Source: Opitutales bacterium (GTDB lineage: Bacteria; Verrucomicrobiota; Verrucomicrobiia; Opitutales; UBA2987). Taken from it: 64,000 bases of DNA. A program made the translations under genes and the position numbers. Under the pieces are notes generated by a model that saw only the letters and a program-made list of their open reading frames with translations, was not told the origin of the DNA and did not search any database. Below are positions 1 to 64,000 of this stretch, in pieces; the stretch's first letter is position 1, and every line of letters starts with the position of its first letter. The stretch lies in NCBI GenBank assembly GCA_965226885.1, contig CBDDEL010000014.1:32001-96000 (forward strand). Reading direction: 5' to 3'.

Positions 1-370
1 GCCGGGGTGCGCATCAGCATGGACGGGCGTGGCCGCTACCTGGACAACATATTTGTTGAACGCTTTTGGAGAACCCTCAAGTATGAAGACATTTACCTGC
101 GCGAATACGCCACGGCAAAGGAAGCCAGCGAAGGGATAGCCCGCTACCTGGACTTCTACAACCACCTGCGCCCCCACCAAGCCCTGGGCTACCGGACCCC
201 GGCCGAAGTCCATGCAATCGGAGCAAAACCAACCTCCCCGCCAATACAGCTTGCGGGCACCTGCGTGCCCGTCTTTGGCTAAGGACAAAATATATTTTTA
301 AAAAATAATATGAACACGATTTCCACCTTAATCCCACGTCAAAATTGTCCAAACAACCCCGTCCACTTCA
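1..370 (+). mobile_element. IS3-family element type A, 3' part (OrfB C-terminus to 282 and right inverted repeat)
   Basis: Matches 52252-52621 of the full copy; DDE integrase-core C-terminus (DNIFVERFWRTLKYE); ends CCCCGTCCACTTCA. Confidence 0.95.
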
Positions 371-664
371 CTGCTTGGCATGGTGGATCATCTTTGATTC
401 AAAGCGGCTCATTTCACTGGTCGAAGCGGCCAGTTTCCATTCGCTACGACCCCCGGCAATCTGCCTCACGACGGGAATAAGCAAAGAATTACGCAGACGA
501 ACACAAGGTCGGAAAGAGGCTATCGAGCGCTATGGAAACCTCATTTGTGGTGGAAAAAATGGAGAATCACTTATATGATGTCGTGTTTCAAAACCGATTG
601 ATGATGGAAAAAAAAGCGGATTGACCGGAAAGAAGAAAAAAAAGCTTGCCACGCTTAATTATAA

Positions 665-679
665 TTAGAATAATTCTAA
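665..679. promoter_or_regulatory. Fur/PerR-type 7-1-7 operator upstream of ferritin
   Basis: Perfect palindrome TTAGAAT-A-ATTCTAA ending 27 nt before the ferritin ATG. Confidence 0.65.
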
Positions 680-706
680 ATAATAAACCTATTCAAAAAT
701 AAAATT

Positions 707-1213
707 ATGATCAGCAAAAGAGTCGAAGAAGCCTTGAACCATCAAATCAACAACGAGCTGGCCTCGTATTATTCCTATCTGGGAATGGTGGCATTTCTGG
801 AATCCACTCCCTATAAAGGATTTGCGACTTGGATGCGCTTGCAGGCGGAAGAAGAGCAAGTTCATGCCATGAAGATTTTCGATTATCTCAACGACCGTGG
901 CGGCAAGGTAGTATTGCAGGCAGTAATACAACCGCAGACAGATTATTCGTCTCCGCTGGAAATCTTCTCCAATAGTTTAGAGCAGGAGATCGAGGTCACG
1001 AGCCAGATCAATGATCTATTTTTATTGGCTCAGGAAGAAAAGGACTTTACCACCCTCGAATTTCTAGGCTGGTTCTTGACCGAGCAGGTGGAGGAGGAAA
1101 AATCCGCGCAGGACATGGTGGACTTGCTAGAGTTGGCCAAGGATAGCGTAAATGCGCTACTGCGAATCGATTCGCAAGCCGGCCAGAGATCATTGGTAGG
1201 TTCGCAGGCTTGA
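707..1213 (+). CDS. ftnA: non-heme ferritin
   Basis: 168 aa; QINNELASYYSY, EEEQVHAMK and EQVEEE ferroxidase motifs. Confidence 0.93.
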   Translation: MISKRVEEALNHQINNELASYYSYLGMVAFLESTPYKGFATWMRLQAEEEQVHAMKIFDYLNDRGGKVVLQAVIQPQTDYSSPLEIFSNSLEQEIEVTSQINDLFLLAQEEKDFTTLEFLGWFLTEQVEEEKSAQDMVDLLELAKDSVNALLRIDSQAGQRSLVGSQA

Positions 1214-1253
1214 AACATTGCCGGCTGCCGCAAAAGAATGGGAATGATCAAAT

Positions 1254-2155
1254 TCAAGGGCGTGTAAACCTGAGTTTTTCCGCGCGGGATTTATTTGTCA
1301 TCCGGTCATAAATCCAGCCATAGGTTGCTTCCATCCCATCTTTCAGCTTGGTCGAAGGTTTCCATTGAAATAGTGATTTTATGAGGGTGTTGTCGCTGTT
1401 ACGGCCGTTGACGCCCTTGGGAGCGTCCAAATTGTAGGTTCGCTTCAACTTTACTCCGGCTATGGCCTCAACGATATCGACGAGTCCATTGATGGTAACC
1501 AGTTCGCCGCTGCCGATGTTGAGAGGCTCCTGAAAATGGCTGCCCATGAGCAGATCGATTCCCTTGAGACAATCGTCGATAAACGTAAAGCTGCGCGTTT
1601 GCTTTCCGTCGCCCCAGATTTCAATTTCCAGGGAATTATTGAGGGTAGCGTCTATCATTTTTCGGCAAATGGCGGCGGGTGCTTTTTCGCGGCCTCCATC
1701 GTATGTTCCTTCGGGGCCGTAAACATTGTGAAAACGGGCCACCGCGATTTCCAGGCCGAAGTCCTCGTGGTAGTGCCGGCACATGCGTTCGCTGAAAAGT
1801 TTTTCCCATCCGTAACCATCCTCCGGCATGGCAGGGTAGGCGTCCGCTTCGGCCAGGGGGGTGACATCTTCACTTATTTGTTTGTCGGCGGCATAGACGC
1901 AGGCCGATGAGGCATAGAAAAACTTACTCACGCCGGCTTTGCGGGAAGCTTCCAACAGGTGGGTGTTGATGAGCACGCTCAACATGCAGAGAACTTTGTT
2001 ATTTTCGATGAATCCCATGCCGCCCATGTCGGCGGCCAAATTGTAAACGATTTCGGCGTCTTCGACCGTTTTTTGGCAGGCTTCCTCTTTTTGCAAATTG
2101 AGAACCAGATTATCCACATCATCAAACCTCTGAAACCAATGCTCCAGAGGTTTAA
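1254..2155 (-). pseudogene. NAD-dependent epimerase (GDP-mannose 3,5-epimerase-like), 5'-truncated by IS1380
   Basis: NLAADMGGMGFI, YGWEK and GGREKAPAAICRK motifs; N-terminal GxxGxxG missing, replaced by IS end at 2156. Confidence 0.88.
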
Positions 2156-2629
2156 CCCGGATATTTCGTAAAAAAAGTATCGTTGATATGCTTAACTGCT
2201 GATATACAGCAGGATAGATCAATAATTAAAGCAATATCAGCGATGACAAAAGGTAAACAATTAAAGCTACAGTTGACAAGGGTAAAAGGCCGCCGTGTGC
2301 GGGTTGATTTCAAGGGCGGAGAGGTTACTTCGGATGCCGGACTGCTTTTGATCCGGGAAGTGGATCGGCAGTTGGGCTTGACCGAACGAGCGGCCCGACA
2401 GTTAGTGGACAAACGGCAGAAGGGCAAAGTACGCCATGAGGTATTGGGGATGCTGCGGCAGCGCGTTTACGGGCTGGTGGCGGGCTATGAGGATTTGAAC
2501 GACTTTGATACCCTGCGCCACGATCCATTGTTGCAAACGGTAACGGGGCGCATTGAAACGTTGGCCAGCGCGCCGACTTTGTGTCGTTTTGAAAACGGGC
2601 AGGATCGGCGGGCGGCCTTTGCGGTAAAC
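2156..2629 (+). mobile_element. IS1380-family element, left part only (truncated by IS1)
   Basis: Starts CCCGGATATTTCG after TTAA; matches the start of the full copies at 31143 and 46773 until IS1 begins. Confidence 0.93.
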
Positions 2630-3431
2630 GGTAGTGTATAAAAAAAGAATGTTATTTTGTATTTTTAGCTGTACAAATAGCGTTAGGCAGTTTATTCTTA
2701 GTGCATGGTTACTAAAATTATTAATTGTCGGCACTGTGGAAGTGAAAATATCATTAAATTTGGCAAGACGCCCAACCATAAACAGCGCTACCGCTGCCAT
2801 GATTGTGGTAAACAAAGCCGCGAAAACCCCACAGTGAAATACACCGAAGAGCAAAAAGAAATGATCCTTCGAGTCTATCAGGAACGCAGCAGTCTACGCG
2901 GTTTACAGCGCGCCTTCGGGGTGAGTCCCAACACCGTTTTGAGTTGGTTAAAAAAAACGACAATCGCTGCGACCGCTCAAAAGCACGATTCTTGCGGCCC
3001 GCCGCCATGATGTCATTGAACTGGACGAACTGTGGTCTTTTGTGGGGCGCAAGAGCGATGCCCAATGGGTTTGGATCGCTCTTTGCCGACGCACCCGTCA
3101 AATCCTCTCCTATGCCATTGGGCCTCGGGATTGGTATCGTTGCCGGGAACTTTACGAGCGTCTGCCACGGGCCTACAAAAGATGTGCCACCTACAGCGAC
3201 TTTTGGAGCACTTATGATGAAGTCTTTCCTCATAACCGATCCGTGGGAAAAGAAACCGGTGAAACGGCCCATGTGGAACGATGGAACAATACCCTGCGCC
3301 AACGACTGGGTCGTTTCACACGCAAAACCCTCTCCTTTTCCAAGCTTAAGAGTATGCATGAAACCTGTCTGAGACTTTTCATTCATCAATATAATCAAGA
3401 ATTAGCCACCATTCCTACTTAATACACTACC
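2630..3431 (+). mobile_element. IS1-family element, copy 1 (InsA 2705-3010; InsB via -1 frameshift at A8C, ends 3422)
   Basis: IRs GGTAGTGTAT/ATACACTACC; zinc-ribbon plus HTH InsA; ELDELWSFVG InsB motif; no target duplication. Confidence 0.95.
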
Positions 3432-3777
3432 GAATTCTTTTACGTTTCATGAGATTCAAAATTGGGTAAATGGTGGCTGGTCGGGTTTCAAAAGCGTGGA
3501 CGAGATCATAATCCCGATTCTTGAGGTATTGCATCCTCCTCAAGGTAGTCCAGGGATCCCAACCGGATCTCAATTTCCCAAACAGCAAATCCGGAGATTC
3601 CACCATGACCACTCCTTCTTCTACGTATTCCACCAGGCCAACATGTCGAGTGTCAGCAATACATATTACTGTGACTCGATGGCCCCGAAGCACTAGTTCA
3701 CGTGCTATTTGAACCGTTCGCCAGGTGGCTTTAAACCGTCGGTGATGACTGACCATGAGGATCTTCAATGTATTCAA
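3432..3777 (-). pseudogene. glycosyltransferase (GT4-like) N-terminal fragment, truncated by IS1
   Basis: LKILMVS...ARELVLRGHRVTVI...YDLVHAF GT-B N-terminal signature; runs into the IS1 end. Confidence 0.75.
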
Positions 3778-3829
3778 TTTAAATTATTTTTATTATTAAC
3801 AATACCCACCAGATTTCCCACCAGATTTC

Positions 3830-4631
3830 GGTAGTGTATAAAAAAAGAATGTTATTTTGTATTTTTAGCTGTACAAATAGCGTTAGGCAGTTTATTCTTA
3901 GTGCATGGCTACTAAAATTATTAATTGTCGGCACTGTGGAAGAGAAAATATCATTAAATTTGGCAAGACGCCCAACCATAAACAGCGCTACCGCTGCCAT
4001 GATTGTGGTAAACAAAGCCGCGAAAACCCCACAGTGAAATACACCGAAGAGCAAAAGGAAATGATCCTTCGAGTCTATCAGGAACGCAGCAGTCTACGCG
4101 GTTTACAGCGCGCCTTCGGGGTGAGTCCCAACACCGTTTTGAGTTGGTTAAAAAAAACGACAATCGCTGCGACCGCTCAAAAGCACGATTCTTGCGGCCC
4201 GCCGCCATGATGTCATTGAACTGGACGAACTGTGGTCTTTTGTGGGGCGCAAGAGCGATGCCCAATGGGTTTGGATCGCTCTTTGCCGACGCACCCGTCA
4301 AATCCTCTCCTATGCCATTGGGCCTCGGGATTGGTATCGTTGCCGGGAACTTTACGAGCGTCTGCCACGGGCCTACAAAAGATGTGCCACCTACAGCGAC
4401 TTTTGGAGCACTTATGATGAAGTCTTTCCTCATAACCGATCCGTGGGAAAAGAAACCGGTGAAACGGCCCATGTGGAACGATGGAACAATACCCTGCGCC
4501 AACGACTGGGTCGTTTCACACGCAAAACCCTCTCCTTTTCCAAGCTTAAGAGTATGCATGAAACCTGTCTGAGACTTTTCATTCATCAATATAATCAAGA
4601 ATTAGCCACCATTCCTACTTAATACACTACC
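3830..4631 (+). mobile_element. IS1-family element, copy 2
   Basis: Near-identical to copy 1; 8-bp target duplication CAGATTTC (3822-3829 / 4632-4639). Confidence 0.96.
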
Positions 4632-4725
4632 CAGATTTCTACCTATACCAATTCCAATTTCTTGCCGCATCGTCTTAATCCTTGACCCGTAAAGCGCAAC
4701 CATAACATATTCCAGTAAATTTTCC

Positions 4726-6534
4726 ATGCCAAATTTTTCCTGGATATTGAAAAGTGTTTTTGTCGTTTTGCTGGCCCTGGCTTTATTGTCCGGCTGCCAG
4801 TGTTCGCGCGATTCCGAAAAGGTTCATAAAATTGCCGTCATTCCCAAGGGGACGACGCACGTTTTCTGGGTAGTGTATAAAAAAAGAATGTTATTTTGTA
4901 TTTTTAGCTGTACAAATAGCGTTAGGCAGTTTATTCTTAGTGCATGGTTACTAAAATTATTAATTGTCGGCACTGTGGAAGTGAAAATATCATTAAATTT
5001 GGCAAGACGCCCAACCATAAACAGCGCTACCGCTGCCATGATTGTGGTAAACAAAGCCGCGAAAACCCCACAGTGAAATACACCGAAGAGCAAAAAGAAA
5101 TGATCCTTCGAGTCTATCAGGAACGCAGCAGTCTACGCGGTTTACAGCGCGCCTTCGGGGTGAGTCCCAACACCGTTTTGAGTTGGTTAAAAAAAACGAC
5201 AATCGCTGCGACCGCTCAAAAGCACGATTCTTGCGGCCCGCCGCCATGATGTCATTGAACTGGACGAACTGTGGTCTTTTGTGGGGCGCAAGAGCGATGC
5301 CCAATGGGTTTGGATCGCTCTTTGCCGACGCACCCGTCAAATCCTCTCCTATGCCATTGGGCCTCGGGATTGGTATCGTTGCCGGGAACTTTACGAGCGT
5401 CTGCCACGGGCCTACAAAAGATGTGCCACCTACAGCGACTTTTGGAGCACTTATGATGAAGTCTTTCCTTATAACCGATCCGTGGGAAAAGAAACCGGTG
5501 AAACGGCCCATGTGGAACGATGGAACAATACCCTGCGCCAACGACTGGGTCGTTTCACACGCAAAACCCTCTCCTTTTCCAAGCTTAAGAGTATGCATGA
5601 AACCTGTCTGAGACTTTTCATTCATCAATATAATCAAGAATTAGCCACCATTCCTACTTAATACACTACCGTTTTCTGGAAGTCCATACATGCCGGGGCC
5701 GTTAAGGCCGAGCGGGAATTTAATGCATTGGGCACCAGGGTGCAAGTTATCTGGAAAGCCCCGCTGCTGGAGGACGACCGGGCGGCGCAAATCAATGTGG
5801 TGGAAAATTTTATCGGGCAAAATGTCAGCGGCATTGTTCTGCCCCCGCTCGACCGCAAAGCGCTTATCCCGCCGGTGCAAAAGGCGGGCGCGGCCGGCAT
5901 ACCGGTCGTTATTATCGATTCCGGTCTCGATTACTCCGACTATGTGAGCTTTGCCTCGACCGACAATTATCACGGGGGCAGCCTTGCCGGTGAACACCTT
6001 GGCGAGCTGTTGGAAGGCAAGGGCAATGTTATCCTTCTTCGGCTGATGGTGGGATCGGCCAGCACCGAAGCCCGGGAGGCTGGTTTTCTGGACGCGATTG
6101 CAAAATTTGACGGCATCCGGGTGCTCTCCTCCAATCAATATGCCGGACCCACTCGGGAAACCGCCTACACCGCAGCCCAAAACCTTCTGCAACGATTCGG
6201 GGACGAGGTGGATGGAATTTTTACGCCCAACGAATCCGGCACAAACGGTATGCTTTTGGCCCTGCGTTCCATCGGGCGGGCCTCGGAGGTGAAGTTTATC
6301 GGTTTCGATGGTGGCAAACAGAATGTTGACGCTCTCCAATCGGGCGATTTGCACGCCATTGTTATCCAGGATCCCTTTCGCATGGGCTATCTGGGGGTGA
6401 AGCTCATGGTCGATCATCTGGAGGGTTTGACCACCCAAAAAAGGTTCGATACGGGGGCGAGCCTTGTCACCATTGACAATTTCCAGCAGATGGAAATCCA
6501 GTCGATGCTCTTTCCCGCCCTCCGCCCTGGATGA
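4726..6534 (+). pseudogene. sugar ABC transporter substrate-binding lipoprotein (RbsB-like) interrupted by IS1
   Basis: Lipobox LLSGC; IAVIPKGTTHVFW|KSIHAGA is continuous across the IS once the duplication is removed. Confidence 0.92.
4869..5670 (+). mobile_element. IS1-family element, copy 3
   Basis: 8-bp target duplication GTTTTCTG (4861-4868 / 5671-5678). Confidence 0.96.
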
Positions 6535-6584
6535 ATACCTGCAATAACGGGTAATCAAGAATTGCGCTTTTCATCCCAATTCCG

Positions 6585-8129
6585 ATGAGCGAGTCCGCTT
6601 CCGCCCGCGATAAGAACGCAACTCCGCTGCTCTCGGTTCACGGAATTTACAAGCATTTCGGAGCCACCCAGGCATTGCGGAATGTCGATCTGGAGGTTCA
6701 GGAAGGCGAGGCGCATGCCTTGATCGGAGAAAATGGGGCCGGCAAAAGCACCTTGGTCAATATTCTCAGCGGCGCTTATGCGGTGGATTCCGGATCATTT
6801 GAACTGGATGGGAAACCGGTCGTGGCGGGCAGTCCGATCCATGCCCGGCGGATGGGCATTTCCACCATTTACCAGGAACTCACGCTGGCCCTGCATTTGA
6901 GCGTGGAGGAAAATTTGCTACTGGGGGCCGAGCCGTCCCGGTGGGGTTGGCTGGACCGCAAGGAGCGCCGGCGGCAGGCGAGGGAGGCCCTGGCCGCCTT
7001 GCACCACGAAAATCTGCCGCTGGATGAACCGGTGCACCGTCTTTCCCTGGCCCAACGACAGATCATTGAAATTGCCCGCGCCTGTCTCGGTTCGACCCGA
7101 TTATTGATTATGGATGAACCCACCAGCAGTCTTTCCGGCAGCGATGTGGAGGTATTGTTCGCGGTCATTCGAAAACTTAAGGAAAGAGGGGTGGGGATCA
7201 TTTACATCAGCCATTTTCTGGAAGAATGCCGGGAAGTGGCCGACCGCTTTACGGTATTGCGGGACGGGCAAAAGGTGGGCGGCGGAGAGATGGCGGCGAC
7301 CGATTTCAGGCAAATCGTCCGCCTCATGGTCGGGCGCGAAGTGAATGAGATTTTCCCGAAACCAGAGAACACTCCCGGTGAAACCATTTTGGAATTGGAT
7401 AAAATGGCCGGAATAAAAAAACCGCATAGTGTTTCCCTAAAACTGCGCCGGGGTGAGGTATTTGGATTGGCCGGACTGGTGGGGGCCGGGCGCACGGAAA
7501 CTTTGCGGGCTGTTTTCGGCCTCGACGCCATTGGCGGGGGCGTAGTCTGGATTCACGGCAAGGATGAAACCCGCTCCACTCCACGGGCCCGTCTTGCCAA
7601 TGGCATCGGTTTGCTCAGTGAAAACAGAAAAGATGAGGGCCTTATGCTCAACCGCAGTCTGGCGGAAAATCTATGCGCCACGCGCTACCGGCCATACACC
7701 CGGTTTGGTTTCATCAATTCCCGGAAGTTGCGGTATTCGGCTGTTAATTGGTTGAATAAGCTGCAAGTAAAGGCCCGCAACGAAAGCCAGTCGGCAGCCG
7801 AACTCTCCGGTGGGAACCAGCAGAAGATCGCCCTCGGACGGCTTCTCCATCACGATGCCGAAATTTATTTGCTGGATGAGCCGACGCGCGGGATCGACAT
7901 TGGCAGCAAAGAGCAGATTTACCGGCTCATCAACGAATTGGCCGCCAAGGGCAAGGCGATTATTTTCGTCAATTCCTACCTCCCGGAACTCCTCGGCGTC
8001 TGTCACACAATCGGTGTCATGCGAAGGGGGGTCTTGGCGGATTTGCGTGCGGCTGAAGTTTGGAGCGAGCAGCTACTACTGGAATCGACCCTGGGGGAGG
8101 GGCAGGGGCAGGGGCAGGAATCCTCTTAA
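6585..8129 (+). CDS. sugar ABC transporter ATP-binding protein (RbsA/MglA-like)
   Basis: GENGAGKST Walker A; two NBDs; LSGGNQQK; DEPTRGID. Confidence 0.95.
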   Translation: MSESASARDKNATPLLSVHGIYKHFGATQALRNVDLEVQEGEAHALIGENGAGKSTLVNILSGAYAVDSGSFELDGKPVVAGSPIHARRMGISTIYQELTLALHLSVEENLLLGAEPSRWGWLDRKERRRQAREALAALHHENLPLDEPVHRLSLAQRQIIEIARACLGSTRLLIMDEPTSSLSGSDVEVLFAVIRKLKERGVGIIYISHFLEECREVADRFTVLRDGQKVGGGEMAATDFRQIVRLMVGREVNEIFPKPENTPGETILELDKMAGIKKPHSVSLKLRRGEVFGLAGLVGAGRTETLRAVFGLDAIGGGVVWIHGKDETRSTPRARLANGIGLLSENRKDEGLMLNRSLAENLCATRYRPYTRFGFINSRKLRYSAVNWLNKLQVKARNESQSAAELSGGNQQKIALGRLLHHDAEIYLLDEPTRGIDIGSKEQIYRLINELAAKGKAIIFVNSYLPELLGVCHTIGVMRRGVLADLRAAEVWSEQLLLESTLGEGQGQGQESS

Positions 8130-8155
8130 TCTAGAGACAGTCGGAGAAACAAATC

Positions 8156-9133
8156 ATGGCGGAAAAATCATCATTATCAAAATGGCGCTGGACCATCGGC
8201 GCCTGGCAAAAATTGGGACCGGTCCTGGGGCTGCTGGTGGTCCTGCTCTTGTTTTCAGCGGCGCCCGGATTTTTAACGGCGATCAATTTCAAGTTCATAT
8301 TGACCCAGACAGTCATCGTGGCCATCGCCTCGCTCGGAATGACGATGATCATTGCCAGCGGCGGGATAGATTTGAGCGTGGGCTCCGTGGTGGCTTTTAC
8401 CTGTGTGTGTGTGGCCTTGGCGGTGCAGGCCGAGTTGCCTCTGGCGATTGTGGTGTTAGTATCCGTTTTCAGCGGCGGAATGTTCGGGCTCATAAATGGT
8501 GTGATTATCGCGGGCTTTAAGATGAATCCCTTTATCGTTACCTTGGGGATGATGGGAGTGGCGCGGGGGGCGGCCAAGTGGGCGGCCGGTAACCAGACCG
8601 TCAACTACGATCCGGCCAGCCCGGTTAATCTGGCCATGAACAATCCCGTCCATTGGCCCTTATGGCTGCCGCCCATGGGTGTGCTCCTGGCCCTTTCGAT
8701 GGCTCTGGTATTTGGGGTCATCCTGAACTATACCGTTTTCGGGCGGCATATTTTTGCCATCGGGTCGAACGAAGCGACCGCCCGGCTCTGCGGCATCCGG
8801 ACCCGTTTTATCAAGGTGGCGATGTATAGCTGCGCCGGGCTGCTCTATGGGCTGGCCGGTTTGATGCAGGCATCGCGTTTGCAACAAGGCTCGCCCACCG
8901 TGGCCGTGGGTTTGGAACTGGATGTGATTGCCGCCGTGGTCATCGGGGGGGCCAGCCTCAGCGGGGGCACGGGCAGCGTGACGGGGGCCGTCATCGGCGC
9001 TCTCATTATGGCCTCATTGCGGAACGGCACGCAGTTGATGGGTTGGGAAAATCATGTGCAGGAAATCATAATCGGCATGGTCATCATTCTGGCCGTGGGT
9101 ATCGACCGCATCAGGCATAGAAGCCAATTCTGA
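8156..9133 (+). CDS. sugar ABC transporter permease (RbsC-like)
   Basis: GGIDLSVGS, FGRHIFAIGSN, ELDVIAAVVIGG. Confidence 0.95.
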   Translation: MAEKSSLSKWRWTIGAWQKLGPVLGLLVVLLLFSAAPGFLTAINFKFILTQTVIVAIASLGMTMIIASGGIDLSVGSVVAFTCVCVALAVQAELPLAIVVLVSVFSGGMFGLINGVIIAGFKMNPFIVTLGMMGVARGAAKWAAGNQTVNYDPASPVNLAMNNPVHWPLWLPPMGVLLALSMALVFGVILNYTVFGRHIFAIGSNEATARLCGIRTRFIKVAMYSCAGLLYGLAGLMQASRLQQGSPTVAVGLELDVIAAVVIGGASLSGGTGSVTGAVIGALIMASLRNGTQLMGWENHVQEIIIGMVIILAVGIDRIRHRSQF

Positions 9134-9157
9134 AAAACAGTTCCCCTATCAGCCGGG

Positions 9158-10147
9158 CTAAACGATTTTCAGTTTGGGTAAATCCTGCCCGTCGATCACC
9201 CCGACCGGTTTCCCCTGCGCATCGACCACTATAAGGTCGTTTATATTTGTGGTTTCAAAAACCTTGAGGACATCGACGGCGAGAGCTTCCACCTCGATTG
9301 TCTTGGGATTTTTGGTCATGAAATCTTCCACCGGCTGGTAGAGAAAATCCTTTCCGCCAATCGAGCAGCGACGCAGGTCGCCGTCCGAAAAGACGCCTTC
9401 CAATACTCCCGTTTGGGGATTGGTCAGGGCGATAGTTCCGCATTTGGCCTGGGTTATGGCTACAATCGCGTCATTAACGTGGACGGTTTTGGGCAAGTGG
9501 TCAAACCGCGGCCCGACACGCATGATTTCACCGGCTGTCAACAAGAGAGACTTGCCCAAGCTGCCGGAAGGGTGGAAACGGGCAAAATCCTCGCGGTCGA
9601 AACCGCGCACCCCGATATAGACCATGGCGAGGGCGTCTCCCAGGGCCAGGGCGGCGGAGGTGCTGGCGGTCGGAGCCAGGTTCAGGGGGCAGGCTTCCTT
9701 TTCCACTTTGTAGGTAAGAACGATGTCCGAATTGGCAGCCAGATCGGATTTTCCCTGAGCCGTCATGGCGACGGTTTGTACGCCCAGCCGTTTGAGGATG
9801 GGAAAGAGGGAGAGAATTTCCTCGGACTGCCCGTTGTTGCTGAGGATGAGAACGAGATCGCCTTCGGAGCATACCCCCAAATCACCGTGCAGGGCCTGAT
9901 TGGGATCGAGAAAACAGGCGGGCACTCCGGTGCTGCAAAAGGTTCCGGCCAGCTTCTGGCATATGGGGGCATTCTTGCCGACACCGGTCAAGATCAACTT
10001 CTTACCGGCCAAAATGGTGTCGTGAATGGCCTCAATGACGGCCACAAAACTTGGGCCCAGGTGGTCTCTGGTGGCCCGAATGGCCGCAATTTCCAGATCG
10101 AGGCAATTTCTTGCTTTATTTAAAAGCGATTCAGCATCTAGACTCAT
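9158..10147 (-). CDS. kdsD: KpsF/GutQ-family arabinose-5-phosphate isomerase
   Basis: SIS domain (TGVGKN, HGDLG, EACPLNLAPTAST, FHPSGSLG) plus two CBS domains. Confidence 0.92.
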   Translation of the reverse strand: MSLDAESLLNKARNCLDLEIAAIRATRDHLGPSFVAVIEAIHDTILAGKKLILTGVGKNAPICQKLAGTFCSTGVPACFLDPNQALHGDLGVCSEGDLVLILSNNGQSEEILSLFPILKRLGVQTVAMTAQGKSDLAANSDIVLTYKVEKEACPLNLAPTASTSAALALGDALAMVYIGVRGFDREDFARFHPSGSLGKSLLLTAGEIMRVGPRFDHLPKTVHVNDAIVAITQAKCGTIALTNPQTGVLEGVFSDGDLRRCSIGGKDFLYQPVEDFMTKNPKTIEVEALAVDVLKVFETTNINDLIVVDAQGKPVGVIDGQDLPKLKIV

Positions 10148-10235
10148 GCTATTGATTTGCGGATTTACTGCCTGCCTTGTCTTTACAACCAGGTTGTGTT
10201 TTTTTTAAATTACTAATTAATTTTAGCTACTGTCG

Positions 10236-11033
10236 ATGATCACTTTGCCACAGACCATTTTTTTAACCGCCTTACTGATCTTTGCGGCAGGTTGCGGCGG
10301 CAGTTCCGTGGAGGTGGTTTCGGAAGAGCAGGAGAAATCCTTTCTGCGGGGCAAGCGATATGAGCGCGAAGGCAACCACAGCGAGGCTTTGAGCGCTTTT
10401 TTAAAAGTCATTGCACGGCGGGAAGAGGCGGCCGATTCGCACCTGGAAGCGGGCAGAATATTCCTCAACCATATAAAGGACCCCATTTCGGCCATCTACC
10501 ATTTTAGGAAATATCTGGAAATAAGGCCCGATTCGGTGCAAGCCGGTCTCGTCCGCCAATTGATCGATACCTCCAAAAAGGAATTTGCCCGCACCCTGGC
10601 CGGTCATCCATTTGAAAACGATATTGACCGGCTCGATTTGCTGGAGCTTGTCAACCAACTGAAACTCGACAACCGAAGGATGCGCGAGCAATTGGCGGCC
10701 TCCGCCGGTGTTGCAATGCGCGCAGTTAATGGTATGGCTGGAGAAGAATCGCAAACTTTGGGTGAAGATTCGCTCCCGGAATCTGCGCAGACCTATGCCC
10801 CGACCTATGCCGGTAGTAATGAACAGGCCCCTGCCGCACCTTCTGGGGTTGCGGCTAATAATGCCGAGACGCGGCCCACAACTTACATCATTCAACCCGG
10901 TGACAATCTCAGCAAAATAAGCGCTAAGGTTTATGGCAGCCCGGGCCGCTGGAGGGAAATTTTCCAGGCTAATCAGGACAAGCTTGCCAATCCGAACGAT
11001 TTGAGGGTTGGAGTGGAACTGCGCATACCTTAA
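10236..11033 (+). CDS. lipoprotein with TPR-like repeats and C-terminal LysM domain
   Basis: Lipobox AAGC; YIIQPGDNLSKIS...IFQAN...LRVGVELRIP. Confidence 0.85.
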   Translation: MITLPQTIFLTALLIFAAGCGGSSVEVVSEEQEKSFLRGKRYEREGNHSEALSAFLKVIARREEAADSHLEAGRIFLNHIKDPISAIYHFRKYLEIRPDSVQAGLVRQLIDTSKKEFARTLAGHPFENDIDRLDLLELVNQLKLDNRRMREQLAASAGVAMRAVNGMAGEESQTLGEDSLPESAQTYAPTYAGSNEQAPAAPSGVAANNAETRPTTYIIQPGDNLSKISAKVYGSPGRWREIFQANQDKLANPNDLRVGVELRIP

Positions 11034-11091
11034 ATTGATTTTTAGGGGGAATGTCCGACAATAAAGCTGAATGACTCGAAAATAAAAAATT

Positions 11092-12255
11092 ATGCCCTAT
11101 TTTGACAATAATGCCACCACACCGCTGAGCAAAGCGGCTGAGGAAGCCTTTTTGATTGCTTCGAGGAATCATTGGCAGAACCCCTCCAGCCCTTATCGGT
11201 CGGCGGCCAGGGCGCGCAACCTTTTCGATCAGAATCGGGAGTGGTTGGCGGCACTGCTGGGTTGCCCAGCCGAGGGTATTGTCTTCAATTCCGGCCCCAC
11301 CGAGGGCAATAATGCGATTTTCAATTATCTGGCGGCCAAACATTCGAGCGACGCCCGCGTTGTCGTATCGGCCATTGAGCACACCAGCGTTCTGGAACCG
11401 GCCCGCGCCGCTTTTCCCGGCCGGGTGGATTATCTTCCGGCCCTGCCTTCTGGAGTGGCAGACCTGTCCACGCTTCCGCAATTGTTGGAAAATCCAAAAG
11501 TGGCGCTGGTTTCCCTGATGGCGGCCAACAACGAAACCGGTGTATTGCAACCTTGGCGGGAATGCCTCGAAATTTGCCGCCGCAAGGGGACGCCTTTTCA
11601 TATAGACGCCTCCCAGTGGTTGGGGAAGATGCCTGTGGACGGGCTCGGCGACTGCGACTACCTGACTGCTTGCGCGCACAAATTCGGCGGACCCAAAGGG
11701 GTAGGCTTTATCCTCATGGGGCGGGAGGAGGCCGGTTTCAAATCCCAATTGGGCGGGACACATGAGAATGGGCGTCGCGCAGGCACGGAAAATTTACCCG
11801 GCATTCACTCCATGCTGGCGGCGCTCAAACATGTCTACAAAAACCAGCAGGAGACCATGTGCGACCAGGAAGCCCGCCGGGACGCTTTTGAGAAAACCCT
11901 TTGCCGGGAGATTCCCGGGGCACACATTATCGGAGGCCAAAGCGAGCGGTTGTGGAATACGGTTTACGCTGTGATGCCAAAGTATGCCAATACCCGATGG
12001 GTTGCCTTGCTCGATAAACGCGGTTTTACGGTATCTACCGGATCGGCCTGCGCGACGGGTAAAAAGGGGCCATCCCACGTGCTTGTGGCCATGGGAATCG
12101 AGTCGGAAGAAGCCGGGCGCATACTTCGAGTGAGCGGCCGATGGGACACCTCCGCTGCGGCCTGGAATGGTTTGAGAGCGGCTTTTATCGAGGTTTGGGA
12201 AGAACTGAACAGGTCTAAGTCCAGCCTCGAGGGAACCATGGTGATTTCGATTTAA
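11092..12255 (+). CDS. cysteine desulfurase (IscS/NifS family)
   Basis: YFDNNATTP, AHKFGGPKGVG, RAGTEN, STGSAC. Confidence 0.93.
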   Translation: MPYFDNNATTPLSKAAEEAFLIASRNHWQNPSSPYRSAARARNLFDQNREWLAALLGCPAEGIVFNSGPTEGNNAIFNYLAAKHSSDARVVVSAIEHTSVLEPARAAFPGRVDYLPALPSGVADLSTLPQLLENPKVALVSLMAANNETGVLQPWRECLEICRRKGTPFHIDASQWLGKMPVDGLGDCDYLTACAHKFGGPKGVGFILMGREEAGFKSQLGGTHENGRRAGTENLPGIHSMLAALKHVYKNQQETMCDQEARRDAFEKTLCREIPGAHIIGGQSERLWNTVYAVMPKYANTRWVALLDKRGFTVSTGSACATGKKGPSHVLVAMGIESEEAGRILRVSGRWDTSAAAWNGLRAAFIEVWEELNRSKSSLEGTMVISI

Positions 12256-12366
12256 TGCGGATAAGAGGTCTCCATCCGCAGGATTCACTGGCATCTATAA
12301 CCGGCCGGAGTTTAATCTTGACCGATAATGCGCAGGGCTGGTCTTGGCAAATTGGGCGCAACCGCG

Positions 12367-13146
12367 ATGATTGAAATGGAGCCGTGGCAATGGATTATCG
12401 GTTGGCTGGGTGCCTTGATGGTAGGCGTGGGCAAGGGCGGGATTCCGGGAATGGGCAATTTAACCATCGCTTTATACGCCCTGGCATTTCCGCCTCGGGA
12501 ATCGGTCGGCATTCTGCTTGTCGTGCTTCTGAGCGCCGACTCGGTCGCCATTACGGTTTACCGGAGGCATGTGCACTGGTTGTCCCTCGGTAAGCTCATG
12601 CCCTGGTCGCTGGCGGGCATAGCGGTGGGCTACTTTGCTCTCGATAAAATCGATAATGATGGCGTGCGCCGGCTTATCGGCATCATTTTACTTGGCATGA
12701 CCGCGGTGCATTTTTTTCGTCGTTGGCAGCTTGCCCGGGTCGGCCTGGAAAATGGTCAAGATCGCCTCCCGCACTCGCTCTGGTTCGTCGCCCCGATGGG
12801 GTTGATTGGCGGGTTCGCCACTATGACGGCCAATGGGGCTGGTCCGGTTGCGGCTCTTTACCTACTCGCCGTCGGATTGCCAAAAATGGCGTTCATCGGG
12901 ACCAGCGCCTGGTTTTTTGTCATCCTCAATCTGGTTAAAATTCCCTTGCAGGCGGATTTGGAGGTAATCACCGGAGAGACCCTTCAATTGAGCCTGGCAT
13001 TTGCTCCTGTCGCCGCCATTGGCGTCATTTTTTCCCGCCTGGCTATTAAGTATATCAACCAGAAATTCTTTGAAAACCTGGTCTGGTTTTTTATTGTCGT
13101 AGCCGGAGTCGCGCTACTTTTTAATCTTTCCGCGGCATTCAAGTAA
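12367..13146 (+). CDS. TauE/SafE (TSUP) family membrane transporter
   Basis: Multi-TM; GVGKGGIPG, GGFATMTANGAGP, FIGTSAWFF. Confidence 0.85.
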   Translation: MIEMEPWQWIIGWLGALMVGVGKGGIPGMGNLTIALYALAFPPRESVGILLVVLLSADSVAITVYRRHVHWLSLGKLMPWSLAGIAVGYFALDKIDNDGVRRLIGIILLGMTAVHFFRRWQLARVGLENGQDRLPHSLWFVAPMGLIGGFATMTANGAGPVAALYLLAVGLPKMAFIGTSAWFFVILNLVKIPLQADLEVITGETLQLSLAFAPVAAIGVIFSRLAIKYINQKFFENLVWFFIVVAGVALLFNLSAAFK

Positions 13147-13151
13147 CGGCT

Positions 13152-13745
13152 ATGGCAAAAAAATCGGTGAGAGCCCAATGGGCGGCCAAATTGAAAGGCA
13201 ATCTGCGATCATCAGGCGGGCCGGAGGACGGATCTCTTATCAGCCGAAAGCCATTTCGGGGAACCATTCTGGGCATCGACCCGAGCCTGCGCGGAACCGG
13301 GTTGGCCGTTCTCAACAACGAAGCCGAAGGCCCCGCCCGGCTCTTATTCAGCCGCACCGTCAAGCTGAAACCAGCCCTTTCCATGGCGGAATGCCTGGCG
13401 GAAATTTCAGTGGCCGTAAGCGAGGTGCTGGATCAGTTTCCGGTGGACCACGTCGCCCTTGAGCAGACCATTTACGTGCAGAATGTTCAAACCGCACAGG
13501 TGTTGGGGGCTGCGCGAGGGGCCGCCATTGCAGCGGCCGCGATGCGGAAATTGCCCGTTTTCGAGTATGCGCCGTTGCGCGTCAAGCAGGCGGTAGTCGG
13601 TTACGGACGGGCCAGCAAAATCCAGGTGGCCCGGACCGTAAAAAGTCTATTGAGACACGTCGAAACCCTCAATCACGACGAGGCCGACGCCGCCGGAGTG
13701 GCCCTTTGCCATGCCATGACCTACCGCGTGGCTGAGAAGGGATAG
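13152..13745 (+). CDS. ruvC: Holliday junction resolvase RuvC
   Basis: ILGIDPSLRGTG, VALEQ, KQAVVGYGRASK, DEADA. Confidence 0.95.
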   Translation: MAKKSVRAQWAAKLKGNLRSSGGPEDGSLISRKPFRGTILGIDPSLRGTGLAVLNNEAEGPARLLFSRTVKLKPALSMAECLAEISVAVSEVLDQFPVDHVALEQTIYVQNVQTAQVLGAARGAAIAAAAMRKLPVFEYAPLRVKQAVVGYGRASKIQVARTVKSLLRHVETLNHDEADAAGVALCHAMTYRVAEKG

Positions 13746-13757
13746 GTTCTATTAAAG

Positions 13758-15586
13758 TTATTCCGTCTCTTGCGCCTTCTCGGTGTTATTGTTGAGGATG
13801 CACTGGAGCAGAGGATTTTTTTTATCCGTGATGGCAGCAACGATCGCCTCGAACTCCCTTTGGCGGGTGAGATAACTGGCTACGTAAATGCAGTCCCCAT
13901 CCTGATCGACTATGCGGAAATAACCCAGCCCGAGTATATTTTGCCGGCTGGCTTTCCTGATTTCCCCCCATGGCATGAAGAGGGTCGCGCCGAGGGAATT
14001 GTAACTGGTGATTCCTTCCGGACTGATCTCACTTCTCAGTGTCAAAACCAGCAAGAGGGAAGTGAAAAAGGCAACCATGGTGATCAGGTTGAGGTTTCGA
14101 AACAGTTCAATCTGGACGAGTGATATGCCCACGAATATCCAGATCCGGGCTATATCCAGAATAAGGAGGGTGACGTGTACTGGATTTGTTGGACACGGGA
14201 TTCTCTTATATTCATTGTTTATTGATTAGTGTGTCAGGCGGCTTGTTTTGGTAAAGGGTTTTGTTTTCTCGTTGCCCCCCATGGGGGGCAAATATTTTCC
14301 TCGAATTGGACTGGGCTTTGGTAACTCAGAGAGGAATGTTTGCGATATCGGTTGTAGAAGATTTCCACGTATTCGAAGACAGTTGATCGCAGTTCGCGCT
14401 CGTCGGCAAAGTGGCGGCCTCGAATCGTGCTGGTCTTGAAGCGGCCGTAGAACGATTCCATGGCCGCGTTGTCGTAGCAGTTGCCTTGGGCGCTCATGCT
14501 CGGCTTCATGCCTAGTTCAGAGATCAGCCTCTGATAGTCGTCGCTGGCGTAGGGGCTGCCCCGATCGCTGTGATGAATAATCCCGGTGCGCAGTGTGCCG
14601 CGGGTCATGGCCGCGGCTTTGAGGGCCTTGCCAACCAGCTTCGCGTCGTTGTGGTTGGAAACGCTCCAGCCCAGCAGGCGTCGGCTGAACAGGTCCATCA
14701 CCGTGGCCAAGTACATCCAACCGGCCAGGGTCCGTAGGTAGGTCGTGTCCGCCACCCAGACCTCGTCGATATGGGTCGGCTGGCCATGCTTTTTAAGCAC
14801 ATTGGGGCTGTAACCATAGGGATGGTTACTGTTGGTTTTTAATGGCTTAAAGCGTTTACTCTGGGTGCTTTTGATTCCCATTTCACGCATCAGACGCAGA
14901 GCCCGGTCACGGCCGCAATCGATGCCCTCATCATCCTTCAGATGGCGGTGCATTGGCCGATGCCCATAAGCGGCCCTTGGCCTCTTTGTGTACCTTCAGG
15001 ATCGCCCCCTTGATTCCCTCGTCCTCGATCCGCCGGGCCGAGGGCGCTCGGTGCCTCCAGCAGTAATAGCCACTGCGACAAATCCCCATCGCCGAGCATA
15101 TTTCCTCGATCTTGAAGCGCCCCTCGTTGTCTTTGACAAACTGGTACTTCATTGTTCGTCCTTGGCAAAGTAGCCCACCGTTTTTTTTAGTATCTGGTTG
15201 ATCCGCTCCGAGCGGCGCAGCTCTTTGCGAAGACGATCTATCTCGGCCGCCATCTCCTTCGGACTGCTCTGTCGCTTTGAGGTGGCTTCGCCCTGCTGAT
15301 CGTCCAGATAGAGCCTCTTCCACCTATACAATTGGTTGGTGTTGACCCCAAGTTTGGTCGATACCTCGGTGGCTTGGTCGATACCTCGGTGGCGCTCAGA
15401 CCATCGAGTATCATCAGTTGAACTGCCTCATTTTTGAACTCTATACTAAAGCGTCTTCTTCCCATGCTTCGATTCTCCATTTAGGAGAATCTCGTGTCCA
15501 CTTTTTCCAGTGCACATCAGGGCGCCCAGCAGCCATAAAAAAAGGGTGGAAAATTGGCAGCGGTAGGATTGAGTGGGTGACCCCAT
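13758..15586 (-). pseudogene. hypothetical membrane protein interrupted by IS3 type B
   Basis: MGSPTQSYRCQFSTLFLWLLGA (from ATG 15586) joins in frame to LLILDIARIWIFVG... once the IS and GGG duplication are removed. Confidence 0.7.
14171..15519 (-). mobile_element. IS3-family element type B, degenerate copy
   Basis: IRs TGATGTGCACTGGAAAAAGTGGACAC / GTGTCCAACAAATCCAGTACACGTCA; 3-bp duplication GGG; 20-bp internal duplication and +1 frameshift relative to the other copies. Confidence 0.94.
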
Positions 15587-15696
15587 GCTGTTTTTTTAAT
15601 AGTTGCATCCAATTTCCAGGCAAGACTGAAAAGTTGCATCTGATTATCTACTACCAACTTTTGTAAAACCAAACGGAAATGGATTGGCGGTTAGCG

Positions 15697-16518
15697 CTAA
15701 TCACGGAATATGTCGAGAAGGCTGCCTTTGTAGTTTTTTCCTTGGCCGCCCTGATCGTTCAGGCCCCAGTGATATTTGGAATAGACTATTTTGAAATCTC
15801 CTGCTGCCAGAAACGGTTTATGCCGTTTCGGGGCGTGCCTTTGCAATATTGATTTGATGCCGCCTCCAGCTGCAAAGTCTTCACTGTACCATTTGAAAAT
15901 CCGGGAAATTTCGGCCCGTTTTTCCGAATGTGAAAACCGGTTGAGGTCAACCCTGGAAAGCCAGATGCGGTAAACCTCCTCGATCCGTGCATCCAGATTC
16001 TCAGACTCGTAAGCAAATTTCTGCAATGGCGGGCAACTGCGGGCCGCACAAACGACAACGGCGTGAACTTTCCACCCGATGAGGGGAATCAGGGCGCCTT
16101 TTTCGATATCGTCCAGGGAGACTCGCATTCCTCCCACCAGATACCGGCGCGCAGTCCAGACATCCTTCACTTGCAAAATGCTCTCGACTGGGTAATTTTC
16201 AAGCATCGCTTTGATGGTAAAGGCGTTATAGGCGTTAATGAGGGAAGCGGCCTCTTCCGCTTTCGAGATTTTCGGGTCGGGCGCGGGAGCGTATTGATCG
16301 AGGTATTCTTGCAGCCGCTCAATGTCTCCCCGGTCGGTCTTCCAGGCCCCGTAATCGACCAGACCGCGAGCATTGACATACTTTTGCAAAAGCTCCTCGA
16401 AACGGGAGTGTTCGATTTCAGAGGGAACCGAGGGGCGCAAGTAATCGGCCCCGGTGAGTATCTGACCGGCACTGGCGCAGTATCCGGCAATGAACAGAAA
16501 ATTAATGAAGAATCGCAT
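15697..16518 (-). CDS. DUF547 domain-containing exported protein
   Basis: Signal peptide; GLVDY, INAYNA, HAVVVCAARSCPPL, ISRIFKWYSEDF. Confidence 0.88.
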   Translation of the reverse strand: MRFFINFLFIAGYCASAGQILTGADYLRPSVPSEIEHSRFEELLQKYVNARGLVDYGAWKTDRGDIERLQEYLDQYAPAPDPKISKAEEAASLINAYNAFTIKAMLENYPVESILQVKDVWTARRYLVGGMRVSLDDIEKGALIPLIGWKVHAVVVCAARSCPPLQKFAYESENLDARIEEVYRIWLSRVDLNRFSHSEKRAEISRIFKWYSEDFAAGGGIKSILQRHAPKRHKPFLAAGDFKIVYSKYHWGLNDQGGQGKNYKGSLLDIFRD

Positions 16519-16524
16519 GGAGAT

Positions 16525-17307
16525 TCAGGAAACTGTTGCCGTATCCGAGTCTGGTTCCAGGTGGGCATCGTGGAGAGCTTTACGAGCAATTTTGGTGACA
16601 TATACCGTCACCGCAATGGTGGCCAGAAATGCAACCGCGTTGAGGGCGAGCTTTCCGGTGTCGGCCCCTCCCGCCGCTGCTTCGGCTGCGGTTTTGCCCA
16701 GCGATCCAATGTAAACAAACAAAATCGTGCCCGGAATCATGCCGATCCAGCTGGCCAGCACATAGGGCCAGAAGGCCACCGAAGTCAGGCCATAAAGGTA
16801 ATTGCTGAGGTTGAAGGGCAAAAGTGGGGTGAGCCTCAAGAGTAAAACGATTTTCCAGCCCTCCTTGCCGATGGCCGCATCAATGGCCGTGAATTTGCGG
16901 TTTTTCCCGAACCTGTTTTCAATCCTTTCACGGGCCAGGTAACGGGCCACCAGAAAAGCCAGGGCGGCCCCCGTGACCGAGCCGAACGATACGAGAATCG
17001 ATCCAGTGATAACGCCAAAAAGCAGACCGGCGCCGATGGTCAGAATGGAACCGGGGAAAAAGAAAACCGTGGCCACTATGTAGCTTGCCGCATAAACGCC
17101 GTAACCGGCTACCCCGAGGCTTTCGATCCAGGCGTAAAATTCCTCTACCCGTCCGGACTCAACCGGTCCGGTGGGAGTTTCCGCTCCCGTTTGGGCCAGT
17201 AATTCTATCCCGCCGGCCAGGCTCAGGATGATTGCCACGAATAGGCCGATCCAGCGGAAAAGCGTGTGGTTTTTTCTTTGATACGGCATCGCCGTTTTTT
17301 TTATCAA
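16525..17307 (-). CDS. TVP38/TMEM64 (VTT/DedA) family membrane protein
   Basis: PGSILTIGAGLLFG, LLLRLTPLLPFNLSNY, SWIGMIPGT. Confidence 0.9.
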   Translation of the reverse strand: MIKKTAMPYQRKNHTLFRWIGLFVAIILSLAGGIELLAQTGAETPTGPVESGRVEEFYAWIESLGVAGYGVYAASYIVATVFFFPGSILTIGAGLLFGVITGSILVSFGSVTGAALAFLVARYLARERIENRFGKNRKFTAIDAAIGKEGWKIVLLLRLTPLLPFNLSNYLYGLTSVAFWPYVLASWIGMIPGTILFVYIGSLGKTAAEAAAGGADTGKLALNAVAFLATIAVTVYVTKIARKALHDAHLEPDSDTATVS

Positions 17308-18788
17308 TTGACCTGCCTATGGAACAGCCAGGTGAAAATAGATTTGGTTCTGGCCGTCAGACGCGTTCGGTTGTAGCTGTCGCCCAGTTTGCGGGCCGCC
17401 TCCGCAAAGGTGGGGTAGGCGTGTATGGTGTTGCCAATTTTTCCCAGGCCGATGCCGTGCTTCATTGCGAGGACGAACTCGTGTAGGAGATCACCGGCAT
17501 GTTCTGCCACGATAGTCACGCCGAGAATTTTATCGGTGCCTTTGGCCGTCAGAACTTTGACAAAACCCTCGTCGGCGGATTCCAGGATGGCCCGGTCCAC
17601 ATCGTTCATTTGTTGTGTGTAGAGATCGTAGGGGATGTTTTCCTTTTTGGCGTCGGTCTCGTTGAGGCCCACCCTGGCGACTTCCGGGCTAGTGTAGGTG
17701 GCCCAGGGAACGACAGAGTAATCCACTTTGCTCCTGGGCAGCGGCAGGGGAACGAGGCTTTTGACAATGTTGCCCACGACGGTGCGGGCATGATGATCGG
17801 CCATGTGGGTGAATTGGTAGGGTCCCACGATATCGCCCGCCGCATAGATGTGGGGCTGAGAGGTCTGCAGGTTTTCGTTTACGATGATTCCCCTCCGGTT
17901 GAAATCGACTTGGGCCGCTTCCAGGTTCAATTTTTCCACGTTGGGGATGCGGCCCGCCGCCACCAGCAAAGTCTCCGCCTCGATGGTTTCGACTTTGGCT
18001 TGGGGGTCGTCTTTATCGCTGAATGGAACAAATTCCAGGCGAATGCGGCCATTTTCTTGAACCACTCTTCTGGGCAGGACCCCGGTTCGGATGTCAAGGC
18101 CTTCTTCTTGCAGGCGTTGGCGTATGAATTGGCTCACCTCCGCATCCTCCCGAATGAGAATTTGCGGAAAAACTTCGACCAGCTTAACTTTAACACCCAA
18201 ACGGTTGATGGCCTGACCCAATTCCACCCCGATGGGACCTCCACCGATCACTATCATGCTCTCGGGTTTTTCATTCAAGTGGTCAAAAAGATTTTCGTTG
18301 GTGAAATAGGGGACTTGTTCGATGCCCTCGATGGGCGGAATCCCGGCCCGGCTTCCCGTCGCGATGACAAATTTTTTGGCCTTCAATACCTGGCCGTTTA
18401 CCTCCACTTCATGCGGGGAGAGAAACCGCGCTTCTCCCTGAAACACATCCACGCCCAGGCTTTCGTAGCGCTCGACCGAATCGTTCGGCTCAATCAAGGC
18501 CCGGCGCGCTCTCATGCGCTCGAATACTTTGTTAAATTCGAAAACCGGTTCCTGCTTTTCCAGTCCCCAACGTTCGCTCTGGCGAATGTTCTGAATGGCG
18601 CGGGCCGATGAAATGAGGCCCTTGCTTGGCACACAGCCGTAGTTGAGGCAATCGCCCCCCATTTTATGTTTTTCGATGAGGGCGGCCCTTCCTCCCATTC
18701 CGGCTATGGCCGAAGTGGTGACCAGACCCGCGGTGCCAGCGCCGATGGCGATGACATTATAGATTCCTTTGCCTTTTTCCGGTTTCAT
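17304..18788 (-). CDS. pyridine nucleotide-disulfide oxidoreductase (mercuric reductase/lipoamide dehydrogenase-like)
   Basis: GAGTAG, GGDCLNYGCVPSK redox CxxxxC, HAYPT; lacks the C-terminal CC pair of true MerA. Confidence 0.9.
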   Translation of the reverse strand: MKPEKGKGIYNVIAIGAGTAGLVTTSAIAGMGGRAALIEKHKMGGDCLNYGCVPSKGLISSARAIQNIRQSERWGLEKQEPVFEFNKVFERMRARRALIEPNDSVERYESLGVDVFQGEARFLSPHEVEVNGQVLKAKKFVIATGSRAGIPPIEGIEQVPYFTNENLFDHLNEKPESMIVIGGGPIGVELGQAINRLGVKVKLVEVFPQILIREDAEVSQFIRQRLQEEGLDIRTGVLPRRVVQENGRIRLEFVPFSDKDDPQAKVETIEAETLLVAAGRIPNVEKLNLEAAQVDFNRRGIIVNENLQTSQPHIYAAGDIVGPYQFTHMADHHARTVVGNIVKSLVPLPLPRSKVDYSVVPWATYTSPEVARVGLNETDAKKENIPYDLYTQQMNDVDRAILESADEGFVKVLTAKGTDKILGVTIVAEHAGDLLHEFVLAMKHGIGLGKIGNTIHAYPTFAEAARKLGDSYNRTRLTARTKSIFTWLFHRQVN

Positions 18789-18889
18789 GTTGGGTCTAGA
18801 TGGTAAAATAAATTCGAAATTTTATTATTGGTCGGACGCCTGACTGTTTCCTTACATAGGTGCTGGATGCTGGATTCCGTTGGTCAGGA

Positions 18890-19537
18890 TTATTTCAGGT
18901 ATTTCCAGGTTAACAGGATGTCCTGAAATGTTTTGCGGATGGGGTTTCGGCCGAAGCGGCGGCCCGAAGTCAGGATGGGGGGGTTGAGGATGGCTGTTTT
19001 GCCTCTTTGGGCCAGGCGGCGGGAAAATGACATATCTTCCAAGAGGTCGATTTCCGGAAACCCTCCCATTTCCTCGAAGATGGATTTTCGGACGAATATT
19101 CCCTGGTCGCCAAAGCTCCAACCGAACCAACGCAGTCTTAAATCGGCCAGCAGGCAGGTGAACTTCAGGAATAACGAAGTATGATCAAAACGCCGGCAAA
19201 AGGCGCCGCCTACCGTTTCGGGCTTTGCCATGCAGGCATTGATTTTTTCCAGGGCGTTGGCCGGAAGACGAGTGTCCGCGTGAAGAAAGAAGAGGATTTC
19301 CCCCCGGGCGGCGTGTGCGCCCATATTCATTTGCGCCGCCCGCTGGCGCAGGGGAGAGATTAGGAGGCGGGCCCCGGCTTCTTTGGCCAGGTTTTGTGTC
19401 TGGTCGGAACTGCCGCCATCAACCACCAGGATTTCGACAGTCACGTTTTCGTCCGACAGGCTGCCTAAAGCATGAGGGAGCGAGGCCGCCTCGTTAAGCG
19501 TCGGCATGATGATGCTAATGGAGAAATTTTCCGGCAT
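18890..19537 (-). CDS. GT2 glycosyltransferase, TIGR04283-like
   Basis: IIMPTLNE, VDGGSSD, RAAQMNMGA, FLHADT, FGDQGIF, TSGRRF. Confidence 0.85.
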   Translation of the reverse strand: MPENFSISIIMPTLNEAASLPHALGSLSDENVTVEILVVDGGSSDQTQNLAKEAGARLLISPLRQRAAQMNMGAHAARGEILFFLHADTRLPANALEKINACMAKPETVGGAFCRRFDHTSLFLKFTCLLADLRLRWFGWSFGDQGIFVRKSIFEEMGGFPEIDLLEDMSFSRRLAQRGKTAILNPPILTSGRRFGRNPIRKTFQDILLTWKYLK

Positions 19538-19628
19538 TCCATTTCAAATTCCGCGCGGATGAGCGTCCGGCGGCGGCGCTTTGCGGCAAACCTCTCGGAG
19601 GGCGAGTCGGTGGCCGGTGTTCGGCGTT

Positions 19629-20252
19629 TTATTGCCGAACCGCTTCCACTGTAATTTCAATAGAGACATCATCACCAATCATCGAGAGGACACCGTAATC
19701 AATTCCGAATTCGGTGCGTTTGAGGGAGGCGGTGGCCGTCCAGCCGCTGATGTATTTTTTTCTGTCGCCTTGACCAACTTCACCAGCGCCCAGGAGGGTC
19801 ACATCCAAGACAATGGATTTGGTGGTTTTGAGGATGGTCAGGTCGCCCGTTACTTTGAATTTGTTTTCGCCGACAGACTCCCAGTTGGTGCTTTCAAACG
19901 TCATGGTGGGATGGGTAAGGGCGTGAAAAAATTCATCCGAGCGCAGATGCCTGTCTCTTTTTTCGCTGTTAGTATCGACGCTGCCGATATGGATGACCGC
20001 CTTGGCGCTGTTGTTGACCGGATTTTCGGGATCGTAGAGGATCGTCCCTTCAAATTCCGAGAAGTTCCCCGGAACGGGGCTGAAGAAGTGCCGTACGCTG
20101 AATGAAACGCTGGAATGAGCCGGATCGATTTTGTAGGTATCGACAGCGGCCTGAGCGGTCCCGCAAAGAAGGGCAATGGCGGTATAGTAAAGAGGCAGGG
20201 AATTTTTCCAGAGAGGCAATTTCATGGCAGGGGTATTGTTTTTGCGATTCAA
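19629..20252 (-). CDS. YceI-family periplasmic lipid/polyisoprenoid-binding protein
   Basis: YKIDPAHSSVSF, RDRHLRSDEFF, RTEFGI. Confidence 0.92.
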   Translation of the reverse strand: MNRKNNTPAMKLPLWKNSLPLYYTAIALLCGTAQAAVDTYKIDPAHSSVSFSVRHFFSPVPGNFSEFEGTILYDPENPVNNSAKAVIHIGSVDTNSEKRDRHLRSDEFFHALTHPTMTFESTNWESVGENKFKVTGDLTILKTTKSIVLDVTLLGAGEVGQGDRKKYISGWTATASLKRTEFGIDYGVLSMIGDDVSIEITVEAVRQ

Positions 20253-20284
20253 AATAGACTCTTTAAAATAACGCCGATGTCAAA

Positions 20285-21076
20285 CTAAAGCAGCGGGCTC
20301 AAGTCTTCCGGCTTGCCTTCAACCGTCAAAACGTAGATCATGCTACCGTCCATCCAGAGAGCCGTGGCGTATTTGCCGAATTGTTTGAAGGACGGCTCTT
20401 TTTGATCTCTTTGGGTGGCGATTCCCTCCCGGTTGAGCACGTATAAATTGTAAAATTTGTTCCCTTTGAGACAGAGAATGCCCACCGGATTGTTTTCCCA
20501 TTTAAAGGTCAAACATCCCAATCCGGACAACTGATCCATGTTATCCGGCAGCCTCTGGGGGTGGGGGTGCCGATGCGGGTTGGGCGCTCCCTCTTTGATC
20601 AGGAATGCGCTCAAGTCATTTATCTCGTGGCTTCCGAAATCCAGAGGCCGAATGGTGGGCGAATGCACGGCCGCGGCCCGCGCAAAATTGTCCATTAGGG
20701 CAAGCTCCCCAACTGGGGGCGCTGTCGATTTTTTTTGGGTGAAAACCGCAGCCACGGTCAGGAGAGCTATCAAGCAAGCGGCGGCAGCCCATGTCCCAGG
20801 CTGTCTCCACCAGATAATTTTGGCTTTTTTGGTTTGGTTTTCCACAGCGGCTGTGGCCTCGCTTAAAATCCTTTCCATCAATCCGGACGGAGGCTGGATA
20901 TCCTTCAATTTGGCCGCAAATGCGCGATCAAAGGCTTGTTCTTTTTTCAGCAAAGCCTGCAATTGGGGATCTTCCGAGGCCATGCGCAGGGCCTCCCTGA
21001 CGTCCGGGTCATCCATTTCGGATAGATCGGCCCGATAGGCCCGTAGGATTTGTTTGGCTTCGTTTTTATCCATCAA
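20285..21076 (-). CDS. putative membrane-anchored anti-sigma factor (DUF3379-like)
   Basis: Directly downstream of an ECF sigma; cytoplasmic N-terminus, single TM (WAAAACLIALL), extracytoplasmic C-terminus. Confidence 0.7.
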   Translation of the reverse strand: MMDKNEAKQILRAYRADLSEMDDPDVREALRMASEDPQLQALLKKEQAFDRAFAAKLKDIQPPSGLMERILSEATAAVENQTKKAKIIWWRQPGTWAAAACLIALLTVAAVFTQKKSTAPPVGELALMDNFARAAAVHSPTIRPLDFGSHEINDLSAFLIKEGAPNPHRHPHPQRLPDNMDQLSGLGCLTFKWENNPVGILCLKGNKFYNLYVLNREGIATQRDQKEPSFKQFGKYATALWMDGSMIYVLTVEGKPEDLSPLL

Positions 21077-21080
21077 TTTT

Positions 21081-21599
21081 TTAACCCCTTTCTTTGCGGA
21101 GCAAATTTTCTTTCAATTGCGCCTTGCCCCTTGAGAGTCGGGACATGACGGTGCCGATGGGCAATTCCAAAGCTGCCGCTATCTCTTTGTAGGAAAGGTC
21201 TTCGAGGTAAAACAAGGTTATCGGCGCGCGGTAAATTTCATCAACTTCGGCCAGCGCTTCGACGGCCCCGGCGGCATCAAGCGAAGACACATAATCCGGC
21301 GTCACGACGGGCATCTCGGCTTCAAGCAGTTCCGGTTCGTAAGAACTCATGTTTCTGCCCCGGCGGCGCACCATCAGAAATTCACGGTAGAGCGAGGTAA
21401 AAAGCCACGACTTTACCTTGGAGGCATCCCGCAGGGAAGACCCTTTTGTGGCCCAGATATAGAACGTCTGCTGAGTGAGATCGCAGGCGTCGTCCTCATT
21501 TTTGGCCAGGCTGTAGGCAAAACGGAATAGTGGTGTATAATAATTTTTCACCAGATCATTAAAATCCAAATGTTGATTTACTTGTTTAGGAGCATCCAT
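21081..21599 (-). CDS. ECF RNA polymerase sigma factor
   Basis: DLTQQTF region 2; SYKEIAAALELPIGTVMSRLSRG region 4. Confidence 0.93.
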   Translation of the reverse strand: MDAPKQVNQHLDFNDLVKNYYTPLFRFAYSLAKNEDDACDLTQQTFYIWATKGSSLRDASKVKSWLFTSLYREFLMVRRRGRNMSSYEPELLEAEMPVVTPDYVSSLDAAGAVEALAEVDEIYRAPITLFYLEDLSYKEIAAALELPIGTVMSRLSRGKAQLKENLLRKERG

Positions 21600-21660
21600 T
21601 TTTAGACTTTATTCCCGGTCAATGTTGCCTGGATTAACAAAGTGAATTTCAACTTCCGAT

Positions 21661-22731
21661 TCATATAATGAGCATGGCGTCTCCATAACTGAAAAACCGG
21701 TAACCCAACGAAATAGCTTCACCGTAGATAGCTTTCAACCATTTAATGCCGGTGGTCTCCCCCGGCGTGAGATAAGACGATACGAGGCAAAGGAGGGTTG
21801 ATCGCGGCAGGTGAAAATTGGTCAAAAGGGCATCCGTGACTTTAAACCGATAGGGTGGAATAATAAACAGATCGGCTTCCGAGCGAAAAGTTCCCTCCAC
21901 TTCAGGAATTGCCTGCCGGTGGGTCCAACAGTGCTCCATGGCTCTGGCCGAAGTGGTGCCGACGGCAATCCGGACCGTTCCCGAAGCGGGTTGGAGGGCT
22001 TTTAAGGTGGACCCGGAAATTTCATAAATTTCCTTGTGGATGGGGTGGTCTTCGACTTTTTCGCATTGCACCGGCTGAAAAGTATCCAGCCCAATTTGCA
22101 GAGTTAGGTCGTGAAAAGGGAATCCCAGCCGCTCCAGGCGATCAATCAGTTCAGGGCTGAAATGCAGGCCCGCGGTGGGGGCGGCGGCGGCCAGCTCTTT
22201 TTTGGGATGGGCATAAACCGTCTGGTAACGCTCCGAGTCCTGCGGATCGGGTTTCTGGCGGCGAATGTAGGGAGGCAGGGGCATTTCTCCCATTAGTTGG
22301 GTCAGTTGCAAGATGCTTTCATAGTTTGCCGGATTAAACTCGACCCGGTATTGGCCGGCATCCGATTTGGCCATCACCGTGGCCGAATATTTGCCTTGGC
22401 AGCCGAAAGTGGAACCCGGTTTGAGCCTGCGGCCGGGCTTGAGCAGGCACCACCATTGGTTCGGTATGCCAGCGGCAGGGTGGAGGAGTAGGCATTCCAC
22501 CTCTCCGCCGGTCGGCCTGCGGCCCCTCAGACGGGCTTTGATGACCTTTACATTATTGCGGAACAATCGGCTGCCATCCGGCAGCAAATCCGGCAGGTCG
22601 CGAAAAATGAAGTGTTCCAGGCGGCCGCTTTGGCGGTTGGCGAGCAACAACCTGGCATCGTCGCGCCGTGAGGCCGGAGATTGCGCGATGCACTCCTCCG
22701 GCAGATTGAAATCCAGCAGTTTGGTATCCAA
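21661..22731 (-). CDS. queA: S-adenosylmethionine:tRNA ribosyltransferase-isomerase
   Basis: DFNLPEECIAQ, PLPPYI, AAPTAGLHF, TNFHLPRSTL, FFSYGDAM; TTG start at 22731 preceded by AAGGA. Confidence 0.95.
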   Translation of the reverse strand: MDTKLLDFNLPEECIAQSPASRRDDARLLLANRQSGRLEHFIFRDLPDLLPDGSRLFRNNVKVIKARLRGRRPTGGEVECLLLHPAAGIPNQWWCLLKPGRRLKPGSTFGCQGKYSATVMAKSDAGQYRVEFNPANYESILQLTQLMGEMPLPPYIRRQKPDPQDSERYQTVYAHPKKELAAAAPTAGLHFSPELIDRLERLGFPFHDLTLQIGLDTFQPVQCEKVEDHPIHKEIYEISGSTLKALQPASGTVRIAVGTTSARAMEHCWTHRQAIPEVEGTFRSEADLFIIPPYRFKVTDALLTNFHLPRSTLLCLVSSYLTPGETTGIKWLKAIYGEAISLGYRFFSYGDAMLII

Positions 22732-22745
22732 AGTCCTTGGGGGGT

Positions 22746-23360
22746 CTATCGCTGTAGTGCCGGGGCGTCGCTTGTCGGCGTTACCTGACACGCCTTGTTC
22801 GACTCCCATTTTTCCCTTGAGATTCCAAGTAGGTTTACGTCAACACACTTTCCAGTCTTTTGACATCCTTGAGGAATATATTCGATAAATTTCATTCCGC
22901 TTTTCATCAAAACAATTTCGCTGGCTTTGTTCCAGATTGCATGACAGGCAACGATTTTTGAAGCTCCTAATTCTTCGAATCCAAATTTCATCAAAGCAGA
23001 AATCGCTTCAGACATGTATCCTTTATTCTGTTTTTCCGGATGGGTCCAAAAGCCAAAATCCCAAACGGAATCACTTTTTGATCGAATCGATATCCTTCCG
23101 ATAAATTCTTTTGATTTTTTCGATTCGATACTGAAACAGTAGCCTTGATCTTCCTTCCACGCTCTAACATTCGCTTCGTGGGGTGCGATCAACTCTTCCT
23201 CACGTTGAGGCGGATCCCAGAGCATGCCATCATTGAAGCCATCGTGCCGGGTTGCGGAGAATATGTGAGGAATGTCTTCTTTCGAAACGTATCTTAGACG
23301 AGAAACGTATCTTAGACGACACCGAGGCGTTTCAATAGAATATGAGGTGGGAAACTTCAT
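22746..23360 (-). CDS. GNAT (RimJ/RimL) family N-acetyltransferase
   Basis: IETPRCRLR, QNKGYMSEA, NKASEIVLMKSGM; AT-richer than neighbours; in-frame 18-bp duplication. Confidence 0.85.
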   Translation of the reverse strand: MKFPTSYSIETPRCRLRYVSRLRYVSKEDIPHIFSATRHDGFNDGMLWDPPQREEELIAPHEANVRAWKEDQGYCFSIESKKSKEFIGRISIRSKSDSVWDFGFWTHPEKQNKGYMSEAISALMKFGFEELGASKIVACHAIWNKASEIVLMKSGMKFIEYIPQGCQKTGKCVDVNLLGISREKWESNKACQVTPTSDAPALQR

Positions 23361-23376
23361 TTTTGGCCAATCATTC

Positions 23377-25362
23377 TTATTGGCGGCCCTTGACTAGTTG
23401 ATTGACCGTTGAGGGGTCGGCCAGGGTGGAGATGTCGCCCAGGGATTCGCTGTCCACGGTTCCTTCGGCAATTTTCCGCAATATCCGCCGCATGATTTTG
23501 CCCGATCGTGTCTTGGGCAGGGCATCGGTGAACTGTATTTTATCGGGCGCCGCAATGGGGCCGATTTCTTTGCGCACGTGCAGGACAAGCTCTTTCTTCA
23601 AGCCTTCGCTTTCGGCCACCCCTTCCACCAGGGTGACATAGGCGTAGAGGCCCTGCCCCTTGATTTCGTGAGGCATGGGAGCGACGGCAGCCTCGGCCAC
23701 CATTGTGTGGCTGACGAGGGCGCTTTCCACCTCCGCAGTGCCTATACGGTGGCCGGAGACGTTGACCACGTCGTCGATCCGGCCCATCAACCAGTAATTG
23801 CCATCCTCGTCCACGCGGCAGCCATCGCCGGTGGTATAGACATCGTTGTAGATGGTAAAATAGGTGTCGATAAAACGGTCGTGATCGCCCCAGTTGGTCC
23901 GCATCATGCCGGGCCAGGAGTTCTTGATGATCAGTTTGCCGCCCTCATTGACGTCGCATTCGGAACCGTCGTCGCGCAGAATGGCCGGTTCGATCCCGAA
24001 AAACGGGCGGCAGGCGCTTCCCGGTTTGGTGGTGTGCGCTCCGGGCAAAGGCGTTATGAGAACGCCTCCCGTTTCCGTTTGCCACCAGGTATCGACGATG
24101 GGGCAGCGGGTTTTGCCGATCTGCTCATGGTACCAAATCCAGGCTTCGGGGTTGATCGGTTCGCCCACCGTGCCGAGTATACGGAGCGAATCCAGGTTGT
24201 GCTTGGCTGGCCACTCGTCACCCAGCCGGATGAGGGCGCGGATGGCGGTTGGGGCGGTGTAAAAAATGCTCACCTTGTATTTTTCCACGATCTGCCAGAA
24301 ACGGCCCGCGTCGGGGTAGGTAGGTACGCCTTCGAACATGAGCGTGGTGGCCCCGTTGGCCAACGGTCCGTAAACGATATAGCTGTGCCCGGTGACCCAG
24401 CCGATGTCGGCGGTGCACCAGTAAATATCGTCATCGTGCAGGTCGAAAATGTATTTGTGGGTAATGGCGGCATAAAGCAAATAACCCGCCGTGGTATGCA
24501 CCACACCCTTGGGTTTGCCGGTCGATCCGGAAGTGTAGAGAATAAAAAGTTTGTCCTCAGCGTTGAGGGAGGCTGCCTCGCACTGGTCGGAGGCTTCCGC
24601 CATCAAATCATGGTACCACAGATCGCGACCCTCGACGACCTGGCACGGCGCTTCATTTCGCCTGACAAGAACCACTTTTTCAATTGAGGGGGTGTCCTGA
24701 AGGGCTTCATCGGAAATATCTTTCAACCGGATATGCTTGCCTGCTCGTAAGGAGACATTGGCGGTGATGAGCAGTTTGCAGTCGGAGTCGTTGATGCGCC
24801 CGCGCAGGGCGTCGGCACTGAAGCCCCCGAAGACGACTGAGTGGATGGCCCCGAGGCGGGCGCAGGCCAGCATGGCCACAGGAAGTTCCGGGATCATGGG
24901 CAGGTAGATGCAGACCCGGTCGCCTTTGCTTATTTTGAGGGACTTGAGGACATTGGCGAATTTGCAGACTTCTCCATGCAGTTCGGCATAGGAAATATGC
25001 CGGGTTTCCTCCTCCGGTTCTCCTTGCCAGATGATGGCTGTTTTTTGGGCGGTGGGCGTTCCCAGGTGCCGGTCCAGGCAGTTGTGGGAAACATTGAGTT
25101 CCCCGTCGGCAAACCAGGTATGTTCGATCTTGCGCTGCTCGGTGTTCCAGTTTTGCTGGCGCGCTTTGGTCGGCTTTTTAAACCAGGACAGGTTTTCTGC
25201 CTGTTCGAGCCAGAATCCTTCCACATCCCGCACGGAGCGATTATACATCTCCAGGTATTGCTCCTGCGAGTTTATATGCGCTTTTTCGGTAATATTGGAA
25301 GGTGGAGGAAACGTCCTCCTTTCGCTCATAAGTGAAGAGATGGATTTACTTTCCTCAGTCAT
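23377..25362 (-). CDS. acs: acetate--CoA ligase
   Basis: [32 protein letters not shown]. Confidence 0.97.
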
Positions 25363-25578
25363 TTTATTTTATTATTAAGAGTCCAAGGTTCCCTTTGTGG
25401 ATTGGTTCCCTTGGTATTCTAGCCTTGTTTGAATGGGGTTTCAGGTACTTGCCGGGCGCCGAAAGTGTCAACCTTATCTTTTCATGGATTTCGCTGCCGG
25501 AATCAATCCTCTTGTATCTTTCTTGTATCTTGACAGGTAAAATGCCACCTTTTTCCTCTAAAAATTCATAGTTACTGC

Positions 25579-26688
25579 ATGAATTCACCACTCGCTACCT
25601 CATCGCTCCAGTCGAAAACCGCCCAAACTGAGGCGGCGGCCTTCATCATCGATGCCGATGTGCACAACTATCCTGCTTCCATGGAGGACTTTTTCCCTTT
25701 TCTATCCTCCCGATGGAAGGCCTATATTTGCCAGTCGGGGATGCCATTGCCGGGAGTCTCGCTATACCCCAAAGTATATGAAAGAGCCGCCCGACGCGAT
25801 GCCTGGACTCCTGATGGGAATGCGCCCGGAACCGATCCCGATTTTGCCAGAGAACAACTGCTCGATGCCTGGAAGATAAAAACCGCCATCCTCAATCCCC
25901 TGGTGGGCATTCCGGCGGTGCACAACCTCGATTTGGGCAACGCCCTTATGCGGGCGACGAACGACTGGATGGCCTCTGTCTGGCTGGATGCGGATGCGCG
26001 CTGGCGCGGTTCCATGGTAGTCAATGTGAACGACCCGGAAGCCTCCGCGGTGGAAATCCGGCGGGTTTCCGCGGATTCGCGCTTTGTTCAGGTTCTACTG
26101 CTGGTGCGCTCTCACGCGCCTTACGGCCGCCGGGAATTTCGACCCATCTTTGAGGCTGCGGCCGAGGTTGGCCTGCCTGTAGGCATACACTTCGGGGGCG
26201 ATGGCAAGGGCAATCCGATTACTCCCTGCGGGTGGCCTTCCTATTATATTGAGGACCACACCGTAATGACTCAGGCTTTTGAAACCCAGGTCGTCAGCCT
26301 CGTTTGTGAAGGGGTTTTTGACCAAATTCCGCAAACCCGGGTGGTTTTGATCGAGGGCGGATTTGCCTGGCTGCCGGCTCTCATGTGGCGTCTGGACAAA
26401 AATTACCGTGGTTTGCGCAGCGAGGTTCCCTGGCTGAGGAAGGCGCCCAGTGAATACATTATGGAGCATTTCCGCGCCACCACCCAACCGATGGAAGAAC
26501 CGAATAACCCTATACACCTCCTTCAAATGATGGAAATGATCGGGCGCGATGATTTTTTAATGTTCGCCACGGACTATCCTCATTGGGATTTCGACGCCCC
26601 CGATCGCGCTTTGCCATCCGCTATGCCGAAGTCTTTGCGCGAGAAGATCATGAGCGAAAACGCGGCCTTGTTTTATGGCTTCGAGTGA
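25579..26688 (+). CDS. amidohydrolase_2-fold metalloprotein (possible dinuclear oxygenase subunit)
   Basis: [32 protein letters not shown]. Confidence 0.85.
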
Positions 26689-27040
26689 GCACGACATCGG
26701 TTCGATCGACGATTTCCAATCGGGCCGGGCCTACCCCATGTCAGTTGGCGGAAGGCAGTTGGCGGTTGTCCGCAACAACGATGCCTTTTATGCTTTCCGG
26801 GACATTTGTCCCCACCAGGGTGCTCATCTTTCCAGCGGATTGGTGAGCGGTTCGCCCAAACCCTGTCTGCCCGGCGATGAGATCGTTTTGGACAAGACAG
26901 GCCAAATCATCGTATGCCCCTGGCACGGGTGGGAGTTCGACCTCAACAATGGCGACCCGCTGGCAGAATCATGCCGTGGGCAGTTAAAAACCTATGCGGT
27001 TGAGGTAAAAAGCGACCGCGTAATTATCACTTTCGGCTAG
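26675..27040 (+). CDS. Rieske [2Fe-2S] ferredoxin
   Basis: CPHQG ... CPWHGWEFD; overlaps the upstream gene by 14 nt. Confidence 0.92.
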
Positions 27041-27151
27041 TGTCGTATTCCGTTAAAGACTTTACAGGGTTAGAGCTCAATTTCTATTAAATATGCCGAC
27101 GGACCTAAATTTAGTTGCTATTTCAAATTACGACTTCATCTAGATGGGTAC

Positions 27152-27859
27152 ATGCTCGACTCGGTAATTGAGAAACTATTGGCCTTACAGGAGTGCGACT
27201 CGCGCCGGGACAATATCCAAAGTCAATTGGAGCGCATTCCGGTGGAGATTGCCCGGAGTGAGAAAAACATCCAAAATGAGTTGGAGGCCATTGAAGCGGC
27301 TAAAAATGCCGTCCGTGAGATGGAAGTCCGCCGGAAAAACCTGGATACGGAAATCAAGCAGTCCGAGGAACAAATCGCCCGTTACAAAACCCAGCAGTTG
27401 CAGGTCAAAAAGAACGAAGAATATCAGGCTTTGCAGCATGAAATTAACAACTTGACCAGCAAGATCAGCGACCTCGAAGACAGCGAAATAGGCATTATGC
27501 TGGAGGTCGATGAAGCCGCCGAAAAAGCGAAAAAAGAAGAGGCGGAGCGAAAACAGAGCATCGAGGATTTGAAGACTTTAATTTCCAAGCGCGAGGTCCA
27601 CCGAGAGGAATTTAAAGCCAATCTGGAGAGCGCCGTGGCGGCCGTCGAAAGCGCCGCTTCCGAGTTGGATGAAAAGTCGATGCGGGGATACCAATACGTC
27701 AAGATGAAGGCCAAGAGGCCGCCATTTGTAGTTCCCCTGGACGGGCAGAAATGCACGGGTTGCCACCTGCGCGTGCCTAATGAGGTAAAGGCGGAAATGC
27801 TCAAGGGCAAGGAGCTGGTCCGCTGTAACAATTGCAGCCGGATTCTTTATTCAATATAA
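27152..27859 (+). CDS. coiled-coil protein with C4 zinc ribbon (DUF164/CT398-like)
   Basis: Long coiled coil, KNEEYQALQHEI, CTGC...CNNCSRIL. Confidence 0.88.
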   Translation: MLDSVIEKLLALQECDSRRDNIQSQLERIPVEIARSEKNIQNELEAIEAAKNAVREMEVRRKNLDTEIKQSEEQIARYKTQQLQVKKNEEYQALQHEINNLTSKISDLEDSEIGIMLEVDEAAEKAKKEEAERKQSIEDLKTLISKREVHREEFKANLESAVAAVESAASELDEKSMRGYQYVKMKAKRPPFVVPLDGQKCTGCHLRVPNEVKAEMLKGKELVRCNNCSRILYSI

Positions 27860-27975
27860 GCAGGTAAGACCTTCTTGCATCCTGCATCCCGTTTCATGTA
27901 TCCTAAAAATCATCATTATTAAGTGACCTGAAATTGATATTGATATTGAAATTTCGCCAGTGAATTGCAATTGCC

Positions 27976-29049
27976 ATGGATCTTGAAAAACTTCGGCAGG
28001 AAATCGACGCCATTGATCGGGAAATAATAGGACAGCTCAATGCGCGGATTAAGCTGGCCTGCGAGATTGGCCGAATCAAAGAAGAGAATGGGCAGGAAGT
28101 TTATGTGCCGGGGAGGGAAGAGGAGGTTTTTGCCAAACTTAATGAAATTAATGAAGGGCCACTGCAGGAGAATACCATCCGGTCTATTTACCGGGAAATA
28201 ATTTCGGCCGCAATCGCTTTGGAGAAACCGATTTTGGTGGCCTACCTGGGCCCGGAAGCCACTTACACCCAGCAAGCCGCCATGAAAAATTTTGGCTCCA
28301 GCGTAAAATATCAGCCTTTGAGCGGCATTGGGGATGTTTTTTCAGCAGTGGAAAGGGGCGATGCCGATTACGGTGTCATCCCGAGGGAAAATTCGACCGA
28401 GGGCGCGGTCGAGGAAACGCTGGACATGCTGGTCAAGACGGATCTTAAAATTATTGCCCAGATTCATTTGGGAATTTCTCTTTGCCTGATATCCAATTCG
28501 CCCCTGGAGGATATCGCATCGGTTCACTCCAAGGACAAAGCCCTGGGGCAATGCCGCCAATGGCTCAACCACAATTTGGCCGGGGTGACGCGGGTAGAGG
28601 CGGCCAGCACTTCCCAGGCCGTAAAGTTTGCCGGGGAAAATCCTGGAACCGCTGCCATCGCCAGCCGTTTGGCTGCTGAATTATACGATGTGCCCATCAT
28701 CGCGGAGGGTATTGAGGACCGCCGGGAGAATTTCACTCGATTTTTTGTCATCGGAGAAATTGTGCCCGAACATCCCGAGGGCGAATTTCCTGAAAAAACC
28801 TCATTTGTCTTTTCCATCAAAGATGAGCCTGGGGCGCTCATCAATGCCCTTGAGCCGTTCAGCACACGGGGCCTCAATCTGAGCAAAATCGAATCGCGGC
28901 CCAGTAAAACGAAACTCTGGGATTATTATTTTTTCATCGATGTGCTGGGAAACCAAAAGGACCCCTCCCTGCAAGCGGCGGTGGAGGAGTTGGAGAAATC
29001 CTGTTCCATGGTCAAATGGCTCGGCAGTTACCCGGACACCGATGTTTGA
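27976..29049 (+). CDS. pheA: chorismate mutase/prephenate dehydratase (P-protein)
   Basis: LRQEIDAID, AYLGPEATYT, ENSTEG, NFTRF, KIESRP. Confidence 0.95.
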   Translation: MDLEKLRQEIDAIDREIIGQLNARIKLACEIGRIKEENGQEVYVPGREEEVFAKLNEINEGPLQENTIRSIYREIISAAIALEKPILVAYLGPEATYTQQAAMKNFGSSVKYQPLSGIGDVFSAVERGDADYGVIPRENSTEGAVEETLDMLVKTDLKIIAQIHLGISLCLISNSPLEDIASVHSKDKALGQCRQWLNHNLAGVTRVEAASTSQAVKFAGENPGTAAIASRLAAELYDVPIIAEGIEDRRENFTRFFVIGEIVPEHPEGEFPEKTSFVFSIKDEPGALINALEPFSTRGLNLSKIESRPSKTKLWDYYFFIDVLGNQKDPSLQAAVEELEKSCSMVKWLGSYPDTDV

Positions 29050-29064
29050 GGACTAAGCCAGGTA

Positions 29065-29355
29065 GTGGCCACGGGTGAAAAAATAAAAATAACGGTGCGC
29101 GTGATTCCCAACGCTTCGCGCAACGAGATCGTCGGGTGGGTGGGGGAAGAATTGAAAATCAAGGTGCAAGCCCCGCCGGAGGGTGGGCGGGCCAACAAGG
29201 CACTCATTGAATTTTTAAGCAAAGTCCTCAAATTAGCGCGAAGAGAAGCAAATATCACCGCCGGGCAAAAGTCCCGCCGTAAAACATTGGAAATCGCCCA
29301 TCTTTCCCTCGAAGAATTGAAAAACAGAATCGCTCAGCTAAACCCTGAAATTTGA
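29065..29355 (+). CDS. DUF167/YggU family protein
   Basis: VRVIPNASRNEI, APPEGGRANKAL, GQKSRRK. Confidence 0.9.
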   Translation: MATGEKIKITVRVIPNASRNEIVGWVGEELKIKVQAPPEGGRANKALIEFLSKVLKLARREANITAGQKSRRKTLEIAHLSLEELKNRIAQLNPEI

Positions 29356-29644
29356 TAACGGGCGCAGTTGGTCGCAGAGTTATTCTCCAATTTATTTACC
29401 ACGGATTGGAGGATGTCGCTTTGCTCGGTGCACGGATGAGCACGGATAATTTGTTAATAATTTGCAGATTTAAGAAAGATTGGGGCGGGCACTCAATTCA
29501 ATTTGGCAAGGCACGTTTTAATTGGAAGAAGTTTCAATGTCCGCTCCTCCACAGCCGGAGGGGCTGGCCGGGATTATATTTGTATATTGAGTAAATATCA
29601 AAGAGCGATACGTCCTCTTTTGATAATCCAAATATGAATTTTGA

Positions 29645-30078
29645 ATGTTGTCCCGTTTCAGAGTTCCCGATGCCGCAACCAGACAGTGGCTGGTTTTCCT
29701 GAGCAACAACTTCACCTTGGCCGCCTTGACTATCACGGCCATATACAAAAGCCGCTGGCATATCGAACTGTTCTTCAAGTGGATTAAGCAGAACCTCCGC
29801 ATAAAGGCATTTTTTGGCATAACCAAGAACGCCGTGAAGACCCAGATTTGGGTCGCCATATACTTTTATCTAATGGATGCCTGTTTGAAAAAAATGCATG
29901 GAATTGATCGGACCCCATCTTTGCTACCACTTTAAGTGAGATTATTTCCGTAGGTTTGGTATTGTAGGTTTTGCAGGGGGTGGCGGAGTGAGGCCGTAGG
30001 CCGAATGGAGCCATTCGCTGCTTTGTTGATTGTTCGCCAGAGTCTGGCGAATGTATTGGGGGTAACTGGACACTAGTG
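29645..30078 (+). mobile_element. IS4-family relic (transposase C-terminal fragment and right end)
   Basis: YKSRWHIELFFKWIKQNLRIKAFFG...NAVKTQIW; terminus-like GGACACTAGTG ending at 30078. Confidence 0.8.
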
Positions 30079-30157
30079 ATACGATACCTTTAACTTAAAC
30101 TAATGCGACTTTAACGGCATTGCGTTAGCTTGAAGTTTCCAGATCGTATCATTTTGA

Positions 30158-30796
30158 TTACGCATGGCTTTCTCCTTCGACATGAGCAACCTTGGTATCA
30201 TCTCTAAAGAAAAATATGAAGAAACCGATCAGTGCTGCTGTCATGCCGATTGGCCAGAGCCAGATGGTATGCCAATCGTGTCCACCCTCTGTTGCGTATT
30301 TTTCGACTACCATGCCTGCGAGATTGCTGCCCAGAAACCAACCGAGACCAAATGTTATGAGGAAGTTGAGGCCCTGCGCCTGGGACCGGATGCTCTTGTC
30401 GGCCTTCTTGTCGGTGTAGAGTTGCCCGGTGACAAAGAAAAAATCATAACACGGGCCATGCAGGAGGAGGCCAGCAAATACCAGGATCCATAACTCCGTT
30501 CCCCAGTCTCCAAATGAAAAACAGATGAAGCGGGCGATCCATGCAAACATACCTATAAGGAGCATTATCTTCACTCCGAAACGGACAAAGAAAAACGGCA
30601 TGGCAACAAGGAAGATGACTTCAGCCATCTGGCCCGAGGATTGCCAGGCCTGGGCTGCATTCATAGTCGGGAACTCATTCAGATACAGGTTGGCAAATGA
30701 CCAGTAAAACATCGCGGGGAAAAAGATCAGGAATGAGGATATGGCAAATACCGCAAAGTTCGGATCTTTAAAAAGGCGCAATGCCTTCAGGCCTAG
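30158..30796 (-). pseudogene. nucleoside:H+ symporter (NupG/XapB-like MFS), C-terminal half only
   Basis: GQMAEVIF, LLHGPCYDFFFVTGQLY, RSQAQG; 5' half replaced by an IS1380 end. Confidence 0.88.
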
Positions 30797-31142
30797 CCCG
30801 GATATTTCATGAAGGGTAAAGTTTGGCTCGTTATTGCTATTGGAGATGGATTTCTTTGTATTTTGAGCAGATCGTCTTGATTTTTAGGTGTTTTTCAGGG
30901 TGTAGAGACACTGCCCCCTTTCCCCCATTGGTTCGGTAGTGCCGGGGGCAGCACCAATGCACCCTTTAGGTTGGCACCAATCGGCGGGCCGCATGGTTGA
31001 AAAGACTGGCCCAAGGATAACTCTCACTTAGGTGAAAGTGAATCGTTCGGGTGTTGCGCACGATGACCGCTCCGATCTTGATTAATTTGAGCCGCAGGGT
31101 GTGGCATTGGGCCCGCGCCCACTTCGTCCCTTTTAAGGCTAA
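30797..31142 (-). mobile_element. IS1380 right-end fragment, inverted
   Basis: Reverse complement of 32364-32709; CTAG at the outer flank. Confidence 0.93.
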
Positions 31143-32709
31143 CCCGGATATTTCGTAAAAAAAGTATCGTTGATATGCTTAACTGCTGATATACAGCAGG
31201 ATAGATCAATAATTAAAGCAATATCAGCGATGACAAAAGGTAAACAATTAAAGCTACAGTTGACAAGGGTAAAAGGCCGCCGTGTGCGGGTTGATTTCAA
31301 GGGCGGAGAGGTTACTTCGGATGCCGGACTGCTTTTGATCCGGGAAGTGGATCGGCAGTTGGGCTTGACCGAACGAGCGGCCCGACAGTTAGTGGACAAA
31401 CGGCAGAAGGGCAAAGTACGCCATGAGGTATTGGGGATGCTGCGGCAGCGCGTTTACGGGCTGGTGGCGGGCTATGAGGATTTGAACGACTTTGATACCC
31501 TGCGCCACGATCCATTGTTGCAAACGGTAACGGGGCGCATTGAAACGTTGGCCAGCGCGCCGACTTTGTGTCGTTTTGAAAACGGGCAGGATCGGCGGGC
31601 GGCCTTTGCGGTAAACGAGCTGTTGGTCGAACAGTTCATGGGCTCCTTTGCCGAGGAACCCGAAGAGATCATCCTGGACTTTGACGCCACCGACAATCCG
31701 GTGCACGGGCTCCAGGAGGGACGTTTTTTCCACGGTTATTATGATCATTACTGTTTTCTGCCGCTATATGTTTTTTGCGGTGATCAGCTGCTGGTGGCCT
31801 ACCTGCGGCCGAGCAAGATCGATGCCAGCAAGCATGCCGGGGCCATCCTCAAATTGCTGGTTAAACGGATGCGCCAAAGCTGGCCCCGTACGCGGATTAT
31901 TTGGCGCGCCGACAGTGGATTTTGTCGAGACCGGATACTCTCTTGGTGCGACCGCAACGAAGTTAGTTACATCGTGGGGATGGCTCGCAATGCACGCTTG
32001 CAGCAAGACGCCCAGCAGTTGCAAAAGCAGGCCAAAGAATGGTTCGAACTAAGGGGTAAAAAACAACGGTTATTCCAGGACTTCGTCTATGCTGCCGATT
32101 CGTGGCGATGGCTGCGGTTGGTCATCCATAAAGCCGCACACACCGCACAGGGGTCCAACCCGCGCTTCGTGGTGACGAACCTACCGGGCGATCCCCAGGA
32201 GCTTTACGACAAGGTATACTGTGGCCGCGGTGAAATGGAGAACCGAATCAAGGAACAGATGCAATTGTTCAGCGAGCGCACCAGCGCCCATCAATGGTGG
32301 GCCAATCAGTGGCGATTGCTCTTGTCGGCGCTGGCCTACACCTTGATGGAAGCCATGCGCCGGTTAGCCTTAAAAGGGACGAAGTGGGCGCGGGCCCAAT
32401 GCCACACCCTGCGGCTCAAATTAATCAAGATCGGAGCGGTCATCGTGCGCAACACCCGAACGATTCACTTTCACCTAAGTGAGAGTTATCCTTGGGCCAG
32501 TCTTTTCAACCATGCGGCCCGCCGATTGGTGCCAACCTAAAGGGTGCATTGGTGCTGCCCCCGGCACTACCGAACCAATGGGGGAAAGGGGGCAGTGTCT
32601 CTACACCCTGAAAAACACCTAAAAATCAAGACGATCTGCTCAAAATACAAAGAAATCCATCTCCAATAGCAATAACGAGCCAAACTTTACCCTTCATGAA
32701 ATATCCGGG
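31143..32709 (+). mobile_element. IS1380-family element, full length (transposase 31230-32540)
   Basis: IRs CCCGGATATTTC/GAAATATCCGGG; SDAGLLL, GYEDLND, LDFDATD, RADSGF, RGEMENRIKE. Confidence 0.96.
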
Positions 32710-33181
32710 CTAGTATCATGGCGCAATCCTTAAATATAATCGGTATATAAAATTTTTTACCTACGCTAGTTGAAATCTCAATATATCCCGGTTTTAATAC
32801 ATTTGCACCTACTATCTTAGATCGATCAATAACCTCAATCTCGCTCCAAACTTTCACAGTTATCTGTTCTGGTGTAATGCGAACAAAATTTTTCCTGGTA
32901 GTAATGTAACAAGCAACAGCAGTTCCCCCTAGGATCATGCTGATAGGCAAAGTAAAAAAAACCCAATCCAAGTGCGACATGTCTGATACCGTTATTGCTA
33001 CCGCAAACAGAAAAAGAAAGCCGCAGACGGCATGGAGCAAACGAGATGCCGGGAAGTAATATATGGCGGACGTAAACTTTACACCATAGGCACGAGATTT
33101 CCTTTCTGTACAAAACGAATAAACCATCGGCAACGAACCGATCAAAGCTACCGTGAGAATTGTTCCAATTACCCCCGTCAT
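32710..33181 (-). pseudogene. AT-rich hypothetical membrane protein, 3' end cut by IS1380
   Basis: About three TM segments; frame runs into the IS end. Confidence 0.55.
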
Positions 33182-33360
33182 TATATTTTAAAAACCGATC
33201 GCATGATTAGAGATGACTGAAAATTTAAAATCTTTTTTTTAATTCGTTACGACAATACGGGTAGAGAACTGCTCCAAGTATCGAAATGATAAAAGGATTA
33301 AAAGCCAAAAGGTTTTTTGACCAGGTGAAAGATTCGGGATCTGGCAAATATCTATGAAGG

Positions 33361-33864
33361 TTAGCAACCAGGGATCCGGTTTTTCGAAGGGGGCGATGGG
33401 GCCAGGTTGACATAGTGTTGGATGATGAATTCGGGTTCTTGGCGGATGACTTTTTTAAGTTGGAAGGGAGGCTCGAAATTGGGGAAGTAGGCGTCTCCTT
33501 TGACTTCCTTTTGGATGGTGGTTAGGTAGAGGTCGGAGCAACGGGGCAGCCCTTGTTGGTAGATTTGGGCCCCGCCGAAAAGCCAGATTTCTTTTTCGGT
33601 CTCGATGTTTTCCACTTCGTCGAGGCTGCGGAGAACCGTCAGGCCGGGGGTGGGCGCCATCGTTCGGCTAATGACGATGTTTTCCCTACCCGGCAGGGGG
33701 CGGCCGATGGATTCATAGGTTTTGCGGCCCATGACGATGACTTGCCCGATGGTGTTTTGGCGCACCCATTTAAAATCTTCGGGGATTTTCCAGGGGATCT
33801 TGTTATCGCAGCCAATGACCCGGTTTAGGGACATGGCAGCAATGGCTTTCCACGGTTTTTGCAT
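33361..33864 (-). CDS. folA: dihydrofolate reductase
   Basis: NRVIG, IPWKIPEDF, VMGRKTYESIGRPLPGRENIV, GGAQIY. Confidence 0.96.
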   Translation of the reverse strand: MQKPWKAIAAMSLNRVIGCDNKIPWKIPEDFKWVRQNTIGQVIVMGRKTYESIGRPLPGRENIVISRTMAPTPGLTVLRSLDEVENIETEKEIWLFGGAQIYQQGLPRCSDLYLTTIQKEVKGDAYFPNFEPPFQLKKVIRQEPEFIIQHYVNLAPSPPSKNRIPGC

Positions 33865-33882
33865 TGGTGTTGGATGCAGGAT

Positions 33883-34683
33883 TTACACCGCGATGGGAGC
33901 TCTTATGACGGGATGGGGGTCGTAGCCGGTGAGTTCAAAATCTTCGTAGGTGAAGTCGCGGATATTGCGGACTTGGGGATTGAGTTTCATTTGCGGAAGA
34001 GGCCGGAAATCGCGGGAGAGTTGCAGTTTTACCTGTTCCAGGTGGTTGGAGTAAATGTGCAGGTCCCCGAAGCTGTGGACAAATTCGCCGGGCCGCAAAT
34101 CGCAAACCTGGGCCACCATCAATGTCAAAAGGGCATAAGAGGCGATGTTGAAAGGCACTCCGAGAAAAAGATCGGCGCTGCGCTGGTAGAGTTGGCAACT
34201 GAGAGCGCCTTCTTCGACATCGACATAAAATTGAAACAAAGCATGGCAGGGGGTGAGGGCCATCTGCTCGATCTCACCTGGATTCCAGGCCGTGACGATA
34301 TGCCGGCGGCTGTAAGGGTTGTTTTTAATTTGCTCAATCACCCTGTCGATCTGGTTGACGGTGCTGCCGTCGGGCCGGCGCCAATGGCACCATTGCGCCC
34401 CATAAATGCGGCCCAGATCGCCCGTCTCATCGGCCCACTCATCCCAAATGGTGACTTTGTGGTCGTGCAGGTATTGCAGGTCGGTTTCGCCCCGCAAAAA
34501 CCAGAGCAGTTCGTGGGTGATGGATTTGAGGTGGACTTTTTTCGTCGTCAGCAGGGGAAAGCTGTTTTGCAGGTCGAAACGGGCCTGGGCGCCGAAAATG
34601 GAAATGGTGCCCACTCCGGTACGGTCTTTCCTGGTTTTTCCTTTGTCCAGAACCAGGTTGAGAAGGTCGTGGTATTCTTTCAT
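33883..34683 (-). CDS. thyA: thymidylate synthase
   Basis: [28 protein letters not shown]; start taken at MKEYHDLL. Confidence 0.97.
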
Positions 34684-34898
34684 TTGGTGGTGGAGGTATC
34701 GCTGGGGGCCATTTTTTGCCAATAGTGTCAGTCGAGCTTAAAAAGAAGAATTAATCTGCCACGAAGTCAATGGTTGGATGGGAAGATTCACCCATAAATC
34801 GACGAGAAACTATTACTACCTGTTCTGCCAGAGAGCAATTCGATTTCGTCGTCCATGCCGGTTAAGATTTTGGCTTGATTCGCTTTCCCTTTAAAGCT

Positions 34899-35348
34899 AT
34901 GAAATACTCCATGCTCTCGGACCCGAAGAAGGCTGCCGTTGTTCTTTTGGCAATGGGGTGGTTGCTGGCAGCCACAGGGCAGGTTGTCGATGGGGCTGGT
35001 TTCTCCGCTAAAAACGGGGGCCAGAAATGGAATGGAACTACAAAAACCCTGTCCGTTGCCGCGGTTAAATTTTCGGCCAAAATGGCCCACAAGGCTTCTA
35101 AAAAAACCTGGCGGGGCACGCATTGGGCCAGCGGGAAAATAACGGCCTCATTTATGAAAAGACCGCTGAAAAAGGTCTTATGGAAGGGTGGAAAGGCCAA
35201 AAAACTGCGCCGGGCCACAAAAATGTATGCCTTGGGAGAAGCCGGTCTGGCCGGTAAATACATTTCCGCCACGGTGGCCGGGGGCAGGCATGGCGGAACC
35301 CTTAATTCTCTTTCGGGCAAAAAACGAATCGGGAGGATATCTCCTTAA
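34899..35348 (+). CDS. basic hypothetical protein with signal-peptide-like N-terminus
   Basis: Open frame, hydrophobic N-terminus, Lys-rich; no family recognised. Confidence 0.4.
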   Translation: MKYSMLSDPKKAAVVLLAMGWLLAATGQVVDGAGFSAKNGGQKWNGTTKTLSVAAVKFSAKMAHKASKKTWRGTHWASGKITASFMKRPLKKVLWKGGKAKKLRRATKMYALGEAGLAGKYISATVAGGRHGGTLNSLSGKKRIGRISP

Positions 35349-35360
35349 GCGGCGGGCGGC

Positions 35361-36128
35361 ATGGCTTCGATTACAACGCTATCTTTTAATATGCAGTGGG
35401 GTAAGGTCTGGGATGATGAGGACCCGGACGGCGCCCCCATTCGCCTTGATAAGACTATCGAGGAAATTCGCCAACACGACGCCGATATCATCATGCTGCA
35501 AGAGGTCGAGGCCGTAACGCCGGGAATGGGCCAGTTGCAGCCACCGACCAACTATACGCGGCTGCGGGATGAACTGAAAGGATACCACAGCTATTTCAGT
35601 TACCCGGTCTCGGATACGAGGGAGCTGCCATTTGGTTACGGTCTGGCCATTTTCTCCAGAACCCCGCTTACGGACACCCGCAAGGTGGACCTGCCTGCCC
35701 CCGCCATCAGCTTCCACTACGAGGGCGTCGAGACCAACCCGACGGACCGGCTTTTAATTGCGGCAAAAACCAATATTAACGGCAACGACCTGCAAATATT
35801 CAACACACACTTGCAGGCCTTTTTTATCATCAATTATAGTAGCGACGACTACACGGGACAGCGTGACCGCCTGGTTGCGGAATTGAAATCTTCCAAAATA
35901 CCGACCATCTTGGCGGGCGATTTTAATTCCGCGCCCGGTGAGGGCACGGTGGCTCAAATTGAATCAGCCGCCTACAAGACGGCCCAGAATGAAACGTTCA
36001 CCTGGCGACGGATGCCCTACACCCTCGACCATATTTTTTACAACCACGGGCTGAAGTTGAAATCGGTCGAAGTCTGTCCGACCATGGCCTCCGACCACCA
36101 TGCGCTCAAAGCCGTGTTGGAGCTTTGA
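35361..36128 (+). CDS. endonuclease/exonuclease/phosphatase family protein
   Basis: SFNM, MLQEV, NTHL, AGDFNS, LDHIF, SDHH. Confidence 0.92.
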   Translation: MASITTLSFNMQWGKVWDDEDPDGAPIRLDKTIEEIRQHDADIIMLQEVEAVTPGMGQLQPPTNYTRLRDELKGYHSYFSYPVSDTRELPFGYGLAIFSRTPLTDTRKVDLPAPAISFHYEGVETNPTDRLLIAAKTNINGNDLQIFNTHLQAFFIINYSSDDYTGQRDRLVAELKSSKIPTILAGDFNSAPGEGTVAQIESAAYKTAQNETFTWRRMPYTLDHIFYNHGLKLKSVEVCPTMASDHHALKAVLEL

Positions 36129-36186
36129 AAATTTCTGGATGCGGGATGTGAAAAATCCTGACACCTGAAACCCTATTTTACATCTT

Positions 36187-36468
36187 TCATCCTTTGCGCA
36201 CTTTCTCCTTTTTTTCTTCCATTTCCACCTCCAGGCGCTCTTTTTCCAGGGCCATTTGTTTGCGGATCTGTTCGGATTCCACTAAATTTCCACTGGCCTC
36301 GGCATCGCGAAGCTGCTTTTGCAGGAAAATATCGCGTTCCGCCATTTTTGCTTTATAACGGGTGGAAATCTCCTCCAGTTGTTGGCGTTGTTCACCGGTC
36401 AGCGGTTTGGAGACTTCCGAATCTTCCGATTCCAGTCGTTCCATGGCGAGTTCGTATGCGCTTTTCAT
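36187..36468 (-). CDS. conserved hypothetical coiled-coil protein
   Basis: Begins MKSAYELAMERL; highly charged helical composition. Confidence 0.7.
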   Translation of the reverse strand: MKSAYELAMERLESEDSEVSKPLTGEQRQQLEEISTRYKAKMAERDIFLQKQLRDAEASGNLVESEQIRKQMALEKERLEVEMEEKKEKVRKG

Positions 36469-36745
36469 ATTTTGGTTTGTCTTTAAAGGGTGGTTCAATC
36501 GATGACGGTAGTGGATGAAATCAAAATTATTCCCAATATGACGGGTGGAAGACAAAAAGCCAAGCCGGATGGCCGCCATTTTTTGCCATGCCCGGCCAGC
36601 ATCAATAAGAGAAGGATTAAAACCGCTATTTGCCCGGTGTTTTGCCGGAAGAATATAATAACCATTTAATTCTGTAATTAATTAATTACTAGATAGTTAA
36701 TCTATCACTTCCGTGCCGTGCAAGTGATTTTAGTAGGTTGCTAAA

Positions 36746-37597
36746 TTAATCGGCCTTTACTAGCAACCGATCAAACTGCAATACCTTCTTTCCTGTGCGT
36801 TCAGGAACGATTTTCCAGAAGGATTCAGCGTCATCTAAGTGGACCATGTTAAGATAGTGCTTTTTGATTATCCTCTCAGAATTACCTGCTTGAAGGGCGG
36901 TATCTCCGACGCTGCGGAACTTGCCCACATGATTTGATATATAGGTATGCCGAAGCCCGTCATGCGGCAGATTGAATCCCCTGCGGATATTGGGGTAGTC
37001 CAGCGTGGGTGTTTTTGGGATAAGGCGGGTTGTTTCAGGTGGATACCTGACGAGCCATTCCCGGAGGTTCGGCTGTATCTTGATCTGCCGAAGGTCCTTC
37101 ACCTTGGAAACCTCCGGCGGGATGCGAATTACCTCGTTTTTCATGGCCACAAACGAAGCCAGGCCCAATTTTCCCAGCTTCGCCATCTCCCCATGTAAAA
37201 AATCCGGGCGTATCCCCGCAAACAAAGCCAGGGCAAAAAACAAAGACCATTCGCCCCTTGGACTGTTTCCATTACGGCGGTAGTTTTCCACATGGGCCAT
37301 AAAATCCTGGGCGGTTTGTACTGTGAGAATTTCCGGTATCCCCATAGAAATCGTAAAGCGATCAATTTCGGTGACCGGGTTTTCCAAGAGCCATGAGCGC
37401 GGCCTGGCCATGCACCATGCAAAAAAACTGCTCAAGTCTCCCCTGTATAGGTTCCAGGTTTTCTTTGAACCGTGGATGCCCTCAAGCCATCCTTTAACAT
37501 CATCAGTGGTGATTTCGTGGAGTAGCTTCCCTTGGACATGTTCTGCAAAGCGGGTGACAGTATATTTTAGATTAATGTGCTGCCTTGGCCCGATATG
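36746..37597 (-). pseudogene. phage-type tyrosine recombinase/integrase, N-terminus removed at IS21
   Basis: LFAGIRP (R), SKVK (K), HDGLRHT (HxxR region), AGNS...KHY (Y); does not continue beyond the IS21. Confidence 0.85.
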
Positions 37598-37671
37598 TGT
37601 AAACGCCGGGGAAAAACCGGTACGGTAAAGAGGGCGCTTTAAAACCGGTACGCTTATCCTAGAAAGGAGGA

Positions 37672-39177
37672 GTGTATCGAGATATGAAGCAATGGACAAG
37701 AGTGCGGCACAAAGTGCTGCGGGACAAGCAGAGCAAGCGCTCTGTAATGCGAGAAGAGGGACTGCACTGGGAGACCCTGGGAAAGATGCTGGCCTATTCC
37801 CAGCCGCCGGGATACCGGCGCAAGAAGAGGCGAGAGCGCAAGATCGATCCGTATGTGGGCTGGATCGAGGAGGTGCTCAAAGCGGACCGGAACGTGCCCA
37901 AGAAGCAGCGCCATACGGCCAAACGGATCTACCAGCGTTTGGGTCGGAAGAAGGGCTACCAAGGGGGCTACACGGCGGTCAAGGAGGTGGTGGCCGAGCT
38001 GCGAGCGAGGCGGTGGGAAGTGTTCGTGCCGCTGGAGCACCGCCCCGGGGAGGGACAGGTGGACTTCGGTCATGCCCTGGTGAAGGAGGCGGGGCAATTG
38101 CGTAGGCGGCCATTTTTTGCCATGAGCCTGCCCTACAGCGATGCCTTTTTCGTGCAGGTGTTCGAACGGGAGTGCACGGAGAGCTTCTGGGAGGGGCACC
38201 TGCGAGCTTTTGAGTTTTTCGGGGCGGTGCCCCGGCGCATCAGCTATGACAACTCGAAGGTGGCGGTGGGTAAGATTATCGGTTCGCGTGAACGCAAGCT
38301 GACCGACGGGTTTCTGCAGCTACAGAGCCATTACCTGTTCGAGGAACACTTCTGTCTGCCCGCCCGGCCCAACGAGAAGGGCGTGGTCGAGGGGATCGTG
38401 CGTTATGCCCGGGCCAACTTCCTGGTACCGGTACCGCAGGTTCGGGACCTGGAGGAACTCAACGCAAAGCTGTTGGAGGCATGTGAGCGGGACATGGAGC
38501 GTAAATTACGCGGGAAAAGGGCGGTGAAAAAGGAACTGCTGGCCGAGGAGCGCGCCGTCATGCTGGCGTTGCCGCCCATACCCTTTGAAGCGAGCCGCAA
38601 ACGCTCGACCTGCGTCAGCAGCCTCTCGCTGGTGCGCTTCGAGTGCAACGACTATTCGGTGCCGGTGCGCTGCGCCCACCATCCGGTGGTGGTGGAAGGG
38701 TCCTGTCGGCAGGTGGTGATCTTCTGTGGGGGCCAAGAGGTGGCCCGGCACCGCCGCATTTGGGATAAAGAGCAAGTCTCTTTCGAGCCGGTGCACTACC
38801 TGGCTTTGCTGGAGAAAAAACCGGGCGCTTTGGACTTCGCCCGCCCACTCTCGGGCTGGCAGTTGCCGCAGTGCCTGCAGGTCCTCAGACGCCGGCTCGA
38901 AAGCCAATGCGGGGGCGAAGGCACCCGGGAGTATATCCGGGTGCTGCGGCTGTTGGAGAAACACCCCATGGCGGCCTTGCAGCAGGCCGTCGTCTCGGCC
39001 CTGCGGGTGGGGGGACTGACTCGTGAGGCCATCGCCCAGTATCTCTATCCTCAGGAAGACTACGGGAGCAGAACCTTCCGGCTGGACGGCCATCCACACC
39101 TGCGTCACGTCCGTGTGGCCGCCCCTGACCTCGGTGCCTACAGCGAACTGCTCAAGATTCCAGGAGGGGCTTTATGA
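37672..39177 (+). CDS. istA: IS21 transposase IstA
   Basis: GEGQVDFG, YDNSK, NEKGVVE. Confidence 0.95.
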   Translation: MYRDMKQWTRVRHKVLRDKQSKRSVMREEGLHWETLGKMLAYSQPPGYRRKKRRERKIDPYVGWIEEVLKADRNVPKKQRHTAKRIYQRLGRKKGYQGGYTAVKEVVAELRARRWEVFVPLEHRPGEGQVDFGHALVKEAGQLRRRPFFAMSLPYSDAFFVQVFERECTESFWEGHLRAFEFFGAVPRRISYDNSKVAVGKIIGSRERKLTDGFLQLQSHYLFEEHFCLPARPNEKGVVEGIVRYARANFLVPVPQVRDLEELNAKLLEACERDMERKLRGKRAVKKELLAEERAVMLALPPIPFEASRKRSTCVSSLSLVRFECNDYSVPVRCAHHPVVVEGSCRQVVIFCGGQEVARHRRIWDKEQVSFEPVHYLALLEKKPGALDFARPLSGWQLPQCLQVLRRRLESQCGGEGTREYIRVLRLLEKHPMAALQQAVVSALRVGGLTREAIAQYLYPQEDYGSRTFRLDGHPHLRHVRVAAPDLGAYSELLKIPGGAL

Positions 39178-39941
39178 AGGAAGAAAAAAACCAGCTGCTG
39201 TTACACCATCACCTCAAGAAACTGAAGTTGCCCACCATCCTGCGCGAATGGCCGGCGGTGGCCGCGGCTTGTTCCCGGGACCGGCTCGATTACGCCGCCT
39301 TTGTGTTGCATCTGGTCGAACGGGAGCTCATTGAACGCGAACAGCGGGCCGCCCAGCGGCGGATCAAAAACGCCCGTTTCCCCGTGCTCAAGACCCTCGA
39401 GAGCTTCGCCTTTGAAGCGCAGCCCTCGATCAACGAAGCGCTCATCCGAGAGCTCATGCGCGGGGAGTATGTCGACCAGCGCGAAAACGTGCTGCTCCTC
39501 GGTAACGCCGGTACCGGTAAAACGCACCTGGCCACCGCCCTGGGCTTTGCCGCCTGTGCCCAGGGCCGGCGGATCCGTTTCTTCGGGGTCACCGCCCTGG
39601 TTACCCATATGCTCGAGCAACGCGACAACCACGACCTGCAGCGCTTCATGAAGCAACTCGAAAGGCTCGACCTACTCATCCTCGACGAACTCGGTTACGT
39701 CCCTTTTTCCAAGACCGGTTCCGAACTGCTCTTCGACGTGGTCAGCCGCGCTTACGAGCGCACCAGTCTCATCGTCACCACCAACCTGCCCTTTGAGAAC
39801 TGGATCGAAGTGCTCGGTTCCGAACGGCTCACCGGAGCTCTGCTGGACCGACTCACCCATCGGGTGCATATCCTCGAAGCCAACGGGCAAAGCTACCGCT
39901 TGCGCGATGCTCGACGCCGTCGCCGTGGCACAAAACAATAA
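39174..39941 (+). CDS. istB: IS21 helper ATPase IstB
   Basis: GNAGTGKT, LILDELGY, TTNLPF, ALLDRLTH. Confidence 0.96.
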   Translation: MKEEKNQLLLHHHLKKLKLPTILREWPAVAAACSRDRLDYAAFVLHLVERELIEREQRAAQRRIKNARFPVLKTLESFAFEAQPSINEALIRELMRGEYVDQRENVLLLGNAGTGKTHLATALGFAACAQGRRIRFFGVTALVTHMLEQRDNHDLQRFMKQLERLDLLILDELGYVPFSKTGSELLFDVVSRAYERTSLIVTTNLPFENWIEVLGSERLTGALLDRLTHRVHILEANGQSYRLRDARRRRRGTKQ

Positions 39942-40115
39942 ACGCCTTGGGCCCGGCTCGTCGGCCTCCGGCCTCCTCACCGACCCCAAGCCAATCCCCA
40001 AAACCAACTCCCAAACCCTAAACCTTGACGTACCTGCAATTACTAACCTAAACCTTATTCCAAGCGTACCGGTTTTACCCCGACCCCCGTACCGGTTTCA
40101 TCCCGGCGTTTACAG

Positions 40116-40319
40116 CCGGGATATGAGGTAATTATCATTCGGGTAGGGAAAGGCCATTATTTGGGCGACCAAAAGGATACCCTAATGGAGCGGTACCCTA
40201 CCAACAATGAATGGGGCAAGTATGGCTGGACCCATTCCAATGATGAAAGTGCCAAAATTGCGGCCAACAATGCTTATCGGGAAGAATTGCTCAAACAGGA
40301 GGGCAAGTGTGCTGCGTAA
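40116..40319 (+). pseudogene. 5'-truncated phage-like hypothetical protein (not in ORF track)
   Basis: Open frame PGYEVIIIRVGKGHYLGDQKDTLMERYPTNNEWGKYGWTHSNDESAK...KCAA* beginning at the IS21 end. Confidence 0.55.
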
Positions 40320-40493
40320 AGGTATCAGGAAGGGATTGCTGTACGTCTCAAAACGGGGGGTTGGGGGCAAATAGGTATCAGAGTGCCACTTTATCAGAAG
40401 TTCGATGATTTAAGCATGAATTTCACATTCATACCTGTGGACATGGATTCAGAATTAGAACCAGTACGTTTTCTTCAAATTGCATACAATATT

Positions 40494-40559
40494 GGGGGCG
40501 AAGGATTTCGACGGCGCAGCAGTGACCGGATGGCGGTTCGATTCCGCCCGCCTCCAGCA
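40494..40559 (+). ncRNA. minimal tmRNA-like RNA: tRNA-like domain only, no tag reading frame
   Basis: Acceptor stem GGGGGCG/CGCCTCC with G3:U70 and discriminator A; AAGGATTTCGAC loop; T-arm GGCGG-TTCGATT-CCGCC; 15-nt hairpin in place of the mRNA-like domain. Confidence 0.8.
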
Positions 40560-40575
40560 AATCAAAGGAAAAAAC

Positions 40576-40800
40576 ATGAGCAAATGGAGAAAAGTCAAGG
40601 AACGCCTGGAAGACCTTCTCGACGCACCTGATGCCACGATAACGAAGACTGAAGCTGCCAAAAGGCTGGGAATGTCACATCGCGCCCTCCATTTTTATCT
40701 GTGGAACGGGAAATCTGTGCCATCCTATAACCTTGGATGCCAATTTCAGAGGCTACAAAGGCATTTAGAAAAGAAATCCCAATATTCGCCTATAAAATAG
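40576..40800 (+). CDS. small helix-turn-helix DNA-binding protein (phage regulator/excisionase-like)
   Basis: 74 aa; AAAGGA RBS; TKTEAAKRLGMSHRALHFYL HTH pattern. Confidence 0.7.
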   Translation: MSKWRKVKERLEDLLDAPDATITKTEAAKRLGMSHRALHFYLWNGKSVPSYNLGCQFQRLQRHLEKKSQYSPIK

Positions 40801-40945
40801 GGATAACCCATTATCACAATATCCCTTTTGATGTGCCGGGGAGAGAGGGACATAATCTATTCTAAACCACATGTTAAATCTAATTTATTATGTAAAATTT
40901 TACAAATAACAATTCAAACAATTTAAGGGAGATAAAACTATATGA

Positions 40946-41101
40946 AACGGAATCAACCAGCTCAGCCAGCTCCTGTTCCATGGCCCGAGTGTAGTTGAGT
41001 ATCCATTTGGTTTTCTCCTCCTCACTCAGGTCATCTGTGTAAACACCGATGCGCTCGTTGAGGGCTTTTTGCATCCCGAAAATCTCGTCAAACTTGTCCA
41101 T
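40946..41101 (-). pseudogene. dimeric (all-alpha) dUTPase, 3'-truncated
   Basis: MDKFDEIFGMQKALNERIG...EQELAELVDSV, then AT-rich sequence where the family PWKWW motif would follow. Confidence 0.75.
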
Positions 41102-41183
41102 AAGCCCAGATTGCGGGAGGCTCCAGGGCAGGGCAATTCCAAGTTTTTCATAAAAGGCCCTCCTACTTATTCCCAAAACTACG

Positions 41184-42446
41184 CTAGACCCTGATGAGGC
41201 CCTTTTTCAACATGCCCATAATGGTGGCCGGGGCCTGACGGTTTTTTAATAGATCGCGCATCGTTTTCATATAGGGGTCGATATGGGCGAAGAACCGCTT
41301 GTAGGCGGGGCAGAGGTAGTTGAGTCCGTATTCGCCGTCGGGGGTTTTCATGAAGCGGTGTTTGGGGCATTCTCCGTGGCATGCGAAGCGGTAATCGCAA
41401 CGGCGGCAATAGGCGGGCAGGGTGTCCGCTTTGTCGCGCCCGAATTTTTTCATGGCGGGAGAATCGACCATCTCGGCGATGGTTTTATCGCGGATATTGC
41501 CCTGCAGGTATTGCGGGTAAACATAATGGTCGCAGGCATAAAGGTCGCCATTGTGCTCAATTGCTAGGGCCCGGCCGCAATGCTCGCTGAAAATGCAGAG
41601 GCCCCCACCCATCCCCATCCAGTTGCCCAGCGCCACATCGAATACCTGCACATAAGTATTCCCGACATCGTTGCGCACCCAATGGTCGAAGATCGTGACC
41701 AAAAATTCCCCATAATCTTTGGGCAGCACACTCCAGCGCGTGACCGGACTTAGTTTCTCATTTTCATCCTCGGGTTCTGGGGGAGTGGCCAGGGATAGTT
41801 TCAGCAAAGAAGCGGCGTCATCGGGTTTTCTTTCCACAATGGGAATGAATTGCAGGTAGCGCGAACCGATCTTGCGCAAAAAATTATAAACTTCGAGGGG
41901 TTTTCGGGAATTGCGGCGGGTGACGCAGGTGAGTGTGTTGAAGGGCACCCCATGCTTGCGGCATAGCCCGATGCCGCGCATGACGCGGTCGAAAGTGGAA
42001 TTTTGTTTGCGGTCCACCCTATAGATATCATGCAGCTCCCTCGTCCCATCGATGCTGATGCCGACCAAAAAGTCATTGTCCCGCAGGAAACGGCACCACT
42101 CATCGTCCAGCAAAGTAGCGTTGGTCTGGAAGGCATTGTCGATTTTGCGCCCTTCACCATATTTTTTTTGCAATTCGACTACCTTGCGGAAGAAATCCAC
42201 CCCCATAAGGGTTGGCTCCCCTCCCTGCCAGGCGAATGAAACCTCGTTACCGGGCTGGGCCTCGATGTATTGGCGGATATAGTTATCCAGCACATCTGCC
42301 GGCATACGCAAATTTTCCCCTCTCGGGAAAAGCTTCTCCTTTTCCAGGTAAAAGCAATATTTGCAGTCAATATTGCAGCGAGGACCAATCGGTTTGGTCA
42401 TCACATGAAAAGGCGCCGAAGCGGTTTTTGTTAAAACATCCGTCAT
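41184..42446 (-). CDS. anaerobic sulfatase maturase (radical SAM/SPASM)
   Basis: CNIDCKYC, WQGGEPTL, GDLYACDHYV, CRRC...CHGECPKHR. Confidence 0.93.
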   Translation of the reverse strand: MTDVLTKTASAPFHVMTKPIGPRCNIDCKYCFYLEKEKLFPRGENLRMPADVLDNYIRQYIEAQPGNEVSFAWQGGEPTLMGVDFFRKVVELQKKYGEGRKIDNAFQTNATLLDDEWCRFLRDNDFLVGISIDGTRELHDIYRVDRKQNSTFDRVMRGIGLCRKHGVPFNTLTCVTRRNSRKPLEVYNFLRKIGSRYLQFIPIVERKPDDAASLLKLSLATPPEPEDENEKLSPVTRWSVLPKDYGEFLVTIFDHWVRNDVGNTYVQVFDVALGNWMGMGGGLCIFSEHCGRALAIEHNGDLYACDHYVYPQYLQGNIRDKTIAEMVDSPAMKKFGRDKADTLPAYCRRCDYRFACHGECPKHRFMKTPDGEYGLNYLCPAYKRFFAHIDPYMKTMRDLLKNRQAPATIMGMLKKGLIRV

Positions 42447-42665
42447 GCCATCAAGTTGAAAACAATTCTATATCCCGGGAGAAATTCGTCCCTCACCCGA
42501 GGGACCAGCCATCTCCATGCAATAGAATTCTTTAGTGAATGGAAAGAGTATATTGTGAGAAGTTTTCCAAAAAAGATTGTCTCCTGCTGTCACAATTACG
42601 ATAGGTTCTAGCCTGATGAAAATTTATCCGAGATTTCCCATATGAACATTCATAATCGTTGAATT

Positions 42666-42714
42666 AACCGGTCACCTGTGCTACATATTCAACCGGTCAC
42701 CTGTGCTACATATT
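42666..42714. repeat. tandem direct repeat, 24-bp unit, period 25
   Basis: AACCGGTCACCTGTGCTACATATT at 42666 and 42691. Confidence 0.9.
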
Positions 42715-42749
42715 TCATCATCTGAACCCCTGAACTACCCCCAGCAACC

Positions 42750-43097
42750 ATGATCAGCATTTACAAACCGGGTGCCGGCAGCGAACCGTCGCAATTGTTT
42801 TCCCCCGGTGATCTTGTTAAGCACAAACGCTACCATTACCGCGGGGTCGTTGTCGAATTCAACCTGGTCTGCCAGGCGGATGAGTGCTGGTACGAGTCCA
42901 ACCAGACGCAGCCCGATCGCGACCAGCCCTGGTACCGTGTGCTTGTGGACGGCAATTCCGCGACGACTTACGCGGCCCAAAGCAGCCTCGAACCCGACGA
43001 TTCCGATGCCCCCGTCGACCACCCCCTTGTCAAAGCCTTCTTTGCAGGTTTCATGGATGGCGTCTACATCCGCAACGACACCCCGTGGCCGACGTAG
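42750..43097 (+). CDS. hspQ: heat shock protein HspQ (YccV-like)
   Basis: FSPGDLVKHKRYHYRGVVV, DQPWYRVLVD, TTYAAQSSL. Confidence 0.88.
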   Translation: MISIYKPGAGSEPSQLFSPGDLVKHKRYHYRGVVVEFNLVCQADECWYESNQTQPDRDQPWYRVLVDGNSATTYAAQSSLEPDDSDAPVDHPLVKAFFAGFMDGVYIRNDTPWPT

Positions 43098-43247
43098 CAG
43101 TCTGGATAGGAAAACGTAAACTTGTTAAATTTTCATAGCAGGGCAATGTCAGCCCCGCGAGGGTAGGCAAAGGGTTTTGATTGGCCCTGTCTTTCTGGTA
43201 TGTCTAAACTTGCATCCGCCACGCATGGCGTCGCCGAAATCTACGTA

Positions 43248-43547
43248 TCAACGAGCGTCCGGATTAACGCAATTCGGCCCCAGGAGGGGTTGCATGGCTT
43301 CGTTGATCATCGGATAATTCTCTGCTTCCTGATTTTTCTCGATCCACTCCTCGTATTCATCCGGAACCTCGGAATCCTGGAAGATGGCGTCCACCGGGCA
43401 TTCGGGCACACAGAGGTCGCAATCGATGCAGGTATCCGGATTGATGTAGAGACGGTCGGGCGCTTCATGAAACGCCTCAACAGGACAAACTGCAGCGCAA
43501 TCGGTGTATTTGCAATCGACGCATAGTCCCGTAACAACGTAGGTCAT
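43248..43547 (-). CDS. 7Fe/8Fe ferredoxin (FdxA-like)
   Basis: MTYVVTGLCVDCKYTDCAAVCPV...CIDCDLCVPECP; true start 43547. Confidence 0.93.
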   Translation of the reverse strand: MTYVVTGLCVDCKYTDCAAVCPVEAFHEAPDRLYINPDTCIDCDLCVPECPVDAIFQDSEVPDEYEEWIEKNQEAENYPMINEAMQPLLGPNCVNPDAR

Positions 43548-43550
43548 AGG

Positions 43551-46204
43551 TGATGTGCACTGGAAAAAGTGGACACGAGATTCTCCTAAATGGAGAATCG
43601 AAGCATGGGAAGAAGACGCAGTATAGAGTTCAAAAATGAGGCAGTTCAACTGATGATACTCGATGGTCTGAGCGCCACCGAGGTATCGACCAAACTTGGG
43701 GTCAACACCAACCAATTGTATAGGTGGAAGAGGCTCTATCTGGACGATCAGCAGGGCGAAGCCACCTCAAAGCGACAGAGCAGTCCGAAGGAGATGGCGG
43801 CCGAGATAGATCGTCTTCGCAAAGAGCTGCGCCGCTCGGAGCGGATCAACCAGATACTAAAAAAAACGGTGGGCTACTTTGCCAAGGACGAACAATGAAG
43901 TACCAGTTTGTCAAAGACAACGAGGGGCGCTTCAAGATCGAGGAAATATGCTCGGCGATGGGGATTTGTCGCAGTGGCTATTACTGCTGGAGGCACCGAG
44001 CGCCCTCGGCCCGGCGGATCGAGGACGAGGGAATCAAGGGGGCGATCCTGAAGGTACACAAAGAGGCCAAGGGCCGCTATGGGCATCGGCCAATGCACCG
44101 CCATCTGAAGGATGATGAGGGCATCGATTGCGGCCGTGACCGGGCTCTGCGTCTGATGCGTGATGACGTGTACTGGATTTGTTGGACACGGGATTCTCTT
44201 ATATTCATTGTTTATTGATTAGTGTGTCAGGCGGCTTGTTTTGGTAAAGGGTTTTGTTTTCTCGTTGCCCCCCATGGGGGGCAAATATTTTCCTCGAATT
44301 GGACTGGGCTTTGGTAACTCAGAGAGGAATGTTTGCGATATCGGTTGTAGAAGATTTCCACGTATTCGAAGACAGTTGATCGCAGTTCGCGCTCGTCGGC
44401 AAAGTGGCGGCCTCGAATCGTGCTGGTCTTGAAGCGGCCGTAGAACGATTCCATGGCCGCGTTGTCGTAGCAGTTGCCTTGGGCGCTCATGCTCGGCTTC
44501 ATGCCTAGTTCAGAGACCAGCCTCTGATAGTCGTCGCTGGCGTAGGGGCTGCCCCGATCGCTGTGATGAATAATCCCGGTGCGCAGTGTGCCGCGGGTCA
44601 TGGCCGCGGCTTTGAGGGCCTTGCCAACCAGCTTCGCGTCGTTGTGGTTGGAAACGCTCCAGCCCAGCAGGCGTCGGCTGAACAGGTCCATCACCGTGGC
44701 CAAGTACATCCAACCGGCCAGGGTCCGTAGGTAGGTCGTGTCCGCCACCCAGACCTCGTCGATATGGGTCGGCTGGCCATGCTTTTTAAGCACATTGGGG
44801 CTGTAACCATAGGGATGGTTACTGTTGGTTTTTAATGGCTTAAAGCGTTTACTCTGGGTGCTTTTGATTCCCATTTCACGCATCAGACGCAGAGCCCGGT
44901 CACGGCCGCAATCGATGCCCTCATCATCCTTCAGATGGCGGTGCATTGGCCGATGCCCATAGCGGCCCTTGGCCTCTTTGTGTACCTTCAGGATCGCCCC
45001 CTTGATTCCCTCGTCCTCGATCCGCCGGGCCGAGGGCGCTCGGGGCCTCCAGCAGTAATAGCCACTGCGACAAATCCCCATCGCCGAGCATATTTCCTCG
45101 ATCTTGAAGCGCCCCTCGTTGTCTTTGACAAACTGGTACTTCATTGTTCGTCCTTGGCAAAGTAGCCCACCGTTTTTTTTTAGTATCTGGTTGATCCGCT
45201 CCGAGCGGCGCAGCTCTTTGCGAAGACGATCTATCTCGGCCGCCATCTCCTTCGGACTGCTCTGTCGCTTTGAGGTGGCTTCGCCCTGCTGATCGTCCAG
45301 ATAGAGCCTCTTCCACCTATACAATTGGTTGGTGTTGACCCCAAGTTTGGTCGATACCTCGGTGGCGCTCAGACCATCGAGTATCATCAGTTGAACTGCC
45401 TCATTTTTGAACTCTATACTGCGTCTTCTTCCCATGCTTCGATTCTCCATTTAGGAGAATCTCGTGTCCACTTTTTCCAGTGCACATCATGAAATGGGAA
45501 TCAAAAGCACCCAGAGTAAACGCTTTAAGCCATTAAAAACCAACAGTAACCATCCCTATGGTTACAGCCCCAATGTGCTTAAAAAGCATGGCCAGCCGAC
45601 CCATATCGACGAGGTCTGGGTGGCGGACACGACCTACCTACGGACCCTGGCCGGTTGGATGTACTTGGCCACGGTGATGGACCTGTTCAGCCGACGCCTG
45701 CTGGGCTGGAGCGTTTCCAACCACAACGACGCGAAGCTGGTTGGCAAGGCCCTCAAAGCCGCGGCCATGACCCGCGGCACACTGCGCACCGGGATTATTC
45801 ATCACAGCGATCGGGGCAGCCCCTACGCCAGCGACGACTATCAGAGGCTGGTCTCTGAACTAGGCATGAAGCCGAGCATGAGCGCCCAAGGCAACTGCTA
45901 CGACAACGCGGCCATGGAATCGTTCTACGGCCGCTTCAAGACCAGCACGATTCGAGGCCGCCACTTTGCCGACGAGCGCGAACTGCGATCAACTGTCTTC
46001 GAATACGTGGAAATCTTCTACAACCGATATCGCAAACATTCCTCTCTGAGTTACCAAAGCCCAGTCCAATTCGAGGAAAATATTTGCCCCCCATGGGGGG
46101 CAACGAGAAAACAAAACCCTTTACCAAAACAAGCCGCCTGACACACTAATCAATAAACAATGAATATAAGAGAATCCCGTGTCCAACAAATCCAGTACAC
46201 GTCA
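43551..46204 (+). mobile_element. IS3-family type B, outer copy interrupted by a second copy of itself
   Basis: IRL at 43551, IRR ends 46204; OrfB split at 44163/45490; flanks AGG/AAT are not duplicated. Confidence 0.95.
44164..45489 (-). mobile_element. IS3-family type B, inner inverted copy with fused OrfAB (44227-45450)
   Basis: Complete IRs; 3-bp duplication TGA (44161-44163 / 45490-45492). Confidence 0.96.
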
Positions 46205-46573
46205 AATATGGATAAATGCAAGTTTCCTACAGACGGAAAGGCGAAGGTTTTCCTTCTTTGCCGAGGAAGAAACCGTAATTACTAGCAAAGTTTTGAAAGA
46301 GTCTTCTATTTCTGAAGGCGACGGAGTATTTTTGTTGGGATACCCGATGGATATGATTAGGGATCGTCATTATGTTATTTGCCGTAATGGGTCAATTGCG
46401 AGAATAAGGGATGTGAAATATGGGGAAGGGAAAGAGATACTATTAGATGGCCTCGTTTTTTCGGAAAATTGTGGAGGTCCGGTTATCAACAAACCGGAAA
46501 TTAATGCGATAGCGGGAGAAAAACCAATTAAGACAGCCTCTCTCCTCGGAATAGTAAAAGAGTGTGTTACCTA
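46205..46573 (+). pseudogene. trypsin-like serine protease internal fragment, degenerate
   Basis: GDGVFLLGYP...LLDGLVFSENCGGPV (family consensus GNSGGP); bounded by IS on both sides. Confidence 0.65.
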
Positions 46574-49500
46574 GAGGCTGTCCCAAAAGGGTGATTTTTG
46601 CGAGGGCTTTTGATAGGCGCTCATTTTAGAGGTATTTGCATTTGGGAGAGTATCAACTTTGCTCTTCTATGACGTTAGGATACTGGTTTTGGGGTCCGGT
46701 TTCCTGGTTTTCTTTGTATGAGCCGACAGTAAGGCTGTGAAAAAGTATTGTCCTTGCTTTTCCGCTCTCTAGCCCGGATATTTCGTAAAAAAAGTATCGT
46801 TGATATGCTTAACTGCTGATATACAGCAGGATAGATCAATAATTAAAGCAATATCAGCGATGACAAAAGGTAAACAATTAAAGCTACAGTTGACAAGGGT
46901 AAAAGGCCGCCGTGTGCGGGTTGATTTCAAGGGCGGAGAGGTTACTTCGGATGCCGGACTGCTTTTGATCCGGGAAGTGGATCGGCAGTTGGGCTTGACC
47001 GAACGAGCGGCCCGACAGTTAGTGGACAAACGGCAGAAGGGCAAAGTACGCCATGAGGTATTGGGGATGCTGCGGCAGCGCGTTTACGGGCTGGTGGCGG
47101 GCTATGAGGATTTGAACGACTTTGATACCCTGCGCCACGATCCATTGTTGCAAACGGTAACGGGGCGCATTGAAACGTTGGCCAGCGCGCCGACTTTGTG
47201 TCGTTTTGAAAACGGGCAGGATCGGCGGGCGGCCTTTGCGGTAAACGAGCTGTTGGTCGAACAGTTCATGGGCTCTTTTGCCGAGGAACCCGAAGAGATC
47301 ATCCTGGACTTTGACGCCACCGACAATCCGGTGCACGGGCTCCAGGAGGGACGTTTTTTCCACGGTTATTATGATCATTACTGTTTTCTGCCGCTATATG
47401 TTTTTTGCGGTGATCAGCTGCTGGTGGCCTACCTGCGGCCGAGCAAGATCGATGCCAGCAAGCATGCCGGGGCCATCCTCAAATTGCTGGTTAAACGGAT
47501 TCGCCAAAGCTGGCCCCGTACGCGGATTATTTGGCGCGCCGACAGTGGATTTTGTCGAGACCGGATACTCTCTTGGTGCGACCGCAACGAAGTTAGTTAC
47601 ATCGTGGGGATGGCTCGCAATGCACGCTTGCAGCAAGACGCCCAGCAGTTGCAAAAGCAGGCCAAAGAATGGTTCGAACTAAGGGGTAAAAAACAACGGT
47701 TATTCCAGGACTTCGTCTATGCTGCCGATTCGTGGCGATGGCAGCGGTTGGTCATCCATAAAGCCGAACACACCGCACAGGGGTCCAACCCGCGCTTCGT
47801 GGTGACGAACCTGCCGGGCGATCCCCAGGAGCTTTACGACAAGGTATACTGTGGCCGCGGTGAAATGGAGAACCGAATCAAGGAACAGATGCAATTGTTC
47901 AGCGAGCGCACCAGCGCCCATCAATGGTGGGCCAATCAGTGGCGATTGCTCTTGTCGGCGCTGGCCTACACCTTGATGGAAGCCATGCGCCGGTTAGCCT
48001 TAAAAGGGACGAAGTGGGCGCGGGCCCAATGCCACACCCTGCGGCTCAAATTAATCAAGATCGGAGCGGTCATCGTGCGCAACACCCGAACGATTCACTT
48101 TCACCTAAGTGAGAGTTATCCTTGGGCCAGTCTTTTCAACCATGCGGCCCGCCGATTGGTGCCAACCTAAAGGGTGCATTGGTGCTGCCCCCGGCACTAC
48201 CGAACCAATGGGGGAAAGGGGGCAGTGTCTCTACACCCTGAAAAACACCTAAAAATCAAGACGATCTGCTCAAAATACAAAGAAATCCATCTCCAATAGC
48301 AATAACGAGCCACGAGCCAAACTTTACCCTTCATGAAATATCCGGGCTAGGCCGCCGCTTTGGTTTTTAGTTCGTCTTGCTGGGCCAGCATCTTGGCTAC
48401 TTTCCATAGGTTGTGCGAGAGTACCGACCAGGCTACGCTGATCGAGCGGTTGGCAAAGCCTTTGCTGCGCAACCGCCCGGCCTGCCAGCGATTCTTCAAT
48501 ACCCCGATCCGCCCTTTGGTGCTGGCCCGGCGCTTTTGCAATTGCCTGAACAGTGGTTCCTCCATCCGTTTTTTCAACTGCTTCGGATCGCGTGGACAGA
48601 GCGCGTCGTAGATTCCCTCCTGGGCTAACTGCCGGCGGGCCCGCTGGGAGGCAAATCCCCGGTCCGCGCACATGGCCGCTATGGGTTCTTCCAGGTTGAA
48701 GCGGTTCTGTCTTTGCAAACTCTCTTGCATTTGTTCATTTTCGCTTGGAGTTCGGCTGCCGTAGAGTTTCCAGTCCAGCAGGTACCCTTCAACGCTTTCT
48801 CCCAAAAACAGGGTGTTGCCGAACTCGACCTCTTGGCCCGCTTTACCTCGCACAATCACCTGCCCATCGAGTTCGTAAACACTCAAGACTTTCTCTGCGT
48901 TTTTCACCTGCCGGCCGCCAATGATCCGCTCGTGCGCCTGTTTGATGACCACCGGGATTTGCTCGCTCATGCGCTCCATCCGGGCGAGGATCTGTTGGAC
49001 CTGTTTTTCGCTGTAATCGCTTTGCTCCCAGCAGGCTTGCAATAATTCCCGGTGACTGCGGGCATGCTCCCCGATCCGTTTGAGCAGCTTTTTCATCTGC
49101 CTCAAGATACCCTTGCGCTGCCGCGCGCTGTCCTTTCGCCGCCGGCTGTGGGTCATCTGTATGCACAGCCGATTCATCTGCCGAGCCAAGGGCTCCGGTT
49201 CGATCGGCATGCGATGGCGCAAACCGGCCTTCTCGCGGATCAGCCGGATCGCTTTGAGCAACGTGCCGGCTACATCCTTGAGTAATACCCAGTCCGTCGG
49301 CCAATGAATGTTAGCCTCCAAACAGGTGCCGTCGATCAGGCAAATGGTGGGGTCAATCGGCTTGTCCAATCCCACCTGCCGGGCCAGAAGGGCATCGCCC
49401 ACCACCTCAGTCAAGGTCCGGTGCAAGGCCCTCAACTGCTCTTCGCTGAAAAACTTCGAGGCCCGCTCCAGGGTGCTTTTGGAGATGCCCCTGATGCCAT

Positions 49501-49968
49501 CGATCTGCCGGACACGGCAAAAGTCGGCCAACAGATCGCTGCTGCCCAGAGCCCGCGACAAATGCCGAAACGAAATCCCTCCGAGCAGACGGCCCAGCGT
49601 ATCCATGCGCAGTGCCTTGATGGCAAAACTGGCCCGCTGCCGCCGGGCCTTTAGACCCATTGGCGGCCACCCCTCCAAGGCCAGCTCAATGGCCTGCGAT
49701 TCCACCTCCGAGTCGATCAGCAGCCGATCGATTCGATCAATGGTGGCGCGGAAGTTATCGTAATCGAGGCACCGGTCGACCACAGTTAAAGCTGGACGCA
49801 GGAGGCATTGGATGGCTATATTTTTCATAGAAAGGGCTATATTGATTTTCGCTAACTCAATTATAGAACCCTTTTTTGGCCGGATCGAGCAAAAACTTGC
49901 TCTTTCCGGCTCTTTTTATCAACGTCATCCAGTTGACTATAAAATCTTTATATTTTTGGGACAGCCTC
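46574..49968 (-). mobile_element. IS5-family element (transposase 48347-49828) carrying an IS1380 insertion
   Basis: IRs GAGGCTGTCCCAAAA / TTTTGGGACAGCCTC flanked by TA; DGTCLEANIHWPTD, GKAGQEVEFG, ADRGF motifs. Confidence 0.88.
46773..48346 (+). mobile_element. IS1380-family element, full length (transposase 46860-48170)
   Basis: 4-bp duplication CTAG (46769-46772 / 48347-48350); near-identical to the 31143 copy. Confidence 0.96.
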
Positions 49969-50057
49969 TATTATAGGCTACTATATCCATTTTGCTTTTT
50001 CTTAATCGAAACAATTATCTGTGTCTATCCGTGTTATCAGCAGATGAAAAATGAATT

Positions 50058-50516
50058 CTAATAACCCAATGCGAAATCCTCCTCGCCGAGGGCGAAGTTG
50101 ACGCTTTCAATGCCGGCCAGGGCGCAGGCGTCCAATACTTTTACAATCGTTTGGTGCGTGACGGTTTCATCCGGGGCGATTATTATGCGGGCTTCCGTGC
50201 GGGTGGCATCGCTGGCTTCCTTGTATCGCTTGAGCATGGACGCCAATTCCATAAAGCGGGGCGCCCCGGGGAAATCGTAGGCGTAGTCGTTGACCACTAC
50301 GCGGCCTTGAGCGCTGATTTCCACAACTTGTTCGTCGGGCATTGCCAACGGTTCGCTCTGCTCCACCACTCCCGGCAGTTGAAAAGATATATCCGCTTCC
50401 TGCCGGTGCAGGGAGGCTGAAACCATGAAATAAATTAACAATAGAAAAACCATGTCAATCATCGGCGCGATGGGGATGGAGGGCTTTGGGCCGGTTTTCT
50501 TTTTTAAAAGGATCAT
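50058..50516 (-). CDS. exbD: ExbD/TolR family biopolymer transport protein
   Basis: IAPMIDMVFLLLIYFMV; IVKVLDAC; start taken at MILLKKK. Confidence 0.88.
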   Translation of the reverse strand: MILLKKKTGPKPSIPIAPMIDMVFLLLIYFMVSASLHRQEADISFQLPGVVEQSEPLAMPDEQVVEISAQGRVVVNDYAYDFPGAPRFMELASMLKRYKEASDATRTEARIIIAPDETVTHQTIVKVLDACALAGIESVNFALGEEDFALGY

Positions 50517-50547
50517 CGAGTATTTGCTAAATCGGGTATTCGCGTCG

Positions 50548-50961
50548 CTAATTGCTTTGATAGGTGGAATAGATGATCTCGTAAGCGCCGGTTTGGGCGC
50601 AGATTTGGAGGACTTTTTTAATGTCCGCATAGGAGGTTTGCCGATCCGCCCTGAGCTGTATTTTCAAATCGGGGTTGCGGGCGAGAGATTCCCGCAGAAA
50701 AACCGGAAGTTCGTCATGAGTAACCGTTTGCCGCCCGATATGAATGACCCCTTTCTTGTCCAGGGACAAGATGCCCCGCCCCTGGAAATTATCGGCCACC
50801 CGGCTCTGCTCGGATACCGGAAGATCAATGGGGGCGCTTTTTTCAAACCGGGCCAGGGTGCTCAAACACATAAAAAAGACCAGCAAAAGAAAGACCATGT
50901 CGATCATGGGGGCCATGGGAAAATCCTCCTCGGGCCGCTCAATTTTGCGCCGAACAATCAT
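50548..50961 (-). CDS. exbD: ExbD/TolR family biopolymer transport protein
   Basis: MAPMIDMVFLLLVFFM; LRADRQT. Confidence 0.88.
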   Translation of the reverse strand: MIVRRKIERPEEDFPMAPMIDMVFLLLVFFMCLSTLARFEKSAPIDLPVSEQSRVADNFQGRGILSLDKKGVIHIGRQTVTHDELPVFLRESLARNPDLKIQLRADRQTSYADIKKVLQICAQTGAYEIIYSTYQSN

Positions 50962-51123
50962 GTCACAAAGACTCTCGTTTCATATCAATTGGTCAAGTTG
51001 TTTGAGCTGCCTATATTGAAAGAAACTTCCATAGTGCGGAATCTGGAAGTCACATACTTGGACAATTCATTATTGGTTTGTTTCTATTCGATCGAAGTTT
51101 TATGAAGGTATTATTCACCTAAA

Positions 51124-54100
51124 ATGATTTTTTCAGTTTTCATTCGTACTCTATTTTTCGCGGCCCTTCTGCCGGTTTGCTTTGGGGCGCAAATTATTGG
51201 AGCACAGGAGTCAGGGGAAACTGCCGAAGCGGAGGTACTTACTGAGGAAGAGAAACCTGCAGCGCAAAATAAATTAACGCGCATTGTTTGAAATGGACGG
51301 GGAAAACTGGACAGTGGAATAAGGTGGTCTTGAACCACTAAATCCGCTAACCTATGAATGTTATTAAATCACGAAAGAGAAGACAATACAGTGCTGAGTT
51401 TAAAGCCCAAGTGGCCCTGGAAGCCATCAGGGGCGCTCATACCATCAACGAGATCGCCGGTCGTTTTGAGGTGCATCCCAACCAGGTGACCCAATGGAAG
51501 AAGCAGCTTTTGCAGGGAGCAACGGAGCTGTTTTCGCGCCAGCGGCAGACTCTCAGCAAGGACAACGAGACGGAAAAAGATCACCTTTACCAGGAGATTG
51601 GAAAGCTGAAAGTAGAATGCGATTGGCTAAAAAAAAAGTCTGAACAATTCGGTTGGTGAGAGGCGCAAGATGGTGCAACCACTTCAAGGAAAAATCAGTA
51701 TCGGCAGGCAATGTCAGTTGCTGGGGCTGGCCCGCGGCAGCTATTACTATCGGGCCCGTGCCCAGTGCGAGCAGAACGTTCTCTACATGCATCGCATGGA
51801 TGAGCTCTACACCCAATATCCGTTTTTTGGTTCTCGCCGGATGACCCAGTGGCTGCGTCGAGAGGGCCATGCAGTGGGACGAGGCCGCATCCAGCGGCTC
51901 ATGCGCCAAATGGGCCTGGAGGCTATTTATCCGCGTCGAAACTTGAGCCAGGGGCACCGGCAGCACCGCATTTTCCCTTATCTGCTGCGGGGTTTGGCGG
52001 TCGAGCGGCCCGACCAGGTATGGTGCAGCGACATCACTTACCTGCGGCTGAGCCGAGGATTCCTTTTCTTGACCGTGGTGTTGGACTGGTTCAGCCGCTA
52101 CGTGTTGAGCTGGCAGCTTTCCAACACCCTGGAGAGCCGCTTCTGTGTGCTCGCCCTGGAGGAAGCTCTGAGGCGGGCCCAACCTCAAATCTTCAACACC
52201 GATCAAGGCAGCCAGTTTACCGGCAGCGAGTTCACCTCGGTGCTGGGGCAAGCCGGGGTGCGCATCAGCATGGACGGGCGTGGCCGCTACCTGGACAACA
52301 TATTTGTTGAACGCTTTTGGAGAACCCTCAAGTATGAAGACATTTACCTGCGCGAATACGCCACGGCAAAGGAAGCCAGCGAAGGGATAGCCCGCTACCT
52401 GGACTTCTACAACCACCTGCGCCCCCACCAAGCCCTGGGCTACCGGACCCCGGCCGAAGTCCATGCAATCGGAGCAAAACCAACCTCCCCGCCAATACAG
52501 CTTGCGGGCACCTGCGTGCCCGTCTTTGGCTAAGGACAAAATATATTTTTAAAAAATAATATGAACACGATTTCCACCTTAATCCCACGTCAAAATTGTC
52601 CAAACAACCCCGTCCACTTCAGTCGAAGAATACTTTGAAAGCCGTTTTGTAGATGTTCGGGGGCCGTTGGATAATTTGCTGGGGACCTTGCCGGAAGGCT
52701 GGTCGGATGTGTCCGGGCCGGGTGCCGAGGTCTATTACGGGCCAGTTTATGACGATGTGCCGGAGGGTGAGAAGGCATTGCGCATGGTGGTTGTTTCCCC
52801 TGGGCGCGACAGCGCTGTGCTTGAGTATAAACCGATCCCTATCGAGAAAGGGCGGGTGCTCCAGATGGGGCTTACCCTGCGCAGTGAACAGCCCACCACT
52901 ATTATAATCGGTTTGCGATCCGGTTCCGACCCGGCGAAAATTTATTTTGAGCAGCCCATCCCGTGTCCCCTCGACTGGTCGAGCGGCGAAGTTGTGGTGC
53001 AGGCCACCGTGGACGACCCGGAGGCCCGTTTTTACCTGGAAATCGATAAAGAGGCCAGTATCGAGTTCGATGCCTTTTACCTGGAGCCTTACCGGACGAA
53101 ACAGGGGGCCGTTCTGCCTGTAATCCGTGAAGAATCGCCCAACCTTCTGCCCTCCAGTTCGTTTCCCGACGGGGTGCATGCCCCCTGGGTTTTGCTCAAC
53201 GCCGAATACCGGTATTCCGATGGTCTGGAGTTCGGGCCGACCGGCATTCCATCATTGAAGTGGGCCGGAGAAGGAGCTTCTCTGACGGCTCCTTTTTCCA
53301 GTAAAGGAAAAGGAGAATACACCTTTAGTCTGTATTTGAGGGGCAGCGTTCGGGGGCAAAAGCTCAGCTTGATCCTGACCCCTCCTCTGGCCAATCCGAA
53401 GCTCTATCCATTCCACCAGCGGGTGGTTGTGGACAAGGAATGGAAACGATACAGCACTACCGTGCCCTTGGAAATCGACATCGACGGTTACTACCTGGCG
53501 CACATCGTATCCCACTCGGTGGAACCGGTTTGGGTGGATGGATTGCAGGTGGAAAAAGCCGCCGTGATGACCCCACTGGCACGGACCGGCCCGGTGGAGA
53601 TCGTGGCCCAGCCGCTGAACCCGATGGGGATTGGTTTTGAAGGGGAGCAAATGGCCGTGCGCGTCACCATTTTTGGAGCGCTCTCCATGGCTCGGGAGGT
53701 AACCGGAACCCTTTTCGATATCGATGGGCGTCAATATTCCCTCAGTCCGCTGAAGGTAACCGGCAGCAAACCGATCAGCCGTACGGTCCTGCTGAAGGAT
53801 CTCGATGAACCTCCGCTGGGTTCCTACCGGCTGGAATTACAAGCCTGGGGAGATGGAGACAAACCGGTTTCGCGGCCGGCTGAAGCGCTTTTGCACCGGG
53901 TGCGGGCGCCGGCCAACCCAAGCCAAGCGTCCCCGGATTCACCTTTCGGAATCGAGGTGGCCCACATCAGCGAGCGGGCCGAAGAAATCGGCGTGGCCAA
54001 GGCATTGGGGTTTAAATGGGTGCGGGACGTCCTCAATTTTACGTGGAAAAATGCCGCCCCCGAACCGGACAGCAAAGTGTTTGAAAAAGCGGATATGGCC

Positions 54101-55228
54101 AGCTCGGTTTATCAACAACTGGGCATGGAGGTTCTGGCCGTTCTGGGGCCGGCCCCGGCCTGGGCTCTCGACCAGCCAGAGGATTTTCCCCTGGATCTGC
54201 CGCTACTGCCCGCCGACTCAGAATCCTGGTCTCAATATATTGCAGAAACGGTTGACCGCTTCAAGGACGTCATCCGGGCCTGGGAACCCTGGCCCTTGGT
54301 TTACTCCGAGCGCACTCTTTCCGCTCTGTCCCTGAAAGACCAGCAGGATCCATCGAAAAGCGAAAATGATTCCGCTTCCCAAGGGTCTTCCGGAAAAGAA
54401 ATTCAACCAATTCTAGCCAATCCGCAAGACTATGCAGCCATGCAGAAGGCGGCCTATGAGGCTATCAAGGAACAGGCGAAATCCGCCCTTGTGGCAGTCA
54501 ATCTCAACCTCAACGGTGAACGAACGAAGGGCGGGGAATTGCTGGCGGCGGGAATCACTGCGGATGCCGACGCGATCAGTTTTCAGGATAATTTCGACAA
54601 GGAATCCTCTCTGGAAAGGCTGGTTGAGGATTTTTCCTGGCTGGCCGATCAAATGCCGGTGCAGGAAAGATTTTGGCAGGTGCAGGCCCGCGCCAATGTT
54701 TCGCGCATTTTTAATTTTTATCAGCACGTTGTACCCGTTTTTCCGGTTGAAGCCGCAAAATCCGAAGCGGCTGCCACGGTACGTTATTACCTGGCTCTAT
54801 TATCGGGAAAAGTGGAACGCTTTTTTGTCCCCGGCTATGCCATCGACCCCTTTAAAGACCTTTGGCAGCCGGGACCCCGTATCTTCAACGTTGACGGCCG
54901 CCTGAACCCCAATGCGAGTGCGCTTTCCAATATGATGTGGCACCTGGAGGGGAAAAAACCGGCCGATGTTTACCTAATCGAGGAAGATTTTGATTTATTC
55001 ACTTTCGCCGATGAGGAAGGCGCGGTGGGAGTGCTCGTGAGCAAGAATGGTTCCGCCTTAAAATTCAAATCCATGGTGGAAAAAGTCGAAGTTCGCGGGA
55101 TGTTCGGCAACGCCATCAAGTTTCCCGCCGAGGTGGGGCGGACCCCGACTTATTTCAGCGCCGACAGCTTCTCCGCCGCCCAAATGAACTTCCTATTTAC
55201 AATGATCAGCTACCGCCGGGTGGAGTAG
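51124..55228 (+). pseudogene. large exported protein with CBM-like and GH-A-like TIM-barrel regions, interrupted by IS3 type A
   Basis: Signal peptide MIFSVFIRTLFFAALLPVCFGA...KLTRIV (51124-51288) is in frame with VEEYFESRF... (from 52622); DSPFGI, LGFKWVRD, WKRYS, VWVDGLQVE. Confidence 0.8.
51289..52621 (+). mobile_element. IS3-family element type A, full length (OrfA 51354-51659, OrfB to 52533)
   Basis: IRs TGAAATGGACGGGG / CCCCGTCCACTTCA; A9G slippery site at the OrfA end; WCSDITY, NTDQGSQF. Confidence 0.96.
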
Positions 55229-55895
55229 ATTGCTCTAGCATTGATGCGGGTATGATACTGTAGGCGCAGCGCCGGGCGCCCGCCTGGATATGTTCGGTTC
55301 GCTCGACCTTCACATCCGAACCGAGTGATTTTTGGAATACCTCCAGCTCCATATCGCATAATCCCAGGCAGGAGGCGGCCGCATCGCAGATCGGGCAATG
55401 GTTTTCCACCAGAAGCAGCGATTGATCCTCCTGTTCCTTAACTTCCGCCATATATCCCTCGTCGGATCGGATCTCGGCCAGAATTTTTACTCGGTCAACC
55501 AGAGATTTCTTTCCGCAAAGCCGACCCTGGTAATCTTCCACTTGTTCTTTGGCCCGGATGGACAGCAGGCGTTCCATCCCCCGGGAACCAAAGGCCTTGC
55601 CCATGCTGCGGATCAAACTCACTGACAGGTCCGCATGGCCGTTGTGAAAAAAACGATTGGCCTCAGGTCTCAGACGCCAGATTTTAGCCGGACGGCCGAG
55701 GGGCCGGGGTTCCTCCTGGCAATCGATAAAATTTTGTTCTTGAAGGGAATAAAGATGCAAACGGACGGCCATAGTGGTTGTTCCGAATCGCTCCGCAATG
55801 GATTTGGCATCCATCGGCCCTCGTTCCTTGAGCCACTGCATGATGGCCCGCCGGGCGCGTTGGTCGGAAGAAGAACCGGGGGGTTTTATTTTCAT
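55206..55895 (-). CDS. SufR-like (ArsR-type HTH, Fe-S binding) transcriptional regulator
   Basis: AVRLHLYSL, GRPAKIWRL, ENHCPIC...CLGLCDME...RRCAY. Confidence 0.85.
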   Translation of the reverse strand: MKIKPPGSSSDQRARRAIMQWLKERGPMDAKSIAERFGTTTMAVRLHLYSLQEQNFIDCQEEPRPLGRPAKIWRLRPEANRFFHNGHADLSVSLIRSMGKAFGSRGMERLLSIRAKEQVEDYQGRLCGKKSLVDRVKILAEIRSDEGYMAEVKEQEDQSLLLVENHCPICDAAASCLGLCDMELEVFQKSLGSDVKVERTEHIQAGARRCAYSIIPASMLEQSTPPGGS

Positions 55896-55904
55896 GCATT
55901 TTTT

Positions 55905-55959
55905 GTAAAGAAAAATATTGACTAAGTCAAGTTTATACTATGTAAAGGAAATACTTTAC
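55905..55959. promoter_or_regulatory. divergent promoter/operator region
   Basis: GTAAAG-N6-CTTTAC (55942-55959), degenerate copy (55905-55922) and palindrome TTGACT-A-AGTCAA (55918-55930). Confidence 0.6.
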
Positions 55960-55974
55960 TTAATTAAAATAAAA

Positions 55975-56550
55975 ATGAAACAAAAAATAGCAGTTATTAG
56001 TTGTTCACTGAATAAAACGAGCTGGTCCAGGATATTGGCCAATCGGGTGACTGAAGCCCTTTGCGATCTGGGATCGGAGGTCGAATTCATTGATTTGCAG
56101 GATTTTCAACTGCCGCTTTGCGACGGCGGCCCGGCCTACGAGAATGCGAATGTGATCAAATTGACGGAGCGGATTGCGGCGATGAAGTCAGTTCTTCTGG
56201 CCGTGCCGGTTTACAATTACTACGCCAATGCGGCGGCAAAAAACCTGATCGAATTAACGGGAAACGCCTGGGAAGACAAGATCGTCGGGTTTCTGGCGAC
56301 GGCCGGTGGTCAATCGAGTTATATGTCGGTGATGTCGCTGGCCAACCAGCTCATGTTCGATTTTCGGTGCCTGGTGGTTCCCCGATTCGTTTACGCTACA
56401 GGAAGCGATTTCGGCCCGGCGACCGACGGCAGGGAAAAGCTTATTAGCCCAAAAATTGAAAATCGGGTTCAAGAACTGGCGGAAGCAATCCTGAACCTGG
56501 CAAATGGTCTTCAATTTACAAAAGAACAAGAAAGGAGAAACGAGAAATGA
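55975..56550 (+). CDS. NADPH-dependent FMN reductase
   Basis: ISCSLNKTSWS, PVYNY, KNLIEL, ATAGGQSS. Confidence 0.9.
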   Translation: MKQKIAVISCSLNKTSWSRILANRVTEALCDLGSEVEFIDLQDFQLPLCDGGPAYENANVIKLTERIAAMKSVLLAVPVYNYYANAAAKNLIELTGNAWEDKIVGFLATAGGQSSYMSVMSLANQLMFDFRCLVVPRFVYATGSDFGPATDGREKLISPKIENRVQELAEAILNLANGLQFTKEQERRNEK

Positions 56551-56966
56551 AATGCCAATTGGAACATGCCAATATAACTGTCGAAGATATGGATGAAGCG
56601 GTCCGCTTTTTATCAACGGCTTTTTCCCATTTTAAAGAACGCGGAGGCGGCAAAAACAATCAAGGTGCCCGCTGGCTGCACTTTGGGACTGACGACCATT
56701 ATATCGCTTTGCAGGAAGCGGTTCAAGTTGAAGAAAATGACCGTTGGCCCTACAACGATCCTGGCGTCAACCACCTGGGTTACGCGGTTGACGATGTGGA
56801 TTCGATCAAACGGCGATTGCAGGATGCCGGCTATGAAGAAGGAATGGTCCCGGAACCCCACCCCTACCGAAAGCGGGTTTATTTTTATGACCGGACAGGT
56901 TTCGAGTGGGAATTCGTGCAATATTATTCAGACGATCCCAAGGAGCGCAACGACTACTCGCAATAG
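56547..56966 (+). CDS. VOC/glyoxalase family protein
   Basis: LEHANITV, VNHLGYAV, YFYDRTGFEWEFV. Confidence 0.9.
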   Translation: MKCQLEHANITVEDMDEAVRFLSTAFSHFKERGGGKNNQGARWLHFGTDDHYIALQEAVQVEENDRWPYNDPGVNHLGYAVDDVDSIKRRLQDAGYEEGMVPEPHPYRKRVYFYDRTGFEWEFVQYYSDDPKERNDYSQ

Positions 56967-57006
56967 GCTTCGCAACTGAACAAACGGGTATTGGGGAATT
57001 GAGTAT

Positions 57007-57768
57007 TCAACCCACCTCAGTGAAAATATTTTTGACCGAGGCGGCGGCGTAATCGCGGTTCATCTTGGCGATGACGTCGAGAGGGATTTCTTTGGGACAA
57101 ACGGCGGAGCACTCGCCGTAATTGGTGCAATTGCCGAAACCGGCAGCATCCATGCTGGCTACCATGCTCAATACGCGCCTATCTTTCTCCGCCGCGCCCT
57201 GGGGCAGTAGATTGAGGTGGGCCACCTTGGCTCCCACAAAGAGCATGGCAGAGGCATTTTTACAGGCCGCCACACAAGCTCCGCAGCCGATGCAGGAAGC
57301 GGCGTCCATGGCCTTGTCAGCGATCGTTTTGCCCAGCGCAATGGCATTCCCATCGGGAGCGCTCCCGGCGCGGGCGGTAATGTATCCTCCTGATTGAATA
57401 ATGCCGTCAAAAGCTGAACGGTCCACCACGAGATCGCGAATAACCGGAAAGGGCCTGGCCCGAAAGGGCTCGATGACGATGGTTTCCCCATCCCGGAAAT
57501 GACGCATGTGCAACTGACAGGTAGTGGTCGCTCTCTGCGGCCCGTGGGGAATCCCGTTGATGTTGATGGAGCAGGTCCCGCAAATCCCCTCCCGGCAATC
57601 GTGATCGAAGGCCACCGGCTCTTCTCCTTTATACACCAGATCTTCGTTGAGAAGGTCCAACATTTCGAGAAAAGATGAATCGGCCGAAACGTCATCCAGC
57701 GGGTAGTCAACCAGGTGGCCTTCTTCTTGCGGGTTTTTTTGCCGCCATATTTTAAGATTCAGCTTCAT
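57007..57768 (-). CDS. sdhB: succinate dehydrogenase/fumarate reductase Fe-S subunit
   Basis: [32 protein letters not shown]. Confidence 0.96.
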
Positions 57769-57800
57769 TGATTCGGACTTACAAAATTCTCATCAGTCAC

Positions 57801-59717
57801 TCATTTGTAACTGCGCACGGATAGGGAAACATTTTCGAAATTCAGGTCTTCGACATGTTTAACCGGCAGGGCGTCGTCACCTTTATGCTCCCAGACTGAA
57901 ACATTGGCAAAATTCTCGTCGTCGCGCACGGCCTCACCCTCCCCGGTCTGGCGCTCCTCGCGGAAATGGCCCCCGCAGGACTCATCGCGGTCGAGCGCAT
58001 CCCTTACCATCAACTCACCGAATTCCATAAAATCGGCCACCCGTCCGGCCCGCTCCAGCTCCATATTCAATTCCTCTCCCTGTCCGGTGACACGCAAATC
58101 GCTCCAAAATTCGTCCCGCAGACCCGGGATTATATCAAGGGCTTTTTGCAGTCCCCGGGCATTGCGCGCCATCCCGCAATACTCCCATACGATCTTACCC
58201 AACTCCATGTGAAAGGATCGCGCCGAGCGTTTGCCTTCGATGCCCAGAAGCCGCCCAATCTTGCCCTTTACCTTGGTTTCGACCTCCTTGAACTCCGCGC
58301 TATCGGTGGAAGGCGCACCGGCCCCGGTTTCCGCCAGGTAATTGGCCAGGGTATAGGGAATGATGAAATAACCGTCGGCCAAACCCTGCATGAGGGCGCT
58401 GGCGCCGAGGCGGTTGGCCCCGTGATCGGAAAAATTGGCCTCTCCTAGGACGAAACAGCCGGGGATGGTGCTTTGCAGGTTATAATCCACCCACAGACCA
58501 CCCATCGTGTAATGGAGCGCAGGGTAAATGCGCATGGGCCGTTGGTAGGCATTTTCACCCGTTATGCGCTCATACATTTCAAAGAGATTGCCGTAACGCT
58601 CCTCAATGGTGGACCGGCCCAGCCGCTCGATCGAATCGGCAAAATCGAGGTAAACGCCGCGGCCTCCGGGGCCGATCCCACGCCCGTCGTCGCAAGCCTC
58701 CTTGGCCGAGCGCGAAGAGATGTCTCTGGGGGCCAGGTTGCCGAAACTCGGGTATTTGCGTTCGAGGTAATAATCCCGGTATTGCTCGGCAATTAGCCTT
58801 GGATCCTGAGGGCAATCCTCCGCCTTTTTCGGCACCCAGACCCGCCCGTCATTGCGCAGCGATTCGGACATCAGGGTGAGTTTGCTCTGGTGGTCCCCGG
58901 CTTGCGGAATGCAGGTAGGGTGAATTTGGGTGTAACAGGGGTTGGCAAAACCGGCGCCTCTTTTGTAGGCCCGAAAGGCGGCCGTCACATTGCATCCGGC
59001 GGCATTGGTGGAGAGAAAGAAAACATTGCTATAACCGCCGGTGGCCAGGATGACGGCATCGGCGCTCCAGGATTCAATTTGCCCGCTGACCAGGTTGCGT
59101 GTCACGATGCCCTTGGCGTGCCCGTTGACCAGAACGAGGTCGAGCATCTCGTGCCGGTTGTGCATTTTCACCTGGCCAAGACCAATCTGGAGGCTGAGCG
59201 CGCTGTAGGCCCCCAACAGTAGCTGCTGCCCGGTTTGGCCGCGGGCATAAAAAGTGCGGGAAACCTGCGCCCCGCCAAAGGAGCGGTTGGCCAGCAAACC
59301 GCCGTATTCGCGGGCAAAAGGGACGCCCTGGGCTACGCACTGGTCGATGATGTTGCCACTTAACTGGGCCAGCCGGTAAACGTTGGCCTCACGTGAGCGG
59401 TAGTCGCCCCCTTTGATGGTGTCGTAAAAAAGCCGGTAATCGCTGTCCCCGTCGTTCTGGTAATTTTTGGACGCGTTGATGCCTCCCTGGGCGGCGATGC
59501 TGTGGGCGCGCCGGGGGCTGTCCTGGTAGCAGAAACAATCCACGTTATAACCCAGTTCGCCCAGCGTAGCCGCCGCCGACCCGCCGGCAAGCCCGGAACC
59601 GACCACAATAACCCGGTATTTTCGCCGGTTGGCGGGATTGACCAGCTTGATGCGGAACTTGCGGTTGTCCCATTTGTCGGTCAGAGGACCGGATGGTATT
59701 TTTGCATCGAGATTCAT
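57801..59717 (-). CDS. sdhA: succinate dehydrogenase/fumarate reductase flavoprotein
   Basis: [29 protein letters not shown]. Confidence 0.97.
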
Positions 59718-59718
59718 T

Positions 59719-60477
59719 TTAGGGAGTTAAAGTGAGCGATTGTGCCAGGGTCTGAGCGGCCTCCACATGTTCCTTGTCGAGAATGTCGATGCCGGCGTGT
59801 TCGGTCAGCAGCACGGCCACCGGAATGGAAATAAAACCAAGAAGAACGATCCACCCGTAAGCGGCCGCGGCCAGGCCCAGAATACCGCGCCATTTCTCGT
59901 TGCGCCAGCCCATGGTTTGAAACATGCTTGAGACCCCGTGGGAAAGGTGCGGGCAGAGCAAGGCCATGCAAGCAATATAAAATACCGAGACCCACCAATG
60001 GGAAAATCCCAGATACATCATGGCGTAAATATCGTGCACCGTTTCCCCATGCAGGTTAAAGGGCAGATTGCTGTAATCGTAAATATTTCGCACCGTAAAA
60101 TGGAAGAGGTGAAAAACGATGAAAAACAGAAGGATTAAACCCGTGTAAGGCATCGACCGGGATGACAAAGTAGCCTCCACGGTGGCCTCTTTTTCGTAGC
60201 GGTCCGGGCGGGCCAGGCGGTTCTCGACCGTCAATACAACGGCCGTCCAAACGTGTACTATAACACAGATTAGCAGAAAAAGACGAATTCCCCATAATAT
60301 GACCCCCGGCAGCGATTGCAATTTATGCCCATAGGCGTTGATATATTCAGGCGACAGAAAAATTTGCGCATTTCCCGCCATATGGCCAAAAACGAACCCG
60401 GCCAGAACAAAACCGCTTAAGGCCATCAAATATTTTTTGCCTATAGAGGATTTCAACAACTGGCAAAACGAATTCAT
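59719..60477 (-). CDS. sdhC: succinate dehydrogenase cytochrome b558 subunit
   Basis: [13 protein letters not shown]; five TM segments with conserved His; operon position. Confidence 0.93.
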
Positions 60478-60839
60478 GAAAACATGCCTGGTAATGGGTT
60501 GGAAACCTTGGGCTCAAGGTGCCCAACCATCCTAAATCTATGATCCTCTGCACGAAAAAAGTAAAGGATTTTCAGGCCGGCACATAGATTATCTGCCACT
60601 TATAAGAGTTCGCTAATTCCGCCAGAAACTCCTCTAATGCCACCTCAAGCCCACATCCGCTCAACTAGGATGCGATTCGGAATAAAATGGAATCGTTCTC
60701 CAAATAACGCGTTATTATCGATCATTCCCAGAATTTGTAAAATAAATTACGGTATTTCTTGCCAAAGTAGGAAAATTCAGGACAATATATTTTTGGCATT
60801 AGACGTTTGAGAAAAATTAAGGTGAGAGGAGACTTCAAG

Positions 60840-61064
60840 ATGGCGAAGAGAAAAAATCCAAAGAACAAAGGCATATCACGGATCGATTCCGGTTCTACCC
60901 ATGGTTGGTTTGTAAGAGGGTATAAGAATGGGGAGACCTATTCCAAATTGTTTAGCGATTTGAAATGTGGGGGAAAACGAAAAGCGCAAAGACTGGCCCG
61001 CGAACACCGCGATGAACTCCACGCCCGGTTGAACAAAATACCAACCAAAAGACGGGGCCGTTGA
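60840..61064 (+). CDS. small basic AP2-like DNA-binding protein, possibly truncated
   Basis: GAGGAG RBS; GISRIDSGSTHGWFVR...KLFSD...GGKRKA...AREHRD. Confidence 0.65.
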   Translation: MAKRKNPKNKGISRIDSGSTHGWFVRGYKNGETYSKLFSDLKCGGKRKAQRLAREHRDELHARLNKIPTKRRGR

Positions 61065-61240
61065 ACCCAACCCCGTTTGGGCATTAACGGAATACCCGAA
61101 ATAAACAGATTCCATCGTCAGGCAGGGGTTTTTCAAGCCTGATTTCATGAAGGACAAATGAAGCCTTTACAGGGCGTTTGTCCACGGTGGTCGATTAACG
61201 TTATTTTCTCGCAAAATAGCTTTGCAAATTATTGTGGAAA

Positions 61241-61318
61241 TGGCGTCCCGTAGGGGATTTGAACCCCTGTTGCAGGGATGAGAACCCTGAGTCCTGGGCC
61301 GGGCTAGACGAACGGGAC
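61241..61318 (-). tRNA. tRNA-Glu (anticodon CTC)
   Basis: GTCCCGT/ACGGGAC acceptor stem, CAGGG-TTCTCAT-CCCTG anticodon arm, GGTTCAAATCC T-loop, encoded CCA. Confidence 0.96.
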
Positions 61319-61395
61319 CCTTCCCGGATTGTCGTTTACATTACGTTCATCGGCATAGTTGTCAACCTGCCATCGGATTTAGGCCTGCATCGTAT

Positions 61396-63657
61396 TTAGC
61401 GGCCCCTGACCGGTTCTCCGGCCAGAAGCCGTGCCATTACAGTAACATCGTTGGTGGGTAGTTGGCAGACGAAATCTTCACAAATGAACGCCGTCGTCCT
61501 ACCGTCGATGGGAACCATGGCGCCCAGTGCAGCATTGTTTTTACTCAAAAATTTCTGCCCCTCGGCCCCGTCGGCGAGGAGGACAATTTTGTTGGGTAGG
61601 TAGTTCCGGTAAACCTCACGCAAGAGGACTCGGGTGTTTTCCGAATCGAGTTTTCCCGCCAGAATGATCTGTTTTGGTTTGGCCCGGAAGAAATCGTAGG
61701 CCGCCAGCATGAGGGGCATGGAGGTGGGGTTTTCCTCCAGACTGGAAGCAAAAGCCTGCAAGGTTTTTTCGGCCTTCGTGTGGTATTCATCCCTTCCGGT
61801 TATTTGAACAAGCCGGAGTAAATTGAGGGCCGATACGGAATTGACGGAGGGCTCTGCCCCGTCGAATCGCTCCTTCATCCGCAGGAGAATGCGTGCATCC
61901 CGGTCCGTTACATTGAAAAATCCACCATTTTCAGCATCGAAAAAGAGTTTGTTCTGAGTCTCCTGAAGTCTCACCGCCCAGGGCAGCCATCTGATTTCAA
62001 ACGATGCCTGGTAAAGATCGAGCAGCCCCTGGATGAGAAATGCGTAATCGTCGCCAAATGCAGCGGTGTCACCGGGGCCATTCCGGTAGAGGCGCAGAAG
62101 AGCGCCTTTTTCTTCATTATAGAGGTTTTTCCTGATAAAATTTGCCGAGCGTGTGGCCCGCGCCAGGTATTTCGGTTGGTCCAGGATAATCGCTCCACGG
62201 GCCAAGGCGGATATCATGAGGCCGTTCCAGGAGGTGATGATTTTGTCGTCCAGATGTGGCCGGGGCCGCTTATTTCGAACTGCTAATAGAAGGATCCGGC
62301 TTTCCTCCAGCATTTTTTCAACGGCCGATGGAGAAAGTTCGAATTGATCCGCCGTCTCCTGTGCGGAATGGCTTTGCTTCAGAATATTGCTGTTCTCAAA
62401 ATCCCCGCGCGGATCGCTGCCTGGGGGAGCGTTTCCGGAAGCATTTACGCCGTAGTAATAATTGAAAACGGTTCCCTTTTTTAGGCCCAGGATTTTCAGG
62501 ATTTCCTCCTCCGGCCAAATATAAAAAGCCCCCTCCGTTTTTTCGTGGCTATCCCGGGAAGGCAGGCTGTCGGCATCTTCGGCGGAGTAAAACCCCCCCT
62601 CGGCATCAGTCATGATTTCGGCGACATAGGAAAAAATGCGGCGGGCCGTATCGGCGTATTTTGCTTCGCCGGTAATTTGAAAGGCGTCCAGACAGGCATT
62701 GGCCAACTGGGCTTGATTGTAGAGCATTTTTTCGAAATGAGGGACGTGCCAAAATCGATCGACCGAATAGCGGTGGAAACCTCCTCCCAAATGATCCCGG
62801 ATGCCTCCCGCGATGATGGAGTCGAGGGTAAACAATGCCATCTTGAGGGCCTTTATGCCGCGTGGGTCTGATAACTTCTTGGCGGCATAATAATGGAAAA
62901 GGAAATTGAGAGTGACCGGCCGCGGAAATTTCGGCGGCTGCCCAAACCCCCCTTCGGTCTCATCGAACCTCCCTCTCAATTGCTCAAAGGCCGCTTCCAT
63001 GTGTTCGATTCCCAGGCCCAGGCCGCCTTTACCCGGACCTGGACCCATTTTTTTCAATTCTTCCACAAAGAGCTTTCCCTGGGCTAAAATCTCCTCCCGG
63101 TGTTCCTTCCAGACCTCGGTCCAGTGTTGCAACACCCGGGGGAAACCGGGCCGCCCGTAGCCGTCCTCCGGCGGGAAATAGGTTCCCCCGAAGATGGGGG
63201 TGAGGTCAGGCGTCAGCCAGACGCTCATCGGCCAACCGCCGCTGCCGGTGGAGGCCTGCACAAAAGTCATGTAAACCTTGTCCACATCCGGGCGCTCCTC
63301 GCGGTCCACCTTTATGCTGACATAGGATTCATTCATGAGGGCGGCGGTTTCGTGATTTTCAAAGGACTCATGCTCCATCACATGGCACCAGTGGCAGGTG
63401 CTATAACCGACCGATAGAAAAATCATTTTATCCTCTTTTCGGGCCTTCTCAAAAGCCTCCTCCCCCCAAGGATACCAATCGACGGGATTATCCGCATGCT
63501 GTCGCAAATAAGGAGACTTCTCCAAAGCCAATCGGTTGGATTTCACACCAACCGCCACCTCCCCGCCAAAACCATTCGAAAACAATCCCAGAACAACAGC
63601 GGCTACAAAACAGCGACCGGCATTGGGAAGCTGGTATTTAAAGGCAAAATTCATCAA
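61396..63657 (-). CDS. thioredoxin-domain protein YyaL/SSP411 family, with signal peptide
   Basis: [52 protein letters not shown]. Confidence 0.93.
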
Positions 63658-63762
63658 AAATTTGTATTTAATTTGCGTCTATTAGAGTTCATTCGCGGTT
63701 CAAAACTTCCAGCCCCTTATACCATATTTTTCAAAATCCCGCAATCCCGCAATAGATAGGTT

Positions 63763-64000
63763 TGAAATGGACGGGGAAAACTGGACAGTGGAATAAGGTG
63801 GTCTTGAACCACTAAATCCGCTAACCTATGAATGTTATTAAATCACGAAAGAGAAGACAATACAGTGCTGAGTTTAAAGCCCGAGTGGCCCTGGAAGCCA
63901 TCAGGGGCGCTCATACCATCAACGAGATCGCCGGGCGTTTTGAGGTGCATCCCAACCAGGTGACCCAATGGAAGAAGCAGCTTTTGCAGGGAGCAACGGA
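63763..64000 (+). mobile_element. IS3-family element type A, left end (runs off window)
   Basis: Matches 51289 onward; OrfA start at 63828. Confidence 0.95.

Follow-up and report, generated by a model that had tools for sequence, protein, structure and literature searches.

A mini-tmRNA gene in an Opitutales genome as a candidate short member of a barely documented kind of phage tmRNA reduced to the tRNA-like domain

Trans-translation is the main bacterial route of ribosome rescue and quality control and is studied as an antibiotic target. The closest described counterparts of the gene analyzed here are tmRNAs that consist of the tRNA-like domain (TLD) only. One, an entry of the tmRNA Website, is listed as 'Mycobacterium phage DS6A (TLD only)' by Hudson, Lau and Williams 2014 (PMC4131195), whose virus screening covered RefSeq viruses only. 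The DS6A RNA reportedly inhibits tmRNA in E. coli (Mao et al. 2009, as cited in PMC4131195 and PMC11915505), and a secondary account of that work has the inhibition occurring without charging. Others are the CDS-less tmRNAs of organelles, reported from jakobid and oomycete mitochondria (Rfam mt-tmRNA) and as two plastid genes of about 65 bp in Mallomonadaceae (PMC11915505). An earlier sequence-only reading of the present locus had held that no such RNA was known as a named phage system; this has to be corrected, since the DS6A entry is in print (PMC4131195, PMC11915505). Our full-text literature search found mentions of DS6A only, and no description of a wider phage family. The idea of a mobile competitor of tmRNA has so far had one phage gene and one experiment behind it. 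We located the DS6A gene at JN698994 28478-28560, where it is 83 nt long, unannotated and placed between gp33 and gp34 'DNA polymerase III'.

The window, i.e., the whole 64,000-nt stretch of Opitutales bacterium DNA under study, corresponds to C14:32001-96000 of a 5.48-Mb assembly. An RNA gene had been pointed out at 40494-40559 on the forward strand, and the sequence quoted for it was found there as written. Rfam cmscan reports tmRNA (RF00023) at this position with 49.3 bits (gathering cut-off 47) and E = 1.8e-16; the program gives only the best match per clan, and a score for the organellar mt-tmRNA model is not displayed. The alignment spans model positions 1-374, with 11 nt standing in for 318 internal positions, and all upper-case consensus positions of the TLD are matched except for GGAU instead of GGAC and the CCA end. 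When standard tmRNA traits were considered one by one, a 7-bp acceptor stem with G3:U70 and A73, a stemless D loop of the GGAUUCGAC type and a T arm with GGUUCGAnUCC were all present (RF00023 consensus alignment), and a GAU linker joins the central hairpin to the T stem in the MFE fold (Table 1). This hairpin of 17 nt replaces about 300 nt of pseudoknots and tag frame: the PK1-PK4 body is absent according to both the Rfam alignment and the MFE fold, and no tag frame with resume codon and stop was found in the 11-15 nt between the TLD halves, for which ARAGORN gives no tag peptide. Thus, the sequence-only reading of the gene as a TLD without tag frame, carrying the AlaRS identity elements and having its 5' end ahead of its 3' end, is borne out.

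Table 1. Features at and around the mini-tmRNA gene, in window coordinates, with differences between the window copy (C14) and the second copy (C10)
Feature	Position	Strand	Evidence or remark	Differences, C14 vs C10
IS21-family insertion sequence, truncates the element	37597..40114	+	Mu-transpos_C_2 and IstB_IS21 matches	
IstA	37672-39177		within IS21 element 37597..40114	
IstB	39174-39941		within IS21 element 37597..40114	
3' remnant of the 118-aa ORF, cut by IS21	40114..40319	+	intact behind DnaB in the C10 copy	
Spacer	40320-40412			11/93
Conserved 81-nt stretch upstream of the RNA	40413..40493	+		1/81
Mini-tmRNA gene (tRNA-like domain only)	40494..40559	+	RF00023, 49.3 bits; own model R1, 66.7 bits; MFE fold	1/66
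Acceptor stem, 5' strand GGGGGCG	40494..40500	+	pairs with 40549-40555 (CGCCUCC), G3:U70 included; MFE fold	
Stemless D-loop analogue AAGGAUUUCGA	40501..40511	+	unpaired in MFE fold; aligned to Rfam consensus GAucuGGaUUCGAC; 2 nt shorter than in host ssrA	
Short P2-like hairpin	40512..40528	+	6 pairs, bulged A 40525, AGCA loop; MFE fold	
T arm GGCGG-UUCGAUU-CCGCC	40532..40548	+	5-bp stem, 7-nt loop; MFE fold	
Acceptor stem, 3' strand, and discriminator A73 (40556)	40549..40556	+	sequence, Rfam alignment	
16 nt after the RNA				0/16
Small ORF, 74 aa, weak helix-turn-helix signal	40576..40800	+	MerR E 0.0095, below cut-off	14/130 (first 130 nt)

The stability of the predicted fold is not significant (z = -1.20, with 25 of 200 shuffles folding equally well), and the case beyond chance therefore rests on the Rfam E-value, a second copy in the same genome and a covarying family. 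On these grounds we regard the mini-tmRNA gene as genuine and its structural reading as a TLD-only tmRNA as confirmed at the sequence level. ARAGORN makes no call on it. Maturation probably yields 40494-40556 with CCA attached afterwards, positions 40557-40559 being GCA. A hidden micro tag frame (GCAGCAGUGA in the loop) was considered and rejected; these letters are the 4-nt loop and the stem of the short hairpin and are not conserved in the class. Natural variants of the RNA both keep the affected hairpin pair by a change from C-G to U-G: C40512T is the C10-type variant, also carried by contigs from other public runs, and C40515T occurs on one marine-metagenome contig. In the contigs of four runs, variants were seen but no RNA ends.

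The host has trans-translation genes of its own, namely a full ssrA of 358 nt with tag frame at C15:318749-319106 (137.4 bits) and a single smpB at C15:95496-95918 (181 bits). The mini gene differs from this ssrA in three base pairs, all of them compensated: acceptor pair 6:67 is C-G in the mini gene and U-A in the host, and two T-stem pairs differ (GGCGG/CCGCC vs GCGGG/CCCGC). Moreover, the T loop is UUCGAUU rather than UUCGACU. A one-off deletion of host ssrA is rejected by these compensated differences between the ends, and so is a 3' attachment-site fragment of ssrA, in view of the 5' end being present, the three compensated differences and the lack of any integrase among 119 ORFs neighbouring viral relatives; a two-piece permuted tmRNA is rejected by the order, 5' then 3'. 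The sequence-only reading had itself named ends identical to host ssrA and a lack of homologues as the outcome that would speak against it; what was found instead is three compensated pairs, a shorter D region, another T loop and abundant homologues.

A second copy of the mini-tmRNA lies at C10:392994-393059, with 40.9 bits for RF00023 (below the cut-off of 47) and 65.4 bits for our covariance model R1 (see below). It differs from the window copy at one of 66 positions (C40512T), where the first hairpin pair changes from C-G to U-G. Both copies lie between insertion sequences, that of C10 in a 3.4-kb unique island, where the gene order is a 321-aa protein, a DnaB-type helicase (PF03796, E 3.8e-92; phrog_19, E 6.8e-101), a 118-aa ORF with no family match, the mini-tmRNA and a small ORF with a weak helix-turn-helix signal. 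The 321-aa protein carries a weak replisome-organiser signal (phrog_15768, E 5.9e-11; PF09681, E 0.0054, below cut-off). In the window, an IS21 element of 2.5 kb, which has at least about 90 full or partial alignments genome-wide at ~99% identity, cut the module inside the 118-aa ORF, and an element fragment of about 830 bp survives (40114-40946). The ATG of the 74-aa ORF starts 17 nt past the end of the Rfam match (40559), with an RBS a few bases upstream; paralogues of this ORF are found on C10, where the RNA accompanies it, and on C17 (79% identical), where the RNA is missing and homology begins exactly at the 3' end of the RNA. A scan for sigma-70-like promoters and terminators found none next to the gene and none in 40413-40493, with counts at chance level. 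Family searches of the window ORFs revealed no phage structural genes, and elsewhere in the window there are housekeeping genes and transposases. A weak integrase-like ORF was noted at 36746-37699.

Differences between the two copies are unevenly distributed (Table 1). The block 40413-40575 shows 2 differences in 163 positions and its flanks 25 in 223 (Fisher p = 6.6e-5), as would be expected if purifying selection acted on the RNA together with its leader; the 81-nt stretch upstream may be such a leader or have a regulatory role. Another possible source of this similarity is gene conversion or a recent duplication. The 118-aa ORF and the C10 DnaB were used as queries against viral contigs, and no usable relatives were obtained. 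Taken together, the locus appears to be a fragment of a phage-like replication module shredded by insertion sequences. The earlier description of a prophage remnant was a fair guess that gains indirect support from the phage-like replication genes beside the C10 paralogue; the window itself holds the fragment of about 830 bp without structural genes, and the description is shown only in part.

To look for relatives, IMG/VR was scanned with a pattern that fixes GGGG, the D-loop TTCGA, the T loop and CTCCA at a total length of up to about 80 nt, so that G1-G4, U70 and A73 are imposed. At least 120 loci were found, with 93 unique sequences of 59-80 nt among the matches listed; the number expected by chance for 24 fixed bases is estimated to be far below one. 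Two architectures were distinguished. The short class, to which the window RNA belongs, makes up 15 of the 93 unique viral sequences listed and has one closing hairpin of 4-10 bp with free sequence; counted completely in IMG/VR with the gap limited to 27 nt, this single-hairpin class comprises 27 loci (16 unique sequences). The long class (78 of 93 listed) has a 7-8-bp helix, an A-rich stretch and an inner 3-4-bp hairpin, often CCGCAYGCGG. The same pattern found 28 loci in 185,579 species genomes (one per species), scattered across many phyla and mostly on MAG contigs, 22 of them with all seven acceptor pairs in the register applied here. In the host phylum, it matched one of 401 genomes, the source genome itself, and a reversed-pattern control matched none. 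Model R1 detected no mini gene in 40 relatives (one of 41 genomes if the source is counted) and gave partial matches to true ssrA in two of them. With matches this rare in the species, phylum and relative genomes, the mini-tmRNA is accessory in bacteria and concentrated in viral DNA. When 50,697 phage records were searched by BLAST with the 66 nt, the outcome was uninformative, as none of 112 matching records covers at least 80% of the query.

By their surroundings, the viral relatives are genuine phage genes. Among 119 ORFs neighbouring 64 unique viral loci, 26 have any Pfam match at E <= 1e-5. Terminase and portal account for 2 loci and DnaB for 3, one of these helicase genes ending 1 nt ahead of the RNA; primase, SSB, methylases, NlpC/P60 and WhiB occur as well, and none of the 119 matches an integrase family at this threshold. 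The 90 ORFs around the 16 unique short-class loci include DnaB twice, a small terminase, a head-tail adaptor, a major head protein and endolysins. Neither set (119 + 90 ORFs) has a defence or anti-defence gene as a consistent neighbour. An upstream DnaB recurs in two viral lineages, its helicases being only 30-31% identical to C10 DnaB, and the idea of a DnaB-RNA neighbourhood as a shared element was rejected, only gene order being shared at that identity. Clusters of tRNA genes contain or adjoin the RNA at 7 of 35 viral loci. Each of the five large phage records examined (146-201 kb) contains exactly one mini gene, at 54-63 bits and above the Rfam cut-off; four are at least 90% complete, two have terminal repeats, and neither a full-length tmRNA nor SmpB was found in any of the five. 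The 60 nt upstream of 103 family members show no common -10 box. Many members come immediately after a tRNA or the stop codon of an ORF and have an RBS and ATG behind them, a position that suggests processing from polycistronic transcripts. ARAGORN made no correct call on 35 viral loci (37 sources); two were mis-called as odd tRNAs, and one 324-nt 'tmRNA' call is probably spurious. Phage surveys that report tmRNAs have used this program (PMC7162821, PMC9004378), and with no correct call in our tests, genes of this kind appear to have been missed.

Covariance model R1 was built from 18 short-class sequences, five genomic sequences of 68-69 nt with anticodon-like loops being omitted. It gave 102 matches in the 100 sources supplied (of about 150 loci), DS6A among them. 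The DS6A gene scores 47.9 bits with R1 and 43.2 bits with RF00023, below the cut-off of 47, and belongs to the long class. In the R1 alignment, 97.6% of cells pair, compared to 65.3% in shuffles and 44-57% with slid partners; both sides change in 13 of 18 pairs, and the covariation score of 0.758 (vs 0.135) was reached by none of 500 shuffles. These values should be read for an alignment fitted to the model, of related and not independent sequences, in which pairs 1-4 are fixed by the search pattern. Covarying pairs in the family are acceptor pairs 5-7 and T-stem pairs 1-3. The sequence-only reading had proposed a search for phage homologues with compensatory changes, and both the pattern scans and the covariation now supply them.

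A second IMG/VR pattern fixes only TTCGAC, GGAC and the T loop and leaves the acceptor stem unimposed. It also found at least 120 loci, with 93 unique sequences among the matches listed, 87 of which have at least six of seven acceptor pairs. Within these 87, the alanine identity set is nearly invariant, with G1:C72 in 87, G2:C71 in 86, G3:U70 in 86 and A73 in 87, and acceptor pairs 4-7 vary, each occurring as four to six pair types. The one exception seems to be an artefact of the register set by the script. That G1-G3, U70 and A73 are nearly invariant beside an otherwise freely varying stem suggests a role for charging. An encoded CCA is found in 26 of the 87 listed members, and the eight commonest 3' tails (71 of 87 listed) begin with C. 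The window RNA has G at position 74, so that CCA would have to be added to its GCA tail, and it carries GGAU in place of the usual GGAC.

We lean, with modest confidence, towards the reading that the RNA is a charged SmpB ligand that diverts or inhibits host trans-translation. A longer transcript would be cut by tRNA-processing enzymes (RNase P and a 3' processing enzyme), and the excised mini-tmRNA would receive CCA; given the position of family members between an ORF or tRNA and an RBS with ATG, and the small distance to the ATG in the window, such excision is probable. AlaRS would then charge the mini-tmRNA with alanine via G3:U70 and A73, and the charged RNA would bind host SmpB and EF-Tu. 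In this form it may compete with host tmRNA for SmpB and for entry to ribosomes stalled on non-stop mRNAs. Because it has no tag frame, the degradation tag would be withheld from the stalled product and SmpB would be tied up, and host trans-translation would thereby be inhibited or short-circuited, which would benefit the element. That the RNA is expressed and charged, binds SmpB and alters tagging are predicted steps in this scheme, attached to an RNA of established identity and conserved structure in a host that has SmpB and ssrA.

Two other modes of action were weighed; like a nuclease decoy (see below), they had been suggested in the sequence-only reading, and all three stand as hypotheses. 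In productive tag-less rescue, the charged RNA would accept the stalled peptide, the peptidyl-RNA would drop off or be hydrolysed and ribosomes would be freed; the product (plus Ala) would survive untagged, to the advantage of an element whose mRNAs are being cut. To our knowledge, no release mechanism exists for peptidyl-TLD, and this counts against such rescue, which we consider unlikely. It would agree with the alanine set being kept where it was not imposed (G3:U70 in 86 and A73 in 87 of the 87 listed), which a pure SmpB sponge would not need, with the large phage records having no SmpB or full tmRNA of their own in all five cases, and with organelles retaining CDS-less tmRNAs together with SmpB (PMC11915505). 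Sequence data cannot separate it from the charged-ligand reading, and the sole cited experiment reports inhibition, not rescue (PMC4131195, PMC11915505). A pure sponge, sequestering SmpB off the ribosome with aminoacylation irrelevant, draws on the secondary account of Mao et al. 2009: inhibition was reported without charging, so the known effect can do without it, and the conserved charging set may have another cause. We nevertheless find a sponge distinctly improbable, since G1:C72, G2:C71, G3:U70 and A73 are near-invariant and the rest of the stem varies, pointing to selection on an AlaRS or EF-Tu interface; this conserved charging set favours action on the ribosome, by block or by tag-less rescue, over mere binding of SmpB.

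The remaining alternatives concern what the locus is. The family could be functional in phages and both copies here unexpressed leftovers of degraded elements. Their location in short unique islands between insertion sequences, the lack of phage structural genes nearby, the absence of a promoter-like site in the scan and the loss of the RNA beside the C17 copy of the downstream ORF all agree with dead relics. The block of RNA and 81 nt upstream, in contrast, differs at only 2 of 163 positions against 25 of 223 in the flanks (p = 6.6e-5), and only two variants have been seen, both of which keep base pairing; on balance, we take dead copies to be a serious but somewhat unlikely explanation. A role in defence conflict, as bait for nucleases that cut tRNA or tmRNA or as a ligand of defence proteins with SmpB-like domains, is very unlikely in our view: CoCoNuT type IV restriction systems do contain SmpB-like OB folds for which binding of tmRNA-like RNA is predicted (PMC10542128), the family is enriched in phages and DS6A also encodes an RtcB-like RNA ligase, but the argument is purely circumstantial, with no defence or anti-defence gene consistently adjacent among the 119 + 90 ORFs. 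Integration-site debris, in which an ssrA-integrating element would have left a 5' end fused to a 3' fragment, takes its appeal from ssrA being a frequent integration site where gene fragments arise (PMC4131195), from the weak integrase-like ORF at 36746-37699 and from C17 homology starting exactly at the RNA 3' end. It is hardly credible and already largely refuted by both ends standing in gene order around a well-formed hairpin, by their differences from host ssrA, by covariation across many independent relatives, many of which lie inside complete phage genomes, and by the absence of integrase matches (E <= 1e-5) among the 119 viral-locus neighbours.

If the charged-ligand reading is true, a mobile RNA of 63 nt that competes for SmpB and stalled ribosomes would be a compact, evolved inhibitor and a tool for separating rescue from tagging. 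The at least 120 loci in each of two IMG/VR scans, together with five of five large phages, suggest a common occurrence of such genes in phage genomes, and an old, thinly supported observation now becomes testable across many phage-host pairs. A bolder proposal, which we put forward tentatively and with more doubt than belief, is that of a large phage family that preserves the alanine identity set in two architectures (a single hairpin at about 60-70 nt and a two-tier arm at about 75-83 nt) and serves a general takeover or shut-off of host trans-translation, its RNAs needing aminoacylation in order to act on the ribosome itself, with the copies of the present genome being live and selectively kept after decay of their element. 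The family, so understood, would have been overlooked by ARAGORN-based phage annotation.

Compared with known systems, the window RNA shares with DS6A a complete TLD in 5'-then-3' order without pseudoknots or tag frame. The C10 copy behind DnaB further resembles DS6A, whose gene precedes gp34, in adjoining replication genes. DS6A, however, has 83 nt and a two-tier central arm of helix, A-rich stretch and inner CCGCACGCGG hairpin, as in most viral matches, whereas the window RNA has 63-66 nt and the single bulged hairpin of the short subclass; with RF00023, DS6A stays below the cut-off (43.2 bits) and the window copy exceeds it (49.3); and the window copy is found in a bacterial chromosome, unlike the phage gene. 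The organellar CDS-less tmRNAs, likened here by description, are also TLD only, about 65 nt long and presumed partners of SmpB. They descend vertically from the organelle's bacterial ancestor and are the sole tmRNA of their compartment, unlike the mini form, which would be an extra, horizontally moving gene beside a full host ssrA. As to carriage by a mobile element in addition to the host ssrA, a full ssrA is present, the gene is absent from 40 relatives and 400 other phylum genomes, and the C10 copy follows a phage-type replisome organiser and DnaB; no intact element was seen, and the window has no phage structural genes. Standard tmRNA, as in the host, has in common with the mini gene G3:U70, A73, the stemless D loop ending in UUCGAC, a GGAC-like linker, the T arm and P2, but the mini gene is without some 300 nt (four pseudoknots, resume codon, tag frame and stop), has no encoded CCA and has a D region shorter by 2 nt than that of host ssrA. 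The tRNA-Ala shares G3:U70, A73, the 7-bp acceptor and the T arm; the window RNA, unlike it, has no D stem, anticodon arm or anticodon. From these comparisons, we assign the window locus to the short, single-hairpin subclass of a barely documented phage kind of TLD-only tmRNA. What is new beyond the DS6A precedent is evidence that this kind is widespread in phage genomes and comes in two architectures, with the alanine identity set retained, and that the program commonly used for annotation fails to detect it.

A third copy of the small HTH ORF is present on another contig of the Opitutales genome (C17), where it is found without a mini-tmRNA. The homology between the window and C17 begins exactly at the 3' end of the mini-tmRNA (window 40556/7), and on C17 this point is directly preceded by an unrelated stretch of about 30 nt together with the end of an IS21 element. 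The load of insertion sequences is very high both in the window and in the rest of the genome. The IS21 element alone gives at least about 90 full or partial alignments across the genome, and an IS3-type (rve) element gives many more. In addition, the window carries two identical DDE_Tnp_1_4 transposase genes (456 aa each), and several of its host genes are cut, such as that of a nucleoside symporter. The radical SAM/SPASM protein gene beside the mini-tmRNA-bearing fragment has a paralogue of 93% identity at C13:243292-244972 and is thus another duplicated accessory segment.

Coordinates of the features discussed (L, locus)
Feature	Location	Strand	Remark
Small HTH ORF, third copy	C17:226952-227263 (L150)		79% identity to window copy
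Insertion-sequence stretches	window 37597-40114 (IS21), 31170-32540, 46800-48170, 43540-46000, and elsewhere
Nucleoside symporter fragment	window 30158-30781
Radical SAM/SPASM protein gene	window 41184-42446	-	directly downstream of mini-tmRNA-bearing fragment
55-nt mini-tmRNA	L210 2001-2055		IMG/VR contig
ARAGORN 'tmRNA' call	L072 1498-1821	-	viral locus
ARAGORN tRNA calls	L192 1977-2067; L202 1988-2070		viral loci
68-69-nt tRNA-like genes	L156, L167, L177, L162, L176, each 2001-2068; L157 2001-2069		genome contig loci
DS6A TLD-only tmRNA	28478-28560 (L153/L154, JN698994)		unannotated in GenBank record

Among the matches listed, at least 71 of the 87 family members have a C directly after the discriminator, also when the gene does not encode the complete CCA, whereas the window mini-tmRNA has a G at this position (40557). 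An extreme member of the family, of only 55 nt, adjoins a major head protein gene. Since its central part has shrunk to a closure of about 2 bp (GGCC), the RNA is essentially a bare acceptor/T minihelix with a D loop. Mini-tmRNAs are mis-handled by ARAGORN, which called a 324-nt candidate 'tmRNA' with the tag AWDYNPMWVQCSA* that terminates at the 3' end of a mini gene, and reported two other mini genes as tRNA-Glu or tRNA-Arg of 83-91 nt.

A tmRNA-type acceptor, D-loop and T arm were also observed in 68-69-nt tRNA-like genes of Eremiobacterota, Verrucomicrobiota, Parcubacteria and Gammaproteobacteria MAGs, and locus L156 contains another copy at a distance of 300 nt. Their central arm consists of a stem of about 8 bp and a 7-nt loop which, with U at its second position, resembles an anticodon loop. 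These genes may encode D-armless tRNA-like RNAs separate from the mini-tmRNAs.

The previously known carrier of a TLD-only tmRNA, mycobacteriophage DS6A, encodes an RtcB-like RNA ligase (gp76) as well. SsrA is described in one source (PMC10542128) as the commonest repair target of RtcB in bacteria.
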